Assembly: GCA_964304625.1 (NCBI GenBank)
Contig: OZ199840.1
Coordinates: 7,819,744-7,883,743 of the forward strand
Source: Kudoa neothunni
Lineage: Eukaryota > Animalia > Cnidaria
Direction: 5' to 3'
DNA length: 64,000 nt
Shown in pieces: positions 1 to 64,000 of the stretch; within the stretch, counting starts at the first letter, position 1; each line of letters opens with the position of its first letter. The translations under genes and the position numbers were made by a program. The notes under the pieces are model-generated. The model made no database searches. It was not told where the DNA came from and was given only the letters and a program-made list of their open reading frames with translations.

Positions 1-351
1 ACAATTGTACAAGTATTATGAATAATAATGAAATAAAGAGAGTAAAACAATTGTACAAGTATTATGAATAATAATAATGAAATAAAGAGAGTAAAACAAT
101 TGTACAAGTATTATGAATAATAATGAAATAAAGAGAATAATACACTTGTACAAGTATTATGAATAATAATGAAATAAAGAGAGTAAAACAATTGTACAAG
201 TATTATGAATAATAATGAAATAAAGAGAATAATACACTTGTACAAGTATTATGAATAATAATGAAATAAAGAGAGTAAAACAATTGTACAAGTATTATGA
301 ATAATAATGAAATAAAGAGAATAATACACTTGTACAAGTATTATGAATAAT
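1..351. repeat. 46-bp tandem minisatellite (about 7.5 units visible, truncated by the window start)
   Basis: Unit ACA(A/C)TTGTACAAGTATTATGAATAATAATGAAATAAAGAGA(GTAAA/ATAAT) repeats head to tail at 1, 47, 96, 142, 188, 234, 280 and 326. There are no unique spacers. Confidence 0.97.
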
Positions 352-380
352 GTCTGTAACAAAATATCCAAATGTGAATA

Positions 381-1744
381 TAGGGTTTCCCATCTAACTC
401 GGCACTTGTGCAACCAAACGCGGCACTTATGCAATTTAATCAAACACATCCTTTTAATAACACGAAAAAAGTTGATTTTAACATTCAAACCCATAATTAC
501 TATCATCACTGTTATTTATTCTAATATTATCTCTCTGTGAGAAGGCCTTGTGATATAACCAAGCATTTTTCGATAGAACCCATCACAATGTGTGTTATTT
601 CGCCTAAACATTCAGCAATAATTAATTTCAATGTTCTCGTCTTTACATTGCCTCCTTATTACTAAGTTTTTCCAGACAGAAAAAACGTTCTCAACAGGAT
701 TGAGAAAGGGTGAATATGATGGAGGCAGGTATTTTACGATTAAATTTTCCGCACCAATTATGTCCTGACGACCCCCGTAGTGATGGATTTTTGCGTTATC
801 CATAATAAATATTGGATCAAGGATCCCATTATTAAAACGGCTAGTTTTAAGCTCCAACAAGCAAGCTTTAAAGTCTTCGCCGGTTGCAGCCTTATCATGT
901 ATTTTATTATAAATCACGTAATTTTTATTGACTGCAGAAACCACAGAAATATTCCTACTACTAGCGGCCGTTACAAAACAATGAGCTGACTTGCCTCTCA
1001 ATGAGCGTCCTCTCTTGGGTCGGGTAACTACAGAAAATCCCACTTCGTCCAAAAATATCAGGCTTTCATGCATTGACGTGATTTCTAGTTCCCGAAACAT
1101 TTCTGCATTTAGGAACCGTTTTTCTATTGTGGTAGAACAATTCCTCCTTTAAGGAACTCTTACAACACACTTGAGAGTGTAATGGAATTCTCCGATTACT
1201 CTATCGACTGTACTGAGGTATACGGTAACTCCAAATTCGTCCTGGAGCTTTTGTTTCAATTCTTTTAAAATGATTAATGAATTTTCATCAATCCAACAGA
1301 TTATTTTTTCATTCTGATCAATCGAAAGAAGTGATCGTTTGTCTCCCCCTCTGGGTTTTGGAGCAAGAGTGTCGTTGTTTCTAAACTTAGATAATATCGA
1401 CTAAACCGTGGATCTCGGTAACCTCATTTCTGAAGCAATATAACTATCAGTTTTTCTATCCAATCAAAAATTGCACATTTTCCCCTTAAATCGGCAGAGA
1501 TGGTTTTTCTTAGTTTCCTTTTAGGTTGCGTATTTGATGTCGATCTAGCCGAATCGAATTGCGCTGAAACTATACACTCTGAGTCACTTGAAACTTCGCA
1601 CACATTTAAATTCAATTAGATTAACAAAAATTTGTTCGAAATCAATGCGTAGCGTTAACCGAGAATGCGCCTTGAAATCTATATCTTGGTTGCAAAAGTG
1701 CCGCGTTTGGTTGCATAAGTGTCGAGTTAGATAGGGAAACCCTA
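381..1744 (-). mobile_element. IS630/Tc1-mariner DNA transposon with a disrupted transposase
   Basis: ~54-bp TIRs: TAGGGTTTCCC(T)ATCTAACTCG... at 381-434 and its reverse complement at 1690-1744, flanked by TA at 379-380 and 1745-1746. The minus strand reads RGGDKRS..., EFHYTLK, FLDEVGF, FIMDNAKIHH, YLPPSYSPFLNPVEN (D-D-E triad), with an in-frame stop and frameshifts upstream of the 612-1100 ORF. Confidence 0.95.
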
Positions 1745-1817
1745 TAAAAGCAACAAATTCATTACACAATGTATATTATATAAATATAAAATAGTAGAGT
1801 AAATAGATATGAAATTT

Positions 1818-3095
1818 TTACAAAAAATGGGTTCTTTCTTGACGATTTTTACAAGCTTTTTTATTCTGAAAGTATAATCTGAGTAAAACAAACTTATTTC
1901 TAATTTTTTCAGACACATAAGAAACAAATTCAGGCAAAACAAGCACATTTTCTTGGTAGGTGGTATTTTTTTCAAAATATACAAAAATAGGATTGAGCCA
2001 GAAGAATATTCCGAAATTTTGTATCAAATAGTTGGGTGTGATTGGTTGTTCTTGGGGGCCATTGTCAATACAAAAGACAGTATGATCGATCATTGTTTGT
2101 GAGTCACCACGAGTAACAACCACAGTAGTATCGCCAGTGGGAATGGCCTGGGTGGAATTGGAAGTATCAATTGTTGTGGTTTGTGTGTTGTTGTCATTTC
2201 GGTTACCAGCATTATAAATCTCATATACAAACACAATTTGGTAGTACATCGTGAAAATGTGCCGACTAACCCACACACCAACAACTACATCCATAGTATA
2301 GTGCATATGACTGCAGAGGATAGTTAAAATAGCAAAGAATGCCCAAGCCCAAATAATAAACCGAAGCGGCTTATAATGTTTAGGAATATCTACAACAGAA
2401 AACATCATATAGACTTCGATTCGGCCAAATCAATTATTATAACATAAAATTTAATACAATAAGTAAAATTGCTTGCCAGTATGACCACAGAAGCAGCATG
2501 ACCACTGAACATGCTATCTCCACAACTGACCATACCAGAGTTCATCAATCCAAATGTTAATAGGACATACTTCAGATCATGCATTATTCCACGAAAACCG
2601 CGAAGAACATATTTCTATTCAACAACAACAACAACAATCAAATTACTATCATCAACCGACTATTAAATTAAATCCACAACATACTTCGGTGGGACATTTG
2701 CTTCGATCATTTGGAATAGGAAAGAATGTGGCCATCAACATTAAAAATCTCAACCAAAATGCTGTTCCAAATATCACCAATATTCTCTTTATGATCAACC
2801 ATCTCTTTTGGTGTACCACAATGAGGATAATGTTTATAGCAAAAAGTGCAACAATAGAACCTTCGGTAAACTAGACCAACCAAAGTAAATCAACAATAAT
2901 AATCATCAATAGAATTACTTCGAAAAGAAATTCGTACGCTGGAAACACATTCAACAATATGTCAGGCAATCTGTTGGCGTTGATCAGTTGGTTATCATTC
3001 ACTTTACGAGTTATAAGTAGTACAGACACAAATGTCAGTGTAGATCCAGCTGCACAATACAGCAATCCCACAAGCATCAAAAAGTACTCCCTCAT
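1818..3095 (-). CDS. Sphingomyelin synthase-family (SMS / lipid phosphate phosphatase-like) membrane protein, 4 exons, ~363 aa, no SAM domain
   Basis: Exons 3095-2919, 2870-2685, 2614-2458 and 2389-1818 are joined by GT-AG introns (48, 70 and 68 nt) that keep frame. SMS motifs present: RLPD, CGDSMFSGH and HMHYTMDV (catalytic H-H-D), plus several hydrophobic helices. Confidence 0.92.
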
Positions 3096-4174
3096 TATGT
3101 ATCAGCCTGATTGATTATTCGATTTCAATTATTGGAAACGTATTTTACTATCACTCTAACGTAGGTGGCAGTACAAAGGGATGATCATCTAGCTAAGTAG
3201 AATGTTGCGTAATCCTAACAAAGCTATTGTTGGCCGACGGTGTCACCGTTTGTGGTAGTCAATAGATATTTCTGTTAGTATAGATTTAGATGGAATTTAA
3301 TTTTAATTGTTGCAATGGATCGTGTGAAAGGTTGCTAACTCTGTTTAATCAGGTCTTAAATTTCACGCATGCGTACGCGCCGGAATTAGATGATTTTGTT
3401 TGTGGTTTCGCTACTGTTTTACGTCAAAATCATTGTTGTTTCTCTAATTAATGTAATGTACACTAATTCTGCCGAAGTTTTATATTTAGATTAAGTGATT
3501 AAATATATCGATGTTTGATTAAAACTTTCTTCGTGGTAGTTGATAACCTTATTTTATTTTACTCAATAAAATGTGTAAGTATAATATGGTGATCAAATAC
3601 GTTAAATGGCAAGGTTGCTGACAAAATTAAACATTTTTATGGATTTGAGACTTAAAATAACAGTTCTGTTCGTATGAACTATTTGAGGGAGTAGAATACA
3701 GGTAACAAATACGTTGGATGGAAAGATTTCAACTTTATTTTACGTAAATATTAAGTGGATTGGATTACCCGAAAAATAATTTTCAATTCATCACAGGTAT
3801 TATTCTTGTTTATTTTACGAACCTATTTAGTGACCCTTATATTAAAGAAAAATTGAAAGTTATATTGGCGTTAAATTAACACAGACATACATGCATAATC
3901 GAGAATATACGTAAATTTGTTTATCCAAATTGAAAGTTGTGATTTAGAACATTAGTTATGCCAATTTAATTCATGTTTGAAAAATATACAGTAGAACCTC
4001 GATTATCCGTCCGGAGGATATTTTAAATTTCATTCGGATTTTATTGAAATTACGTGTGATAAATATCCGATTATCAGGAAACTGGAATAACTATTTAATC
4101 ATAATTCCTGATAAAAATACCACCATCACCGTGCGACGTATACTATGTAGCATATATACCAGTGTAATATTTAA

Positions 4175-7086
4175 TACTGTATGGGCTTTGGGGTCTTTTG
4201 GACATCAAACCATAATTAATTTACCAAGTGTTATGTATGTAATAATCAGAAATTCGTATAATTATATCTAAAGTCGAATGAATAAAAATTATCCTCTAAG
4301 GCAGTGTTTCCCAACCTGGGGTCATATGACCCACATGTGGGACATGAAGAATTTTCTGACTAATTCGGATGACGCAAGAAAACGTGGACCCATGCCGTGT
4401 AGGATAGTAGGATACCCTTGAAATGGAGAATATTATTTAACTTCTGAACATAAGATATTTTAATATAATATAAATATTATATTGATTTAAGTTACATATT
4501 GGTGTTTCATGAGTAACAGAGTATATGTCAAGATGGGGAATGGTAACAAAACTTACCTCATCATGCGACCTGAAACTGTCAACACATTTCCTAAACAGGA
4601 AATACTCATCCTTTCATTCGTTTTTTCGGTACAAACGGAAATTAATTTAAACACAAATCAAACACATATGTGAGTTAATTTTTATATCCATTAAATTTTA
4701 AACACGTACGTAACTGCTAACTATTCGCTTGTTTCTTGGACCTATTTAATTTCACGCTGCAAAGCGATGTGATTTCATACGGGTTCCAATTTTTAATTAT
4801 ATAATACTTAAATAAAACTATTCAAAAAATATTGATATGAAGCGAACATTTGAAGAGAGTATAATTCTACTATAGAAAGAATTTTGTTAGTTCATAGCAT
4901 CAGTTTACAAGAAATTAAAGATTATTATTACTCGAAGTAATGTGCTTTTATTATTCAAAAAAATATAATCCGCACGTCCAAACCATATTTTCTACAATCC
5001 TTATAATATGTCAGTCATATTATTTATTATCAACTAAATAAATTTTTAAATATTTTATTTGACAGAAAATTATAATAGAACTAGACGTAAGTTATAGTAG
5101 ATTTAACTATGATAAATAACGTGCTTATGCTACAAAATATAAGAATGTATTGGAATATATATTATTTTTAATTTACAAAGAAAATTTGAACGAATTATTT
5201 CAAAACAATTTAAATTTTACATACTTTAGACTCATTTATGACTTTACATAGCGGATTCAATATAGATAATTAAGTCACCATGACAATTGATGGGAAATAA
5301 TGAACTTATGTTTTCACTTTAACTACAAATTAATTGGAAAAAAATGAAAAACCAAAAAATTTGTTTTTAAATAAAAGTACGATATTGATTGTGTACGATA
5401 TGTACACCAAATACAATATATATTGTAAATGAAGCATGTGCTTCTACAAGAAGTAGAATGAACTCCCGATTATTCTGAAAGTCATTAAAACTTATAATTA
5501 TATTTTATTGAGTTTAAAAAATAACTTGCTAATGTGCGACTAAATATTTTGTATGGATATAGAGAAATTATAAATAAAAACATATTTTGTGTTCATTGCA
5601 TTGATTATGTAGGAAAAAAAGGTAACAACTACTATTATTTTTTAAATTTTTATTTATAATATCGTTGAATCCAACAACTAATTTTGTAATAATAACTACT
5701 AATAAATATTACAAATAGAAAAATTATATTCAAAATGATTAAAGTGCGAGAATATCACGAAAAACATTATTAACCAAAAGTGATAAGTGAATATGGGATA
5801 GCTTGATGGTTTAATAATATTGGTTTCATGTGAAATATTATTACTTCAAAAATCCAGTAAAATTAGCGCTAAATAATATTTTTATATTAACAGATTAAAA
5901 ATAATTATAATAATATATTCAAGTTAAATTTTCACACATAATATTGGATACAAATACAATTTAAAAAATAATTTTTAATTCTAGTATACATTTACAATAT
6001 TTACGCGGGTAACCGGATATTTTTTTGAAAAAATATGAGTCATGGCTAAAAAATGTTGGGAAGCGCTGCTCTAAGGACTTTTGGGATCCAACGGACCCCA
6101 CGACGTTTTATAGTCAATATGCGTTAAAAATAAATACAAATGTAGCTATACAAATATTATTTATTTTAGTCACATATAGATTTATAAATATTCAATAATA
6201 TTAAAAAATGAATGTTTACTTTTCCTAAAGATTAATTATTCGCACACCACCGTTAATTAAAATAGGTATGGAAAACTTTCATTTACACCTAAAAAATAAA
6301 TTTATTGAATCGTAGAAAATAAATATAATCTATTTGAATATATTCAATAATTAAATTCAGTCTTCATTGAATGAAATCTTCCAAAAATTGATATGTTTGA
6401 ATATTTATCCACAAATTGTTTGTGAAAAAGATGAAATGCAATCTAACATGCTTTTAATGTACTGAGTACAATAGGAAATATTGTCAGGTGGTTTTCAGGG
6501 TATTTTCTGCGTCGATGCTTGATGTTATCTGTTTATTGAAGCCCCACATAACACCACTTTACTAATTATTGTGTCTTCAATATTTCCATATTCCATCAAT
6601 TTAGTGAAACTTTCAGATGATTCCGTATAATTTCCTTAAAACTCATTTCCTACATATGAAAATCCAATAAGATACTCATCAGTTCCATTCATTTTTTGTG
6701 CTGCCACCGACGGACGTGTGGCATTATTTGAACATAGTAACAATATAACCTCTTGAACAATAGTTTTGAATGTTTTTATTAAAAAATATCAATCATTAAG
6801 TCAGTTAACTTGAATTATTAATTTATCAAACATTTAAGATTATTCAGCATGCTTTTTTATATAGCGATTATTTGCGATCCATCCCGGCATCGTACCGAGG
6901 AGATTATAAAGGATTAATTACATAAATGTTTGGCTCTTTCCTCCAAATTTAGTCGACAGAAATTTTTTAAACTGAACAACTTTATATATATCTATATTTG
7001 TTAAGTTAATTCATTAAATAAAAGACTGGGGTCTTTTGGAACCCAAAAGTCTTTGGAGGGTGGTCGTTTATGCTGACCTTAGAGGG
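4175..7086. mobile_element. piggyBac-like non-autonomous element, copy 1 (interrupted by a hAT insertion)
   Basis: Flanked by TTAA (4171-4174 and 7087-7090), with right end CCTTAGAGGG|TTAA and subterminal GGGGTCTTTTGGA motifs. Segments 4175-4301 and 6077-7086 align colinearly with 59773-60943. Confidence 0.85.
4302..6068. mobile_element. hAT (Buster/Charlie-like) non-autonomous element
   Basis: TIRs CAGTGTTTCCCAAC... and ...GTTGGGAAGCGCTG, with a perfect 8-bp TSD CTCTAAGG at 4294-4301 and 6069-6076. Confidence 0.92.
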
Positions 7087-7894
7087 TTAAAACAAAAATA
7101 TTTCAAGGTCAGTTATTTATAAATTTTTCTTATAAAACTTAAATTAAACATTAGATTCTTATCAAATTTGTACTATATCTAAAAATATGTATGTATTTTA
7201 AACGAACATTATTTACCGATTATTTTAAAAAATAGAGTACTCCACTGTAGACGTATTTTGCTCTTATAATTATAAGCTGTTTCTTCTTTTAAGTTTCCAT
7301 ATTCTTAATTAATAAATATGCCGATATTTTTAATCTAAGTTGCAGAACGTAAATTATTTTATTTATTAAATAGTAAAAATAGTTTATAAATTAAATAATC
7401 AATCCTTTCAGTGGAAATATTTATTGAAATGTGCGCATACATAATTCTATGTGTTAGATTACCCAGAAAGAAAATTGCTGATCCTAATTTTTCCGGATAA
7501 TCGAGGTTTCATTGTGATTATAAACATTAAACGGATATTGAACCAGAAGCATACAATATAATTGTCAGAAAATTTCAAAAATTTACTGTAACTTGCTAAT
7601 TCTCCCCTCAAATAATTTATCATTATTGTTGATTTATAGCATTTTTTTCTCCATAGTATTGCGAGCCCGATCTTGGAAATTACGAACCACCCCTCACCCA
7701 CTTTACTTTGATTTAAAGAATACAAACTTAGTCATTATATAACTTTATTGTGTTAGATTAGGCATTGGCTATTATGATCCGTGTCAATAGCCACATCCTA
7801 CAAACATTCGTATCATGTTTTACGTAAATCATAAAATTTACATTCATACAGAGAATAAACTAAAATGAATAACTTAATGTTCAAATTTCATTTT

Positions 7895-9692
7895 GGCTGT
7901 GTTTATTTTGCCGGACACGATTTTTCTCCTAGAATAATAATTCAATCATTATCATTTTTTCCAAAAAAAGTATGTTATAAATGTAGAATATAAATTTAGT
8001 TTCATTAGCTCAAGGACGTACTTTAACATAGCCAATTGTTATCAATAGAATCCAAATGAAACCAAGTTGTTGTGTTGTATAACTATTTGACCCATTCACT
8101 CTTTACAATTCTTACAATAAGATAAATACTCCCACGAAATGATTTATACATCACTAAAATTTAATAAAATATTGAATTTTCTAGTTTTTAATTTGTAAAC
8201 AATTGATACTGTGTAACTTCATATAAACTTATATTTGAATCCTATATATCGACTTGGTTGTTATATTATTATCATCATTATAATAAAAAAATTGTTCCCA
8301 AAATATATAACTGTTTGTAATACATCTTTGATCTACTTCTCGACTTCATTACTGTTTGGGACTTTATTCCTATAATTTTGTGAATTTCGCAACATCGATG
8401 AAAATTATATAACTATAAATGATGGATAATTAACTGTAGAATCACTCACAATATCTAAGATTTCCATATAACTCATTTGTGATGTGTCATTATCTCGAAC
8501 TGCTTCTTGTATATCCACCGCTCCGTTTATGATTCCTCAGTAACGAAATGTAAATAAAAATTTTACTAAATATTCTCATTACTTGTTGGATCTAATTTTT
8601 TTTGTGTTGCTTATAATAGATTCAGACTTTAATATGGACTAAATTATGTTGATACGTGAATAATCGAGAGACTGAGCAAGAATAATTCATCAAAAATTTT
8701 GTTTATTAAATCATATTAAGTCCCCTTTGTTCAGAACTTAATGATGTTATTTTCTTACAGAGAATACTAGTTTCCTATATCGCTTAAATGTAGAATTCGG
8801 AGCATAGCATTAACTTGAAATTTCAGCAGTTTCTGGCTGCACACAACACAAATGATTCTGAATATGTATATCTTTGATCATTTGAATAAATGATATGTAA
8901 TATTTCTTGTGTCACATCATATTACATATTTTTTGTCTTATAAATCCATATTCATTTTCTTTCTTATAGAGATAATATGTCTACATGATAACTTTATACT
9001 TATGTAGAAGCAGCATGTGCAATTATAGAAATATGATTCGATTTAATTAACTATTTGGCTTACATAATATTGTATGCATATAACGATAATGATGTGTTGT
9101 ACTTATGCTAATGTCTGAGTTTAATTTTTCAACAGTTTGTGTTGTTAACTCTCTCAAAACTCTATCCTCACACTTGGTAAATAAACTAGAAAATCCATTT
9201 CAAAACTTCTATTGTTGAAAATTTTATGGTATATCCTACCCAGTAACAAAAGTGCTCACGCTTTTAGATGTATCCGTTGATTCTTTAACCTTTCCAAAGT
9301 TCGGGAATGTATCACCGACCTCTAGGTCTGGTATAATGCCTTGCATATGTAACGTTTGTCCAGACTCTCCTCCCATAATGAATGGACTCGGTACTATAAA
9401 CGTTACGGTTGTATTTTAAAGGTTGTTTTACTCGTTTATGGCGTTATACTACACACAATTAGCATTTTTAGAGAAATATTCACTGATTCATCCAAAACTT
9501 AAAGTATTTTGTATTGATACTTAACGAGAGTTAAGAATATCCTCGATGCATTTGGATGCCTAACTGTCACCTAAAAAAATAAATGAAACTAAATTTATAT
9601 TTTGCATTTTTAACTGATATTTTTTGGGAAAAATGATAATGATTAAATTATTATTCTAGGAGAAAATCGCGTCTAGAAAAATAGACATTGCC
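7895..9692 (-). mobile_element. Mutator-like (MULE) element, decayed
   Basis: ~80-bp imperfect TIRs beginning GGC and sharing ...TTTTCTCCTAGAATAATAATT(C/T)AATCATTATCATTTTT... The 9-bp TSD is TTTCATTTT (7886-7894) / TTTCATATT (9693-9701). Only faint minus-strand transposase-like scraps remain (NSTFK, NFH). Confidence 0.8.
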
Positions 9693-10099
9693 TTTCATAT
9701 TAATAAACGTTAAAATAACCATTACATCGCTGAAATCACCATATAACATAAAATATGCTTATTTGAATATTTTTAACTGCAATACTAACACATATTTAGA
9801 GTAAATTAATGAGCTGATATTGACGCTTACGCCATTTGTAAGTTGATTGAACATAATTTCAAGTTAAGGAGAAATGTTTTATTCCAAATAAACCGTTGGA
9901 TTATACAGTTTACATGTATATATAGAACGTTTTATTGATTCTATACGATTTATATACATTTTGTAATTAATATCTTATAATCTAATTGAAATGAGAAATT
10001 TGTTATTGAAAATGCATTATTGATTTTACGTACTTTACTGAGGTCATTTTACAGTAAAATCGAAAACGTTTCGGAAGATTTTACGAATCATCACATAAA

Positions 10100-10920
10100 T
10101 GAGTAAGATGGTAAGTTTTAAGAAATTATTCCTCTTAGAAAACATCGATAATAGAACAATTTTGTATTTTAAATACGTTCGTGAAAATATCGCAAATACA
10201 AATAAACGTTTGAAAAATGATGTATTTTTGATCAGCTATTTGACATGTTCGTACGGCAGGGTAATGAAGATGCCAACAAGAAAGGACACCTATGATAGTT
10301 ACCATCTTAGATGTATTGATTTTCAAAAATAATGGTTAATATGAAAGAAACTAATATTTCCGAGTTTACAAAATATCCTTCATAGAAAGGTTAATTTTTA
10401 ATGATCTACGCCATTCAAAACAAAGATTACTTCTCTAAAGTTACAATTTTATTAATATATATAGAGTCGTATGCTATTATATTTGAATGTAAGAGTATTA
10501 TTTATGACTTAATGGACTCAAAACTTGATGAAAAATAAAAAAAAATTGGTGATGAAGGAATTGTTTAAAAATCGATGAAAATTCTATCTCAAACCGAAAA
10601 TATAACATTAAATAAATACTGAAGAAGGAATATTATTGGATAAAAGACGAAAAGATGAGTATGGATATTGCTTCCTTGAAATTCCCTCCCCTAGGAATTA
10701 AAGTTTTCCCGTAAGGATATTCACTGAGAATGTTGACGATGATTCCAAAATATGGGTTGAAATAGGTTTTTTTCATGGGAACTGATCTATAAATGGAGAT
10801 TTGTTTCTAGCGAAACCGAAAAATACTAATCGAATTGTAGCTAATTGGGGAGCCTTCTAACATAAATGTCGAAACGCGACCCAAAAACACATGCAAGTTG
10901 GCTTAAATATATTTCCAATT
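10100..10920 (+). mobile_element. Merlin (IS1595/ISXO2-like) transposase remnant
   Basis: Broken frames read TCSYGRVMKM..RKDTYDSYHLRC (N-terminal Cys region) and KIGDEGIV*..IDENSISNRKYN, matching the Merlin IGGxGxxVEIDESxxxKRKYNRG motif. Ends not found. Confidence 0.65.
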
Positions 10921-11376
10921 TTTTATTTAGAATTAGGCCTAAAAATAAAGAATTGAGTACTATACGGAAATAAATATAATTCTATATTAAAATTAATATT
11001 ATGTCCGTTTTCTACTGAATGTTTTTTATTGAACTTTGTCACTATGATAAAAAATTATTTTTAGAGGATCTTCTTTTATTTTTCCAAATAAAATGTTTTA
11101 TAATTAATTTTCTAATAAATTTATTGAATAAGATAGAATTTTAAAATTAAAAAAAAAGTAAGTTTAAACATCCGGATTAAATGGGCTTAAGTTGAATTTT
11201 ACTCCAAAATCGTTGTAGGGTTAATTATGAGCGGATGACAATCTTGATCATGATTGTGATGGGTAATTCATTTTTAGTTGATCAAGTTTACTATTTGTTA
11301 AATTATTAATTTAGTAAATCGCACGCAACACAACTCATTTTTAATCCATCATTAGAATTAAGGGACTGGGGGTCGA

Positions 11377-14300
11377 ATGATCCAATCGGACGATTCTATT
11401 GTTTCACTTGGAACATCGGATAATGTAGAGTTTGGCCTCACGACGGTTCCGATTGTCACTAATGTATGTCTTTAACTGCTCAATTGCCACTGTTATTAAT
11501 TAATGATATTAGTGTAAAAAATTAGTTGAATGCCCTAAAAATAATCAACTAGCGTGCCTTGGGTAATATATCTTTTGGTGAAAATACTAAAATTGTTTAC
11601 TTGAAATTTTTCTCTCTTTTTAGCAATACAGCAGGATTAATATTTAACAAAAATAAAACACTAAAAACCTATAAAATTGTTGATGAATTCGTTCTCAAAA
11701 ATTCCACAAATGGTGACTCATTTTTTCTTTGGGATCCATTCCATCCAAAGAAATATGTGTTGGCTGTAATGATTTCCTATTAGGCTCATCTTAGAAATAT
11801 GTTTAGTGCAACAACCTTATCACTTTTCACAGCATGGATAGATCGAAGAGTAATCGTCATCCAATTTGTACATATTCGAATATTTCGTAATTAAATTGAT
11901 TAGAACTATTTATAATTTATTTATTTATTAATTTAATTAATTAATTAATTAAATTATAAACTCATAAATTCCAACGCTAGATTTAAATATTAATAAGTCC
12001 TACTGAGGATATCGACCAAAATAGGCCTCATTTTGTCATAAAAAATCCTAAATTTGTTATCACTAACTTATTTTTGTAGTTATTCTTGGAAATACTATAT
12101 AATATAATAGTTGAAGATGATAACCAATAATTAAGTTAACGGCGGCTTTTCCGCCTTGTTAGGCGACCTCTACATTATTTTACTGTAGGACCTGCACGGT
12201 CCCGCGTGTGTTTATTCTGAGTCTACGTGAGCGTGATTGAAAACGCAATAATAATTCAATTGGTTTTGATGTTATTTGACATTTGATGGTTATGATAATT
12301 AATATAAATAGAATTTCAGGCGGGAATTCTTTTCTAAAAGAGGTTGTTTCATTAAAACGTCATCCCAACTTTACGGTAAAATGTATTCACCTAATAACCT
12401 TTTTATGTGTGAAACTAAATTTTAAACCGGAATTACTTGAAGATTTTACATTTGAAATTACATACAGTAATGCTATGGGGGGGGGCAAAATATTTCACCT
12501 CATGCACGATAAATAACAACACCCGTAAATGGGGGTTATAATACGCGCTCATGTGTCAAAGTTTTACGTTCACTACAATGATAACTAGGATAATAATCGT
12601 ATATTTTTAACTGAGAATCTTTTTACATTAATGATCATAAGAAAAAGTTTTTCCTGACATTAGACATATCGTAGGAGGGATTCTAGAGGATATTAAAACC
12701 GATAAATGTAAACGAACATGAAGAAATTCAATGTTTCATATTTATATATTAAAAAATAAAGAACTGTGATTTTATAAATAATGGTTAAAAATTTGGCAGC
12801 GTCCATTGGTCGTCCAGAATTTAATCCTTGTCATAAAGTTATGATATTAATTAATTATTTCAACCTAAGCGTGTAAAAATTAATCAGACATTATAATAAG
12901 CTATAGTGTTTCTTACAAATAGTTAATGTATATAATCTATAAAGAGAAATTAATAGAATAAAACAACGTCTGCACACGTAAAATGTATGATTAACCATTT
13001 TGAGCCAATTTTAACAACGCAGAAGTATTGATAAAACACCACATATTCAGAAGTATAGTTTACAGTATTGCTATCCCGAATCAAGGTGATATCGTAGAGT
13101 AGTCCATCGCTTAATAGATTATTCTATGAAATATTCAATTTTTTTTACGCAATTAAGTTAAAGTGGATCTTACCGAATTCTTCGCAAGTCAATGAAACAA
13201 TGAGAACACTGAAATATATTTTATCTATAGTAGTAAAAATGTGGAAAACATCATTTGTATTTGAAGCACCTTAAATTTTCAGTTTCTAGCAAAAAGTCCA
13301 TGGCTTTCTCGAGTAAGTTATTGCAATTATACCTTATTAACAAACAGTCAATTATTTAAATAATACTTCTTATGGGCCCTGAAATTCAGTAGAACTAGTG
13401 AAATATTGTATAACAAAATTATTCAGGTGATAAAATGAAAAGTTGTATTTTCTGGAAATATTATTACTAATTCTGAATTTTATCTCGCTTCGACTTTATA
13501 AAAGCAATATAATATGAGATCGACTTTTTCTATCTCACCATTTTTATCAGATTATGAGAAAGATTTAAAATTGAGATTAGAGTTCTCATCAAAATATCAG
13601 TTATAAACATTTCATATAAAAACGTTTCTAAATTAGTTTCATTATTTACGATAACAATACGAAATTGTACTAGTTACTCAAACATTTAATTGGAATAAAT
13701 AAGTATCATATAGAACCTAAGTGTTTACGATCGAAACTTAAAATTTAATTCGACGTCAAACTACCTTAAAAATAGATAATAATTTTTAAGAAGCATTTCC
13801 ACTTCTGCTTCAGTTATGCTCATTTAATATTGACGACCCTTATAGTGAATCCCAAAAATTTTTAAATTTTAATCAACTCAACGGGTTTTCGTTGCTTTTT
13901 CGGCTAATGAAAAATTCAACTACAATTCGTTAAACATTTAATATTTCATTAAACAATTACATTTGTGTTATTTATTCATGATTAAATACATATATATATA
14001 TATATATAAATTATAAAGAAAATCCAAACTTTGGACCTACCTGTTATGGGTTAAGCAGAAATAAAGTATTGGTTATTTACTCTAGATAATAATAATCTTC
14101 AGAATAAATACTGACTAGAAAAATGGATTTTAAAAGAATGTGCAAAAATTGCCATTCGTACTATGATGTATTTTTTTTGATGGATGTATTAAATGTCCAT
14201 CGTTATTAGCTTGAGTAAATTAGAAATTTTACAATATTTTATAGCGATCTTTCACCATCAATGATTGTAAAAATTATATATAACTCATGTCCCTATGAAT

Positions 14301-17300
14301 TTATTTATTTATATTGAATATATTTTTTTAAAAAGTATATTTTAAATTCAAACTTTTATTACAAAATATCTATAATTATTTGTTTAATTGATTTTACCAA
14401 CGTATTTTTAATCTCTTCGCGATTATTTTGAAAATATGACCGAACCCTGTGGAAATTTAACATCATTAGCTTTCTCACATATAACATTTTTAATGAGTGT
14501 AATTTGGTAAGAATTATAATAGCTCATAAACAAGATAAAAACAAAATTTGAGTTTTATATTTGATCAAAAAATTGGGTGAAAAATTTATCCCACCATTTT
14601 TTCAGCTTATTCGAAATAAAAATAACAATAAGTACTTCGGATGACAGAAAATTAACTTTTGATATTCAGTGATCACCAATATTAGTGAATTCATTTCTAG
14701 TGGTAATCAGCATATTTTTTAAGTGTTAAGAATTTTGTAGCATAATATAAATGTTGCCATAAATGAGGGTTTCCATACATTTTTTCTTTCACATTCTTTT
14801 ATTTACTTATTCAATTCAAAGGTATCTTGGTTTTTCTCCTCATTCATCAAGACAACTTCTAAGCATAACCAACAAGGGATTTCTACATTTTTGGGATGTC
14901 AAGTAATAACCATATCATATTTGTTTAATTATCAGTTTGAATACCATTTAGCGATAGAAAAATAACTCCAATTTTAACATTCAACACGAAAGGTTTATTG
15001 AAACATAAATACATAATGATTATTATTGTTTGTTTAAAATTGATAGATCCTGATAGTGTATTGGCTTGGTGCCCATCTAATGAATTTGTTTTTGTGACTG
15101 GGTTTGGCTCTATAATCAAATTTTGGGATACCAGAGTATGGATTAATTCGAATAATATTTTTCCTCATGGCGTCCTTTTAGAAACACACCAAACCTGTCT
15201 GTTCCGAAGATACAAAACATGATTACATCGACCAAATAGCATGGGAACCCCAATACAAAGGTCATCTTATAACTTGCGACCAAGAAACACACATCAAAGT
15301 ATATGATTTGATTTTTATGAGGTTGATAATAATACAGAAATGGAATCTATCGTTTTTCGATCAACCTTCTAGTCGAGTAGTTTTGAACTATTCTTGTGTG
15401 AACTTCAAATACATTGTAAGTGTAACTGCTTATTTGTCTCCTTAGTGACTTTATGAATTATTAAAGAAAAACACCAAATACATTCTAACCATACCAAGAG
15501 TGATCCATAAGAAGGAGATAAGCGAATTAAATTTTCATATTCCATACAATGACGAAAAATTTTATTTTTTGTTATTGATCGACTTGGAAGTGAATAAAAC
15601 TTACAAGCTACCAATAGAGAACAATCATAGCCATCCAGTGGATTTTATTGCAAATATGATCGGTAACTATTTGTCTAAGTCGACGCTTCCCTGGTGTGGA
15701 TAAAATGAGTTTTATTTTATTAATTATGTGGGGAGTTTCTATGGGACTATAATTCACAAAAAAATTTTAAATAATCCGTTTTTTTTTTCAAATCTACTCT
15801 TTTTTATTTATTATACGTTTTAATGTAACTGGCTGATCTTTTTTTAAAATTATTGATAATCTTACGTAAATTAATGTGAAAACCGACTAATTCTCGTTTT
15901 TTTAATAATTTTTCGAATAAAATTATGAGTCAAAGCGATATTTAATAATTATATCTAATCTAGAGAATAAAAAATAATAAATTATTGTATTCATAAATTA
16001 AAGAAATAATCATGTTCAAACTCAACATTTAGACGCGAAAAATTTATTTTCATGCATTACTAAATATTTTAATTTGAAAATTATATAGCACATTAAATGT
16101 TTTCAATAGAATTCAGTACTTGATGATATTCTCTTAGACATTTGTTATAGATATGATTGGTTTATTTTTAAATATAAAAATTTCCCACCCATCCATCGGA
16201 GTTTTTTTAGAAGAACTATTAGATAAGCTGGGAAGCGCTCAGCTTATCTATTATATTGATATAAATTGATTTTTAAGTCACATAGATTGTTTAAAATTAA
16301 ATTATAAATTAATTCGAGGGTTTAATTTGTAACTTTTCAATTTTTAAGACAACGATATGATTTCGATAATGATTCTACTTGATGGAAATACAATTATCGA
16401 AAGAAGTTATAGCCTAGTTAACGTTTCTGCCGTTGCTTTCGTAAGACAATTTTCACTTTGTGGATATTTGTATTTCATTCGGTCGGATAGACAATGGATG
16501 ATGGAACAAAAACGGAAAGATCCCTTTTTAACAATGATATTTATTTCACCGTTGAAGATGGCCCATTTGAATCGAACGTGTTACGCTCTCAGACATGGGA
16601 GATATTGGAGAAAAAGTTTTCCCAACCTAGATGTTCACGTTCACCCATAGTAATTGGAGGAGGGTGTGTAGTATTTAATTAAATCGATATTCAAGACCTC
16701 TACTAAAGACTCCTGTATAACATCATATAAAATACAATGCCAAAAATCCTACGATAAATTGGACCCCTCCATAAAAGGTGTAAATGAGAAAAATTATATA
16801 TCCAGAGAAACCCTGGCAACTTCTGAAGTGGAGGAATTACATTACACACACTTAGGTTAGTATTTTGATTTCTGGATTAATGCTGTTTGTTGGAGGAAAC
16901 ATTTTTTGAAACCAATTTCGATTAGATGCTATCCTACGCAACCAGTCCAAAATTCCTATTGATATTCTATATGATAATGATATTTTGATAAACATTGTAA
17001 ATGGATTAAACCACATTAAAACCCTTTTCGTGGACTGTCTAACACTTTCTGTGGTACAGGTTTTCTACTTTTATTACAGAGTATCAAATTCGAACTCACC
17101 TATTACAACATAGAGCTACATCAGTAACACCCGAGTGGATCTCGTTATTTCTACTCTAAAAGATTCTCGTCCTATCATTCAAATTGTAACCGAGATTTTC
17201 TCTAACTCTAACACCAGATACGCCCACAAAATTGTTCCATTGGTAACGATGAGTGCTGAAATTATTTTCAAATACTCTCAAGTAACTCACTTAAATTGGT

Positions 17301-18749
17301 AATGACTAATGTGGCTGTTCTAATACAGATAATGAATTGCCGTTGTGTCAGTTGTACGCAATTACGCCAACGAAATGACTTGAATAGATCTTCATCGACT
17401 GAAACTGTGGTTAATTGTTATAAACCCAATCTTATAAAGCTGTGTAAAGTGATCCATGAGGACACCCAGTCGAGTGTAGTTACCGATCTTATCATAGCAA
17501 CGGATACCTTTATATATTGTTGTAGAGCCCAGTAAAAAATCAACCAATTGATAGGTCCAACTTCCCTACACAAATACTAAATAGATGCACCATAAACTTT
17601 CTAAATGATGGTATATTAATATTTGATTAGAAAAGTGGGGGAATATGTGTTGTAGGTCGTCTCTTGGTATTGGTGAACAAATTGTCAAACAATTATAATC
17701 CCTTCGATAAATCGTAATTTATTTTAGAATTAATTTAGATTTTTCGGTTAAAAAAATTAGGTATCCTTTATATTACTCAACGGTGATTATATATGATGAT
17801 CCGATCCGCGCCTCTAATTTTGTGGGAAAAAATGATGTCCAACTCAAGTAATCACGTAGGATTGACTTGGTAGATAAAATTGTGATTTCTGTAGTGATAA
17901 TTTTTTAAATAAATTCAATCACGTTGTTAGTGGATTCTGTGATAAACAAAATTTGGACAAGTTTTACCCTCTTATAAGTGCCCTCATTAAAAACCTAAAG
18001 TAAAACCTAATCTTGAACTATTGAATTGGTATTATTTTTGGTAACAACTTTAAAGGGGAATTGCAGACAACTTTGAATATTTCTACAAGGACTTGCTCAA
18101 CTATTATACAAAGTTGTTGTTGAAGAAAAACAAAAAATTAATTGTCGATCTGCTGCAAACCCACCCTGAGTATACCATAATTATGCAAACCATGAAAGAC
18201 TCATTCAATGCATTTTATTCATTGAATTATTACAAAAAATTTAATCCACAAACTATGGCGATCCTTAATAAATTTTTTGTATGTCCAAAAAATGAACAGA
18301 ACACTCTATCTACAGTCTCAGAAATAACCACTCCAACAGATAAATGTATTATTTATTGTGAATAGAATTTTAAACAATACTTTTATTTAACTGAATGAGT
18401 TTTAACTTAATTTATGTGGTAGAACAGTTTTCTATAATTTTGTGATTAATTTTGGCTCTATTTAGCTGAGACAATTTTCACTGCAAACCTTCAAGTTATG
18501 TTCCATGAGTCGGATAAATGTGCAAGCGAGTTCCAAAATCAACGTTCAGTCTCCAACATGAGATTTTTTTACTGTATTATCTGTGAAAACGTTGTGGATG
18601 GAGGCCTGTTTACTTTTTGTTATCAGTGTGGGCATGGGGGTCATTATCAACACATTGAGGAATGGGTTTGTTATTGCATAGAATCTGGCATGATCCCTTG
18701 CTGCCCTATTTGTGGTGACTGTTATTGCTTTGAACCTATATATTGTTAG
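11377..18749 (+). CDS. WDR59: WDR59-like (Sea3) GATOR2 subunit: N-terminal WD40 repeats and C-terminal Cys/His zinc finger; many exons, start and internal boundaries partly uncertain
   Basis: Spliced WD40 segments: FLWDPFHPKKYVLA, GFSPHSSRQLLSITNKGFLHFWDV, LAWCPSNEFVFVTGFGSIIKFWDTR, HDYIDQIAWEPQYKGHLITCDQ. The terminal exon CIICENVVDGGLFTFCYQCGHGGHYQHIEEW..CCPICGDCYC is the GATOR2-type finger. WDR59 is favoured over WDR24/MIOS on WD-repeat resemblance only. Confidence 0.7.
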
Positions 18750-19249
18750 ATTTTTTATTAATTTATATATTTTTTTGTCAATTATAATGTTAAATTGATT
18801 AGTTGGTTATATTTTAGGTTCAACTAGGCCGTAAATTTATATCAAATAATGGCACGGAAGGAAATTCTATCAGCTTGCACTTGTTGAATATTAATATGGA
18901 TTTTATATGATTTTATATTATCTCTCTTAAAAAATTAAGTGAAAGTATCGTTTTGAGGTTATATACTAGATAGAGATTACGGTGACAAAAGAACTCCAGA
19001 GCTGGGGATGTGTCAATTCGTTCATGTCTATTATGCCGTGTAAGGATTATTTTGTTCGCTCTAAATGACTATTTATCATTTTTTGAATTTAAAATAAATA
19101 AATTATTTTATCTCGAATATATGCCGACGAAACGTAAAGTTTATATCAGCGTTTCCCAATTCATTTTAGGTTCCATACCCTCTGTCACTGATGAGGACAA
19201 CTCCGCCACTCTTTTCGAAGGAGAAATTATAAAACTGATTTATCTATGG

Positions 19250-20758
19250 CAGTGTTTCCCTACAGGAGGTGTCCGCACCCCCTAGGGATTACGGAGGTCA
19301 TTCAAAAAAAATTTTTAAAATTAATCTTAGTTTTTTCATTTCGTAATTTTCGTTAGTCCCCGTTTAAATCATGTAGGGACGTAATGCGTACAATAATATT
19401 TCTGGTTGTTTTGATATCAATCAATTTCGATTGAAAAATGGGATTTGATAATTCATTTAATTTATAATTTATTCTGTTTGATTCTATGAAATAGCGCAGT
19501 GAGATAATAGTTTATATTAAGCTTGTTCAGCTTACAAAATCTAACTATCGCTATTTTCATTTAAAATCGTAACTTTGTTATCTTTCAAAATAACATATTT
19601 ACACGCTTAAGCTGTAATTAGGTTGTCGGCATTTTTATCTATTTAGAAGTAATCTATATCCATAAAAATAAAACCACGAAGTAACTATAACTTTGTCTTC
19701 TGTCTAAATTTGAGATCCATTATTTAATTGTGTATTTTTTATTATGTTACGTTTCAAGTTTTACTTTAGAATTTGTCGCTTGCCTCTGATATAAATCTAG
19801 GTTAAATTGTTCTTTAAAGTATAGGTAAAAAAAGATCAAAGCATTCATTTATGCACATCAATAAATGAATGTCAATTTTAATAATATATATTAGTTATTT
19901 TAGTCAAGTGTATTTAGAAGGCACATTTTTTGAATCTATTGAATTTTTATTAACCCACTGCCTCGAAATCTAAGTAACATATGACTCAATATAGCGTAAG
20001 GAAATTGCTAGATTTATTCAACGTAAGATAGCATATGAAACAAGCTTATCGACCTCATTATATACAAATAATAAGTATTGGAATTCATTAAACCTCAAAC
20101 GATTTTCAAATATCATTTACTAACAATGTGCCACGCTTTGAAATGCTTACGAAAACCCAGCGAAAGCAAGAGAACCACCAGATCAATTAAATACTAAATA
20201 ACAAATGATTTTGAAATAATGTTTCTTGTGAACTGTTAGAATGTAAGAATGGGCTATTTTTATTTGGCTCATTTATTTTTCACATTTATGTATAGAATTT
20301 AATTAAGCGAACATAGTTTTTATAGTTTAGTATTAAGTTGATATTCATCTTTTACGTCTACTATTTTGTAATAATAATAACATAACTTATTAGAATTATT
20401 TATTATTTTACATAAAAATGGTATATATAAGTATTAATTAATAATAGCTCCAATCATTGTGTGTTAAGTCATGAGGAATGAGAAGACATGGTTCATCATT
20501 TTTCAATTATACATAGCAAATTAAGTTGACCAAAACATTTCGGTTTTAATTTATTTTAGAAATAAATGAGAAAAGTTAAAATATAAACTAAAATAATAAA
20601 AATTCTAATTTTAATTCGATATTTTTTATTGGTATTATTATTTTCGCATTTAAATAAAAAATATAATTGAGTCTTGACATTCAGATGGAGGAGTGGGTGC
20701 GAAGTGAGCGCGGAAATTAGAATGGGGGTACGGATGTATAATTTGTAGGGAGATACTG
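19250..20758. mobile_element. hAT non-autonomous element
   Basis: TIRs CAGTGTTTCCCTACA... and ...TGTAGGGAGATACTG. The TSD is ATCTATGG / ATCTATAT (6 of 8 match). Confidence 0.85.
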
Positions 20759-21035
20759 ATCTATATTATAAATGCAATCATCATATTATCCTTCACATAA
20801 ATTTTAAAGTTGAGAATGCCATTCAGAACTTGTACATGGGTAAATGTCAGCCGCTTCGTCATTCAAATTTATTTTATTATTAATAAAACCTCGATTAAAA
20901 ACACCTAAACTACTCATATGTTGCATTTGATGGTAAATTCTTTCCTCTGTCAATTTCGTTTCTCGTATCAATGACGTCGGCGGCAGTCAAGTCAATTTTT
21001 TTGGATCACACCCAGCATATCCAATTATAGTCAGA

Positions 21036-21262
21036 TTAATCGAGAGAAATATTGGTGCCATAATTTAGATTTTTCCAATTTTGACAAACTAATCCTCCCT
21101 CAATCATTTCTGTAATTTTTTCTTCAATTTTTAAAATACCATTAGGAATGGATATCGCTGATATTTTAAAATGCTTCATAGTAGCAACATTCGCGCCTCT
21201 TGGGGTGATACCATGAAAATATTTTATAATTTTATATTTCTCTTCGATCGTTCGATTCTTAG

Positions 21263-21293
<31 letters not shown>

Positions 21294-21299
21294 AGCCAT
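21036..21299 (-). pseudogene. Possible pogo/CENP-B-type transposase N-terminal HTH remnant, interrupted by a (TA)n tract
   Basis: SKNRTIEEKYKIIKYF....NVATMKHFKIS resembles the psq-type HTH of pogo/Tigger transposases. No confident TIRs or DDD domain were found. Confidence 0.35.
21266..21292. repeat. (TA)n microsatellite
   Basis: About 13 consecutive TA units. Shorter tracts lie near 13990-14008 and 31961-31978. Confidence 0.95.
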
Positions 21300-22033
21300 T
21301 TACGTCACTTTTATGAAAACTATAAGTCAAATGGAGTTAGAATAGGTGCCTAAAATTGGCAAATTACGCGATATTTATATCGCAAAATTTAGGATCATAT
21401 AAAAGTTTTTCGTTTAAATTTATAAATGAGTGTGTTGTTAAGTATATTATTTATTTATGATAGATTCTGAACAATAAGTGCGACTTTTAAAAGTGCAAAA
21501 AACCGGTCACTGACTGTATAACCATTTTTTTATTTCTAAGACATTTAAGTTGGCATATAATTGTTTTATGTAGTAAATATGACTGTAATTTTTACGATGG
21601 ATAATAATTGGCGTTTGCGGCCATTATTATTTATTTGCAATGACAACTATAAGAGAAAAAGCACATATAGACGTATACTTTAATTTTCCACGCACACATC
21701 GTTGTTGTGGAAAGAGACTTTGTCATTGTTTTTGGTTATTCATTCAATATTTGCGCTATAGAATTTTCTTAAATTTTTGGAATTGATATTTATCGATATT
21801 ATAAATGATTTTTAAGAGGAAAATAAAGAGTATATTTCTATTCAAATTTTATTTAGAGGGTATTTTTGCATTATCTTTATTGAGATGATAAAAATAATGT
21901 CAGTTTGTTTTTCTGATAGCTTCCATAAAGATAAACAATTAAAAAACTTAATAGAAGCAATTTTATATTAATAAGATATAATATTGTTTGAAAAATTTAC
22001 TTGGGATAGAAATCAACTCCATTTTACTCAGAG

Positions 22034-22427
22034 CAGGGGTCCTCAACCGGAGATAGATTTCGGGTAGTAGAGGGTAAACTAAACGAGATAAAAATTGGAT
22101 ACCAACAATTTTTGCATATTTTGATTTGTCACGTAGTTAAGTATTTCTAGGAGTTATATTATTCTGGAAAATTAAACTCAATTTAGATGTTGACAAAAAT
22201 GCTTAAACTGTTTTTTGGAATAAGTATTTAACAACTAATTATAAAAATACTATCAGTCTTTTTCTTTTATGCCTAGTTGATCTTTTAAAGATGTAGTCTA
22301 TTAATACTTAAACAACTATACAATCTTGAAGTAGATGTACGTTTAGCTTTCAGGCTAAAAGGGGTAAATTTGGATTTTTCACCAGACCGAGAGTGTAAAT
22401 TTAAAAAAAAATAGTTAAGAACCCCTG
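22034..22427. mobile_element. hAT-type MITE (~394 bp)
   Basis: TIRs CAGGGGTCCTCAAC... and ...GTTAAGAACCCCTG. The TSD is degenerate: ACTCAGAG / ATTTTGAG. Confidence 0.8.
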
Positions 22428-22899
22428 ATTTTGAGGATTAATTAATTCTTCTCATTATATAATGAAATTAATTCTGATAATTGATCTGCTAAAAAATAAA
22501 AGCGATATTATCCAGATTAAAAATGTTATTAATCAGTTTATAACAATCTTATTAGGATGAGGATTTTATTCTAAGTGTTTATTTATATGAATATAGTTTT
22601 AATCTACAAAATATTAATTCCTTCAATACCAATTTATGGAATACGTATGTGTAATAATTTCTAAATTATTTTGTTGACTATATATTCGTTATTATTGGAA
22701 AACTTTATACAATTTTCAAATTCAAAGCTTCTTAACAGTAAACATTAGGTCTAAGTCTGAAGGAGATGATTTCTATTGTTGTTATAATAATTAAAAATAT
22801 ACGTGGCTATTGATACGCTTAGGTAATAGACCAGATAACGCAAAATCTTTTTAATTCTCATAAAAACGTATGGTTCTTCAACATCGAAAATTCTACTAG

Positions 22900-24501
22900 C
22901 ATTACAGCCTAGCTCACTCCCAAATAGATGCATTTCTTTACCAAACCCACATCACAATCAAAAATATTAACATTTTTGCGGAGACTACAAATTTATCTAT
23001 TATTTTGTAATAAAAAGCTTGGTAAAATAACGTGTGTATTTATTATTTATTTGGTCTCTTATATATTTAAGTATGGGACAAAATGAAGTAATTAGATCCC
23101 TCCAAACTTTAGCCTCATACTTCGTCCAACTACACACACCAACTCTCTAATAGGATAATTGTAAGAAACATGATTTGTTTATTTGAAAAAACCAGGATAT
23201 CACCCATAGTTACTGTTCGATGTTAATTTGATAAACTATATTTAAATGTAATCACAACAAATGTGTTTAACACAAGATTAATTCTAATCAAATAAATTGT
23301 ATACATAACGTTATATTGTTTTCGCGAATAGCCTCTAAGACATTTTGGAATAATATCGAAATCAAACCCAACAACACCCCTCAAATGATGACCAAATTGA
23401 AACTATCTCTATATCCCAGATTCAATCCCGACGTATTTAGATGTTTGGTGAATGATATCAAAAACCATTTCAACAGTCTTGGTGTCTCTTCCTATAATAT
23501 AATTGACCACGGCTGCACCGCCGACAGCGTAGAGTCATTGATTATTGTAATACTTCAAAATGGAGCTATTCTGTCACATTTTATCAATGAATTCTCTGGT
23601 ATCATATTCATCTATAACATTGGTCCTATTTGAGATCATAATCTAATGATTGATCAATTTGTCTAACGATTTATTCGTATTCGTTATAAAGTGTGCATTT
23701 TAGGTGAAAAGTATGAAAACTATTGGATCGATATCGATATTATGTATGAATATTTCATCTATTAGTTTCTAATGAATTTGCATAATAAATTGGAAGTAGA
23801 GGTCCGCTTCAACTTCTTGACCACAACAACATCTCACTCGATGATTTATATTACGGAAGGAAATCATCGACTTTAGCTCAATCATTATATTGCCCTATTT
23901 TTCGTTTTACCGAAACCGAAAGACCAGAAAATTTTTACTATTACTCAAAGTAAACTATTGGAGGCTAAATTTCCGTTTTGATTCTGATATATCTAGGCTG
24001 AACAAAGATTTAATAGAATTGTACAGGGTTAACGCCGTTATTTTGTCCTGTAGAATGGTTTTTGATTATGGAGATTTGAACAGAATCGTTGAGCAACCAT
24101 ACAACCTACTTTCTTTCATTGAGCAAATATCCGATTCAAAGTAGTTTATATTGGGCTGATGTTGTCCTACCATACGTGATGTCTCGATTAGAATCTATAT
24201 ACAAGACATAGATCTGATAGAGCAAAATAACTGCGTAACTAATAATTACTTTTTAATCCAAAACATTAATGTTTGTTTACTTTCCAATAATTTGAAGGTA
24301 TAATTTAGGTTTTAGCTGTGGTGGGAGGTTTGAATGAAGTCACTTTTGGTTGTAAAATGCTAATCCAATTAATCTCGGCTTCTCCAGAGGAGTTCTCATT
24401 TGATCATTGGTATTTTTAATAATTCAACTAACTGCGTTACATCTTGAGATTTACTTCTTATTATGATATGGGTTATATTGGCTATTTAGAAGTATATTGA
24501 T
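22900..24501 (+). CDS. Multi-exon gene of uncertain product, probably with degenerate KH-fold domains; both ends uncertain
   Basis: A frame-compatible GT-AG chain runs from ~23332 to ~24410: ...INEFSG|EKYENYWIDIDII|GPLQLL...YYSK|LNKDL...RMVFDYGDLNRIVEQPYNLLSFIEQISDSK|IYIQDIDLIEQNNC|VLAVVGGLNEVTFGCKMLIQLI. The last ~65 aa follow the type I KH hydrophobic pattern without GxxG. Confidence 0.5.
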
Positions 24502-27500
24502 CTTTGTAAATGGGTTTAAAACGTTTTAACATTTTTTTCTGAATTTTTAGCATTAATAAACGATTGTATGTACATTTTACATCTATTTTATTAGATTAAA
24601 TTGAATTGAATTAGGATAATCCCACTTTCTAAATATTTTTTTGTGTCATAACCAGTATTTACGAATTATATTTTTATAAATTCCACTAAAAATTATATTT
24701 ATTGGTGACATAGCATCAACTGGAAGTTATTTTTGTCCATCTTATCAGTGTTTGTTTCGTAGTTAATTTTTTTGATACGATGGTAGTATAAAAAATAAAA
24801 ATATTAAAGCTAATGTGGTGATAGTCATATATCCTCGAATCGAAACTTTATCAGCTAATGACCGTCATTATCAGCTGTTTTTACAACCCATTTATAAATT
24901 CGTTAATATAATAGCATATCATGTTTAAAGTTGTGTATATTAGTTAATGAAATATCAATATTTGTATTCAATGCTATGTAGATAGACTTAGTAAATGAGA
25001 TAAAAATTGAACTGTATATGCATTTTTTCAGGTTAATTTTTGAAAATCTCCACTTAAATTAATTCAGTCAATCCTGTTTATCGCGTGTATTAATAGAGTG
25101 TACTTCTAAAACAGAGCACAATTCTAAAATGCGATCGAATTTTTTTTCTTTCATAATAATTATTTATGACATTAAATGAACATTTTTATCGCTATTTAAT
25201 TGAAAATATGTAATATATGTTTACTCATAAATGAGAGATTGTTATCTTTCAATAATATTATTTTGACGTAATCGAAAAAATTTATCCATAATTTATTTAT
25301 TATTATATAAAAAAAAATTTAAAAAGATGTAAATATACTCATTTAATTAAAAAATGCCTTCAAGGTTCGATCTGCTTAATTTGGCGAAGAATATTCACTA
25401 ATTTTTGAAAAAAATAATGGCAGGGGTCTAAAATACTTTTGCGTTAAATTCCAGACTTTCGTACACAATTTACGGGGAGTTATTGACTATAGTTCACGTA
25501 AGCCTTATTCACATGGGGATAATATTGGTAATACATATAAGTCATTTGACTCCAAAACGGTATTGATGATTGTTACCTTGTCCACTTAAGTAAATATTCT
25601 ATTTTTGGCGCATATATTTATGTATATACAAAATTTTCTTTCACTTCTTAAATATTCCAAAATAATGATAGTTTATAAAGCCTAAACTTTGCTACGAATA
25701 ATTTTAAACACAGTTGTTTATCGACTTCCTATCCTTTTAATGTTTCTTATCTCTTTTGAAACTTTTTTGGTCAATATTTATTCTATAAATATATGAGCTT
25801 TAGCTTATGCAATTAAAAGTAAAATTAAAAGTTTCGAGAAAAAAATTCATCTACTGTGTTCCCTCTAAAATAAGACAGCGATAATTTTATTCTACACTTT
25901 AAATACTACCTGGCACTGTTTCAGAGTATCTTGGTAACGATTATTTGACAGTACTTAGATTAATAGACTTTAGAAAAATAATGAATAATTACGTTTTCTA
26001 CGAAAATAACAAGTTGTTTGTTATGAAAAACTTCGTCTATACTACTTCTTTAGATAGCCACATACGAATATAATCCTTTTTATTTTATGTCAAAAATATA
26101 AAATCTACCTCGAAAATAAACCTAATAGCTTCTTCTTGTGTAAAATTAATATAAAACCAAGTATTATTTTAGAGGCAACATGGCAATAAAAATAACTAAA
26201 TTCTTAAATGTAGATTTTCTCAAAAAAAACCCTAAATTTTTTAAGTATCCTAAAAAATTTATGGTGAGTACATAATTGGACTGCCATGAATATTTAATAT
26301 AAATCGAATAATAAGTCATAAATAATATGTTCAAAACTATAGTTTTAGAAATATACAAAATTTTCTAATAAATAATAATTGTTAATTATAAATTTAATAT
26401 TTTTTTATTTCAAAATATTTCGATTTTTTAACAAACTTCAAAAAAATGCATAAAATCGATCAAGGATGTATTATAAATAATTTTTCGTTGGATCGAAGGA
26501 AATTATGAAAAATCGATAACACTGTAATTTTAAATTTTTTGAGAAATCCCGAAATTATAGAAAAAAAATATTTTATACTTCATATTTTATTGTAAGAATG
26601 ATTATTTCAATAGTACACAAAATAATTGACGCAGAATAGGTGGACAAATTTTTTAAGGAACATAGTTTTTATTATAAGTCGCTTATAACCGCTTAGAATA
26701 CAAAATGAGCCATAAATAAATTGAAATGGGTAGGAATATTGTCACAAATTTATTTGAAAATATCCTCCATTCCTTTTATAACGCATATAGATATTTCAAA
26801 CTCTGTAGAATAACCAGACATTGAAAGTTAATCAGAAAATAATTCTTTTAACATTTTCTTAACTTATATTAAACCCACTTAAAAAGACGAAAAAAGAATT
26901 TTTTCATTTTTTTTATAAAAAATGCATGTTTATTGCGTGCTTCATTTTTATTCTACAACTAAATGTATTTTAATTTTAAAAATTATTTATCACACAACTT
27001 TTCGAACTAAAATAAACAAGTGAATTTCTTTATAAACATATCAACAAAATAAGAAGTGTTCATTGTTTTGACATGGTAATTTTTCACCAGCAACAAAAAT
27101 AATTATATAACTCACTTATGGTTATTTAAAAATTTATTGAAAAAAGATAAAATACTCTCGGGTGATATAATTGTCAAAAAAGCTTAAGAATGATAGTAAA
27201 TTTTAATCCTGCACCGAATGTACACTTAGGCGTTGGGGGAATTTTTCACCTCCTAACCTATTACTTGCAAACTATATATGTAATGAATCCTTTAGAATTG
27301 ATTATATCTATTTATAGCGAAGAATTTCGTTTTTTATGTTGGAAAACATCAAATATTATCAAAACATATAACATCTAATAAAATGGATCCATGAGAATAG
27401 TCATTTTCTTGATTATTATTTGATATGCAATATTCAAAGAATTGCCGTCTAATTATTTACATTATAACATATTTTTATATCTGTTAAATTTTGAGTAATT

Positions 27501-27767
27501 TAAAGAATAATGTATAAAAATAAACCTAAAATGCTTATTTTAAATCCCAACAATCTTTCATTAATTTAAATGGATATTATAATATTTTGTCAATATTTAA
27601 ATCTTTTAATTAAATTTCATTATCTGATAATAAATAACGATCTGTTATTTTTTGAATTTTTATAAACTACACCATGGAAAATTTAGAAAAAAATTATTAA
27701 ACTATTATGTTTTGATTTAGATTTTTAGTAATTTAATTGGTTATATAATAGTTTTTCGGAAAACAGA

Positions 27768-29630
27768 ATGGTGTCTCTCAAGCAACTTGTTTTCGATAAA
27801 TACACCAGTCGAATAATTGGTATCACTTTTATTAAATTCAAGTCTTTATATGACATTTAATTTAGGTAAAAATGGTCAAAACATAAAACGAGTTATTAAC
27901 GGATATGGTTGTAGAATTATGGTATCATCGAATATGTAATATTTACGTCCTTTGTGTGGTGGTTGATATTTTTCATTTGAATGGGCTGGGGTTTAGTGCG
28001 GATTGCGAGGGCGCGTTTCGTGAGATATCCTATGAAGGATTTGTAGAAAATGTTATCAGAGCATTCACAGATATTCTTGTGTACACAAACTATCTTCAAA
28101 CTCAATTATCCGAATCACACCACCCAGTTCCACCCATACCGGTAGAGCTGTTCATTATTATTGTTGTTCTGATTGTAATTAGAAGCCATCAGTACATCTA
28201 ACTATGGGTACGCTGTTTCCCGATCAACCCCTTGAATATAATCACTTGTATAACTATCCTGAAAAGATAGTTATACGGGAAACGAGTGATGCCTCTCAAC
28301 TATCCAACGAATTTAATGATAATGTAGCGACACCAAATTGTGATAACTCATTTGACACTTTTGAGAGGAATATTACAACCGGCGAGTATAACATTAATGA
28401 ATATTACACATCAAACATTTTTGATGAGTGCACCAAAAATGAAAAACCTACAATAGCACTATTTTTACCACCCAAATTCAGACTGCATTCTACACTTCCC
28501 CCTTACACCTTTACCTACGGCCAATACACAGTGTTGATACCTTTTAATTCTCCAGAAAGCATTATTTACACTATCAACTATCCCGAGATACCACCCACAC
28601 GAATATTTCATCAGAAAACTCGCTATAAGTATAACCTTTTTATCGCGAAGCGTACCCACAGTATTATATTCCCTCACGAGAAAATCTACTCGACTCTTAT
28701 TCGAAAATTGTGTGGAGTCAAAATAAATTTTGTCCCAGTCACCTATGAATCTATCTCCAATTTGATAAAAAATTATGCTTTTCTCAACAACAACCATAGC
28801 CACATATTAGACAAATTGACGATATTTAGTGATTTTGATGCAGACGATATTAAAGCCTATGCTAGAACCCATGGATATGGTTATGGTGAGATTTTTTATT
28901 ATTGTTTTTCTTGTTGAGCTTAAATAGCAATCATTTTTAGATTTAATTTTTAAATAATTTATAATCATATATAACCCATATAATCCTAACAGTTTACTAA
29001 AGGTTTTTTAATATATATCATTTTTGAATGTTGGTTGTATTTTCTCATACCCCAGCGCATTTAGATAATCAAGAGATTCTCGGCTACAACGTAGAAATTG
29101 TGGGAGATGGTAAAAGTGTCTGGATATGTATGTACATCTTGTTCTCATTATATCGCAACAATATTGACCATATGGAAAAAAATTGTCACATTGAAATGGT
29201 CATTCCCGGTTGTACGGTTGGTAGAATAATTGGTAGCTGTGGGAAAGTTGTATGTTTTAACTTATGGAATTTCTTATATTGGAACTACTAATTATATGTA
29301 AAATTTTAAGGTCGTATCGATTCAAGAACAAACCAACACCCTCATCAGCATACCAAAAAATAGACAGGGCGGTCTTCAAGCGTCGGTCATTATAGCAGGA
29401 TTGTTTATTGGAATTCAGGTTGCTTTCCATTACACATGTGCTAAAATTATAAATGAAAAATAATGTATATTTAGGCAGCTCTCTGCAAAATACGTCATAT
29501 AATTTACACTGGGTTTATGGACGAATTCGCCTATAATGATCACACCATCCGTATTCAACCCATCAAACATTATTATTATGGCCAGGATATTACTAATTGT
29601 TTCCCAATCTATCGAGAAAATTACAAATAG
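27768..29630 (+). CDS. KH-domain RNA-binding protein, IGF2BP/IMP-like C-terminal KH pair; an upstream exon is possible
   Basis: First KH after splicing: LKQLVFDKYTSRIIG|KNGQNIKRVINGYGCRIMVS...REISYEG. Last KH: HIEMVIPGCTVGRIIGSCGKV|VVSIQEQTNTLISIPKN...VIIAGLFIGIQ|AALCKIRHII, close to IGF2BP KH4. Stop TAG at 29628-29630. Confidence 0.8.
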
Positions 29631-30172
29631 TTTATTGTTTTTAATGTTACACCATATAAACAGAGAAAATTACAACAATGTTTTCTCGTTATATTTTCAA
29701 TTATTTAACACACTCCATCTAATAAAACATCTCTAATCAAACCAGCAACAGCTGCGATAGGAGGAACGCATAGATGGTGTCAGTTTTTTATACATTGAAG
29801 CCATTTGTTGTTTTTTTTTTCAATTAAATAATATTTTATTAAAATAACTGCAGATGACAAAGCATTATTCTAAATTTTTATAAGATTTTTAAGGAATACT
29901 AACCTCAAATCATAATGAGACAAGCATCAATTTTTATATAGCGATTAGAATATTTTTAAAATTTATCTATAATGATATATCTAACAAATTTTTGTTAAGT
30001 ATTAGAACAAAATAATAAAAAAACTATGAAATTAAATTTTATCATCGGAGAATCACGCACGGGATCAAATCGACTGAAATTTTTTATTTAAATTATTTAA
30101 TCAATAAATGTTTAAATTAAAAATATTATAACTTTTGGTTGATAATGTTTCAGCTAAACTTCACAATAAGTG

Positions 30173-30960
30173 GCTACTTCTGCAAAATGCGGAATAAATG
30201 GGGACTTTCAAATTATACAATAAATTTTTCGTTTATTTCTCTAAAAATGAACTTAATTCGAATTTTTAATATTTTCAAGAGAAAATGTATTTGATACGTA
30301 ATTGTGGAGCGAATAAAGATTTTTATTTGTAACGCTACGGGAATTTCTCTTGAAGGCACACCAAGTGGTTTCAATTCGGTTGATATGGACACCAGTACTC
30401 GAAGAAAATAAATATTTATGCGTAACTGTTTCGTTGAGAAACCCAAGTTCATTCGCACGACGATATACTGCCCAGCACTCAGTACTACACAGAATTGAAT
30501 TTTCCATCACTCTATTTAAAATGATATTTTCAATAATATCACGGCTCCTTGTGTTGATTAACTCAAAAAAAACAATAACCACTCTCATCTATTCCACCAA
30601 CTATTCAATTCTGCCGATTTTAGAACAAACGACCAACATTGTATTTTCGTATAGTGACGGCAGTCTCATCAATCTGCATTATAATATTTTCATATCCATT
30701 TTTTTTATTTTCGTTGTTGATTTTTAGAATGATAATACTCCGAGTAAGTACTCACTAAACATTTATCGTATTATGCGATGAAATTTTAGTATGATTTTGA
30801 ATTTATTCGTATGCCACATTTTTTAATTGGATGTGCAATACAAAAAATAGAAAGAGTTTCGATATTGGAAAATTTAAGTAATACAAAAATTGACCCAACT
30901 CAGATTTTTTTTCTTCTACGATCTGATCAGTGGAAAATAAATCATTCAGAGACTTGTCAA
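30173..30960 (-). mobile_element. Merlin (IS1595/ISXO2-like) transposase pseudogene
   Basis: The minus strand reads MQIDETAVTIRKYNVGRL and ...ILCSTECWAVY...GFLNETVTHKYLF..STGVHINRIETTWCAFKR, which are ISXO2-type motifs. The frame is shifted and the right end is unclear. Confidence 0.85.
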
Positions 30961-30989
30961 AAACTTATCGCACCAGACATCCACTTTCA

Positions 30990-31480
30990 TATTTCGTTTG
31001 TGCCGAGGACATATAGCACATCGGTGTGACACTCGGATTCAGAATCTTGAGGTAATGGAATCGAATTCGCCGGTGAGTCTCTATCCCATATTTGGGAGCT
31101 GTGGTTAAAGTGTGTTCGCTATGAAGTGAGGTGAACGTGAGTAGAATTTTGAATCTCCGGAACCCATTCAAAGGCAAGTAATTTGCAACCCTCACAGAGC
31201 CAATCTCTTTAAAGGGATAGGGTTTGGGGTGGCGATCGCCCTTAGATGAGGATGTTTGGTGGGTTAAACTCCCACACTACCGCATGAAGATAAGGGGTGG
31301 GGTTCCATGTTACGTCCTGCGGTGCCTAAAGCGTTAATGGAAGAGGTCTGACCAACCAGAATTCCACAACCTAGTAAGTTGCGCCAGGGGTTTTACCTTG
31401 TAAAACAAAAAAAGACAAATGAGCGACAAAATTTTAGTGGGGTATTGAAATTTATGAACGTTTAATGAACCGCTCTGGTG
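30990..31480 (+). mobile_element. Probable 5' UTR plus decayed ORF start of an RTE-like non-LTR retrotransposon
   Basis: Abrupt GC-richer, hairpin-rich island ending ...GGGGTTTTACCTTGTAAAAC. It is followed by GTGGGGTATTGAAATTTATGAACGTTTAAT (VGY*NL*TFN), resembling the APE endonuclease start GTWNVRTL. Confidence 0.45.
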
Positions 31481-33994
31481 GGACCCAGAAAATTCTGAGT
31501 ATTGGTGTGCTACGGTTAATAATGAAATGATTGGGCAGTCAGTCTGGCTAACTTTGAAGTCAATAGCGCAATTTTCGATATCGCTTATTTATAAATGTCA
31601 ATTAATATTTATTGAAACTACAAAAAGCAATGACTAATTATATGGAAATTAATAATAATATTTAAAGTGTCCTTCACCCGAATAGAATCAAAATGGTTTG
31701 ATCTCAATCTTGTCTCTTTTAGAATCATATATGCCCCTTTTAAGTTAATTTAATCTAATCTAATGTAATATTGATTAACTTACAATATTGACTATTTATT
31801 TCCAGTTTATACGTCAATTATACGCGAGATTGAAATACCTCGAGTTTCACGTGATGCTGTTTTTGACGGAATGAAGAACTAAATATGTTAATTTTTAAGG
31901 TCCATCGACAAATTAAGATGGATCTTGTCGAAGACATTTTAAATTTATTTAGAAAATAAATATATATATATATATATATTAATTGCTTTCAAATTTTAAC
32001 GTGATACGGAGCTTGATTCAAAGTTGTGAATAGTTAAAGTTAAAAAATTAATACTTTTAAAAAAGGTGGGACGAGATAGATCAAATGTTAAGAAACACTG
32101 ATCTAGATTCCAGAAGTATTGTATCTCAAAGTAATGTTTTCACATTTTATTCAATATTATAACTTATATATAGTAGAATTGTATATGAAATATAAAACAA
32201 ACATTGAATAGCTACAAAAAAATGTAATCTCATTACCATTATATTCTTCGCACATATCGAACATCGTTTAACCGAAATTTCAATATCAGAAAGGAAAATG
32301 CTAGCTCCCGACATTTTCGAATAAACGGGATTTGACTGTATATTGTTCATAAATAATGGGAACGTTTTTGCTATGTCCCATATTAACTTAAATCTACTTA
32401 TAAATTTTATATTACTAATTTTAAACTCGTCTCTAGGTTTAATTAATTATGGGTAACATTAAATTATTTCATCAACCTAGATAATTGCGTATGTTCACCA
32501 CATTACATTGTTAACTAATATACAAACTTTTTTGTGTTACACGCACGCCAGAATACCACTAGTATAATTATTTTTATTATACTGAAAAACAAGTTATATT
32601 TGTTTGTTAACTGTACCCTCGGGATATTTTAAGAAATTCTTATTCTAACTTTCGCGCGTATTGTTATGAAATTCAATCATTTTTTGTGGGATAACTTTTT
32701 ATATATTCGAGTCATTAAAAAGATTCTTTTGATTTAAATAATTCTTCGCCAACTACAACTACTTCTGATTTCGAATCACGTAATTTTTTTGAGATAAATC
32801 GAATATTTTGGTCATTTTTATTGTTGCTATTGCTATCGTATTCAAATGTTCTTAAAGACGACTCATTATAAATAGATTCAAATATTCAGAAATATCAATA
32901 TAATCCAACGGTTCGTTTAGTTCATCATTTTTTATTTTATTTGACCTAAATTTAATTATATATTTTTATTTTGATTGTGATCCTAGTAAATCATTACCAT
33001 TGGGATTTAATTCGGTTATTTAAAAACAAATCAATACTTTTCCAGAGAGCTCTGCAGAAAAATTAAGCTATTTGTAACAAAATCAAGATCAATTATTACT
33101 GCTTTTAAAACTGTCAAAACCAAGGGATATTTTACTTTTTTGTTTTTCGATCTTTCTAAATTATGGATCACTTCAATTTGAATTTAATTCCAAATTAAGT
33201 TGTAATTTTATCTAATTAAAAGTTTGAATTTTTTATTCTCATTTTTTCAGAAAAATAATATTACAATCTAGTTAACTCATGTTGATTGAAATTGAACTGA
33301 CATTAACAATATACCTGGTAGGTCAATAGGATTTAGTCAGACAGTGATTTTGACTAATATTAGTATTTGGTTTAAGAAATATACAACTATATCAATCCAA
33401 AAAGTTTTTATCTCGATCTAAGCTATGATAGAAACGTCACCCACAACTTATCGGGACGTTACTGTAATTAGGCCCAAAAATTATTTTCATATGAAAATTT
33501 AATTGGTTTTCATTTAAAGTTTCAAAAGACTAACCACAATCTTGTTTTCATGATGTTACTTTAATTCGTTGTTAAGCGATTAACCGTCTACCTGGTTCAA
33601 AATAATTTCGCAGGTTAGTGTAGCCTACGAATATAGTAATAGGGTTTAATTAATTATTATAGGATTTAAACTTATTTTGATCTCGTAGATTATTCAACCC
33701 CAATGAATGTGGCATAATATTGATTCATAATTAAAATTGTTTTCATGCAATAGTTTTGCCATTCTTTAGCTATACAATTATTTGAATTATTGTAACATAT
33801 GGATAAATCAATAGCATACCTTACGATATTATTTTCAATGCTATTTCCATTAATATCGGCTGGGATGCGACCAATGACCATATTTTTAATGACTCGTTCC
33901 AAGTTTCTAACCTAATACACTTACGTTGGGATAAATTTAAGTGCTAACACTTCTCGTCTTTTACGAATGATAATTTGAATTAGAATTATTCGAC

Positions 33995-36465
33995 ATGAGT
34001 TGGTTCAAGCAATTAATAACTTTGTTGAGCATACTACTGCCATGGAACAGCTATATGGAGGAGCTCGATGGGCAAGTGGATGTATCATATTTTATGTTGG
34101 GTTATCTTTTAAAAACTTAATATAGTATAGCTTTGGTATTGTGTTGGAATTCCCACGTAAATATTTGGTTATATATGATTTAAACCAGCTAGAAAATGAT
34201 GAAAGCGGGCCAAAATTGGCAATATTTGAGTGGCGTAACACTGAGAATATAAATTTGAACATATTAAGTCCATTTTATAGGTTTAAAAAGATATTTCTTG
34301 ACTAAACCCGATGAAATAGCTCCAAATATAAAACTGGCCATAGACAGAGGTTTAAAAAATCCATCGCTTGATAATTTATCCAAGGGCAACGCCAACATAA
34401 CTGTAGTTGGGACAGATGAATTCCGTTATTTACTGTATATACTCGTTATTTTTCTATACTTTAATAAGTTTATATATAAATATGATCTAGAGCCACAAAT
34501 AAGGAAGCCTACCAGACAGCATGGGACATTATGAAGAAAACCGTTAGATCATACGATATCTTCGATAAAAAAATAAAGTTCGTGAGTGTTAATAGAAATG
34601 ATCAAGCCTGGTCTTATTTCTATGAAGCAATGAAAACTAAAAAAGTAAGCTACAAGCTTGATTTAACGACTAGACTATTTTTTATTCGAAAAAATATGCT
34701 CAATTGGATAAGATACTAATCTCGCAATCCTTCTTTTTCTATATTATAATACAGCTCATTCATCAATCAAAATTATTTAAATAAAATAATGTGATTTTAT
34801 CTAAAATAAAGTTTATCATTTTTCTAGTCAGTTTAAAAGTTTTATTAAACTAGAGAAATTCAACGATTGCATTAAAAAATTATTCGTTGACGATTATAAT
34901 TTCATCATATTCTAGGTTAAATCAGACGATGCATTGATTTATCTTTATCGATATTCATTCGTTTTTGTTTTTCGATTGAATACCCCAATCGCCGACCTAA
35001 CAAACTCAGACTATACCTCAAAATGCGCGGTAAGAGATGGATTCAATAATTACTTTTCAGTTTGGATTGACTGTGTGGGACCAGAATATATGGAAATCAA
35101 AGCGAATAATTATGTCTCAAGAGTATATTACATTTTTGTGATTGACTACTAACATTTCAAACAAGATGGCCAAGAAACAAAAGAAACCATTTGATTCTGA
35201 AATCAACTTCCCATGTTATCCTGTTGGAGCACGATACTACCATGGCTTAAGCGTCATTTCCAGAGATTATGAATATTGCGATCATGAAACTTACCATTCG
35301 CACAGACCTTTAAGATACACCCTAGTGGGAGCTTACAACAAAGCTGAATGCTACAAACTGATAGATAACCTTGTGAAATCAAGATATGGCTGTCAAAATA
35401 TTCCGTGGTGCTCGCTACTTGATATTCCGCAAAATATTCTAAGTTACATAAAAGATAAGATACTGGTGATTGATTTATTTTGATTTAATTTGTTTGAAAT
35501 CCTATAATTTAAATACTGTAATTTAACTTCAGTTAAACATAGATATTATTAGATTTTTTATAATATTTTTAGTTTCTATTTTTAATACGTAATTCAGATG
35601 AATATAATTAAAATATTAGAATTTTATTAGCTATATATATCTACCTCCTTATTTATAATTATTTGTGTGGTTTATTTCATTATTAGCTGAACCTCGTTTT
35701 CCCGAGACTCAATATTAGAAATGGCACCAAAATATCCCAAGCATTCTTTGATGCAGAAATTAAACGGACATGTTCCCCAAGAAGTACATCGGTGCCTGTA
35801 ATTTTATCAAAATATGTTTGTTCAATTAATATAAATCTAAGGAGATCGAATTTGAAGCTTGTTTCTACCTAACCTACCTAAATTACGTCTACGATTATTG
35901 GAAGATGAACCAACATGAATTTAAATCGATCGTAATTCAATTATTTGTATTTTCTAATACTAGAGTTAAGACTAATTACTTTAAATGGTATCAATACTTT
36001 ATATTTGGGCCGGGGGAACCTCCCACAACGATTCCACCAGAGAAAACGACTACAGCCTCTCCTCCATCAACCGAAAAATCAACAAAACCTCCACCAAAAG
36101 AAGAAATAACAACCCCTCCCCCAAAAGAAGAAATTACAACCCCTCCCCCAAAAGAAGAAATTACAACCCCTCCACCAAAAGAAATTACAACCCCTCCCCC
36201 AAAAGAAGAAATTACAACCCCTCCACCAAAAGAAGAAATTACAACCCCTCCACCAAAAGAAATTACAACCCCTCCGCCAAAAGATGAAGATGACGATTTA
36301 CCGCCGTTGGAACATCAGGGGTCGTTAAATGTTTCTTCGATTGTTGGAATTGTTTTGGGAATTCTCGTTGGTTTGATCCTACTCTTTATTATAGCATCAT
36401 TCCTAATAAGTAAGAGTAAAAAAGATTCAAAGTTATACTCTACGGTTGGCAATGAAAACATCTAA
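33995..36465 (+). CDS. GDA1/CD39 (NTPDase/apyrase)-fold protein with degenerate catalytic motifs, a Pro/Thr repeat stalk and a C-terminal TM helix
   Basis: The spliced product runs hydrophobic leader MSWFKQLITLLSILLPW, then YSFGIVLEFPQNDESGPKLAIFEW (ACR1 position), ITVVGTDEFRYLL (ACR2), VSVNRNDQAWSYF (ACR3), ALIYLYRYSFVFVF (ACR4). It keeps the family Cys scaffold (IDCVG, FPCYPVG, GAYNKAECYKLI, CQNIPWCS, ACFYLTY), then (PPPKEEITT)n, a TM segment IVGIVLGILVGLILLFIIASFLI and a short tail ending at TAA 36465. Confidence 0.8.
36088..36282 (+). repeat. Coding minisatellite of 27/24-bp units encoding PPPKE(E)ITT, 7 full units plus a partial
   Basis: CCTCC(C/A)CCAAAAGAA(GAA)ATTACAACC is repeated in frame within the last exon. 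Confidence 0.97.
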
Positions 36466-37401
36466 AATCTAAAATATTCGATTGGCTATCAATATGCTAA
36501 ACATATAATATTTAGATTAGTGATATTCTTCATAAATATTTGATTAGTTATAAGGAAATTTGAAACCAAGTTATTTTTGAGTGAGCTCTCGGAAATATGA
36601 ATCGACGTTTTTTTGAGATATATCAGCTAGAACATAAATGGCTAAATGTTGATAGATTGCAGTTTATTAATGACTATTCTACCTAATTTATTTCATAAAA
36701 TTGGGCATCTTATTAAAGTAAAATTTATTTCTCATTGGTTGTTTAGGTTTTTATTATATGTGATAATTATTGGAGGAGCCGATCTATAATACATACTTCC
36801 TTAAGTTATAATTCCCCATTATTTCTTTAGTTATCCCACAGTATAAAAATCTGTAAATCAACAATAAAAGCACTAATCAAATTATATATTAAGTTAACTA
36901 ATTTAAAATAATTAAATTCTTCCATTCCCGAATTATTTAATTGCGTTCTGAGAATAATATATTACGTACAAATAGTAAATTATGACGATTTTAAAGGTTA
37001 TGTTTCTCAAAAAAAATATTTTAACCATTATTATCTTTGAATTCCGTGAAAAAATGAAAATCACATAAAAATCGTATTCTTACCTATAATAACCACTTAA
37101 CATTTCACTCTATTTTTAAAAAGAATCAAACAATTTGTTACATCCGCTTAGAAAATAATAGCTTAATATGATCACAATGTTTACATCGATCGTTTTATTT
37201 GTGTGTGTGCGCCAATTTTGATGTCAACTAGTAATTTTCGGAATTATTTCGCATCTAAATATATTCAAAGCTTTTAAACGAGGTAAAATCATTTGAGTTT
37301 TAGTATGTATATTTTTCTCAGTGAAGTATATAAATTATATATAACTAGCGCGAACTAACCAGCGTTGCTTGGGGACGATTTCGCATAGAGACATTTCTTA
37401 A

Positions 37402-38330
37402 CCCTTCGGGGGCCAACCGATTTGAAAAACCGTGTATGCCCAAGACCTAGGCGGGGTCTCGCGTGACCCCACTAAAAATAGAACTTAATTAAATTACATC
37501 AAACTCGTACACTTAAAAGTAAACATAATAATGAACTGATTGATGTTAGAATTATTATGTAATTTCTTGAATGTCAATAAATATTTAAATTTTTGTGATT
37601 CGGTAATTCAAGAAGGTTACACTTGAAAAAGAAAATTATCAACTTGGATGTATGTATATATTGTTAATGCATGTAAAATTTAATTTTCTTTTAAAACTAA
37701 AGACATTATGGAATCAATAATTAGAAATTGAATGACGCATAATGTTACACAACACTTGGGCACTGTATCGCTAACACTCAGCTGCCACATGACGGTGAAG
37801 GATTGATCTTAAGATTAAGAAGTTCAACATATCTTATAAATTAACCAAATTTCATTATGTTTTTAAGTGTTAATTTTGGTTCAAAATTAAATATTCTTTC
37901 ATATCAATGTCTATAAATAATCTTGATCCAAATCAAATGATATGATGTCATTCGAGTTTAAAAACCCGCGTAATTAATATTTAGAGAATAACGCTTCGTG
38001 AACCTACAAATTTCAAAAGATCATTCCAATCCAAGTGAGCAGAAAAACATCGAAGCGTTTTCGACATGCTTATGTAAATAATCAGAACCACCTGATTGGT
38101 CATCGCATTTCTCAATGTCTTACACATTCATTCATACTTTCCATGTCTGATTTAGACATGTTATATTCAGATATTTCCTCAATCTCAGAATAATCATCAA
38201 TGTGGTCTTCATCACTATTTTAATTATTTTCTGAGGACATCCAATTTAATTTGTTAGGAAAAGCAACAAAATGTAATGAGATCAATCGGATTAGTTATCG
38301 CTAATCTATAGCGGTAATCTTTGGGGATTT
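37402..38330 (-). mobile_element. piggyBac-derived remnant
   Basis: TTAA|CCCTTCGGG end with a subterminal GGGGTCTCGCGTGACCCC palindrome. The minus strand has an acidic N-terminus-like stretch (MSSENN*NSDEDHIDDYSEIEE) and a Cys-rich scrap (PKCCVTLC). The other end was not located. Confidence 0.6.
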
Positions 38331-38408
38331 TTTTGTTATTTTAATACACATGTAATGTTTAAATAAAGTATATTTTTTAATATTTCACTAAAATTAATAA
38401 TTATAAAA

Positions 38409-39499
38409 GGTTAATGTGGGGTTTAGGCACGTAACTAATCCGAATTAATTCCACTAATCTTCCGGGCTCTTATAATAACCAACAATAATCTTAACGATGT
38501 GTGAATAATAATAATTTGATTTAATGTTTCTTGAAATACTATATTAAGAAATTTTTTCTTAAATATATATTCCAACAGATACGATTGTATATGCCCAGAG
38601 GGTTTATTCGTAATATGACGAAACTTCCTTTTGCAGGCTCCTCACGTTACTTCGATTCTATTGGTGTGCACACTAGTTTCAGTGACGAACTCTATGCTAT
38701 GCTATGGTTGACAGTTTCATGGAGAAAACCATGCGTATCAAGACGCCTGTAACCCTTCCAGCAATCAGACCATATTATTGATCCCCTTTCCACATTCTCA
38801 AGAATTATTTGGTGTAGTGTTGGCAGATCCCGCTTGATTGTAATTGTCATGAAAAAAATTGCCGTTTCCATCTATTACGACCACAATCCATTGAAATCGA
38901 TTGGCTAATATCATACCTACGTTATTCTTCCTTTTTAACTAAGTTTGGATTCATTGATCTGAACGATAATTACATCTCCACCGACCTTTTGGGAATTCTC
39001 AATTACATGGTTCGAAAATATATTGCCTAATAAAATTCTTCCAATCCACTATAATTTTGAAACTGATGTGAATGACTTCTTCATTAAACATTGACTGCTG
39101 ATACTGAATAAATAGTAATAGATGATCTTTAAGATGATTGGAAGATCCATATGACTTCCTTCAAAAAAGAGTCTTTGCGGACAGAAATATACTTTCTACA
39201 GTGATTACAATAGATCGAATAACCGTCAATGCATCTTTCGCGCCATATCAACTGCATTTCCTTATTAGAACATGTTTTAGTTTTTCATAAAAGTCCAATG
39301 CATGCCATAAATTCGATGCAATACTATTTGTTTAATTTCAAACAGTCGAAGAAGAATGGTTCGATCTTGTTCACATCAATTGATTCAATTGTGGGGAAAT
39401 GCACAGTTATATTAATGATTTAATTTTAATTCTTAGCATGAGCGGGAAAGATTTCTATTAGGTAGGCTTGGGTTTACGTGCATAAACTCCACATTAACC
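38409..39499 (-). mobile_element. Merlin element with TIRs and a disrupted transposase
   Basis: TIRs GGTTAATGTGG(G/A)GTTTA(G/T)GCACGTAA at both ends. The minus strand reads VGGDVIIVQINESKL, RDLPTLHQIILENVERGSIIWSDCWKGYRRL..GFLHETVNHS and VHTNRIEVT*. No convincing TSD. Confidence 0.9.
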
Positions 39500-41231
39500 A
39501 ATAACACAATAATATTAATAAAATAACCAAAATTTTTATTTTAAACGTGTTTTCTAATTATTGTCATCAATTGAATCGTCTCCATCGACCACACAACCTT
39601 CAATTAGGAAGGTTGATCTATTTTTCAGACGCTCAAGGTATCATTGGCTCACAACACCGCTGTTCACATCATGTTTTAGTTTATTTGTTGGATGCAACGT
39701 CAAACACGTATTATTATTTCTTCTGATCAACTGCTATGCGGTAAGTTTACATTTTACAGTTTTAACCTTTAATGAGTTAGTTTGTTTAGTTTTTACTGTG
39801 TTCATTAATGAATAAATTCGTCGAACATTTGCGCTAGTTGGAATTTCCGTCCTTAGCATCCTGATCTAGCCAATATTTAAAATCTACTTTTAACCAATCT
39901 TGATTGGAGCACATATTATCTCACTCGCTTTTTGATCTCCGTTTGAAATTTCACGCATACTTTAAAATAATATACGTCAATAACTTCAAAATACGTTATT
40001 AACAAAATTATAAAATTTATTATTCATAAACTGATCTCAAAGAATTCAATAATCTACAAGTTTGGTGAATCAACAAAAAAACCAATATTTGGCTTAAAAT
40101 GAAAAACCCCCAAGAACTCAAGATTAGTAGGGAAATCCCAAGGATTGAGCGCTCTGGACCCAATTATAAAATAATTTAAGAAAGAATACATTTTTCGAAT
40201 ATTATTTCATAACGTTTTATTAATATAAGCTTAATTACACCGTTACCGCGCTATTTTTCTCTTATGATAATTTTATATTAAAAAATGATAAATATTTCCG
40301 GATAATTTATGTGAATAACAGTAATTCCGAAACAAGATGGGAAAAAAATAAATTCAAAATGGAAGTTTCAATATTTCTAGATATAAAAATCCTCGGATAA
40401 TTTTAATAATTATTCCTGCATTGAGCGATGACTATTAATGCTAACGTGGATTATCGGAGCTCAGGTTGAGAAGTGCGGATCCAATATAAATCTTTTTTCT
40501 AAATTTAAACATAAACATTATTTTCTGAATAAAGATAATAATATATTCACTAAAATTTTTATATTATATAAATAAAATATGCCGTTTTCATATGTATTAA
40601 GATAAATCTATAAAAACCAAAAGTTTCACGTTACTTATTGATTTCTCTATTCATCATTTCTGATACACCAGTGTTTTTTAATATTATTCTACATATATTT
40701 GAACTTAAATTAAAATATAGATATAAATTTTACTTTTTTACTAATAAAAAATTGGAGGGGGATTAAGAAATACCCGAATACGGTCGCTGATTTTTTGAAG
40801 GTATGACAATATTTAATTGCCAGGTTAATAATAAGTACGAACATTAAATTATTCGTACAAATGAGTATTAACTATATATAGAGCTTTCAAAGAAATTACA
40901 CTTAATATTTAAATGTGACGCTAGTAGAAAATGTTGATCTTCGTATACAGATATATACTGAATAAACAAACCCTAAGAATATTGTAAAAACTCGCAGCGC
41001 ATTCACATAACCAATCTTATCTAGCTCCAATAAAGATTTATATAAACTTGTAAAATTTCAGGTGATTGCCGAATAATTTATTTCCACCTTAAAAATCATC
41101 GTTCTGAGCCAAAAATTCATTAAACCTAATCTAAATCTATACATATTTTAATCGGATTAAACTTCGGAGATTGCATTTTAGATCGATCAACATATTTGTT
41201 TTTCAAATTTTGGGTGTCAACTGTCTAAATT

Positions 41232-44200
41232 ATGGATGAAGTGCCATGTATATACCGAGAAAATAATTCTCTATTTGAAGCGATGAGAGAAGAGTTGAAA
41301 GTAAGTGTGTGTTTTTGTCATAACAATAAGTCATATTTTTACTGGAAATTTCTCCCAAGAACTACCCCACGAAATTAAATAATGAAGACTTGAAAATTAT
41401 AATAGAGCGACTACATCGTTACAAGATAAATGTAGGTTTTCGAGTGTCAACATTCATTACCCCATGGATGCTTCATGCTTAATTTATGGGTGTAGGCGAG
41501 CAACAAATTTTCCGATTATATCACTTCGAACACATTCAACTACGAATCAGTTGTAGCACAACAGTAACTCACGAATTAATTTTTAATTAGACCACCAATC
41601 AGCTGGTAAGATTAATGAATATGATTGAATTGGTTGAAAACAAATGTCAGCAAACGCGAAAGTAATTATCTTTCATGGTTTTTAATCATTTAATTCATAT
41701 ATTTTGACTCAGACTAATGGATTCCATTCGTTATTATTATTCCAATCGAAGATTGATTCGAAAGAAATGCGCCATTCTATTGGAAACCAACCGAATCAAC
41801 GGAGTGATAGCGATTGGTGTGTATTGTTTGAGAGTAACTGAGAGTCTCAAATATCAAATAATCAAGGTATTGTTACTTTGGATAATTATAAAATAATTTT
41901 CTGATATTCGTTTAACATCATATCAATCGATAATTATAGAATGAAGAGTGCTGGTGTGATATTGTTGACCACATTGAATACATTCGTGAAATATGCGAAA
42001 TATATGAGTGTTGTGATCTATTTAGGTACTATTAGTTGGTTCTATTTTAATGTTATCATATTTTAACGCCAATTTTATCATGAAAAATTTCTAATATCAC
42101 CATTAATTATACCTTACTGCGTTAAAAAATTAACAAATTAGATTTGGATCTAAGTTTAAATTATATTTTTAGTTGTCGTGTTTCGCCGCAACTTGAAACT
42201 CTCAACAAGTTGCTGTTGGTATTTTAAATTTCGAGGATTAGCGTCAAATAATAACGCCGCTTCTAGGACAGTTATGATAATAGAATCGAAAAGTTATGTA
42301 TGAATTTCGACGAAAAAGAATATTTTTCTTTGGAGAAACTTCAAAAGAAACTCATTGGATCAACCGTATGATTTATTTTTTGTTGATATATTTAAGACCG
42401 AAATATACCGAGGCTATTAGTTATGCTAAATTCACTCTAAATTAGCTTATAGGCACATGTGTCGCTCATTTTAAAACGAATAGTCTTTAATTTACTGACT
42501 GCTATGTTAAACGTGAAATCGAATTACACTGTAACTATTCAGCTCCCTTTTTTATTCGTTGACGCCGAAAAAATCGGATAAATTCGGTGTTTAAAAATAG
42601 TTACTGTAAGATCTCGATATTGCGCTCTAAATCGGGGTCTGGGATTTTATTGACCAACAAAAAATCATCCCCTATATCTAATTTTGCGCTTGCGCCATAA
42701 GAATTAATTTTTAATTTTTTGAACGAAAAAATTATTTATTAGCTTGTTTGTTTGTATTGTTCAGTTAAGAATGTGAAGGACATCGATATAATAGTATAAG
42801 AACTTTCCTTCGTAAACTTGATTAGGATATTCTAAAATATCGAGAAGATAGTTCAAGGCGCCCAAACATTTTTTGAGCGTAGTATTTTAACATGAAAATC
42901 GTTAATAACTTTATAATTGTGAATGTCTTTGAATTCACCATTGACATTATGTGGAAATTTTTCCCCCATATAAATTAAGCAATCTATAATGTGTTGCGTT
43001 GGCAGGTCCTTTTGATTGTTTCATTTCTTTTTAATTTTACGAATTCTTTATTACACATGTTCTTTGGGTGCATTGTTCATAAATAAGAGGAGTCTCGACA
43101 AGCTTTAATGTTTTCTTGTTCATATCTACTTATTACCTCATAGAATCTGTTTACCTAATCATAAACAATATTATCAGGAACGCTTCGCGCTTCTCTAAGG
43201 AGGGTGAATTTTAAAAAAGTGAGTCCTAAAATTTCTAGGCTGGCCTTTGATTTAACTGAATCTAGTGGTTTTAAGATCATCAGAAAAAGTTTTGTTTTAT
43301 TGGTGATCAATAACTCTAGAATATTTTTGTTTTTTTCTGATATCCTGACATTATCTCGTCATATAACTCAATTTCAAGTTGGACACGCTACGTTTGTAAT
43401 CTATTTACGGGTAGAAACAAAATTGGAAGTCAGTATACCAGATTTATCAGACAAAGTTATATTCAGAGAAGATTAACCTATACTAATTTGAACAACACTC
43501 ACAATAACAAAATACATGGTATTCTAAAGTCATTTATCAGAATTTTAGATTGATCTAATTGTAACATAAGTAAAATATTTTCAATTATTAATCAAAATTT
43601 CTTCTCTCACTTACCGAACTTTCGAATGTGTGATTTGGTGGATTAGTCGTATTAAATATGAAGTAACTACCTAGTAGAAAAACCCTGAATTTTACCAAAA
43701 TTACCTCAAATAAATGTTATTTTATATGTAGGGGTAAAACGTTAACTTAAATAGTGTATATGGCAAAAATTTTACAATGTTGAGTACAGAAATGAAAAAA
43801 ATGCTTACTACTCTATATCTAACCACGCAATATTGAGATCTCACTGTAAATATGTCATGGTAAACTTCATTATACTTTTCCTCTAGTCAATATTGAATGA
43901 GATTTCATTTAAATAACAAAAAATTTAGCTAATGTAATGATGTAGAAGATATGGAATATTTTTAATTAAAAAGCTAAGTTCCTCTAATTCTTGGTTGGAA
44001 AAACATTTTTACCTGCAGGTCACGCCGCCTGTAGATAATATTTTAAACAGTAGTGACAACATTCAAGAATAGCCTTTTATATTAATATTAGTATGTAAAC
44101 AGAACGAGAGTTCTTTATTTTAAATTGATTTATTTAAAACCGAATAGGTGACATCGCATGAAAAAATTTTGTTTACATATTGAGAATAAAATAAATAATG

Positions 44201-47200
44201 AAAATTGAGTAATACAAAATTTTGTTGAGATTCGAATAAAAAGGGCTCGTGGAGTGGGCCGTAGTTTTCCCACCCCTGTGATAGAGAGATGTTTATGAAA
44301 TTTTAAAATTCTTGATATTTAAAAAAATTATTTTATTACTCAATTAAACTTCAAATGTTGTCCAATCATTTATAAATAACGATTTAATAGATTTTAAAAT
44401 TGACACACGAAATACACATCAACAGTAGGATTAATATTCGCTTATTTTGGAGTGATGGTCAGTTGAAGTTAACGCTCCCTCCTGTATATTAAAATTATCT
44501 TCTAATTGTTCTATATCATCAGTCTATATAAGGTAGTTCTGTGTGTAGGTTTTTGTTGAAATGAACGTTTTGATTGTTATTTCAGTTCAAGGGAGAATAA
44601 TCCGAACAACAAAATTAATTGTCATAAGTTTTCATCTAGCTATATAGATTTTATTATATTTATAAAATTATTTATAGGGTTAAATTTAATCAAATTTTTA
44701 GTTTAAGTATTTCTTATATGGAATAAAACATTTTTTAACGAATATTTCGAAGCATAATATGTCAAATCACGAAAGAATCTGGTTAGTTTACACTAGTTAA
44801 TGATAGTGTGGATCTGATATTTTTTCTAATCATAACAACCCAATTCTTCCTTATCATGATATAAAAAATTATTAGTCCCTAATAAATAACTTGTGTATCG
44901 AAGTAGTTCAATCAACATTTTTAACAAACAGACAGTATTATGACAAAATTGCCACGCATTTTTGGTCATGTATGCAACTTAAATAATACTAAACCAACTT
45001 CTGTATATATCTGGGGCGAATAATCGATAGAGGGTTTTTTGAATTTTTGTGATGATAGTTTTTTAAGCTTAAGGTCTCTTTTTCCCGCTTCAAATTAAAT
45101 TTATGCAACAACTAAAAAGTTCCAATAAATGTAATAAATGGTTTTTTGTAATTAACAAGAATCGTCAAATAAATTAATCTCGACCATGTTGGTCCTATAT
45201 CGTGAAATCCCTTAAAATTAACCATGTATTACGAATGCTAATTATGTAATCCTACTATTTTAAAAAGCTTCAACAATCATTGAATGCACAAATTATACAC
45301 TAACAATATCATCATTCATTTTTGAAGCAATGACCACGTCTTAAAGATGACACAGAAATTTTGAATTAATCTAATTTTTGTAGGATTTTATTGATCAGCT
45401 GCTATCCAAATTCGAAGAAATTGGGTGTAAAATAATTGACAAAGCAAAAGTTAACTATACTTCAAATGAGCGGTTGTTGTCTACTATGGATCAACTGTTT
45501 GAAGTACCATCAAATTCAACCTAAAATAAAGCTAATAAATCTCATAGAATATAGAACAATTTGGCGATATGTTTAACGTTGTTATCAACTATTACCAAAC
45601 CAACCACAATAATAATCATTCTCAAAAATGTATCCAATACTCAGCCTACATATCTATCGTAATTTGTAATTTATGTTATAAGTTTTTGTAATCGTAATTA
45701 AGATATTAACACAACAGCTGTCTCAACTTTTTGATCATTTCTCAGGCTATGTTGAAGAGCACTTTGACGTTATTACATTCCAGGAACTAATCGTCAGTGT
45801 ATCGATGTGACTTTAGATTATTCGCTCAAAGGGTATAATTGTTTTTAGGTTTTTAAGTGAATCTACTTTTATCAAAGAATGTTACCAACAAAAAATTAGG
45901 AGAAAACTCTATATATTCATTACAAATTATTCCAATATAACATTAAAGTATACTTTGTTAATTTGTTTCGTTAAATGTGAATAAATTTTTAGAAAAAAAA
46001 TCGAACAGTTATGTGATGATTTTGAGAAAGAAAGATGGTCATCTGTAGCTTCGCTATTTCCATCAACGGCAAATATCTCTTCAAATGATGTATTTTTGAA
46101 TACAAAAAACAATAATTTTTTTCTGTATTCTTAAAATATTGGTTAATTTCCATAAAATTTTTGTCATATTAATTATTATTAAATCCTCTAAAATGTATAT
46201 TATTCAATAAACATGATTAATTTTAAATTGTAATCTTTTGATGAAACCAAATTTGAGTTAGAATTTATCCCAGTAACTTGAGAAGGGTAAAATTACAGTA
46301 GTTGTCACGCGTTAATATTACTTAAAAATTTATGAAAATTAATTATTTTCACATATGAGTATGACCAATTTATCTTTATGTAGAAATATTAACATTGATT
46401 TTTTTTATTTACTTAGTTTTTCTCGGAATTATATCAATCGATCTATCCAAGTGAACAACACAAAATTATCAATGTAACTTTAGTAACATTTTTTTATTTT
46501 AGCACCTTTGTTACATTTATTTTTAATTTTAGAAACATTTAAACGATACGATGGATAGATATATGCCAAAACAACCTATTCCTCCGAAATATTATGATTA
46601 TTTTAATCTTTTTTCGAATCTTTCCTGCAATTTTGGTAATTTTGCGATCAAATATGCAAGTATTTTAAGTAGGAATGATAGATTTTTAATTAATTTTGAT
46701 AGTTGATTTGTTTTCGTTGTACATTCTTGGATGCGAATTTAAACTGGGTAGCAAAAAATAAATTTCTGATTATTTATATTATCGTGGTTACAGGAGAATC
46801 AACTGAACAAAACGAAACACACAGTAACGAACTTGACGAGATCGATCAATCACAACTAGAACAACCTACCATCGACTATTTCAATGATGTTATTCAGTTG
46901 ATATCAACCATATACTTGCTGGTAATATTGTAATGGTGGTTATTGCACGTTATAATTTGTTTAGATATACCGACAATTTGAACGTAAAAACTATGTAACT
47001 TGAAATATTTCCTATTTTTCTTAAATTATGAACGAACAAACAATATGATAGAAATTTCCTTCCTACTTCCAAAATGTGACTTTTGATAAATTTCATGAAA
47101 AATCCAAATCCAAGTTTCAACTCATTGACAATGTTAACAATGGATACAATGTATGTAGATATTACTATGTTTTTTTTAATTTTTTGGGTCAATAGACCAA

Positions 47201-48279
47201 ATTCAAGCAAACCTTAGCTTCTAGCGACATTCCCATTTTGAAAAACCCCCTCCATTTTATTTTTCCCATTGGTTTATTGTATTTGTTTTTTCACCGAAAA
47301 TGCAAGATAACTTTCCAATGATAGAAATTCTCTCATGAAATTATTGCTTTTCATAAGATTTCGATTAGACCCTGATTCTAATGATGGCTCATTAATAGAT
47401 GAGGTAATTTTTACTACCCATTTCTTTAAAAATAGGTGATACGCATATTTTCTATAGTTCTTCAATCTCACCAGAGATATGTATGATTATACATGCATCG
47501 CTGTAGCCAAAAGTACGGTTAAATTCGACAAAGTGAATCAAAATTATTTGTTCTCAATAATTTTTGTTAGTTATTGAATGAGATATTGGAAACTAACTTT
47601 AATCTAAAGTCACAAGTTACCGACAACAGTCCATATGTGAATACTGCTATAAGTGTAATTTTTTGTTGATGCTAATTAGCTTCTCTTATGTAATTTGTCA
47701 CGTAGCAAATTCAATCTTTCAATCGTTATTTAACTACATTCGTAAAGTGAGCCATAATTTTTTCTCTCTAGTATCGATATCCAAACCGAACGTCAATTTA
47801 TTATTTTAGTGAATCCAACCTAGATAGCAATGAATTTGTTGACATTTGGAGATATGTTGCGCTGTTCGTCAGTAACACCATTGTAGAAGGGTAATACTGC
47901 CGTGGTATTAATACGAAACAATCTAATAGGATGTAATTAGCTACACAAACGTTCCAAAATGCACACAAGCTGGACGTGACCTTATGCAGCTTGATTTCCA
48001 ACAACTTGCCGTCAGTCTTGATTCTATTTTTCCATTCAAGTAGTCATCTCTTGTGTGTTTGTTTAATTTTTAAAAATTATTTAAAGGAAAATGGTCACTA
48101 GAGGCTATGTTGAAGATGCCATTCGCTGTTTCTATTTTCCAGAAGACGCCTTCGAGGAGTTTATCAATGATCCCCTCACCCAAAGTAGATACTCGCCCAA
48201 CCAACTTAAGTCTCTGACCAAGTTAATTCATGGAAAATCATCCAAAATCAAACAGAAACTTGGAAAAATTTTCAATTGA
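41232..48279 (+). CDS. VPS50: VPS50 / syndetin (CCDC132), EARP complex subunit; many exons
   Basis: C-terminal exons give IVEG|[22 protein letters not shown] and GYVEDAIRCFYFPE...RYSPNQLKSL, matching the VPS50 signature [23 protein letters not shown]...YSTKQL. N-terminal exons MDEVPCIYRENNSLFEAMREELK|NYPTKLNNEDL also fit. Stop TGA at 48277-48279. Confidence 0.9.
42604..43846. mobile_element. Tc1/mariner-type non-autonomous element inside the long VPS50 intron
   Basis: Ends TA|CTGTAAGATCTCGATATTGCG and CGCAATATTGAGATCTCACTG|TA (18 of 21 inverted match). Confidence 0.8.
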
Positions 48280-49226
48280 ATGCGATTTGTTGTTATTTTT
48301 TATGGACTATCAATGACAAATCTACATCAATTCTAATTCCAATTATTAGTATATTTTCATTTGCTTTTTTTCCCGAAAAAACTATCACTACATTATTTTG
48401 GATGTTTTAGCATTGAATTCTCGCTCAACTTATAACTTCCATACTCATACAAAAATGATATTTCACTCAATTAAATCTAATGATTATTTTATTTTTTTCA
48501 ATTTTATTGGATAATTAGTATAATATTTTGACTTATACTATTTTCTATAGAAATAATTTTTATTCTATTTACTTAAATTATATTATAATTTTCGTACAAA
48601 ATGTTTTTACAGAATAAACTTTTATTGGGTTTGCGCGCTTGTAGAGGATAAAATTTAGAAAAGAGCTCCTTTGAAATAAAATTTCGGATTTTTGCTGTTT
48701 TGTAAACGAAAATAATTAATGTTTGACCTTAAATATATTAAAAAACCTAATTATCCGATCGTAGTAATTAAACTTGATTCCAAAAAAAATATAAATCACA
48801 GTATTCCTCGCAATTAATATAGATTTTTTTCATGATAACTAATTATAATTAATATATTCTACGCCTGTTGGTTGAAAATTTCGAATAAGTGATTTTAGGT
48901 TGAATTTAAAAATTAGCATCGCTCTGGATACCCTTAGTTTATAAATAATATCAATTTTTTAGCTCGGCGTTGTTTAATTCTGTTTATTGAATGAGACTTA
49001 ATATATTTTGTGTAATTTGAGTTGAAATCATTAATATTAAAGACATTAAACTAACCACTCCTGGTCACATCGGAATTTTTAATGATACGATGTAATTCAT
49101 ATCGAAATATTGAATCGAGCTTTATAAGCTATCTCCATCGTAATTTCACATTATGTTTCCCGTTTCTACAATAAATTTTTAATTTTATTCAGGAACAAAG
49201 CAGGAGAATGAAAATAGCTGCACATA

Positions 49227-50489
49227 CAGTATTTCACGATCAAGATGCAAAAAAAGTAAACCAACAAATTTTATATTTCAATAATATTTTTTGTATTAAT
49301 TGTTAATGAGGTTCTTAAGCAGGGATGCTGAAAAGTAAGTTTTTGAATGTCCCACATAGCTTTGACAATTGGTTTTGGTTACTTGGGTGGGACTATTTTC
49401 CATACACAAAATCAGTTCATCATTTGTTTTTGGTGCCATCCTTTTAACAATTGATTTCAGTTGCCCAAAATCTTCTTCTTGAATTGGATTAAGGAAGGAT
49501 GAGTACGGTGGTAATAGTAATAGCTTGTGAGGTCTGTTTTCTATCAAATTTCGAACACACTCAGTCTTGCGAAGAGCTAGGTTATCCATAACCAAAATAG
49601 CTTTATCATCGGAATTCGCCTCCAAATTTTCAAAAACCCTTTTTTTGTAGAAACGACGAAAACACAGACCGGTTCAGGCCCCCCTATAAATTCTAAAATT
49701 CCAAATTTTTTTGTCAATCATCGCCGCTATTAATAATATATTTTGCGATCTGATGTATTTTTCCTTTAAATTTGCTCTCGTCCCAGAAAGGGGTCTACCC
49801 TGGGAACGACGGGTTGATAGGGAAATCCAGACTTATCGATATACAATATTTCCGAATACTTAGGCTCCAATCTTTTGAATTCATTTACATAACTAAAAAA
49901 TATTGGATGAGATATATAGGTCTCTTCATCACTCAAATCGTAATGAAATTGTCCTAGTAGAATTCCTATCTATAGGCACCAACGATATTTTTTTAAGGTA
50001 TAATGAAACTCTTTCAGAATTCCATTAACAATTTGACGAGAAACGAGAATAGAAAATTTTTGAAACAGCTTCTCTAATGACTGATTGAATGTCAGCATAC
50101 AGTTATCATTCATCTCTACAAGTAAAAATTGTTTGTGCACTTCGCTCAACAATGAGCGGCGATCTCCTCCAATTGCTAAGTTGCTGACCTTTGAAACGAG
50201 CCGGTGTCGTTAATTCTCTTCACTATTCTACTTACTGTAAATTGGGGAATATTTAATGACTCAGAAATTTGACCATTTGTCTTTCTATTATTAATTATTT
50301 TAACAATCATTTAGAATTTGTGCTCATTTCGACATAGTGGGCAATTTTAGCCCTATCTTTGGCACTAATAATCTCGTATATTCTCTTATTAGAATTATTG
50401 TTTTCAATTTGATCAGGCATGCTTTTATGTCTTAACTGGAGAAAACGTTAAAATGTGCGTTCAATTTGCATCTTGATCGTGAAATACTG
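49227..50489 (-). mobile_element. IS630/Tc1-mariner transposon, second family, with a disrupted transposase
   Basis: Perfect 25-bp TIR CAGTATTTCACGATCAAGATGCAAA with TA at 49225-49226 and 50490-50491. Minus-strand fragments read GGDRRSLL, EFHYTLKK, ILVMDNLALRK and LLPPYSSFLNPIQE. Confidence 0.95.
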
Positions 50490-51604
50490 TACATTTGAAG
50501 TCAGCGAGATTTTAGCTATATCCGATGAAAAAATTAAAATGTCTTCTAATTTAAACTATGACATTATTAACTAATAATATATTGTAAAAAAATATTAAGT
50601 GGCAAGACTATGAATTCCTAGCAGATAATAATTTATGAGCACAGTCCATTAGGCCGCTCCCATACAATTATTTATTCATCTATAAAACAAAATTAATACA
50701 ATACATACAGCAATGATTAAATAATAGTATTAATGTTTCTATAATTATCTGTTTCAAAAATTGTATATAAATAGTCAAATTATTGTTTGAACAATAGACA
50801 AGGAATACACACTACTTTTGCGTTAAGTTTTTTTCTAAATTCCAGTTTAAATTGGATCTAAAATTCATCGAAATATTTAATTTATAATAAAAATGTATTG
50901 AACTTTAATTTCGCCATAAACATATCCAAGACAATAATTTATAGAAAATAATTTATTTTATTTGAAAAAAATGTTTATTAATTTTATGGACTGAATAAAT
51001 ATATTTGAATTTTTATATTGTTAAAGATATAATAAATGTAATTTATTGGTAATCTCATTTAAATTTTTTAAACAAGATTAAACTCAAGATTGTAATACGA
51101 GATAATATAATTATATTCTATTTAACATTGAATAATTTATTCGTATTACCTAGCAAACATTAAAAATTCTTAGAAATTTATTAAGACTTAAAAACCCTTG
51201 ATGTAGAAAGCAAACAATATAAATATTAGCATTAAAATTAGCAGTCCAAAATACCTAAATGTAACTATATTTAATTAAATTAGTTATTATATAAAATTTA
51301 AAAATCGAATAAATTAATATAAACAATATTTCAACTTCACATTCAAACACAATAATAGAAAGATCTGACCCTTTCGTGAACGATTAAGCCCCCAACCATA
51401 CGCACAATTACATAGGGTTTAAAGTCCTTGATAATTATTTAGCTGTTTCCAACAAATATATCCTCCTCTATTACTAATTATTACTTATTTATATCTTGAA
51501 GACCTCCTTTATTAGGTTGAAAAAAATTTAAAATACAATAATGCACGCAGGCGCGATTTAAAAACAAGGTGCGAAAGCACTCCACTGTCAGCATCAACAA
51601 TCTA

Positions 51605-54600
51605 ATGGATAATCAAAATGAATGCAACATAAAAGTATTTTGCAGATTCCGTCCTCCGAACGAAAATGAAAAACTCAAAGGAGTCGAATCGCCATTCTCG
51701 GTGAAACCGCCCGATTGTATAGGTCATGATGTAAGCAAACTGTTTCCATTAAAATACTCTTCACTTTGGACAATAATATTTATTTTCTTTATCGATTGAT
51801 CGATTAGAAACGTCAGTTTTTATTTGACCGTGTATTTTCGATGGATTCCTCCCAAAAACAAATATACGATGAAGTAGCAAAACCGTTGGTTCATGGTATT
51901 TTTAACAGCTCATATATTTATTTATTGTGATCCAATTGATTGTTCGATTGTTTCTAGATCTACTAAATGGCTACAATGGTACCATATTTGCTTATGGACA
52001 AACAGCCAGTGGGAAAACTTACACCATGGAAGTAAGTGTTTAAATGAATTATCAGATAATACGGCCAACTTTTATAACTCTCGTTATCTTGATGTAGGGG
52101 CTGGTTACAGAGAATGAAATGGAAGGACATCTAAAAGGCATCCTACCTCGAATTGTCGACGAAATATTTGATCAAATCTATCAAATGGATGAAAATTTGG
52201 AATTTCACATAAAGATCTCATGTTTTGAGATCTATTTGGACAGTATCCGAGATTTGTTGGATGTGACGAAAAGAAATTTAACTGTGCACGAGGATAAAAA
52301 CCGTGTGCCCTATGTCAGAGTATTTTAGCCGGTGTTGTTGTGGATATCCAATCCACATTTATTTTTTTTAAGGGAATTACAGAGCAGTTTGTTACCACAC
52401 CTGCGGAAATAATGAATCTTATAGCCATCAGCAAATCCAATAGGCATGTTAGTGTTACAAGTAATGATTTATACAATACTTTTGAACGGTAAAATTCCGA
52501 CCATCCTAGATATGAACGAACACAGTTCACGCAGTCACTCGATATTTTTGATCAATGTCCGCCAAGAAGATCCAATTTCACAAAAGAAATTGAGTGGAAA
52601 ATTATATTTGGTTGATTTAGCTGGCTCTGAGAAGGTATGTTGGTTTGTTTGATTACACTTACGAGCAATTGATTGATTGTTCGTGGTCTTATTTATATTT
52701 TAGGTCTCGAAAACTGGTGCCGAAGGTATAGTGCTAGATGAGGCGAAAAATATCAACAAATCTCTATCTGCGCTTGGTAATGTTATCTCTGCGTTATCTG
52801 ATAAAAGCGTAAGTACCGGTTATATGTAATATATGTAATGAAATGAGATTTTTTTTAGAAATTTATTCCATACCGTGACAGCAAAATCACTAGAATTCTT
52901 CAAGAAAGTTTAGGTACTTTTAATATTGATTCATTAAATCATTTTTGCTCTAATATTCCTCTGTTAAATCATCGGATCCCATTACATTACATTACATTAT
53001 AATCATAATCATTGACGTCATCAATATACGATTTTTTGTATATCAAACTAGTTTAAAATCCTCCATATAATTTCCTATTGGGTTGTAATGAATGTAGTAG
53101 ATGTTATGTTAATATAAAAAATTATAATGGGATTAATGTAATAATGACTTTATTAAATATTGAATAATCTATTATATCAAGTTTATCTTGTTGTTCAAGG
53201 TCTATGTCTATAAGTGGCTTATTTTTCGTTCTAATTAGTTCTTCTCAAATCATGGTACTCGATCGAATTCGACCATATTCAAAGTCTATTTTAAGATATT
53301 TTTGCTTTAATTTAAATACAATTTTGATATTATTTAGTATGATTGATTAATAAAATAATTTAAATAATTTATTATTATAACCAATCAAATACATTGTAAT
53401 CTTATTAAATAAATTTAATATCACCATTTTGGCCAAAAAATATTTTTTTTTTAAATTTTTTCTCTTTCAATGTGCATAATGCAATGCCCAATGATAGAGA
53501 AGTTAAGTTTGTTGCTCGTATTTTCTGCATTTAATTCGAGATAATTGAAAAAATTAATATTAGTTTTTTTATAATGACTAAAAATTTTTATCTAATATTT
53601 TTACCATATTTAGTCAATTTTTTACGTAATTAACCTTTGAATATAACTTTGCATACAACCTATTTTCAATAGTCGCTAGAAAAGGTTGGACTGCGAAGCG
53701 TTAGTATTAATTCATTTATAAAGTCGTTAAGGATGGCTTTGAAACGATGAATAATGGCATTTTTTTAACAATATTTCGAAAATAGATATCATAATCTGTA
53801 TTGATAGATTACAAAATTAGTTCTATTTATTAGTGATAAAACAATTTAATTAGGAAGATCAGTTCCATTAATTTTTATTTGACTTTATTTTTTAAAAAAT
53901 ACAATAAATACTCTTTTCATATGCTTCTGATTGAAATATAACTTATTGGAAATGTATTATCAATCAATTTTGATTATTTTTTCCATGGCTTTTGCGCATA
54001 GCGTAGGCAGAAATTTAGTTTACGGTTGTTGATAAATAGTGGTAGTGTGGTATGGTTGAATATTTTTATCTTGTTAAAAATTTGTTAGATTAATTAATAC
54101 TTTCCTTTTAATATCGAAAAATTAATAAAAATGTTGTAGAGTCCAAAATTAATTTTTATATATTAATTAGCAATAATTATTAGAAGTTTAACTCAAGTAC
54201 AGGAGGGTTAAATTTTGTACTCGTAAATGTATTTGCGTATAAAAAAGTAATAAGAGAATATCAGTATCTATTGCATTTTCGAAAGATATTTTATATTTGG
54301 TTTGCGATTTGATTTTTCATCTATTTATTAATGATTGCTTTTTTAATCTAAATCGATATAATGAATATATTTAATAATCTATAATTTCCACTGTTTTCTA
54401 AAGAATATCCACGATAGAATATTATTTTTTCGAATTAAAATTTTTATTTTATTCATCTGAATTTTTCCTTACGTACTTGTTGAAAGACAATTCCAACTCG
54501 TTAAATATGTGGATACATGTTTTTCACTCATTCCTCAAAGGAACTCTTGCGATAATTTTTAATTTGTTACTGATTCCCTTTTAGATAAATCTCTACATTT

Positions 54601-57600
54601 ATAATAATAAAATAACAATAGAAATAATGATTGAATATTTTCTCATATTTAAAATTAGTTTTTGATAGGGCGCTTTTATGGGGGTAAATTTTATTGTTCC
54701 TCAGTTCAAGGTTATGGTGGTTTAACTTTTAATCTTAAATGAATTTTACTTTTTTTCTATTAAAATTTTACATTAGTTTTAAAGTATTCGTTCTGTTTTG
54801 TATAAATACAAAACATTAACAAACCATGGTTTTATATGCATTAATGATTGATCAATTATTTTCTTTAATCTCTTAGTTGGCTCTTCGTCTATTTAAAGTT
54901 ATTTTTTCGATTGTCCTTTTAAATTGGTATCTATTGCCATTTTTACGATTATAGCACGGAGCCTTACAATAAAACACAGAGATGATATTGAGGTAGTTTA
55001 CTATCTAAAACCTACATAGAAACAAAATGAGTGTATCATTTTGTTTCTATGTATATACATGTAAAGAGATTCGTTGATAATAGGTCCTTATAGTGTTTTA
55101 TGTATATTTCAACAATTTTTTAACAAATAAACTCTATATAAATTTTTATTATTAGATAAATGCAGTTTAAGTTTCAATACTAAATTACAAAGATCTTGGT
55201 TAATTATTTAATGTAGGTCAGTTATCAATGGAAAAATTAATTCTAGCTACGAATATGTTATGGTAAACTAAGAACATATTTTTTTAATTAAAATTGTTGC
55301 CGTTTTTTTATTGAAAATTATATAGATCTAATTAAAAAATTATAAAATTGCATAGTTTATTCTTTTTTTCCTGGCAAATTTTAAGACAGTTAACTAATTC
55401 ATGTCCAAAAAATATATTATACTCTAAGAATTTAATAAGGATTAACTTTGTTGATTATACATCAGACAGTAGAGATTGTGTTAGAAGCAGTAGTAATTTT
55501 AGTTAGGATTTATTTATTATAAAATATCCTTTCGTTAATTTTTTAACAACATTGGCAAAATAAGCTTCATTCAAACGTGCGTCAATAAGAAATTAACAAA
55601 ATTTGTTTAATTTTTAGAAGAGAAATTGAAATTTTTGTATTAATTTATAAGAAGCGGAAAAAAAGAATCATACTTTAATGAGTACATTAAAATTACAAGT
55701 TGTTATACATATGTTAACTACTATTAGTAGTTAATTATGTGTTAAGATAAATAAAATACCACACATATAATGTAATTTACGTTAAACAAATTTCATTATT
55801 TATTTTATTATTATATACTGATTTATTTAAGTTAAAATTAATATAATTTGAATAATGGAAAATCACTCTAATAATCATTGTGCATTTTGTCTCTCCTTAA
55901 GTAGTTATATTGCTAAAATACCGAATGAAAATGGTTCATAACAGGATTTTGGTTTCAACAATTCAATCATCTCTTTTAATTTTATCGAAAAATATAGGGG
56001 GAAATTCTAAGACAAGCATTATTATTTGTTGTTCTCCTTCAATTTTCAATGAAGCTGAATCGAAATCCACTTTATTTTTTGGCCAAAGGTAAACAATTAT
56101 CATGACAATCGACTAATGACAAATTTATTTTCGTAGGGCCAAAACTATCAAAAATACACTTGCTATCAATGAAGAATTGTCTGCCAGTACAATTGATTTG
56201 TTTTTGGCTGTTTTATTTACAGTTTTGGTAGATGAATGGAAATTACGCTACAGTGCCGAAGCCCGAAAGGTTATTCAACTTAAAGACTACGTGATTAGGC
56301 TTCAATGTGAAGTTGACCGGTGGAGACAGGGTTAATTTGTTGTAATTGGCGGTAAAACCAAATTTTCTCTAGGTGATACAGTCCCTACTAACCAAAGAGC
56401 TTCTATGGATAATTTCATTGCTAAGCTTCTCAGTGAAACATCTGTAGACAGCACTACCACTGATGAGGTCGCTATTGATGAAGTTTTCTCGCCTCCCGCT
56501 ACATTGAACAAACTCGATGTGGGGTCTGTTCGTTCTACTAACGAGTCGAGCATATTGGATGTGAATGAACTCAAAAGAACGTTCGAAGATGTTAGTGTGA
56601 TTGATGATATTAGTTCATTGCACAAACAGACCGATCATTTGCGTTGTGAGCAGATGATTCTAGATAAGGTATTTTTATTCCTTCTATTGGTAAATAAGAA
56701 TGAAAACCCAAATTTTAGATGTACGAATTGAAAGCAGCAAATCAAAGTTTATTTGAAGTACAGGAAAAACTGTACGAAACACAATCTGAATTGTCTACAT
56801 ATGTGAATGCCTATAAAAATTTAAAACCAATCGATAACATAAATTCACCCCTAAATCTCATGGAATCAGCAGGACTTAAATCTGAACTTTCTGAAGCAAT
56901 GAATGCACTGGAAGAGCTGGCCTCTGACTTTGAAAAAAAATCTCAACAATATTCAGAATTGCTGATAAAATGTGAACAATTGGAAAACAGCCTCAAGCTA
57001 GAAGTGAACAATCTAGCTATTCTCAAAAAGGAGTATGACACCCAACGAAACATCTCTCAAGCTCACTTCAACAAATGCAATGAGTTCCACAGAAAAATGA
57101 TTGAAAATCTAGTGAGTGCTGTCGCTTTGATTATAATGGTAATATTTGTCTTTATCCAAATTGTGTAGTTAACCGGAATTGAATTGGCTGGAGGGACAGT
57201 TTCGATTACATTACCGGTAATCAATTTGGTCCATGTTTTATCTTTTATGTGATTGCTTTAAAGAATGGAGAACATTTTATGCTATCCTCTAAGAATATTA
57301 ATATCGCGATAAATAATACTAATAACATTACTGGCATAATTGGAATGTTACTCGAAACACTTAGAGGAGAATGTGAAAAATTAGTTGATGTAAAAATTAA
57401 TTGATTGATCGTGTGAAAGCAATCTTCACTTACTTTCCTGTCTTTGTTCAACTAGACTAAACAGGAAAAAACAAGAAAAGTTGAAACATTGTCAGAAACA
57501 ATAAAAATGAATGAAAAACAAATCATTTTGCTAAAAGCCCAACTAAATCAAGTATTTGAACTCAAGAAGGAGATACTCTCACTCTCAATCGATGGCATCA

Positions 57601-58886
57601 TAAATCATGTCCACTTTTAGAGCGCCGAAAATATGAAGAAAATTGAAAGTCAGCTTGAGGATTCAGAAACCCGCAGAAAAATTATTGAAAATCTTCACGA
57701 AAAAACCGAAAACCAGATCCAGCTGCTACGTCATCAAGTTGCCCGCGAAGGAGAATCCTATATTGATGCCACCAGCGCTCAGAATGAAAAATTACTGTTT
57801 CTAACGCAACAAAATGTAAACCTTTTTTATTCTTCGGATCAATTCTATCTTATTAATATTGTAGGATTCGCTCCAACAAAAAATTCAGCTCATTCGAGAT
57901 AACCATCTCAAACAACTCAACAATCTAAGAGCTGACGTGTATTCTCTGGAAGAGAAACACAGCGTGAAAGAGCTGTATGTTTTTAATCGATAGCTGGGTT
58001 GTGCTCTAAAACAAAAACTAACTTTAGACAGCTTCAGAAATATGAGTTCGAATTGGAAAGTTTGAAGAAAGAAAAAAATACCCTCTACTATGAATATCAT
58101 GAGCTTATAAACAAACAAAAAGACGCTAAGTGATTAAACTAGCGAAATAATTTGTTACATATGTTTTTTAGAAATGAATTGAGGGAAAAAGAGTTAGCTT
58201 TCTCCGAGCTTAACAACTTACGTGATACTGTTGTATGAAAGGATTGTGTGGGTGGGTGTTTATTTTGGTGTAGACGGAAGAAATAAAAAGTCTCCACAAT
58301 CTTAGGGATCTTTTCTTTGATGAACTCTCCAAAAGATCAAAGGTACGTACATTTTAAGTTTTTGTTCCATTCTTCATTTTTTTAGAATAACACGAACGGC
58401 AGTTCAAATGATACGATGGATGTGATGTCATCCAACAACGGCTATTCCCAATGTGATATTCACAAGGCCAAAATTGAGCAGCTGGAAGAAAATGTTGATC
58501 AATTGATTCTACGGCATAAAGCCGTAATATTCATAGCTTTTAGCTAAATATATTAATCTTTAATCTGTTGCAATCATATAGCTTACACGAGAGAATGTCG
58601 AACTGAAACAACAAGTTCCAAGACTCGAACGTTACCTTAAAACTGCTAAGGATCGGGTGAAATTGCTCGAGAAAATGGTGGCGGAGAGTCGAGAAATTGC
58701 GAAAAAGGATCGCGAAATGTATTTGCTTTTTTCTTCTAGATAAATTATTTAAATTATTATGTTAGCCTTGCTCAACAAATGCAACAGTTACGTGCTGCCT
58801 ATGACCAACCAGCCCTTCTCAGGCGTCAACATGTTCCTGTTATTACAAAACCTATAAAACCAACGGGAGTACCAAAAATATCTTAG
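51605..58886 (+). CDS. Khc: Kinesin-1 heavy chain (KIF5/Khc), about 20 exons
   Basis: [18 protein letters not shown]-loop GQTASGKT, switch I NEHSSRSH, switch [55 protein letters not shown]|GNSKT and neck RAKTIKN. These are followed by coiled-coil exons and the tail ITKPIKP. All introns traced are GT-AG. Stop TAG at 58884-58886. Confidence 0.97.
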
Positions 58887-59772
58887 AGCCACCAAAAATT
58901 TAGCAATAAAGTCTGGTGAGTGCTTCTTTTTTATAAAGTTATATCAAACAACAATTTTCTACATTTAATATTATTCAAGTGTCGTTTATTGTTCAATTTT
59001 TGAAATTTATCCCAATCCTAAATTTTGTATCTGAAATTCTCCCACATCAATGTTTATTTTGAATTTCTATGTTCCAAACACGAATTAATGTCCAATTGCT
59101 TATTTAAATGAATAAATTATGATATTCATAGTACATTGTTTAAATGATATCAATAGGCCTTTAAACAGTTTCTCCATATTATACAAAAAATTTTTCGTAA
59201 ACGGTGTATATATCGTAGTTCGGTTGTACAGAAATAAGAATAATTTATTAGTTTTTTGGTTCGCGCGCGCTGAAATTTTTGGGTTCCTTAATTTCGTTAA
59301 TTGAAAAAAGGGTAACTATTAATGTAATATATCCAATTTAACGTTCAGCTTTAGAATACGATTATCAGTTTTATGCTTAGTATAACTTATGCCATTGTTG
59401 TGCGAACTAATTAAATCGGGCTAAAAAAATAAAGTTTGGGATTAAAAATTTGGATAAGTTGAGAATTCTTTCAAATAAGAAAAACCGTGAAAATAATTAC
59501 TACTTTACGTTCCTCGCGACCTAAAAAATTATTGATCAATGATGGGATTAACCCCAGTTTTGTATATTGTACATTGTACGTTGTACACCTTTGTTTTATG
59601 CCTATTTACCTGATATACTCAAATAAGATCGTCGTTGCATCTAGCATTTGACTTTTAGGTAAAAATTGGAACCATACATAAGAATATGCGGTACTTCATT
59701 TTCATAATTCAGTAATATTGTTGCATTTATAAATTGACTATCACCTCCAGAAATTTATCTGAGCTTTATTAA

Positions 59773-60943
59773 TCCTATAAGGACCTTGGGGTTTTTTGTC
59801 CCTAAACTATAATTAATTTACCCAGTGTTATGTCCGTAATTATCAGAAATTCGTAATATTTTACCTAATCTCGTAATTTTTAATAATGATCATTCTTTGA
59901 AAATCCTAAGCCGAGCGAATAAAAATTAGGTGTTGACAAAAAATTATTCTCTAAGGACTTTTGGGGTCTTTTGGACCACACGACGTTTTTTGGTCGATAT
60001 GCTTTAAAAATAAATAAAAGCTTAGCTGTACAAGTATTATTCATTTTAATCACATATAAATTTAGAAATATGTTATGAATTTAATTAATCAATGTTTATT
60101 TTTCGTAAGGATTAAATAATTCACACGTGACCGTTAATTAAAATAGATATGGTAAACTTTTATTTACCACAAAGAATAAATTTATAGAATTACAAGAAGT
60201 AAATATAATCTATTTGAATATAGTTAATACATAAATTTAGATCTTTGAAATGAAATCTTCCAAACAATTGATATATTTAATTATTTAGTGACAAAGTATG
60301 TTGGTGAAAACTACGAAAAGCAACCTATATGTTTTTAACATTTTAATTAAGTGCAATAGAAATTAGGATCAAGCTGTTTTTAATGATATTTTCTTCACCA
60401 ACTTAATCGACGTTTCAGATGATTCCCTATGATTTTCTTCAAATTCACTCCCAAAAGATTGAAATTCATCAATACACTAATCAGTTCCACTCTTATTTTG
60501 TATAGGAAAGGCGGGGTCGCGTGGTATTATTTGATCAGGGAACAACAATATGCTCCCGAGCAATAATTTAAAATATTAGCCCTTAACGGCTAACCATTGG
60601 ATTCGCGCGTCCACCTTCCTATTATTTTGTTGTAAAACTTGGTATATTATGTTTAATTTCGCCAAACCTCTAAATAATTTTATTATGTCGGTCGTTAGAT
60701 AATGCTTTTTTTTAAATGCCGATTAATTGCGATCCAATCTGACACAGTGCCGATGAGATTATAACGGATTAATTAAATAAATGTTCGGCTCTTTTCTTCA
60801 AATTTAGTCGACAGAAATTTTTTAAACTACGGAAAATAATATATCTATATTTATTAAGTTAATTCCTCGAATAAAAAACTAGGGTCTCTGTCTTGGACCC
60901 CAAAAGTCCTGGAAGGGCGGTCGTTTTTGCTGACCTTAGAGGG
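59773..60943. mobile_element. piggyBac-like non-autonomous element, copy 2 (uninterrupted)
   Basis: Ends TTAA|TCCTATAAGG and CCTTAGAGGG|TTAA. Colinear similarity to copy 1, with a single CTCTAAGG at the site occupied by the hAT in copy 1. Confidence 0.88.
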
Positions 60944-62121
60944 TTAAAGTTTGTTAGTCGAGAGTTATATATGGGTGCAGTTGTTTGGAATATTAAATAA
61001 AACTTTCTTAGTTTCATTATATTCTTCTATATAATGATATTAAATAGAAGAATAAAGATGAAATTCTAAAACTCAATTCTTAAATATAATTTATTCAGAG
61101 AAATAGAAAATTTATTGCTCTCATTATGCTATTCGTGTCTTAAATCTAGTAGCTCCTTTCGTGAATAATCAAGGCGACAAGGCAAAATTGACTATTAGCA
61201 CAACATTATCTCTTATTTGGCACGAGCGCAAAACTAAATGCCACAAAGTGTTAAACCCCACGAGTAAAATGGAGTCCATTTGAACTCCAAATTTTTCTGC
61301 AGTAATTTAAAATATTCGAATTATCAATATTGAAATCAACCTAAACATTGATAACTTTAATTAGAAAACCATTGGCTCGTAGAACCCAAATGATGATTCG
61401 ATCTCACTAAAACACCTCATAAATACAACTATGTTCTCCAAAAATTTATCAATAATTATTTGAATTTATTATTAAATTCAAAATAATAAAGAAAATTGGT
61501 TTATTCAATATGAAAAAGTTTTATTATCTGTAATCGTTTCGTAATACAAAAATACTTGGCGAATTTCAGAGTGTACGAAATTGCAATAACCTAAGAAAAA
61601 TTTTTCACTTTTCCTGCGATTGAAAAACATAAGTGACTAGACTTGCAAATTTGGGGTCTAGATAGTCCCTAATTTCGAACAATTTTAAAAATTAGGGATT
61701 TTCTGATGCAAAAAATGTTGATAATATTTCGATTTTTTACCAAGTATTTATTTAAAATATGAAAAATTATAACAATGGCGACTATGATGACTTTTGTCCG
61801 AGTGCCCCAAATGCATTTCGATTCGTCCACCAACTCCCAAATAAGCAAGAAGCTGTGTGTCTTCTTTCATGTATTTTGAATGATGGCATTGGATGCAGAC
61901 GAACTATAAAATAGGATCATCAAATGATAAAGTACATTTATTTTTGAGAAAGATGTTTATTAATTGTTGATAAGGGAATTCATAAACATGTCCAAGCAGA
62001 GCACAAAGTTAATCTAGGAACGCGAATTGCTCCTCAAAATAAAGTAAGAACGAATAATATAACAAAATCGAAAACAAATAAAAATCTCGAAATTAGAAAG
62101 TCTACAAATGCCCATTTAAAT

Positions 62122-63141
62122 CAGCGCTTCCCCATTCATTTTAGTTTCCGGACCCTTTACAACCTACGAGGACAATTCCACACCCTTTCTCCCAAACGAG
62201 ATTTAAAATGGGTTTATTTTTATATTTTTAGGTGAGGAAAATATTTTTATTAAAATAAAATTAAAAAGAGAAATCCTGCCTATTTTAAAAAGAACAAATG
62301 TGAATAAAATTAATAAAACTGGTAATAAATTAAATGTGTAAATTGTTTTTCTTGTCTTTTCGGGCATTAATTTAATCAAAATGGGACTCTTTATCAGATT
62401 AAGTTATGACAAATCATAATTTGTCAAGTTACAAGATATGTTAATGTTGTTGTGCAGAATAACATACGTGAATAGTTGAGCTTACGCGAAATTTTGGGTT
62501 TTTTAGTTTGGTTGTTTAATTATGAATTTGAAAATTTAATGAAAAAATTAAATATGTAACTCAATCTCAAATGCATAGTTTAAATTTATAGAATTTTTTA
62601 ATGCAAATTGACTTTAATTTAAAGTATAAAAATTTAACAAAAAAATCTAAATAACGTAACCTTGACATGAATTAAAATTTAATTCTTACTTGTCATATAG
62701 TTTAATTAAAAATAATAAATAATATAATTTTTAATAATTCATCCATTTTAAAACCTTTTATATTTCGTTTATCTTTCCCATTAAAAAGTGAATACTTCAT
62801 AATTTATTACGCTGTTCCATTTAAAATTTGAACTGAATAATTTATTTACCGGTGAAAGAGGAATAAGTTATCATTTTTATTTCATATGAAATAAATGAAT
62901 ATTAAGTAGTAGATTGAGAGCACAAATTAATCCTCAGTAAAATTCATCAAATGACTATTTATTTAACAGACTTACTTCAGCTTCGACTGCGCTCATGATA
63001 TATTGTCGTGAGAGATTCTGATTATTTGGAATCGAGACATTATGTGCAAAGCATGTTTAGTCGTACAAATTTTTCGTTGATCCTAGACGTGAGTCTCGGA
63101 TCCCCAGTAACTGTCTCTGGGCCTCCAATCGTGAATCCCTG
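62122..63141. mobile_element. hAT-type non-autonomous element, old
   Basis: Ends CAGCGCTTCCCCA and TCGTGAATCCCTG (9 of 13 inverted match). The TSD is ATTTAAAT / CTTTAAAT (7 of 8 match). Confidence 0.65.
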
Positions 63142-64000
63142 CTTTAAATAGACCAATTAAGCTTCAAATAGACATTTTGCACAAACATGCATGTTTTCCA
63201 AATAAATCAAACAGAATTAATCGTCAACTAATTATTCTCTAAAAATTATAAAAATTTTTAGAGAAAATAACTAGTTAAAAAGTATAACAAAATAAGAATC
63301 TGAAGTAATAATGGATCCCAATACATTTGGTCAGTGCTCGATTTCGTGGTGCTCCTAAGTTTAACCGATTTAAATTTTAACAGCAGGAAATTAGAGCTTC
63401 TTCAAAAATTCCGCGATTAAATAATAAAATAAGGAGTTAAAATGTAAAAATAACAATAATCAATAAACATAAAAACTGTAAAAATTAAAATAGAACATTC
63501 GTTAACAGAATAAAAAAATAATAAGATTAAGGTATAAAATATTGTCTTCAATAAGCTGTTAGTTATTTTATTATTTAAAAATCGCATAATTTAGAACTAA
63601 CATATTTTTATGATGAGATCGTATATGATCAATTCAATTAGAAATATATCAATATTATATATTATAAATTATAATATAATATTGAGAGGTTTGAGCGGAA
63701 TTTTTAAATTGATTCCAATGACTACTTGATCGATATAATAATAAAAATAATAAGATTGTTTTAATATTTAATATAAAATGTATTTTGTACAATAATAAAA
63801 GCGCATCATACGAGTCTTTAAATAAATAATTAATTAGTAACAAACTTCATGTTTATCTATTTACAAATTTAAACTCCCAATCTTTTAATTCTTATATTAA
63901 AAACTCCCTTTATACCTATCAAAATGATATTGAAATGTATGCAATAACAACTTATTTTTCATTTTTAAATCCCAAGAACTCTGAGCGAAAAACTAATATG

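What the first reader, a model, noticed from the sequence alone, without database searches (positions are those of the whole stretch)
33995..36465. Pseudo-apyrase on a stalk: CD39/NTPDase fold with all four catalytic motifs replaced, displayed as a type I membrane protein
Seen: the spliced product keeps the order, spacing and cysteine scaffold of GDA1/CD39 ecto-NTPDases, but ACR1-4 are each substituted. ACR1 DAGSS becomes EFPQNDES, ACR2 ATAG becomes GTDE, ACR3 GQEEG becomes RNDQA (catalytic Glu lost), and ACR4 DLGGAS becomes YLYRYS (bulky residues in the phosphate-2 loop). The domain is followed by a Pro/Thr repeat stalk, one TM helix and a short tail containing YSTV (a YxxPhi-type sorting motif). 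Known: active NTPDases need the two actin-like phosphate loops and the ACR3 Glu, and cell-surface CD39-type enzymes sit close to the membrane between two TM helices without a mucin-like stalk. Inference: the reading frame is intact through the exons traced, so this looks like a maintained, catalytically dead ectodomain repurposed as an adhesin, receptor, decoy or nucleotide sensor on the cell surface. This is the best candidate for an undescribed system in the window.
Basis: partly seen in the sequence, partly recalled or inferred. Interest (0 to 1): 0.8.

Follow-up and report, generated by a model that had tools for sequence, protein, structure and literature searches.

The report
Dead apyrase-like surface protein family member
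This intact nine-exon gene of a fish-muscle parasite (very probably the myxozoan Kudoa neothunni) encodes a membrane protein whose outer domain descends from the ATP-splitting enzyme CD39/NTPDase but has lost every catalytic motif, and it is one of at least 43 such genes in a genome of only about 5,300 predicted proteins, so it looks like a major, undescribed surface-protein family rather than a one-off.

Summary
The gene is real and much as described: nine open exons (33995-36465, +) and eight GT-AG introns of 39-271 bp. Exon GC is 38%; intron GC is 16-26%.

Descent from NTPDase is shown for the cysteine-rich exon 6. Its family profile matches 45 true NTPDases (hhalign Prob 94.7%, E 6e-8). 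In the PDB it finds only NTPDase1/2. It also matches the genome's own CD39-type gene.

The N-terminal exons are only colinear: weak hits fall on the ACR1, ACR4 and ACR3-4 regions (P 0.01-0.045). Exons 3 and 4 are not securely placed.

No canonical ACR motif exists in this gene or in 28 paralogous loci, while two other genes of the genome keep them.

The tail end is a 7.7-copy, 27-bp Pro/Thr/Glu repeat stalk, one TM helix and an 18-residue tail containing YSTV.

The main correction is that this is not a singleton. It belongs to a fast-diverging family of at least 43 members, and earlier scan notes flagged such genes elsewhere in this genome.

Expression and selection are untested: no parasite RNA was available.

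Best reading: a non-catalytic, glycosylated surface protein family derived from an ecto-NTPDase. This is a new variant of a known kind.

The parts
33995..34081 (+). Exon 1. It holds the first ATG after an in-frame stop and a 29-aa signal-peptide-like N-terminus with the hydrophobic core LITLLSILLPW.
   Evidence: The donor GTATCA lies at 34082. No signal-peptide predictor was available, so cleavage is inferred.
34126..34234 (+). Exon 2. It encodes a beta-hairpin equivalent to the ACR1 (phosphate-1 loop) region: FGIVLEFPRKYLVIYD...ESGPKLAIFEW. No DxGSS motif is present.
   Evidence: The best hhalign hit of this exon and of an E2-like family alignment falls on the ACR1 region of true NTPDases (P 0.097; P 0.02). 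The register is ambiguous.
34281..34434 (+). Exon 3. It ends in VVGTDEFRYL, where NTPDases have ATAGMRLL (ACR2).
   Evidence: The motif TDE[FY]RxL is invariant in 7 subfamily members. hhalign placed it on ACR2 in one run (P 0.14) and elsewhere in another, so the placement is inconclusive.
34491..34644 (+). Exon 4. It contains VNRNDQAWSYFYEAM, where ACR3 (GxEEG...W..NYL) is expected. The catalytic Glu position is Gln.
   Evidence: By-eye register only for this subfamily; hhalign is off-place. In the other subfamily the fused E4+E5 exon aligns over ACR3-ACR4 of NTPDases (117 columns, P 0.01).
34916..35122 (+). Exon 5. It holds the ACR4-equivalent strand LIYLYRYSFVFVF (DLGGAS becomes YLYRYS) and the conserved ...WIDCVG cysteine. 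An alternative donor lies at 35113.
   Evidence: A family alignment of 24 members aligns to the ACR4 columns of 45 NTPDases (P 0.045). A profile search against the PDB was negative.
35166..35465 (+). Exon 6. This is the cysteine-rich core of the C-terminal lobe (PC...C...VGxYNxxxC...C...C). It is the part whose NTPDase ancestry is demonstrated.
   Evidence: hhalign Prob 94.7%, E 6e-8. The only PDB hits are NTPDase1 (E 0.0015) and NTPDase2. Three true GDA1_CD39 fragments were hit in 1.8 billion proteins. The genome's own CD39-type exon matches at E 3.5e-6. An AF2 model of the exon ranks NTPDase1 first, though weakly.
35687..35797 (+). Exon 7. It contains ...RTCSPR..., equivalent to the FC..W cysteine region of NTPDases.
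   Evidence: Best hhalign placement is colinear (template 358-403) but not significant.
35842..35931 (+). Exon 8. ACFYLTYLNYVY is equivalent to the YCF..Y...LL helix before ACR5.
   Evidence: The placement is colinear (template 416-437). The same region scores weakly against an NTPDase HMM in six paralogues.
35932..35970 (+). Intron 8. It is 39 nt long, has no stop codon and is a multiple of 3, so it could instead be coding (+13 aa).
   Evidence: This cannot be decided without RNA.
35971..36009 (+). Start of exon 9. FKWYQYFIFG is an ACR5 remnant: the Trp is kept but the GWxLG motif is lost.
   Evidence: By-eye comparison with the consensus ...DWTLGALL. A paralogue has IPWSAFLRG at this point.
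36010..36339 (+). Pro/Thr/Ser/Glu/Lys-rich stalk. It includes the tandem array 36088-36288 (27-bp unit, 7.7 copies, PPPKEEITT) and an acidic DEDDD patch.
   Evidence: 85% P/T/S/E/K, and the length variants are all in frame. Pfam gives only weak, sub-threshold Podoplanin and Glycophorin hits.
36340..36408 (+). Single transmembrane helix (IVGIVLGILVGLILLFIIASFLI).
   Evidence: Kyte-Doolittle 19-residue mean of 3.26, the only such segment in the gene.
36409..36465 (+). An 18-residue basic cytoplasmic tail with YSTV (36436-36447), followed by the stop codon.
   Evidence: The motif is not conserved in paralogue tails.

Best explanation
The gene encodes a catalytically inactive descendant of a CD39-type ecto-NTPDase, displayed as a single-pass surface glycoprotein.

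Inferred course of events:
- The short hydrophobic N-terminus takes the protein into the ER.
- A two-lobed NTPDase-like ectodomain of about 390 aa folds, held by the conserved cysteines of the C-terminal lobe.
- A stalk of about 100 residues (PPPKEEITT repeats, presumably O-glycosylated) lifts it off the membrane.
- One TM helix and an 18-residue tail anchor it.

Both phosphate-binding loops (ACR1, ACR4), the catalytic-base motif (ACR3) and ACR2/ACR5 are replaced, so it cannot work as an apyrase. The fold serves as a stable scaffold.

The gene is one of at least 43 fast-diverging paralogues (20-30% identity) in a parasite with about 5,300 predicted proteins. The most likely role is therefore at the parasite surface: a variable coat, adhesion or recognition protein at the host interface.

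Shown: the gene structure, the NTPDase ancestry of the C-lobe, the absence of the motifs, the family, and the stalk and TM.
Inferred: the fold of the N-lobe, topology, glycosylation, expression and the surface role.
For: Gene model and composition:
- The nine exons are open and the introns are GT-AG.
- Exon GC of 37.7% and intron sizes of 39-56 bp for six of the eight introns match the values published for K. neothunni.

C-lobe homology:
- The E6 family profile matches 45 true NTPDases (Prob 94.7%, E 6e-8).
- The only PDB hits are NTPDase1/2.
- The exhaustive 1.8-billion-protein search returned true GDA1_CD39 fragments at E 7.5e-5 to 3.4e-4.
- An HMM of 76 true NTPDases scores window E6 at 18 bits, and no shuffle of 300 reaches it.
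- The genome's own canonical CD39-type exon matches at E 3.5e-6.

Colinearity of the other exons:
- 5 of 6 best hhalign placements fall in the expected regions. By column-shuffle controls the chance of this is about 6e-5.
- The fused E4+E5 exon family spans ACR3-ACR4 (P 0.01).
- E5 falls on ACR4 (P 0.045) and E2 on ACR1 (P 0.02).

Motif loss:
- No ACR1-5 pattern occurs on the sense strand of this gene or of 28 family loci. L001 and L003 carry them.

Family and architecture:
- There are 43 hits in the genome.
- A TM helix plus a short basic tail lies downstream in at least 17 of 28 loci.
- The same layout occurs on a metagenomic contig, L017.
- The stalk and TM are documented.
Against: - No exon reaches Pfam GDA1_CD39 even at E<=10. 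However, the Cys exon of the genome's canonical NTPDase fails too.
- E3 and E4 of this gene are not reproducibly placed on ACR2/ACR3.
- The E5 profile finds no NTPDase in the PDB.
- There is no RNA evidence: 0 reads in three RNA runs, which probably lack the parasite.
- pN/pS on close paralogue pairs rests on only 2-13 differences.
- The whole-protein (joined) model was never searched or folded.
- The surface role is inferred from architecture and family pattern only.
Confidence: 0.68

Rival explanations
1. Nucleotide-binding but non-hydrolysing sensor or decoy. The cleft would still bind ATP/ADP (abundant around a parasite that lives in muscle) and signal or sequester it.
For: The fold is derived from a nucleotide-binding enzyme. 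The ACR2-like TDE[FY]RxL and ACR3-like DQ[GA]W motifs are conserved within the window's subfamily, so something at the former cleft is constrained.
Against: Both phosphate loops are replaced by bulky hydrophobic residues (YLYRYS; EFPRKY). These positions vary freely across the family. The conserved columns are cysteines and core residues.
Confidence: 0.08
2. A decaying or silent gene copy (young pseudogene) of an expanded family, with no function of its own.
For: There is no RNA evidence. No close orthologue or paralogue exists (best about 30% identity). pN/pS in close paralogue pairs is not clearly low (0.24-0.39 on 2-13 differences).
Against: All nine exons are open in a genome of about 30% GC. 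All eight introns keep GT-AG and consistent phases. The exon/intron GC contrast (38% against 16-26%) is preserved. The repeat array varies only by whole codons.
Confidence: 0.1
3. Mosaic protein. Only the C-terminal lobe (exons 5-8) derives from an NTPDase, and the N-terminal 200 residues are unrelated sequence.
For: Only E6 is individually significant. E3 and E4 are not reproducibly placed. Exons 2-4 lack the N-lobe cysteine pair.
Against: E2 and E2-like exons land on ACR1. The fused E4+E5 exon of the sister subfamily aligns continuously from just after ACR2 to past ACR4. The joint colinearity has a chance of about 6e-5. Domain length and spacing fit a whole NTPDase.
Confidence: 0.08
4. Still an active nucleotidase (or other hydrolase) that uses relocated catalytic residues.
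For: Some proteins classed as pseudoenzymes have migrated catalytic residues (general knowledge; review PMC10211241 listed). An Asp (IYD) and SGPK lie near the ACR1 position in the hhalign register.
Against: All five ACRs are non-canonical, the ACR3 Glu is Gln, and ACR4 has no Gly. The genome keeps two canonical NTPDases for the enzymatic job.
Confidence: 0.03

Closest known systems
Vertebrate cell-surface NTPDase1/2/3/8 (CD39 family; structures 3ZX3, 3CJ1)
   Same: The cysteine-rich C-lobe segment aligns with all five cysteines of that stretch. The overall order and length of the ectodomain are colinear.
   Different: - ACR1-5 are all lost.
- The N-lobe cysteine pair is absent.
- It has a signal-peptide-like N-terminus and one C-terminal TM helix instead of two flanking TM helices.
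- A repeat stalk of about 100 residues is inserted between the domain and the membrane.
- It has at least 43 paralogues rather than a handful.
The genome's own canonical NTPDases: L003 (C1:0.885 Mb, two-TM CD39 type) and L001 (C2:7.278 Mb)
   Same: They share the ancestry. The Cys exon of L003 matches the family profile (Prob 87.6%, E 3.5e-6).
   Different: L003 and L001 keep DAGSTG, ATAGMR (L001), D/ExGGxS and WTLG, so they are the likely working enzymes. The family members keep none of these motifs.
Legume lectin-nucleotide phosphohydrolase (DbLNP/GS52), an apyrase that also binds Nod-factor carbohydrate (from my own knowledge, not checked here)
   Same: It is a precedent for an NTPDase fold used as a surface ligand-binding or receptor protein.
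   Different: LNP is still catalytically active, keeps its ACRs, has no mucin stalk and is not a large family.
Expanded families of inactive enzyme homologues on parasite surfaces, for example the inactive trans-sialidase-like proteins of Trypanosoma cruzi (from my own knowledge), and the expanded surface families reported for the myxozoan Sphaerospora molnari (bioRxiv 10.64898/2026.02.11.705288)
   Same: In both cases a parasite has a large, fast-diverging gene family of single-pass or anchored surface proteins. In the trans-sialidase case the enzyme fold is kept while catalysis is lost, and repeat regions are attached.
   Different: The fold is different (actin-like NTPDase fold). The S. molnari paper reports VSP-, RIFIN/STEVOR- and ETRAMP-like families and mentions neither CD39 nor nucleoside phosphatases.
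Mucin-stalk type I proteins (podoplanin, glycophorin A)
   Same: A Pro/Thr-rich extracellular stretch followed by one TM helix and a short tail. Pfam gives weak hits (PF05808 E 2.2e-4, PF01102 E 0.012).
   Different: The scores are below the Pfam cut-offs (22 against 30 bits). The likeness is compositional, and these proteins carry no enzyme-derived head domain.

Membership tests
GDA1/CD39 nucleoside phosphatase family (Pfam PF01150) | Match to the Pfam model above its gathering score | tested here: not met
   The six-frame search of the genome finds only L001/L002 and L003, nothing in the window. The exon-by-exon hmmscan at E<=10 gives no hit. The joined protein was not tested. The Cys exon of the canonical L003 gene also fails, so the test is insensitive in this lineage.
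GDA1/CD39 nucleoside phosphatase family (Pfam PF01150) | Profile-level homology of the C-terminal lobe (PF01150 positions about 237-302) | tested here: met
   hhalign Prob 94.7%, E 6e-8. The PDB search returns only NTPDase1/2, best E 0.0015. True GDA1_CD39 fragments are hit in the exhaustive search. L003 matches at E 3.5e-6.
GDA1/CD39 nucleoside phosphatase family (Pfam PF01150) | Homology of the N-terminal lobe (ACR1-ACR3 region) | tested here: inconclusive
   E2 falls on ACR1 (P 0.02-0.1). The fused E4+E5 exon of the sister subfamily falls on ACR3-ACR4 (P 0.01). Joint colinearity has a chance of about 6e-5. However, E3 and E4 of this gene are not reproducibly placed.
GDA1/CD39 nucleoside phosphatase family (Pfam PF01150) | Five apyrase conserved regions (DxGSSxT, ATAGxR, GxEEG, DxGGxSxQ, GWxLG) | tested here: not met
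   A pattern search of all frames of the locus and of 28 family loci finds none on the sense strand, while L001 and L003 carry them. The equivalents here are EFPRKY / D...SGPK, GTDEFR, RNDQA, YLYRYS and KWYQY.
GDA1/CD39 nucleoside phosphatase family (Pfam PF01150) | Ca/Mg-dependent hydrolysis of nucleoside tri- and diphosphates | not testable with these tools
   This needs the recombinant ectodomain and a phosphate-release assay.
Cell-surface NTPDase1/2/3/8 subgroup | Ectodomain held between an N-terminal and a C-terminal TM helix, close to the membrane | tested here: not met
   There is only one strong TM segment (in exon 9). The N-terminal hydrophobic core is about 11 residues (KD mean 0.81). 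A stalk of about 100 residues separates the domain from the TM helix. L003 does have both helices.
Cell-surface NTPDase1/2/3/8 subgroup | Conserved ectodomain cysteines | tested here: met
   The five cysteines of E6 align with those of rat NTPDase1. One each in E5, E7 and E8 sits at colinear positions. The N-lobe pair is absent, as exons 2-4 have no Cys, so the feature is met for the C-lobe only.
Pseudoenzyme (inactive homologue of an enzyme family) | Homologous to an enzyme family and lacking its catalytic residues | tested here: met
   See the rows above: the C-lobe homology is met and the ACR motifs are absent.
Pseudoenzyme (inactive homologue of an enzyme family) | Expressed and maintained by selection (not a pseudogene) | tested here: inconclusive
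   The frames are open, the splice sites are intact and the exon/intron GC contrast is preserved. However, no reads were found in three RNA runs, which is no test, and pN/pS on close paralogue pairs rests on too few differences.
Type I mucin-stalk membrane glycoprotein | Cleavable N-terminal signal peptide | tested here: inconclusive
   The N-terminus is basic with an 11-residue hydrophobic core. No signal-peptide predictor was available.
Type I mucin-stalk membrane glycoprotein | Pro/Thr/Ser-rich repeat stalk, one TM helix and a short cytoplasmic tail | tested here: met
   Tandem Repeats Finder reports a 27-bp unit in 7.7 copies. The stalk is 85% P/T/S/E/K, the TM KD mean is 3.26 and the tail is 18 residues. 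Glycosylation itself is not testable here.

The most novel reading that the evidence does not exclude
The family of at least 43 members is the main variable surface coat or host-interface system of Kudoa. An ecto-NTPDase was duplicated many times, stripped of catalysis and put on glycosylated stalks, and its loops diversify under host pressure, possibly with selective expression of family members. This would be the first case of the NTPDase (actin-like ATPase) fold serving as a variant surface or adhesion scaffold, and one of the first molecular handles on how a cnidarian parasite meets its fish host.
Probability: 0.2. Interest if true: 0.8.

Novelty: new variant of a known kind. Interest (0 to 1): 0.6.

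Why it matters
- **A poorly understood parasite group.** Myxozoans are economically important fish parasites whose genomes are full of unannotated, fast-evolving genes. Almost nothing is known about their surface molecules.
- **A candidate for the host interface.** A family of 43 or more members is nearly 1% of about 5,300 predicted proteins. It would be an obvious candidate for host interaction, diagnostics or vaccine antigens.
- **A new pseudoenzyme lineage.** NTPDases are not a textbook source of inactive homologues, so this would add one.
- **An annotation lesson.** The genes are invisible to exon-wise Pfam and probably to hint-based gene prediction, so they are likely missing from current annotations.

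Tried and rejected
Searches that found nothing or too little:
- **Pfam, exon by exon.** No GDA1_CD39 hit, and nothing in the window in the six-frame genome search with PF01150. The canonical L003 Cys exon also fails, so the test is uninformative.
- **RNA evidence.** Three RNA runs with the same species label gave 0 reads. The label is probably the host fish, so this is no test.
- **Exhaustive protein search with the E6 profile**. It found no full-length annotated relative, only exon-sized ORFs, three real NTPDase fragments and repeat-driven false hits (P0002, P0023).
- **E5 profile against the PDB.** No NTPDase hit.
- **Exons E2, E3, E4, E5, E7 and E8 singly against an HMM of 76 NTPDases.** No score above the shuffles.
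- **E3 and E4 subfamily alignments against NTPDases with the tool's hhalign.** Off-place and not significant.
- **E3-like exon of the large subfamily.** Off-place.
- **Protein-language-model look-alikes of a fused E4+E5 exon.** No usable hit.
- **Nematode SL1 RNA search, to place the organism.** Nothing found, and the control was uninformative.
- **pN/pS on near-identical paralogue pairs.** Too few differences.
- **Literature searches** for myxozoan NTPDase or apyrase families. Nothing relevant.

Steps not done:
- A MAFFT alignment of the fused exon with half-length rows (A4) was misaligned, so I did not fold it.
Whole-protein Pfam/HHpred, topology prediction and a full ectodomain model are therefore missing.

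Idea rejected:
- A hidden exon restoring DxG motifs. No such pattern occurs in any frame of 33500-37000.
Full report
**The gene**

Reading the three forward frames of 33900-36500 and locating splice signals gives a nine-exon model on the + strand:

| Exon | Coordinates |
|---|---|
| E1 | 33995-34081 |
| E2 | 34126-34234 |
| E3 | 34281-34434 |
| E4 | 34491-34644 |
| E5 | 34916-35122 (an alternative donor at 35113 is also in phase) |
| E6 | 35166-35465 |
| E7 | 35687-35797 |
| E8 | 35842-35931 |
| E9 | 35971-36465 |

- All eight introns begin with GT and end with AG. Six are 39-56 bp; the other two are 271 and 221 bp.
- The phases are consistent and the product is about 568 aa.
- Exon GC is 37.7% against 16-26% in the introns.
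- Intron 8 (39 nt) has no stop and is a multiple of three, so it may instead be coding.
- The ATG at 33995 is the first after an in-frame stop.

**The organism**

The window lies on contig 3 of a 40.26-Mb assembly of four contigs. I checked that lead against Weber, Paulini and Blaxter 2025 (PMC12239612). The paper reports:
- three chromosome scaffolds plus a circular mitochondrial genome;
- genomic GC 30.4% and exonic GC 36.8%;
- median intron 49 bp;
- k-mer cover about 7;
- one chromosome end with (TAAACC)n;
- 5,316 predicted proteins.

Here I find:
- four contigs;
- the exon and intron values given above;
- depth 8.6 in the DNA run that holds the locus;
- (TAAACC)n at exactly one place, the end of contig 2.

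The identification is very probable. It also explains why RNA runs filed under the same species label, which is evidently the host fish, gave no reads. The paper itself says very few host transcriptome reads map to the parasite.

**Is the ectodomain an NTPDase? The C-terminal lobe**

Pfam does not say so. There is no PF01150 hit in the window in a six-frame genome search or exon by exon at E<=10. That test is insensitive in this lineage, because the cysteine-rich exon of the genome's own canonical CD39-type gene (L003) also fails at E<=0.01.

Profiles do better. Exon 6 has paralogues in the genome.
- **Exhaustive library.** An 11-row profile of exon 6 (A1), searched against 1.84 billion representative proteins, returned only 26 hits. 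These were exon-sized ORFs from AT-rich metagenomic contigs and three fragments that Pfam confirms as GDA1_CD39 positions 237-302 (E 7.5e-5 to 3.4e-4).
- **PDB.** With 35 rows (A3), the only PDB sequences found at E<=10 are rat NTPDase1 (E 0.0015) and NTPDase2. All five cysteines of the stretch are aligned.
- **Profile against profile.** Comparison with 45 true NTPDases (A5) gives Prob 94.7%, E 6e-8.
- **The genome's own gene.** Against the L003 exon the result is Prob 87.6%, E 3.5e-6.
- **Shuffle control.** An HMM of 76 true NTPDases scores window E6 at 16-18 bits, while 300 shuffles stay below 3.2.

The C-terminal lobe is therefore NTPDase-derived.

**Is the ectodomain an NTPDase? The other exons**

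None of the other exons is significant alone. Their best profile-profile placements are nevertheless colinear:

| Exon | Placement on the NTPDase profile |
|---|---|
| E2 | ACR1 region |
| E3 | ACR2 |
| E5 | ACR4 |
| E7, E8 | between E6 and ACR5 |
| E4 | off-place |

Column-shuffled controls give a 4-19% chance per exon of landing in the expected region. Five of six doing so has a chance of about 6e-5. I set the region limits after seeing the data, so that figure is generous.

Deeper family alignments help:
- E5 (24 members) aligns to the ACR4 columns (P 0.045).
- An E2-like alignment hits ACR1 (P 0.02).
- In a sister subfamily E4 and E5 are one exon. Its 38-row profile aligns over 117 columns, from just after ACR2 through ACR3 and ACR4 (P 0.01). 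That ends where E6 begins.

Against this, E3 and E4 of the window's own subfamily were placed elsewhere by the tool's hhalign, and the E5 profile finds no NTPDase in the PDB. I rate whole-domain homology as likely but proven only from ACR4 onwards.

**Motifs**

In the alignments above, YLYRYS lies exactly under DLGGAS and GTDEFR under ATAGMR. 'EFPQNDES' is not in the product: the text is GIVLEFPRKYLVIYDLNQLENDESG. The ACR1 register is also ambiguous.

Independently of any alignment, a pattern search of every frame finds no ACR1-5 motif on the sense strand of this locus or of 28 family loci. The genome's two canonical genes carry them:
- L001 has DAGSTG, ATAGMR and ELGGAS.
- L003 has DAGSTGTR, DIGGSS and NWTLG, plus two TM helices.

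Catalytic death is therefore a safe inference from sequence.

**The family**

The E6 profile has 43 hits at E<=0.01 on all three chromosomes. Some lie in tandem clusters, for example C3:10.84-10.87 Mb.
- Members are 20-30% identical.
- They share intron positions.
- In at least 17 of 28 loci they end in a TM helix with a short basic tail, often preceded by a Ser/Thr/Pro-rich stretch.
- A 6-kb metagenomic contig (L017) shows the same layout.

Earlier first-stage notes of this scan flagged similar 'pseudo-apyrase' genes at other places of this genome. One of them coincides with locus L028, which I analysed.

**The rest of the protein**

- E1 is signal-peptide-like, with an 11-residue hydrophobic core.
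- E9 begins with an ACR5 remnant (FKWYQYFIFG).
- It continues with a stalk that is 85% P/T/S/E/K, including 7.7 in-frame copies of a 27-bp unit.
- Then come one TM helix (KD 3.26) and an 18-residue tail with YSTV. That motif is not conserved in paralogues.
- The repeat array is not spanned by any short-read contig, so its copy number rests on the long-read assembly.

Compared with CD39, the C-terminal TM helix may be the old TM2. On that view the N-terminal helix shrank to a signal peptide and a stalk was inserted.

**Mechanism and rivals**

My best reading is a non-catalytic surface glycoprotein that uses the disulfide-braced NTPDase fold as a scaffold. It would be part of an expanded, fast-diverging host-interface family.

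| Rival | My probability | Main argument against |
|---|---|---|
| Nucleotide sensor or decoy | 0.08 | The phosphate-loop positions are bulky and unconserved |
| Silent pseudogene | 0.1 | Nine open exons, intact splice sites, in-frame repeats |
| Mosaic with an unrelated N-terminal half | 0.08 | Colinearity of the N-terminal exons with NTPDases |
| Still active | 0.03 | All five motifs are non-canonical |

Selection could not be measured. Close paralogue pairs differ at only 2-13 coding sites.

**Novelty**

Full-text searches found no paper linking myxozoans with NTPDase, and only one irrelevant paper mentioning apyrase. The K. neothunni genome paper does not discuss gene families. A 2026 preprint on Sphaerospora molnari reports other expanded surface families and mentions neither CD39 nor nucleoside phosphatases. 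This is a new variant of known kinds: NTPDases, pseudoenzymes and expanded parasite surface families.

**Limits**

Every search was exon by exon, by reference. The following therefore remain to be done:
- a whole-protein Pfam or HHpred score;
- signal-peptide and topology prediction;
- a full ectodomain model superposed on NTPDase1/2.

No RNA of the parasite was available.

Noticed in passing
window 612-1100 (-): ORF for a DDE_3 (Tc1/mariner-type) transposase, PF13358 E 1.3e-23.
   Followed up: partly
window 1818-2408 (-): Exon-sized ORF with the PAP2_C/PAP2 domain (sphingomyelin-synthase-like), PF14360 E 4e-9.
   Followed up: partly
window 35932-35970: Intron 8 of the gene is 39 nt long, has no stop and is in frame, so retention would add 13 residues (VIQLFVFSNTRVK) that read like a beta-strand before the ACR5 remnant. 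It may be coding rather than intron.
   Followed up: partly
window 36088-36288: The 27-bp repeat array is not spanned by any Logan contig of the DNA run. The pieces break at 36138 and 36246, so the copy number may be uncertain or polymorphic.
   Followed up: no
L003 = G000:C1:884130-887228 (-): A canonical CD39-type ecto-NTPDase gene with N- and C-terminal TM helices, ACR1 DAGSTGTR, ACR4 DIGGSS and ACR5 NWTLG. It is the likely living representative of the ancestor of the dead family. Its Cys-rich exon is missed by Pfam.
   Followed up: partly
L017 (ENA ERZ28624939 scaffold_984) 1299-1541 and 2459-2653; also L016, L018, L019: AT-rich metagenomic contigs carry exon-6-like ORFs. On L017 there is also a downstream Ser/Thr/Pro-rich stretch plus a TM helix. 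The family therefore exists in at least one other, unnamed organism.
   Followed up: partly
G000:C2:12039536-12040069: The only (TAAACC)n array of the assembly sits at the end of contig 2. This matches the single telomeric end reported for Kudoa neothunni (PMC12239612).
   Followed up: yes
L026/L027 (C2:7.50 and 7.53 Mb) and L038/L039 (C2:11.54 and 11.58 Mb): These are pairs of family genes that are identical or nearly identical in their coding parts, 24-40 kb apart. They are either very recent duplications or uncollapsed haplotypes.
   Followed up: partly
L001 2887-3174: A stretch of the locus next to the canonical NTPDase gene on contig 2 reads as N, that is, withheld or masked.
   Followed up: no
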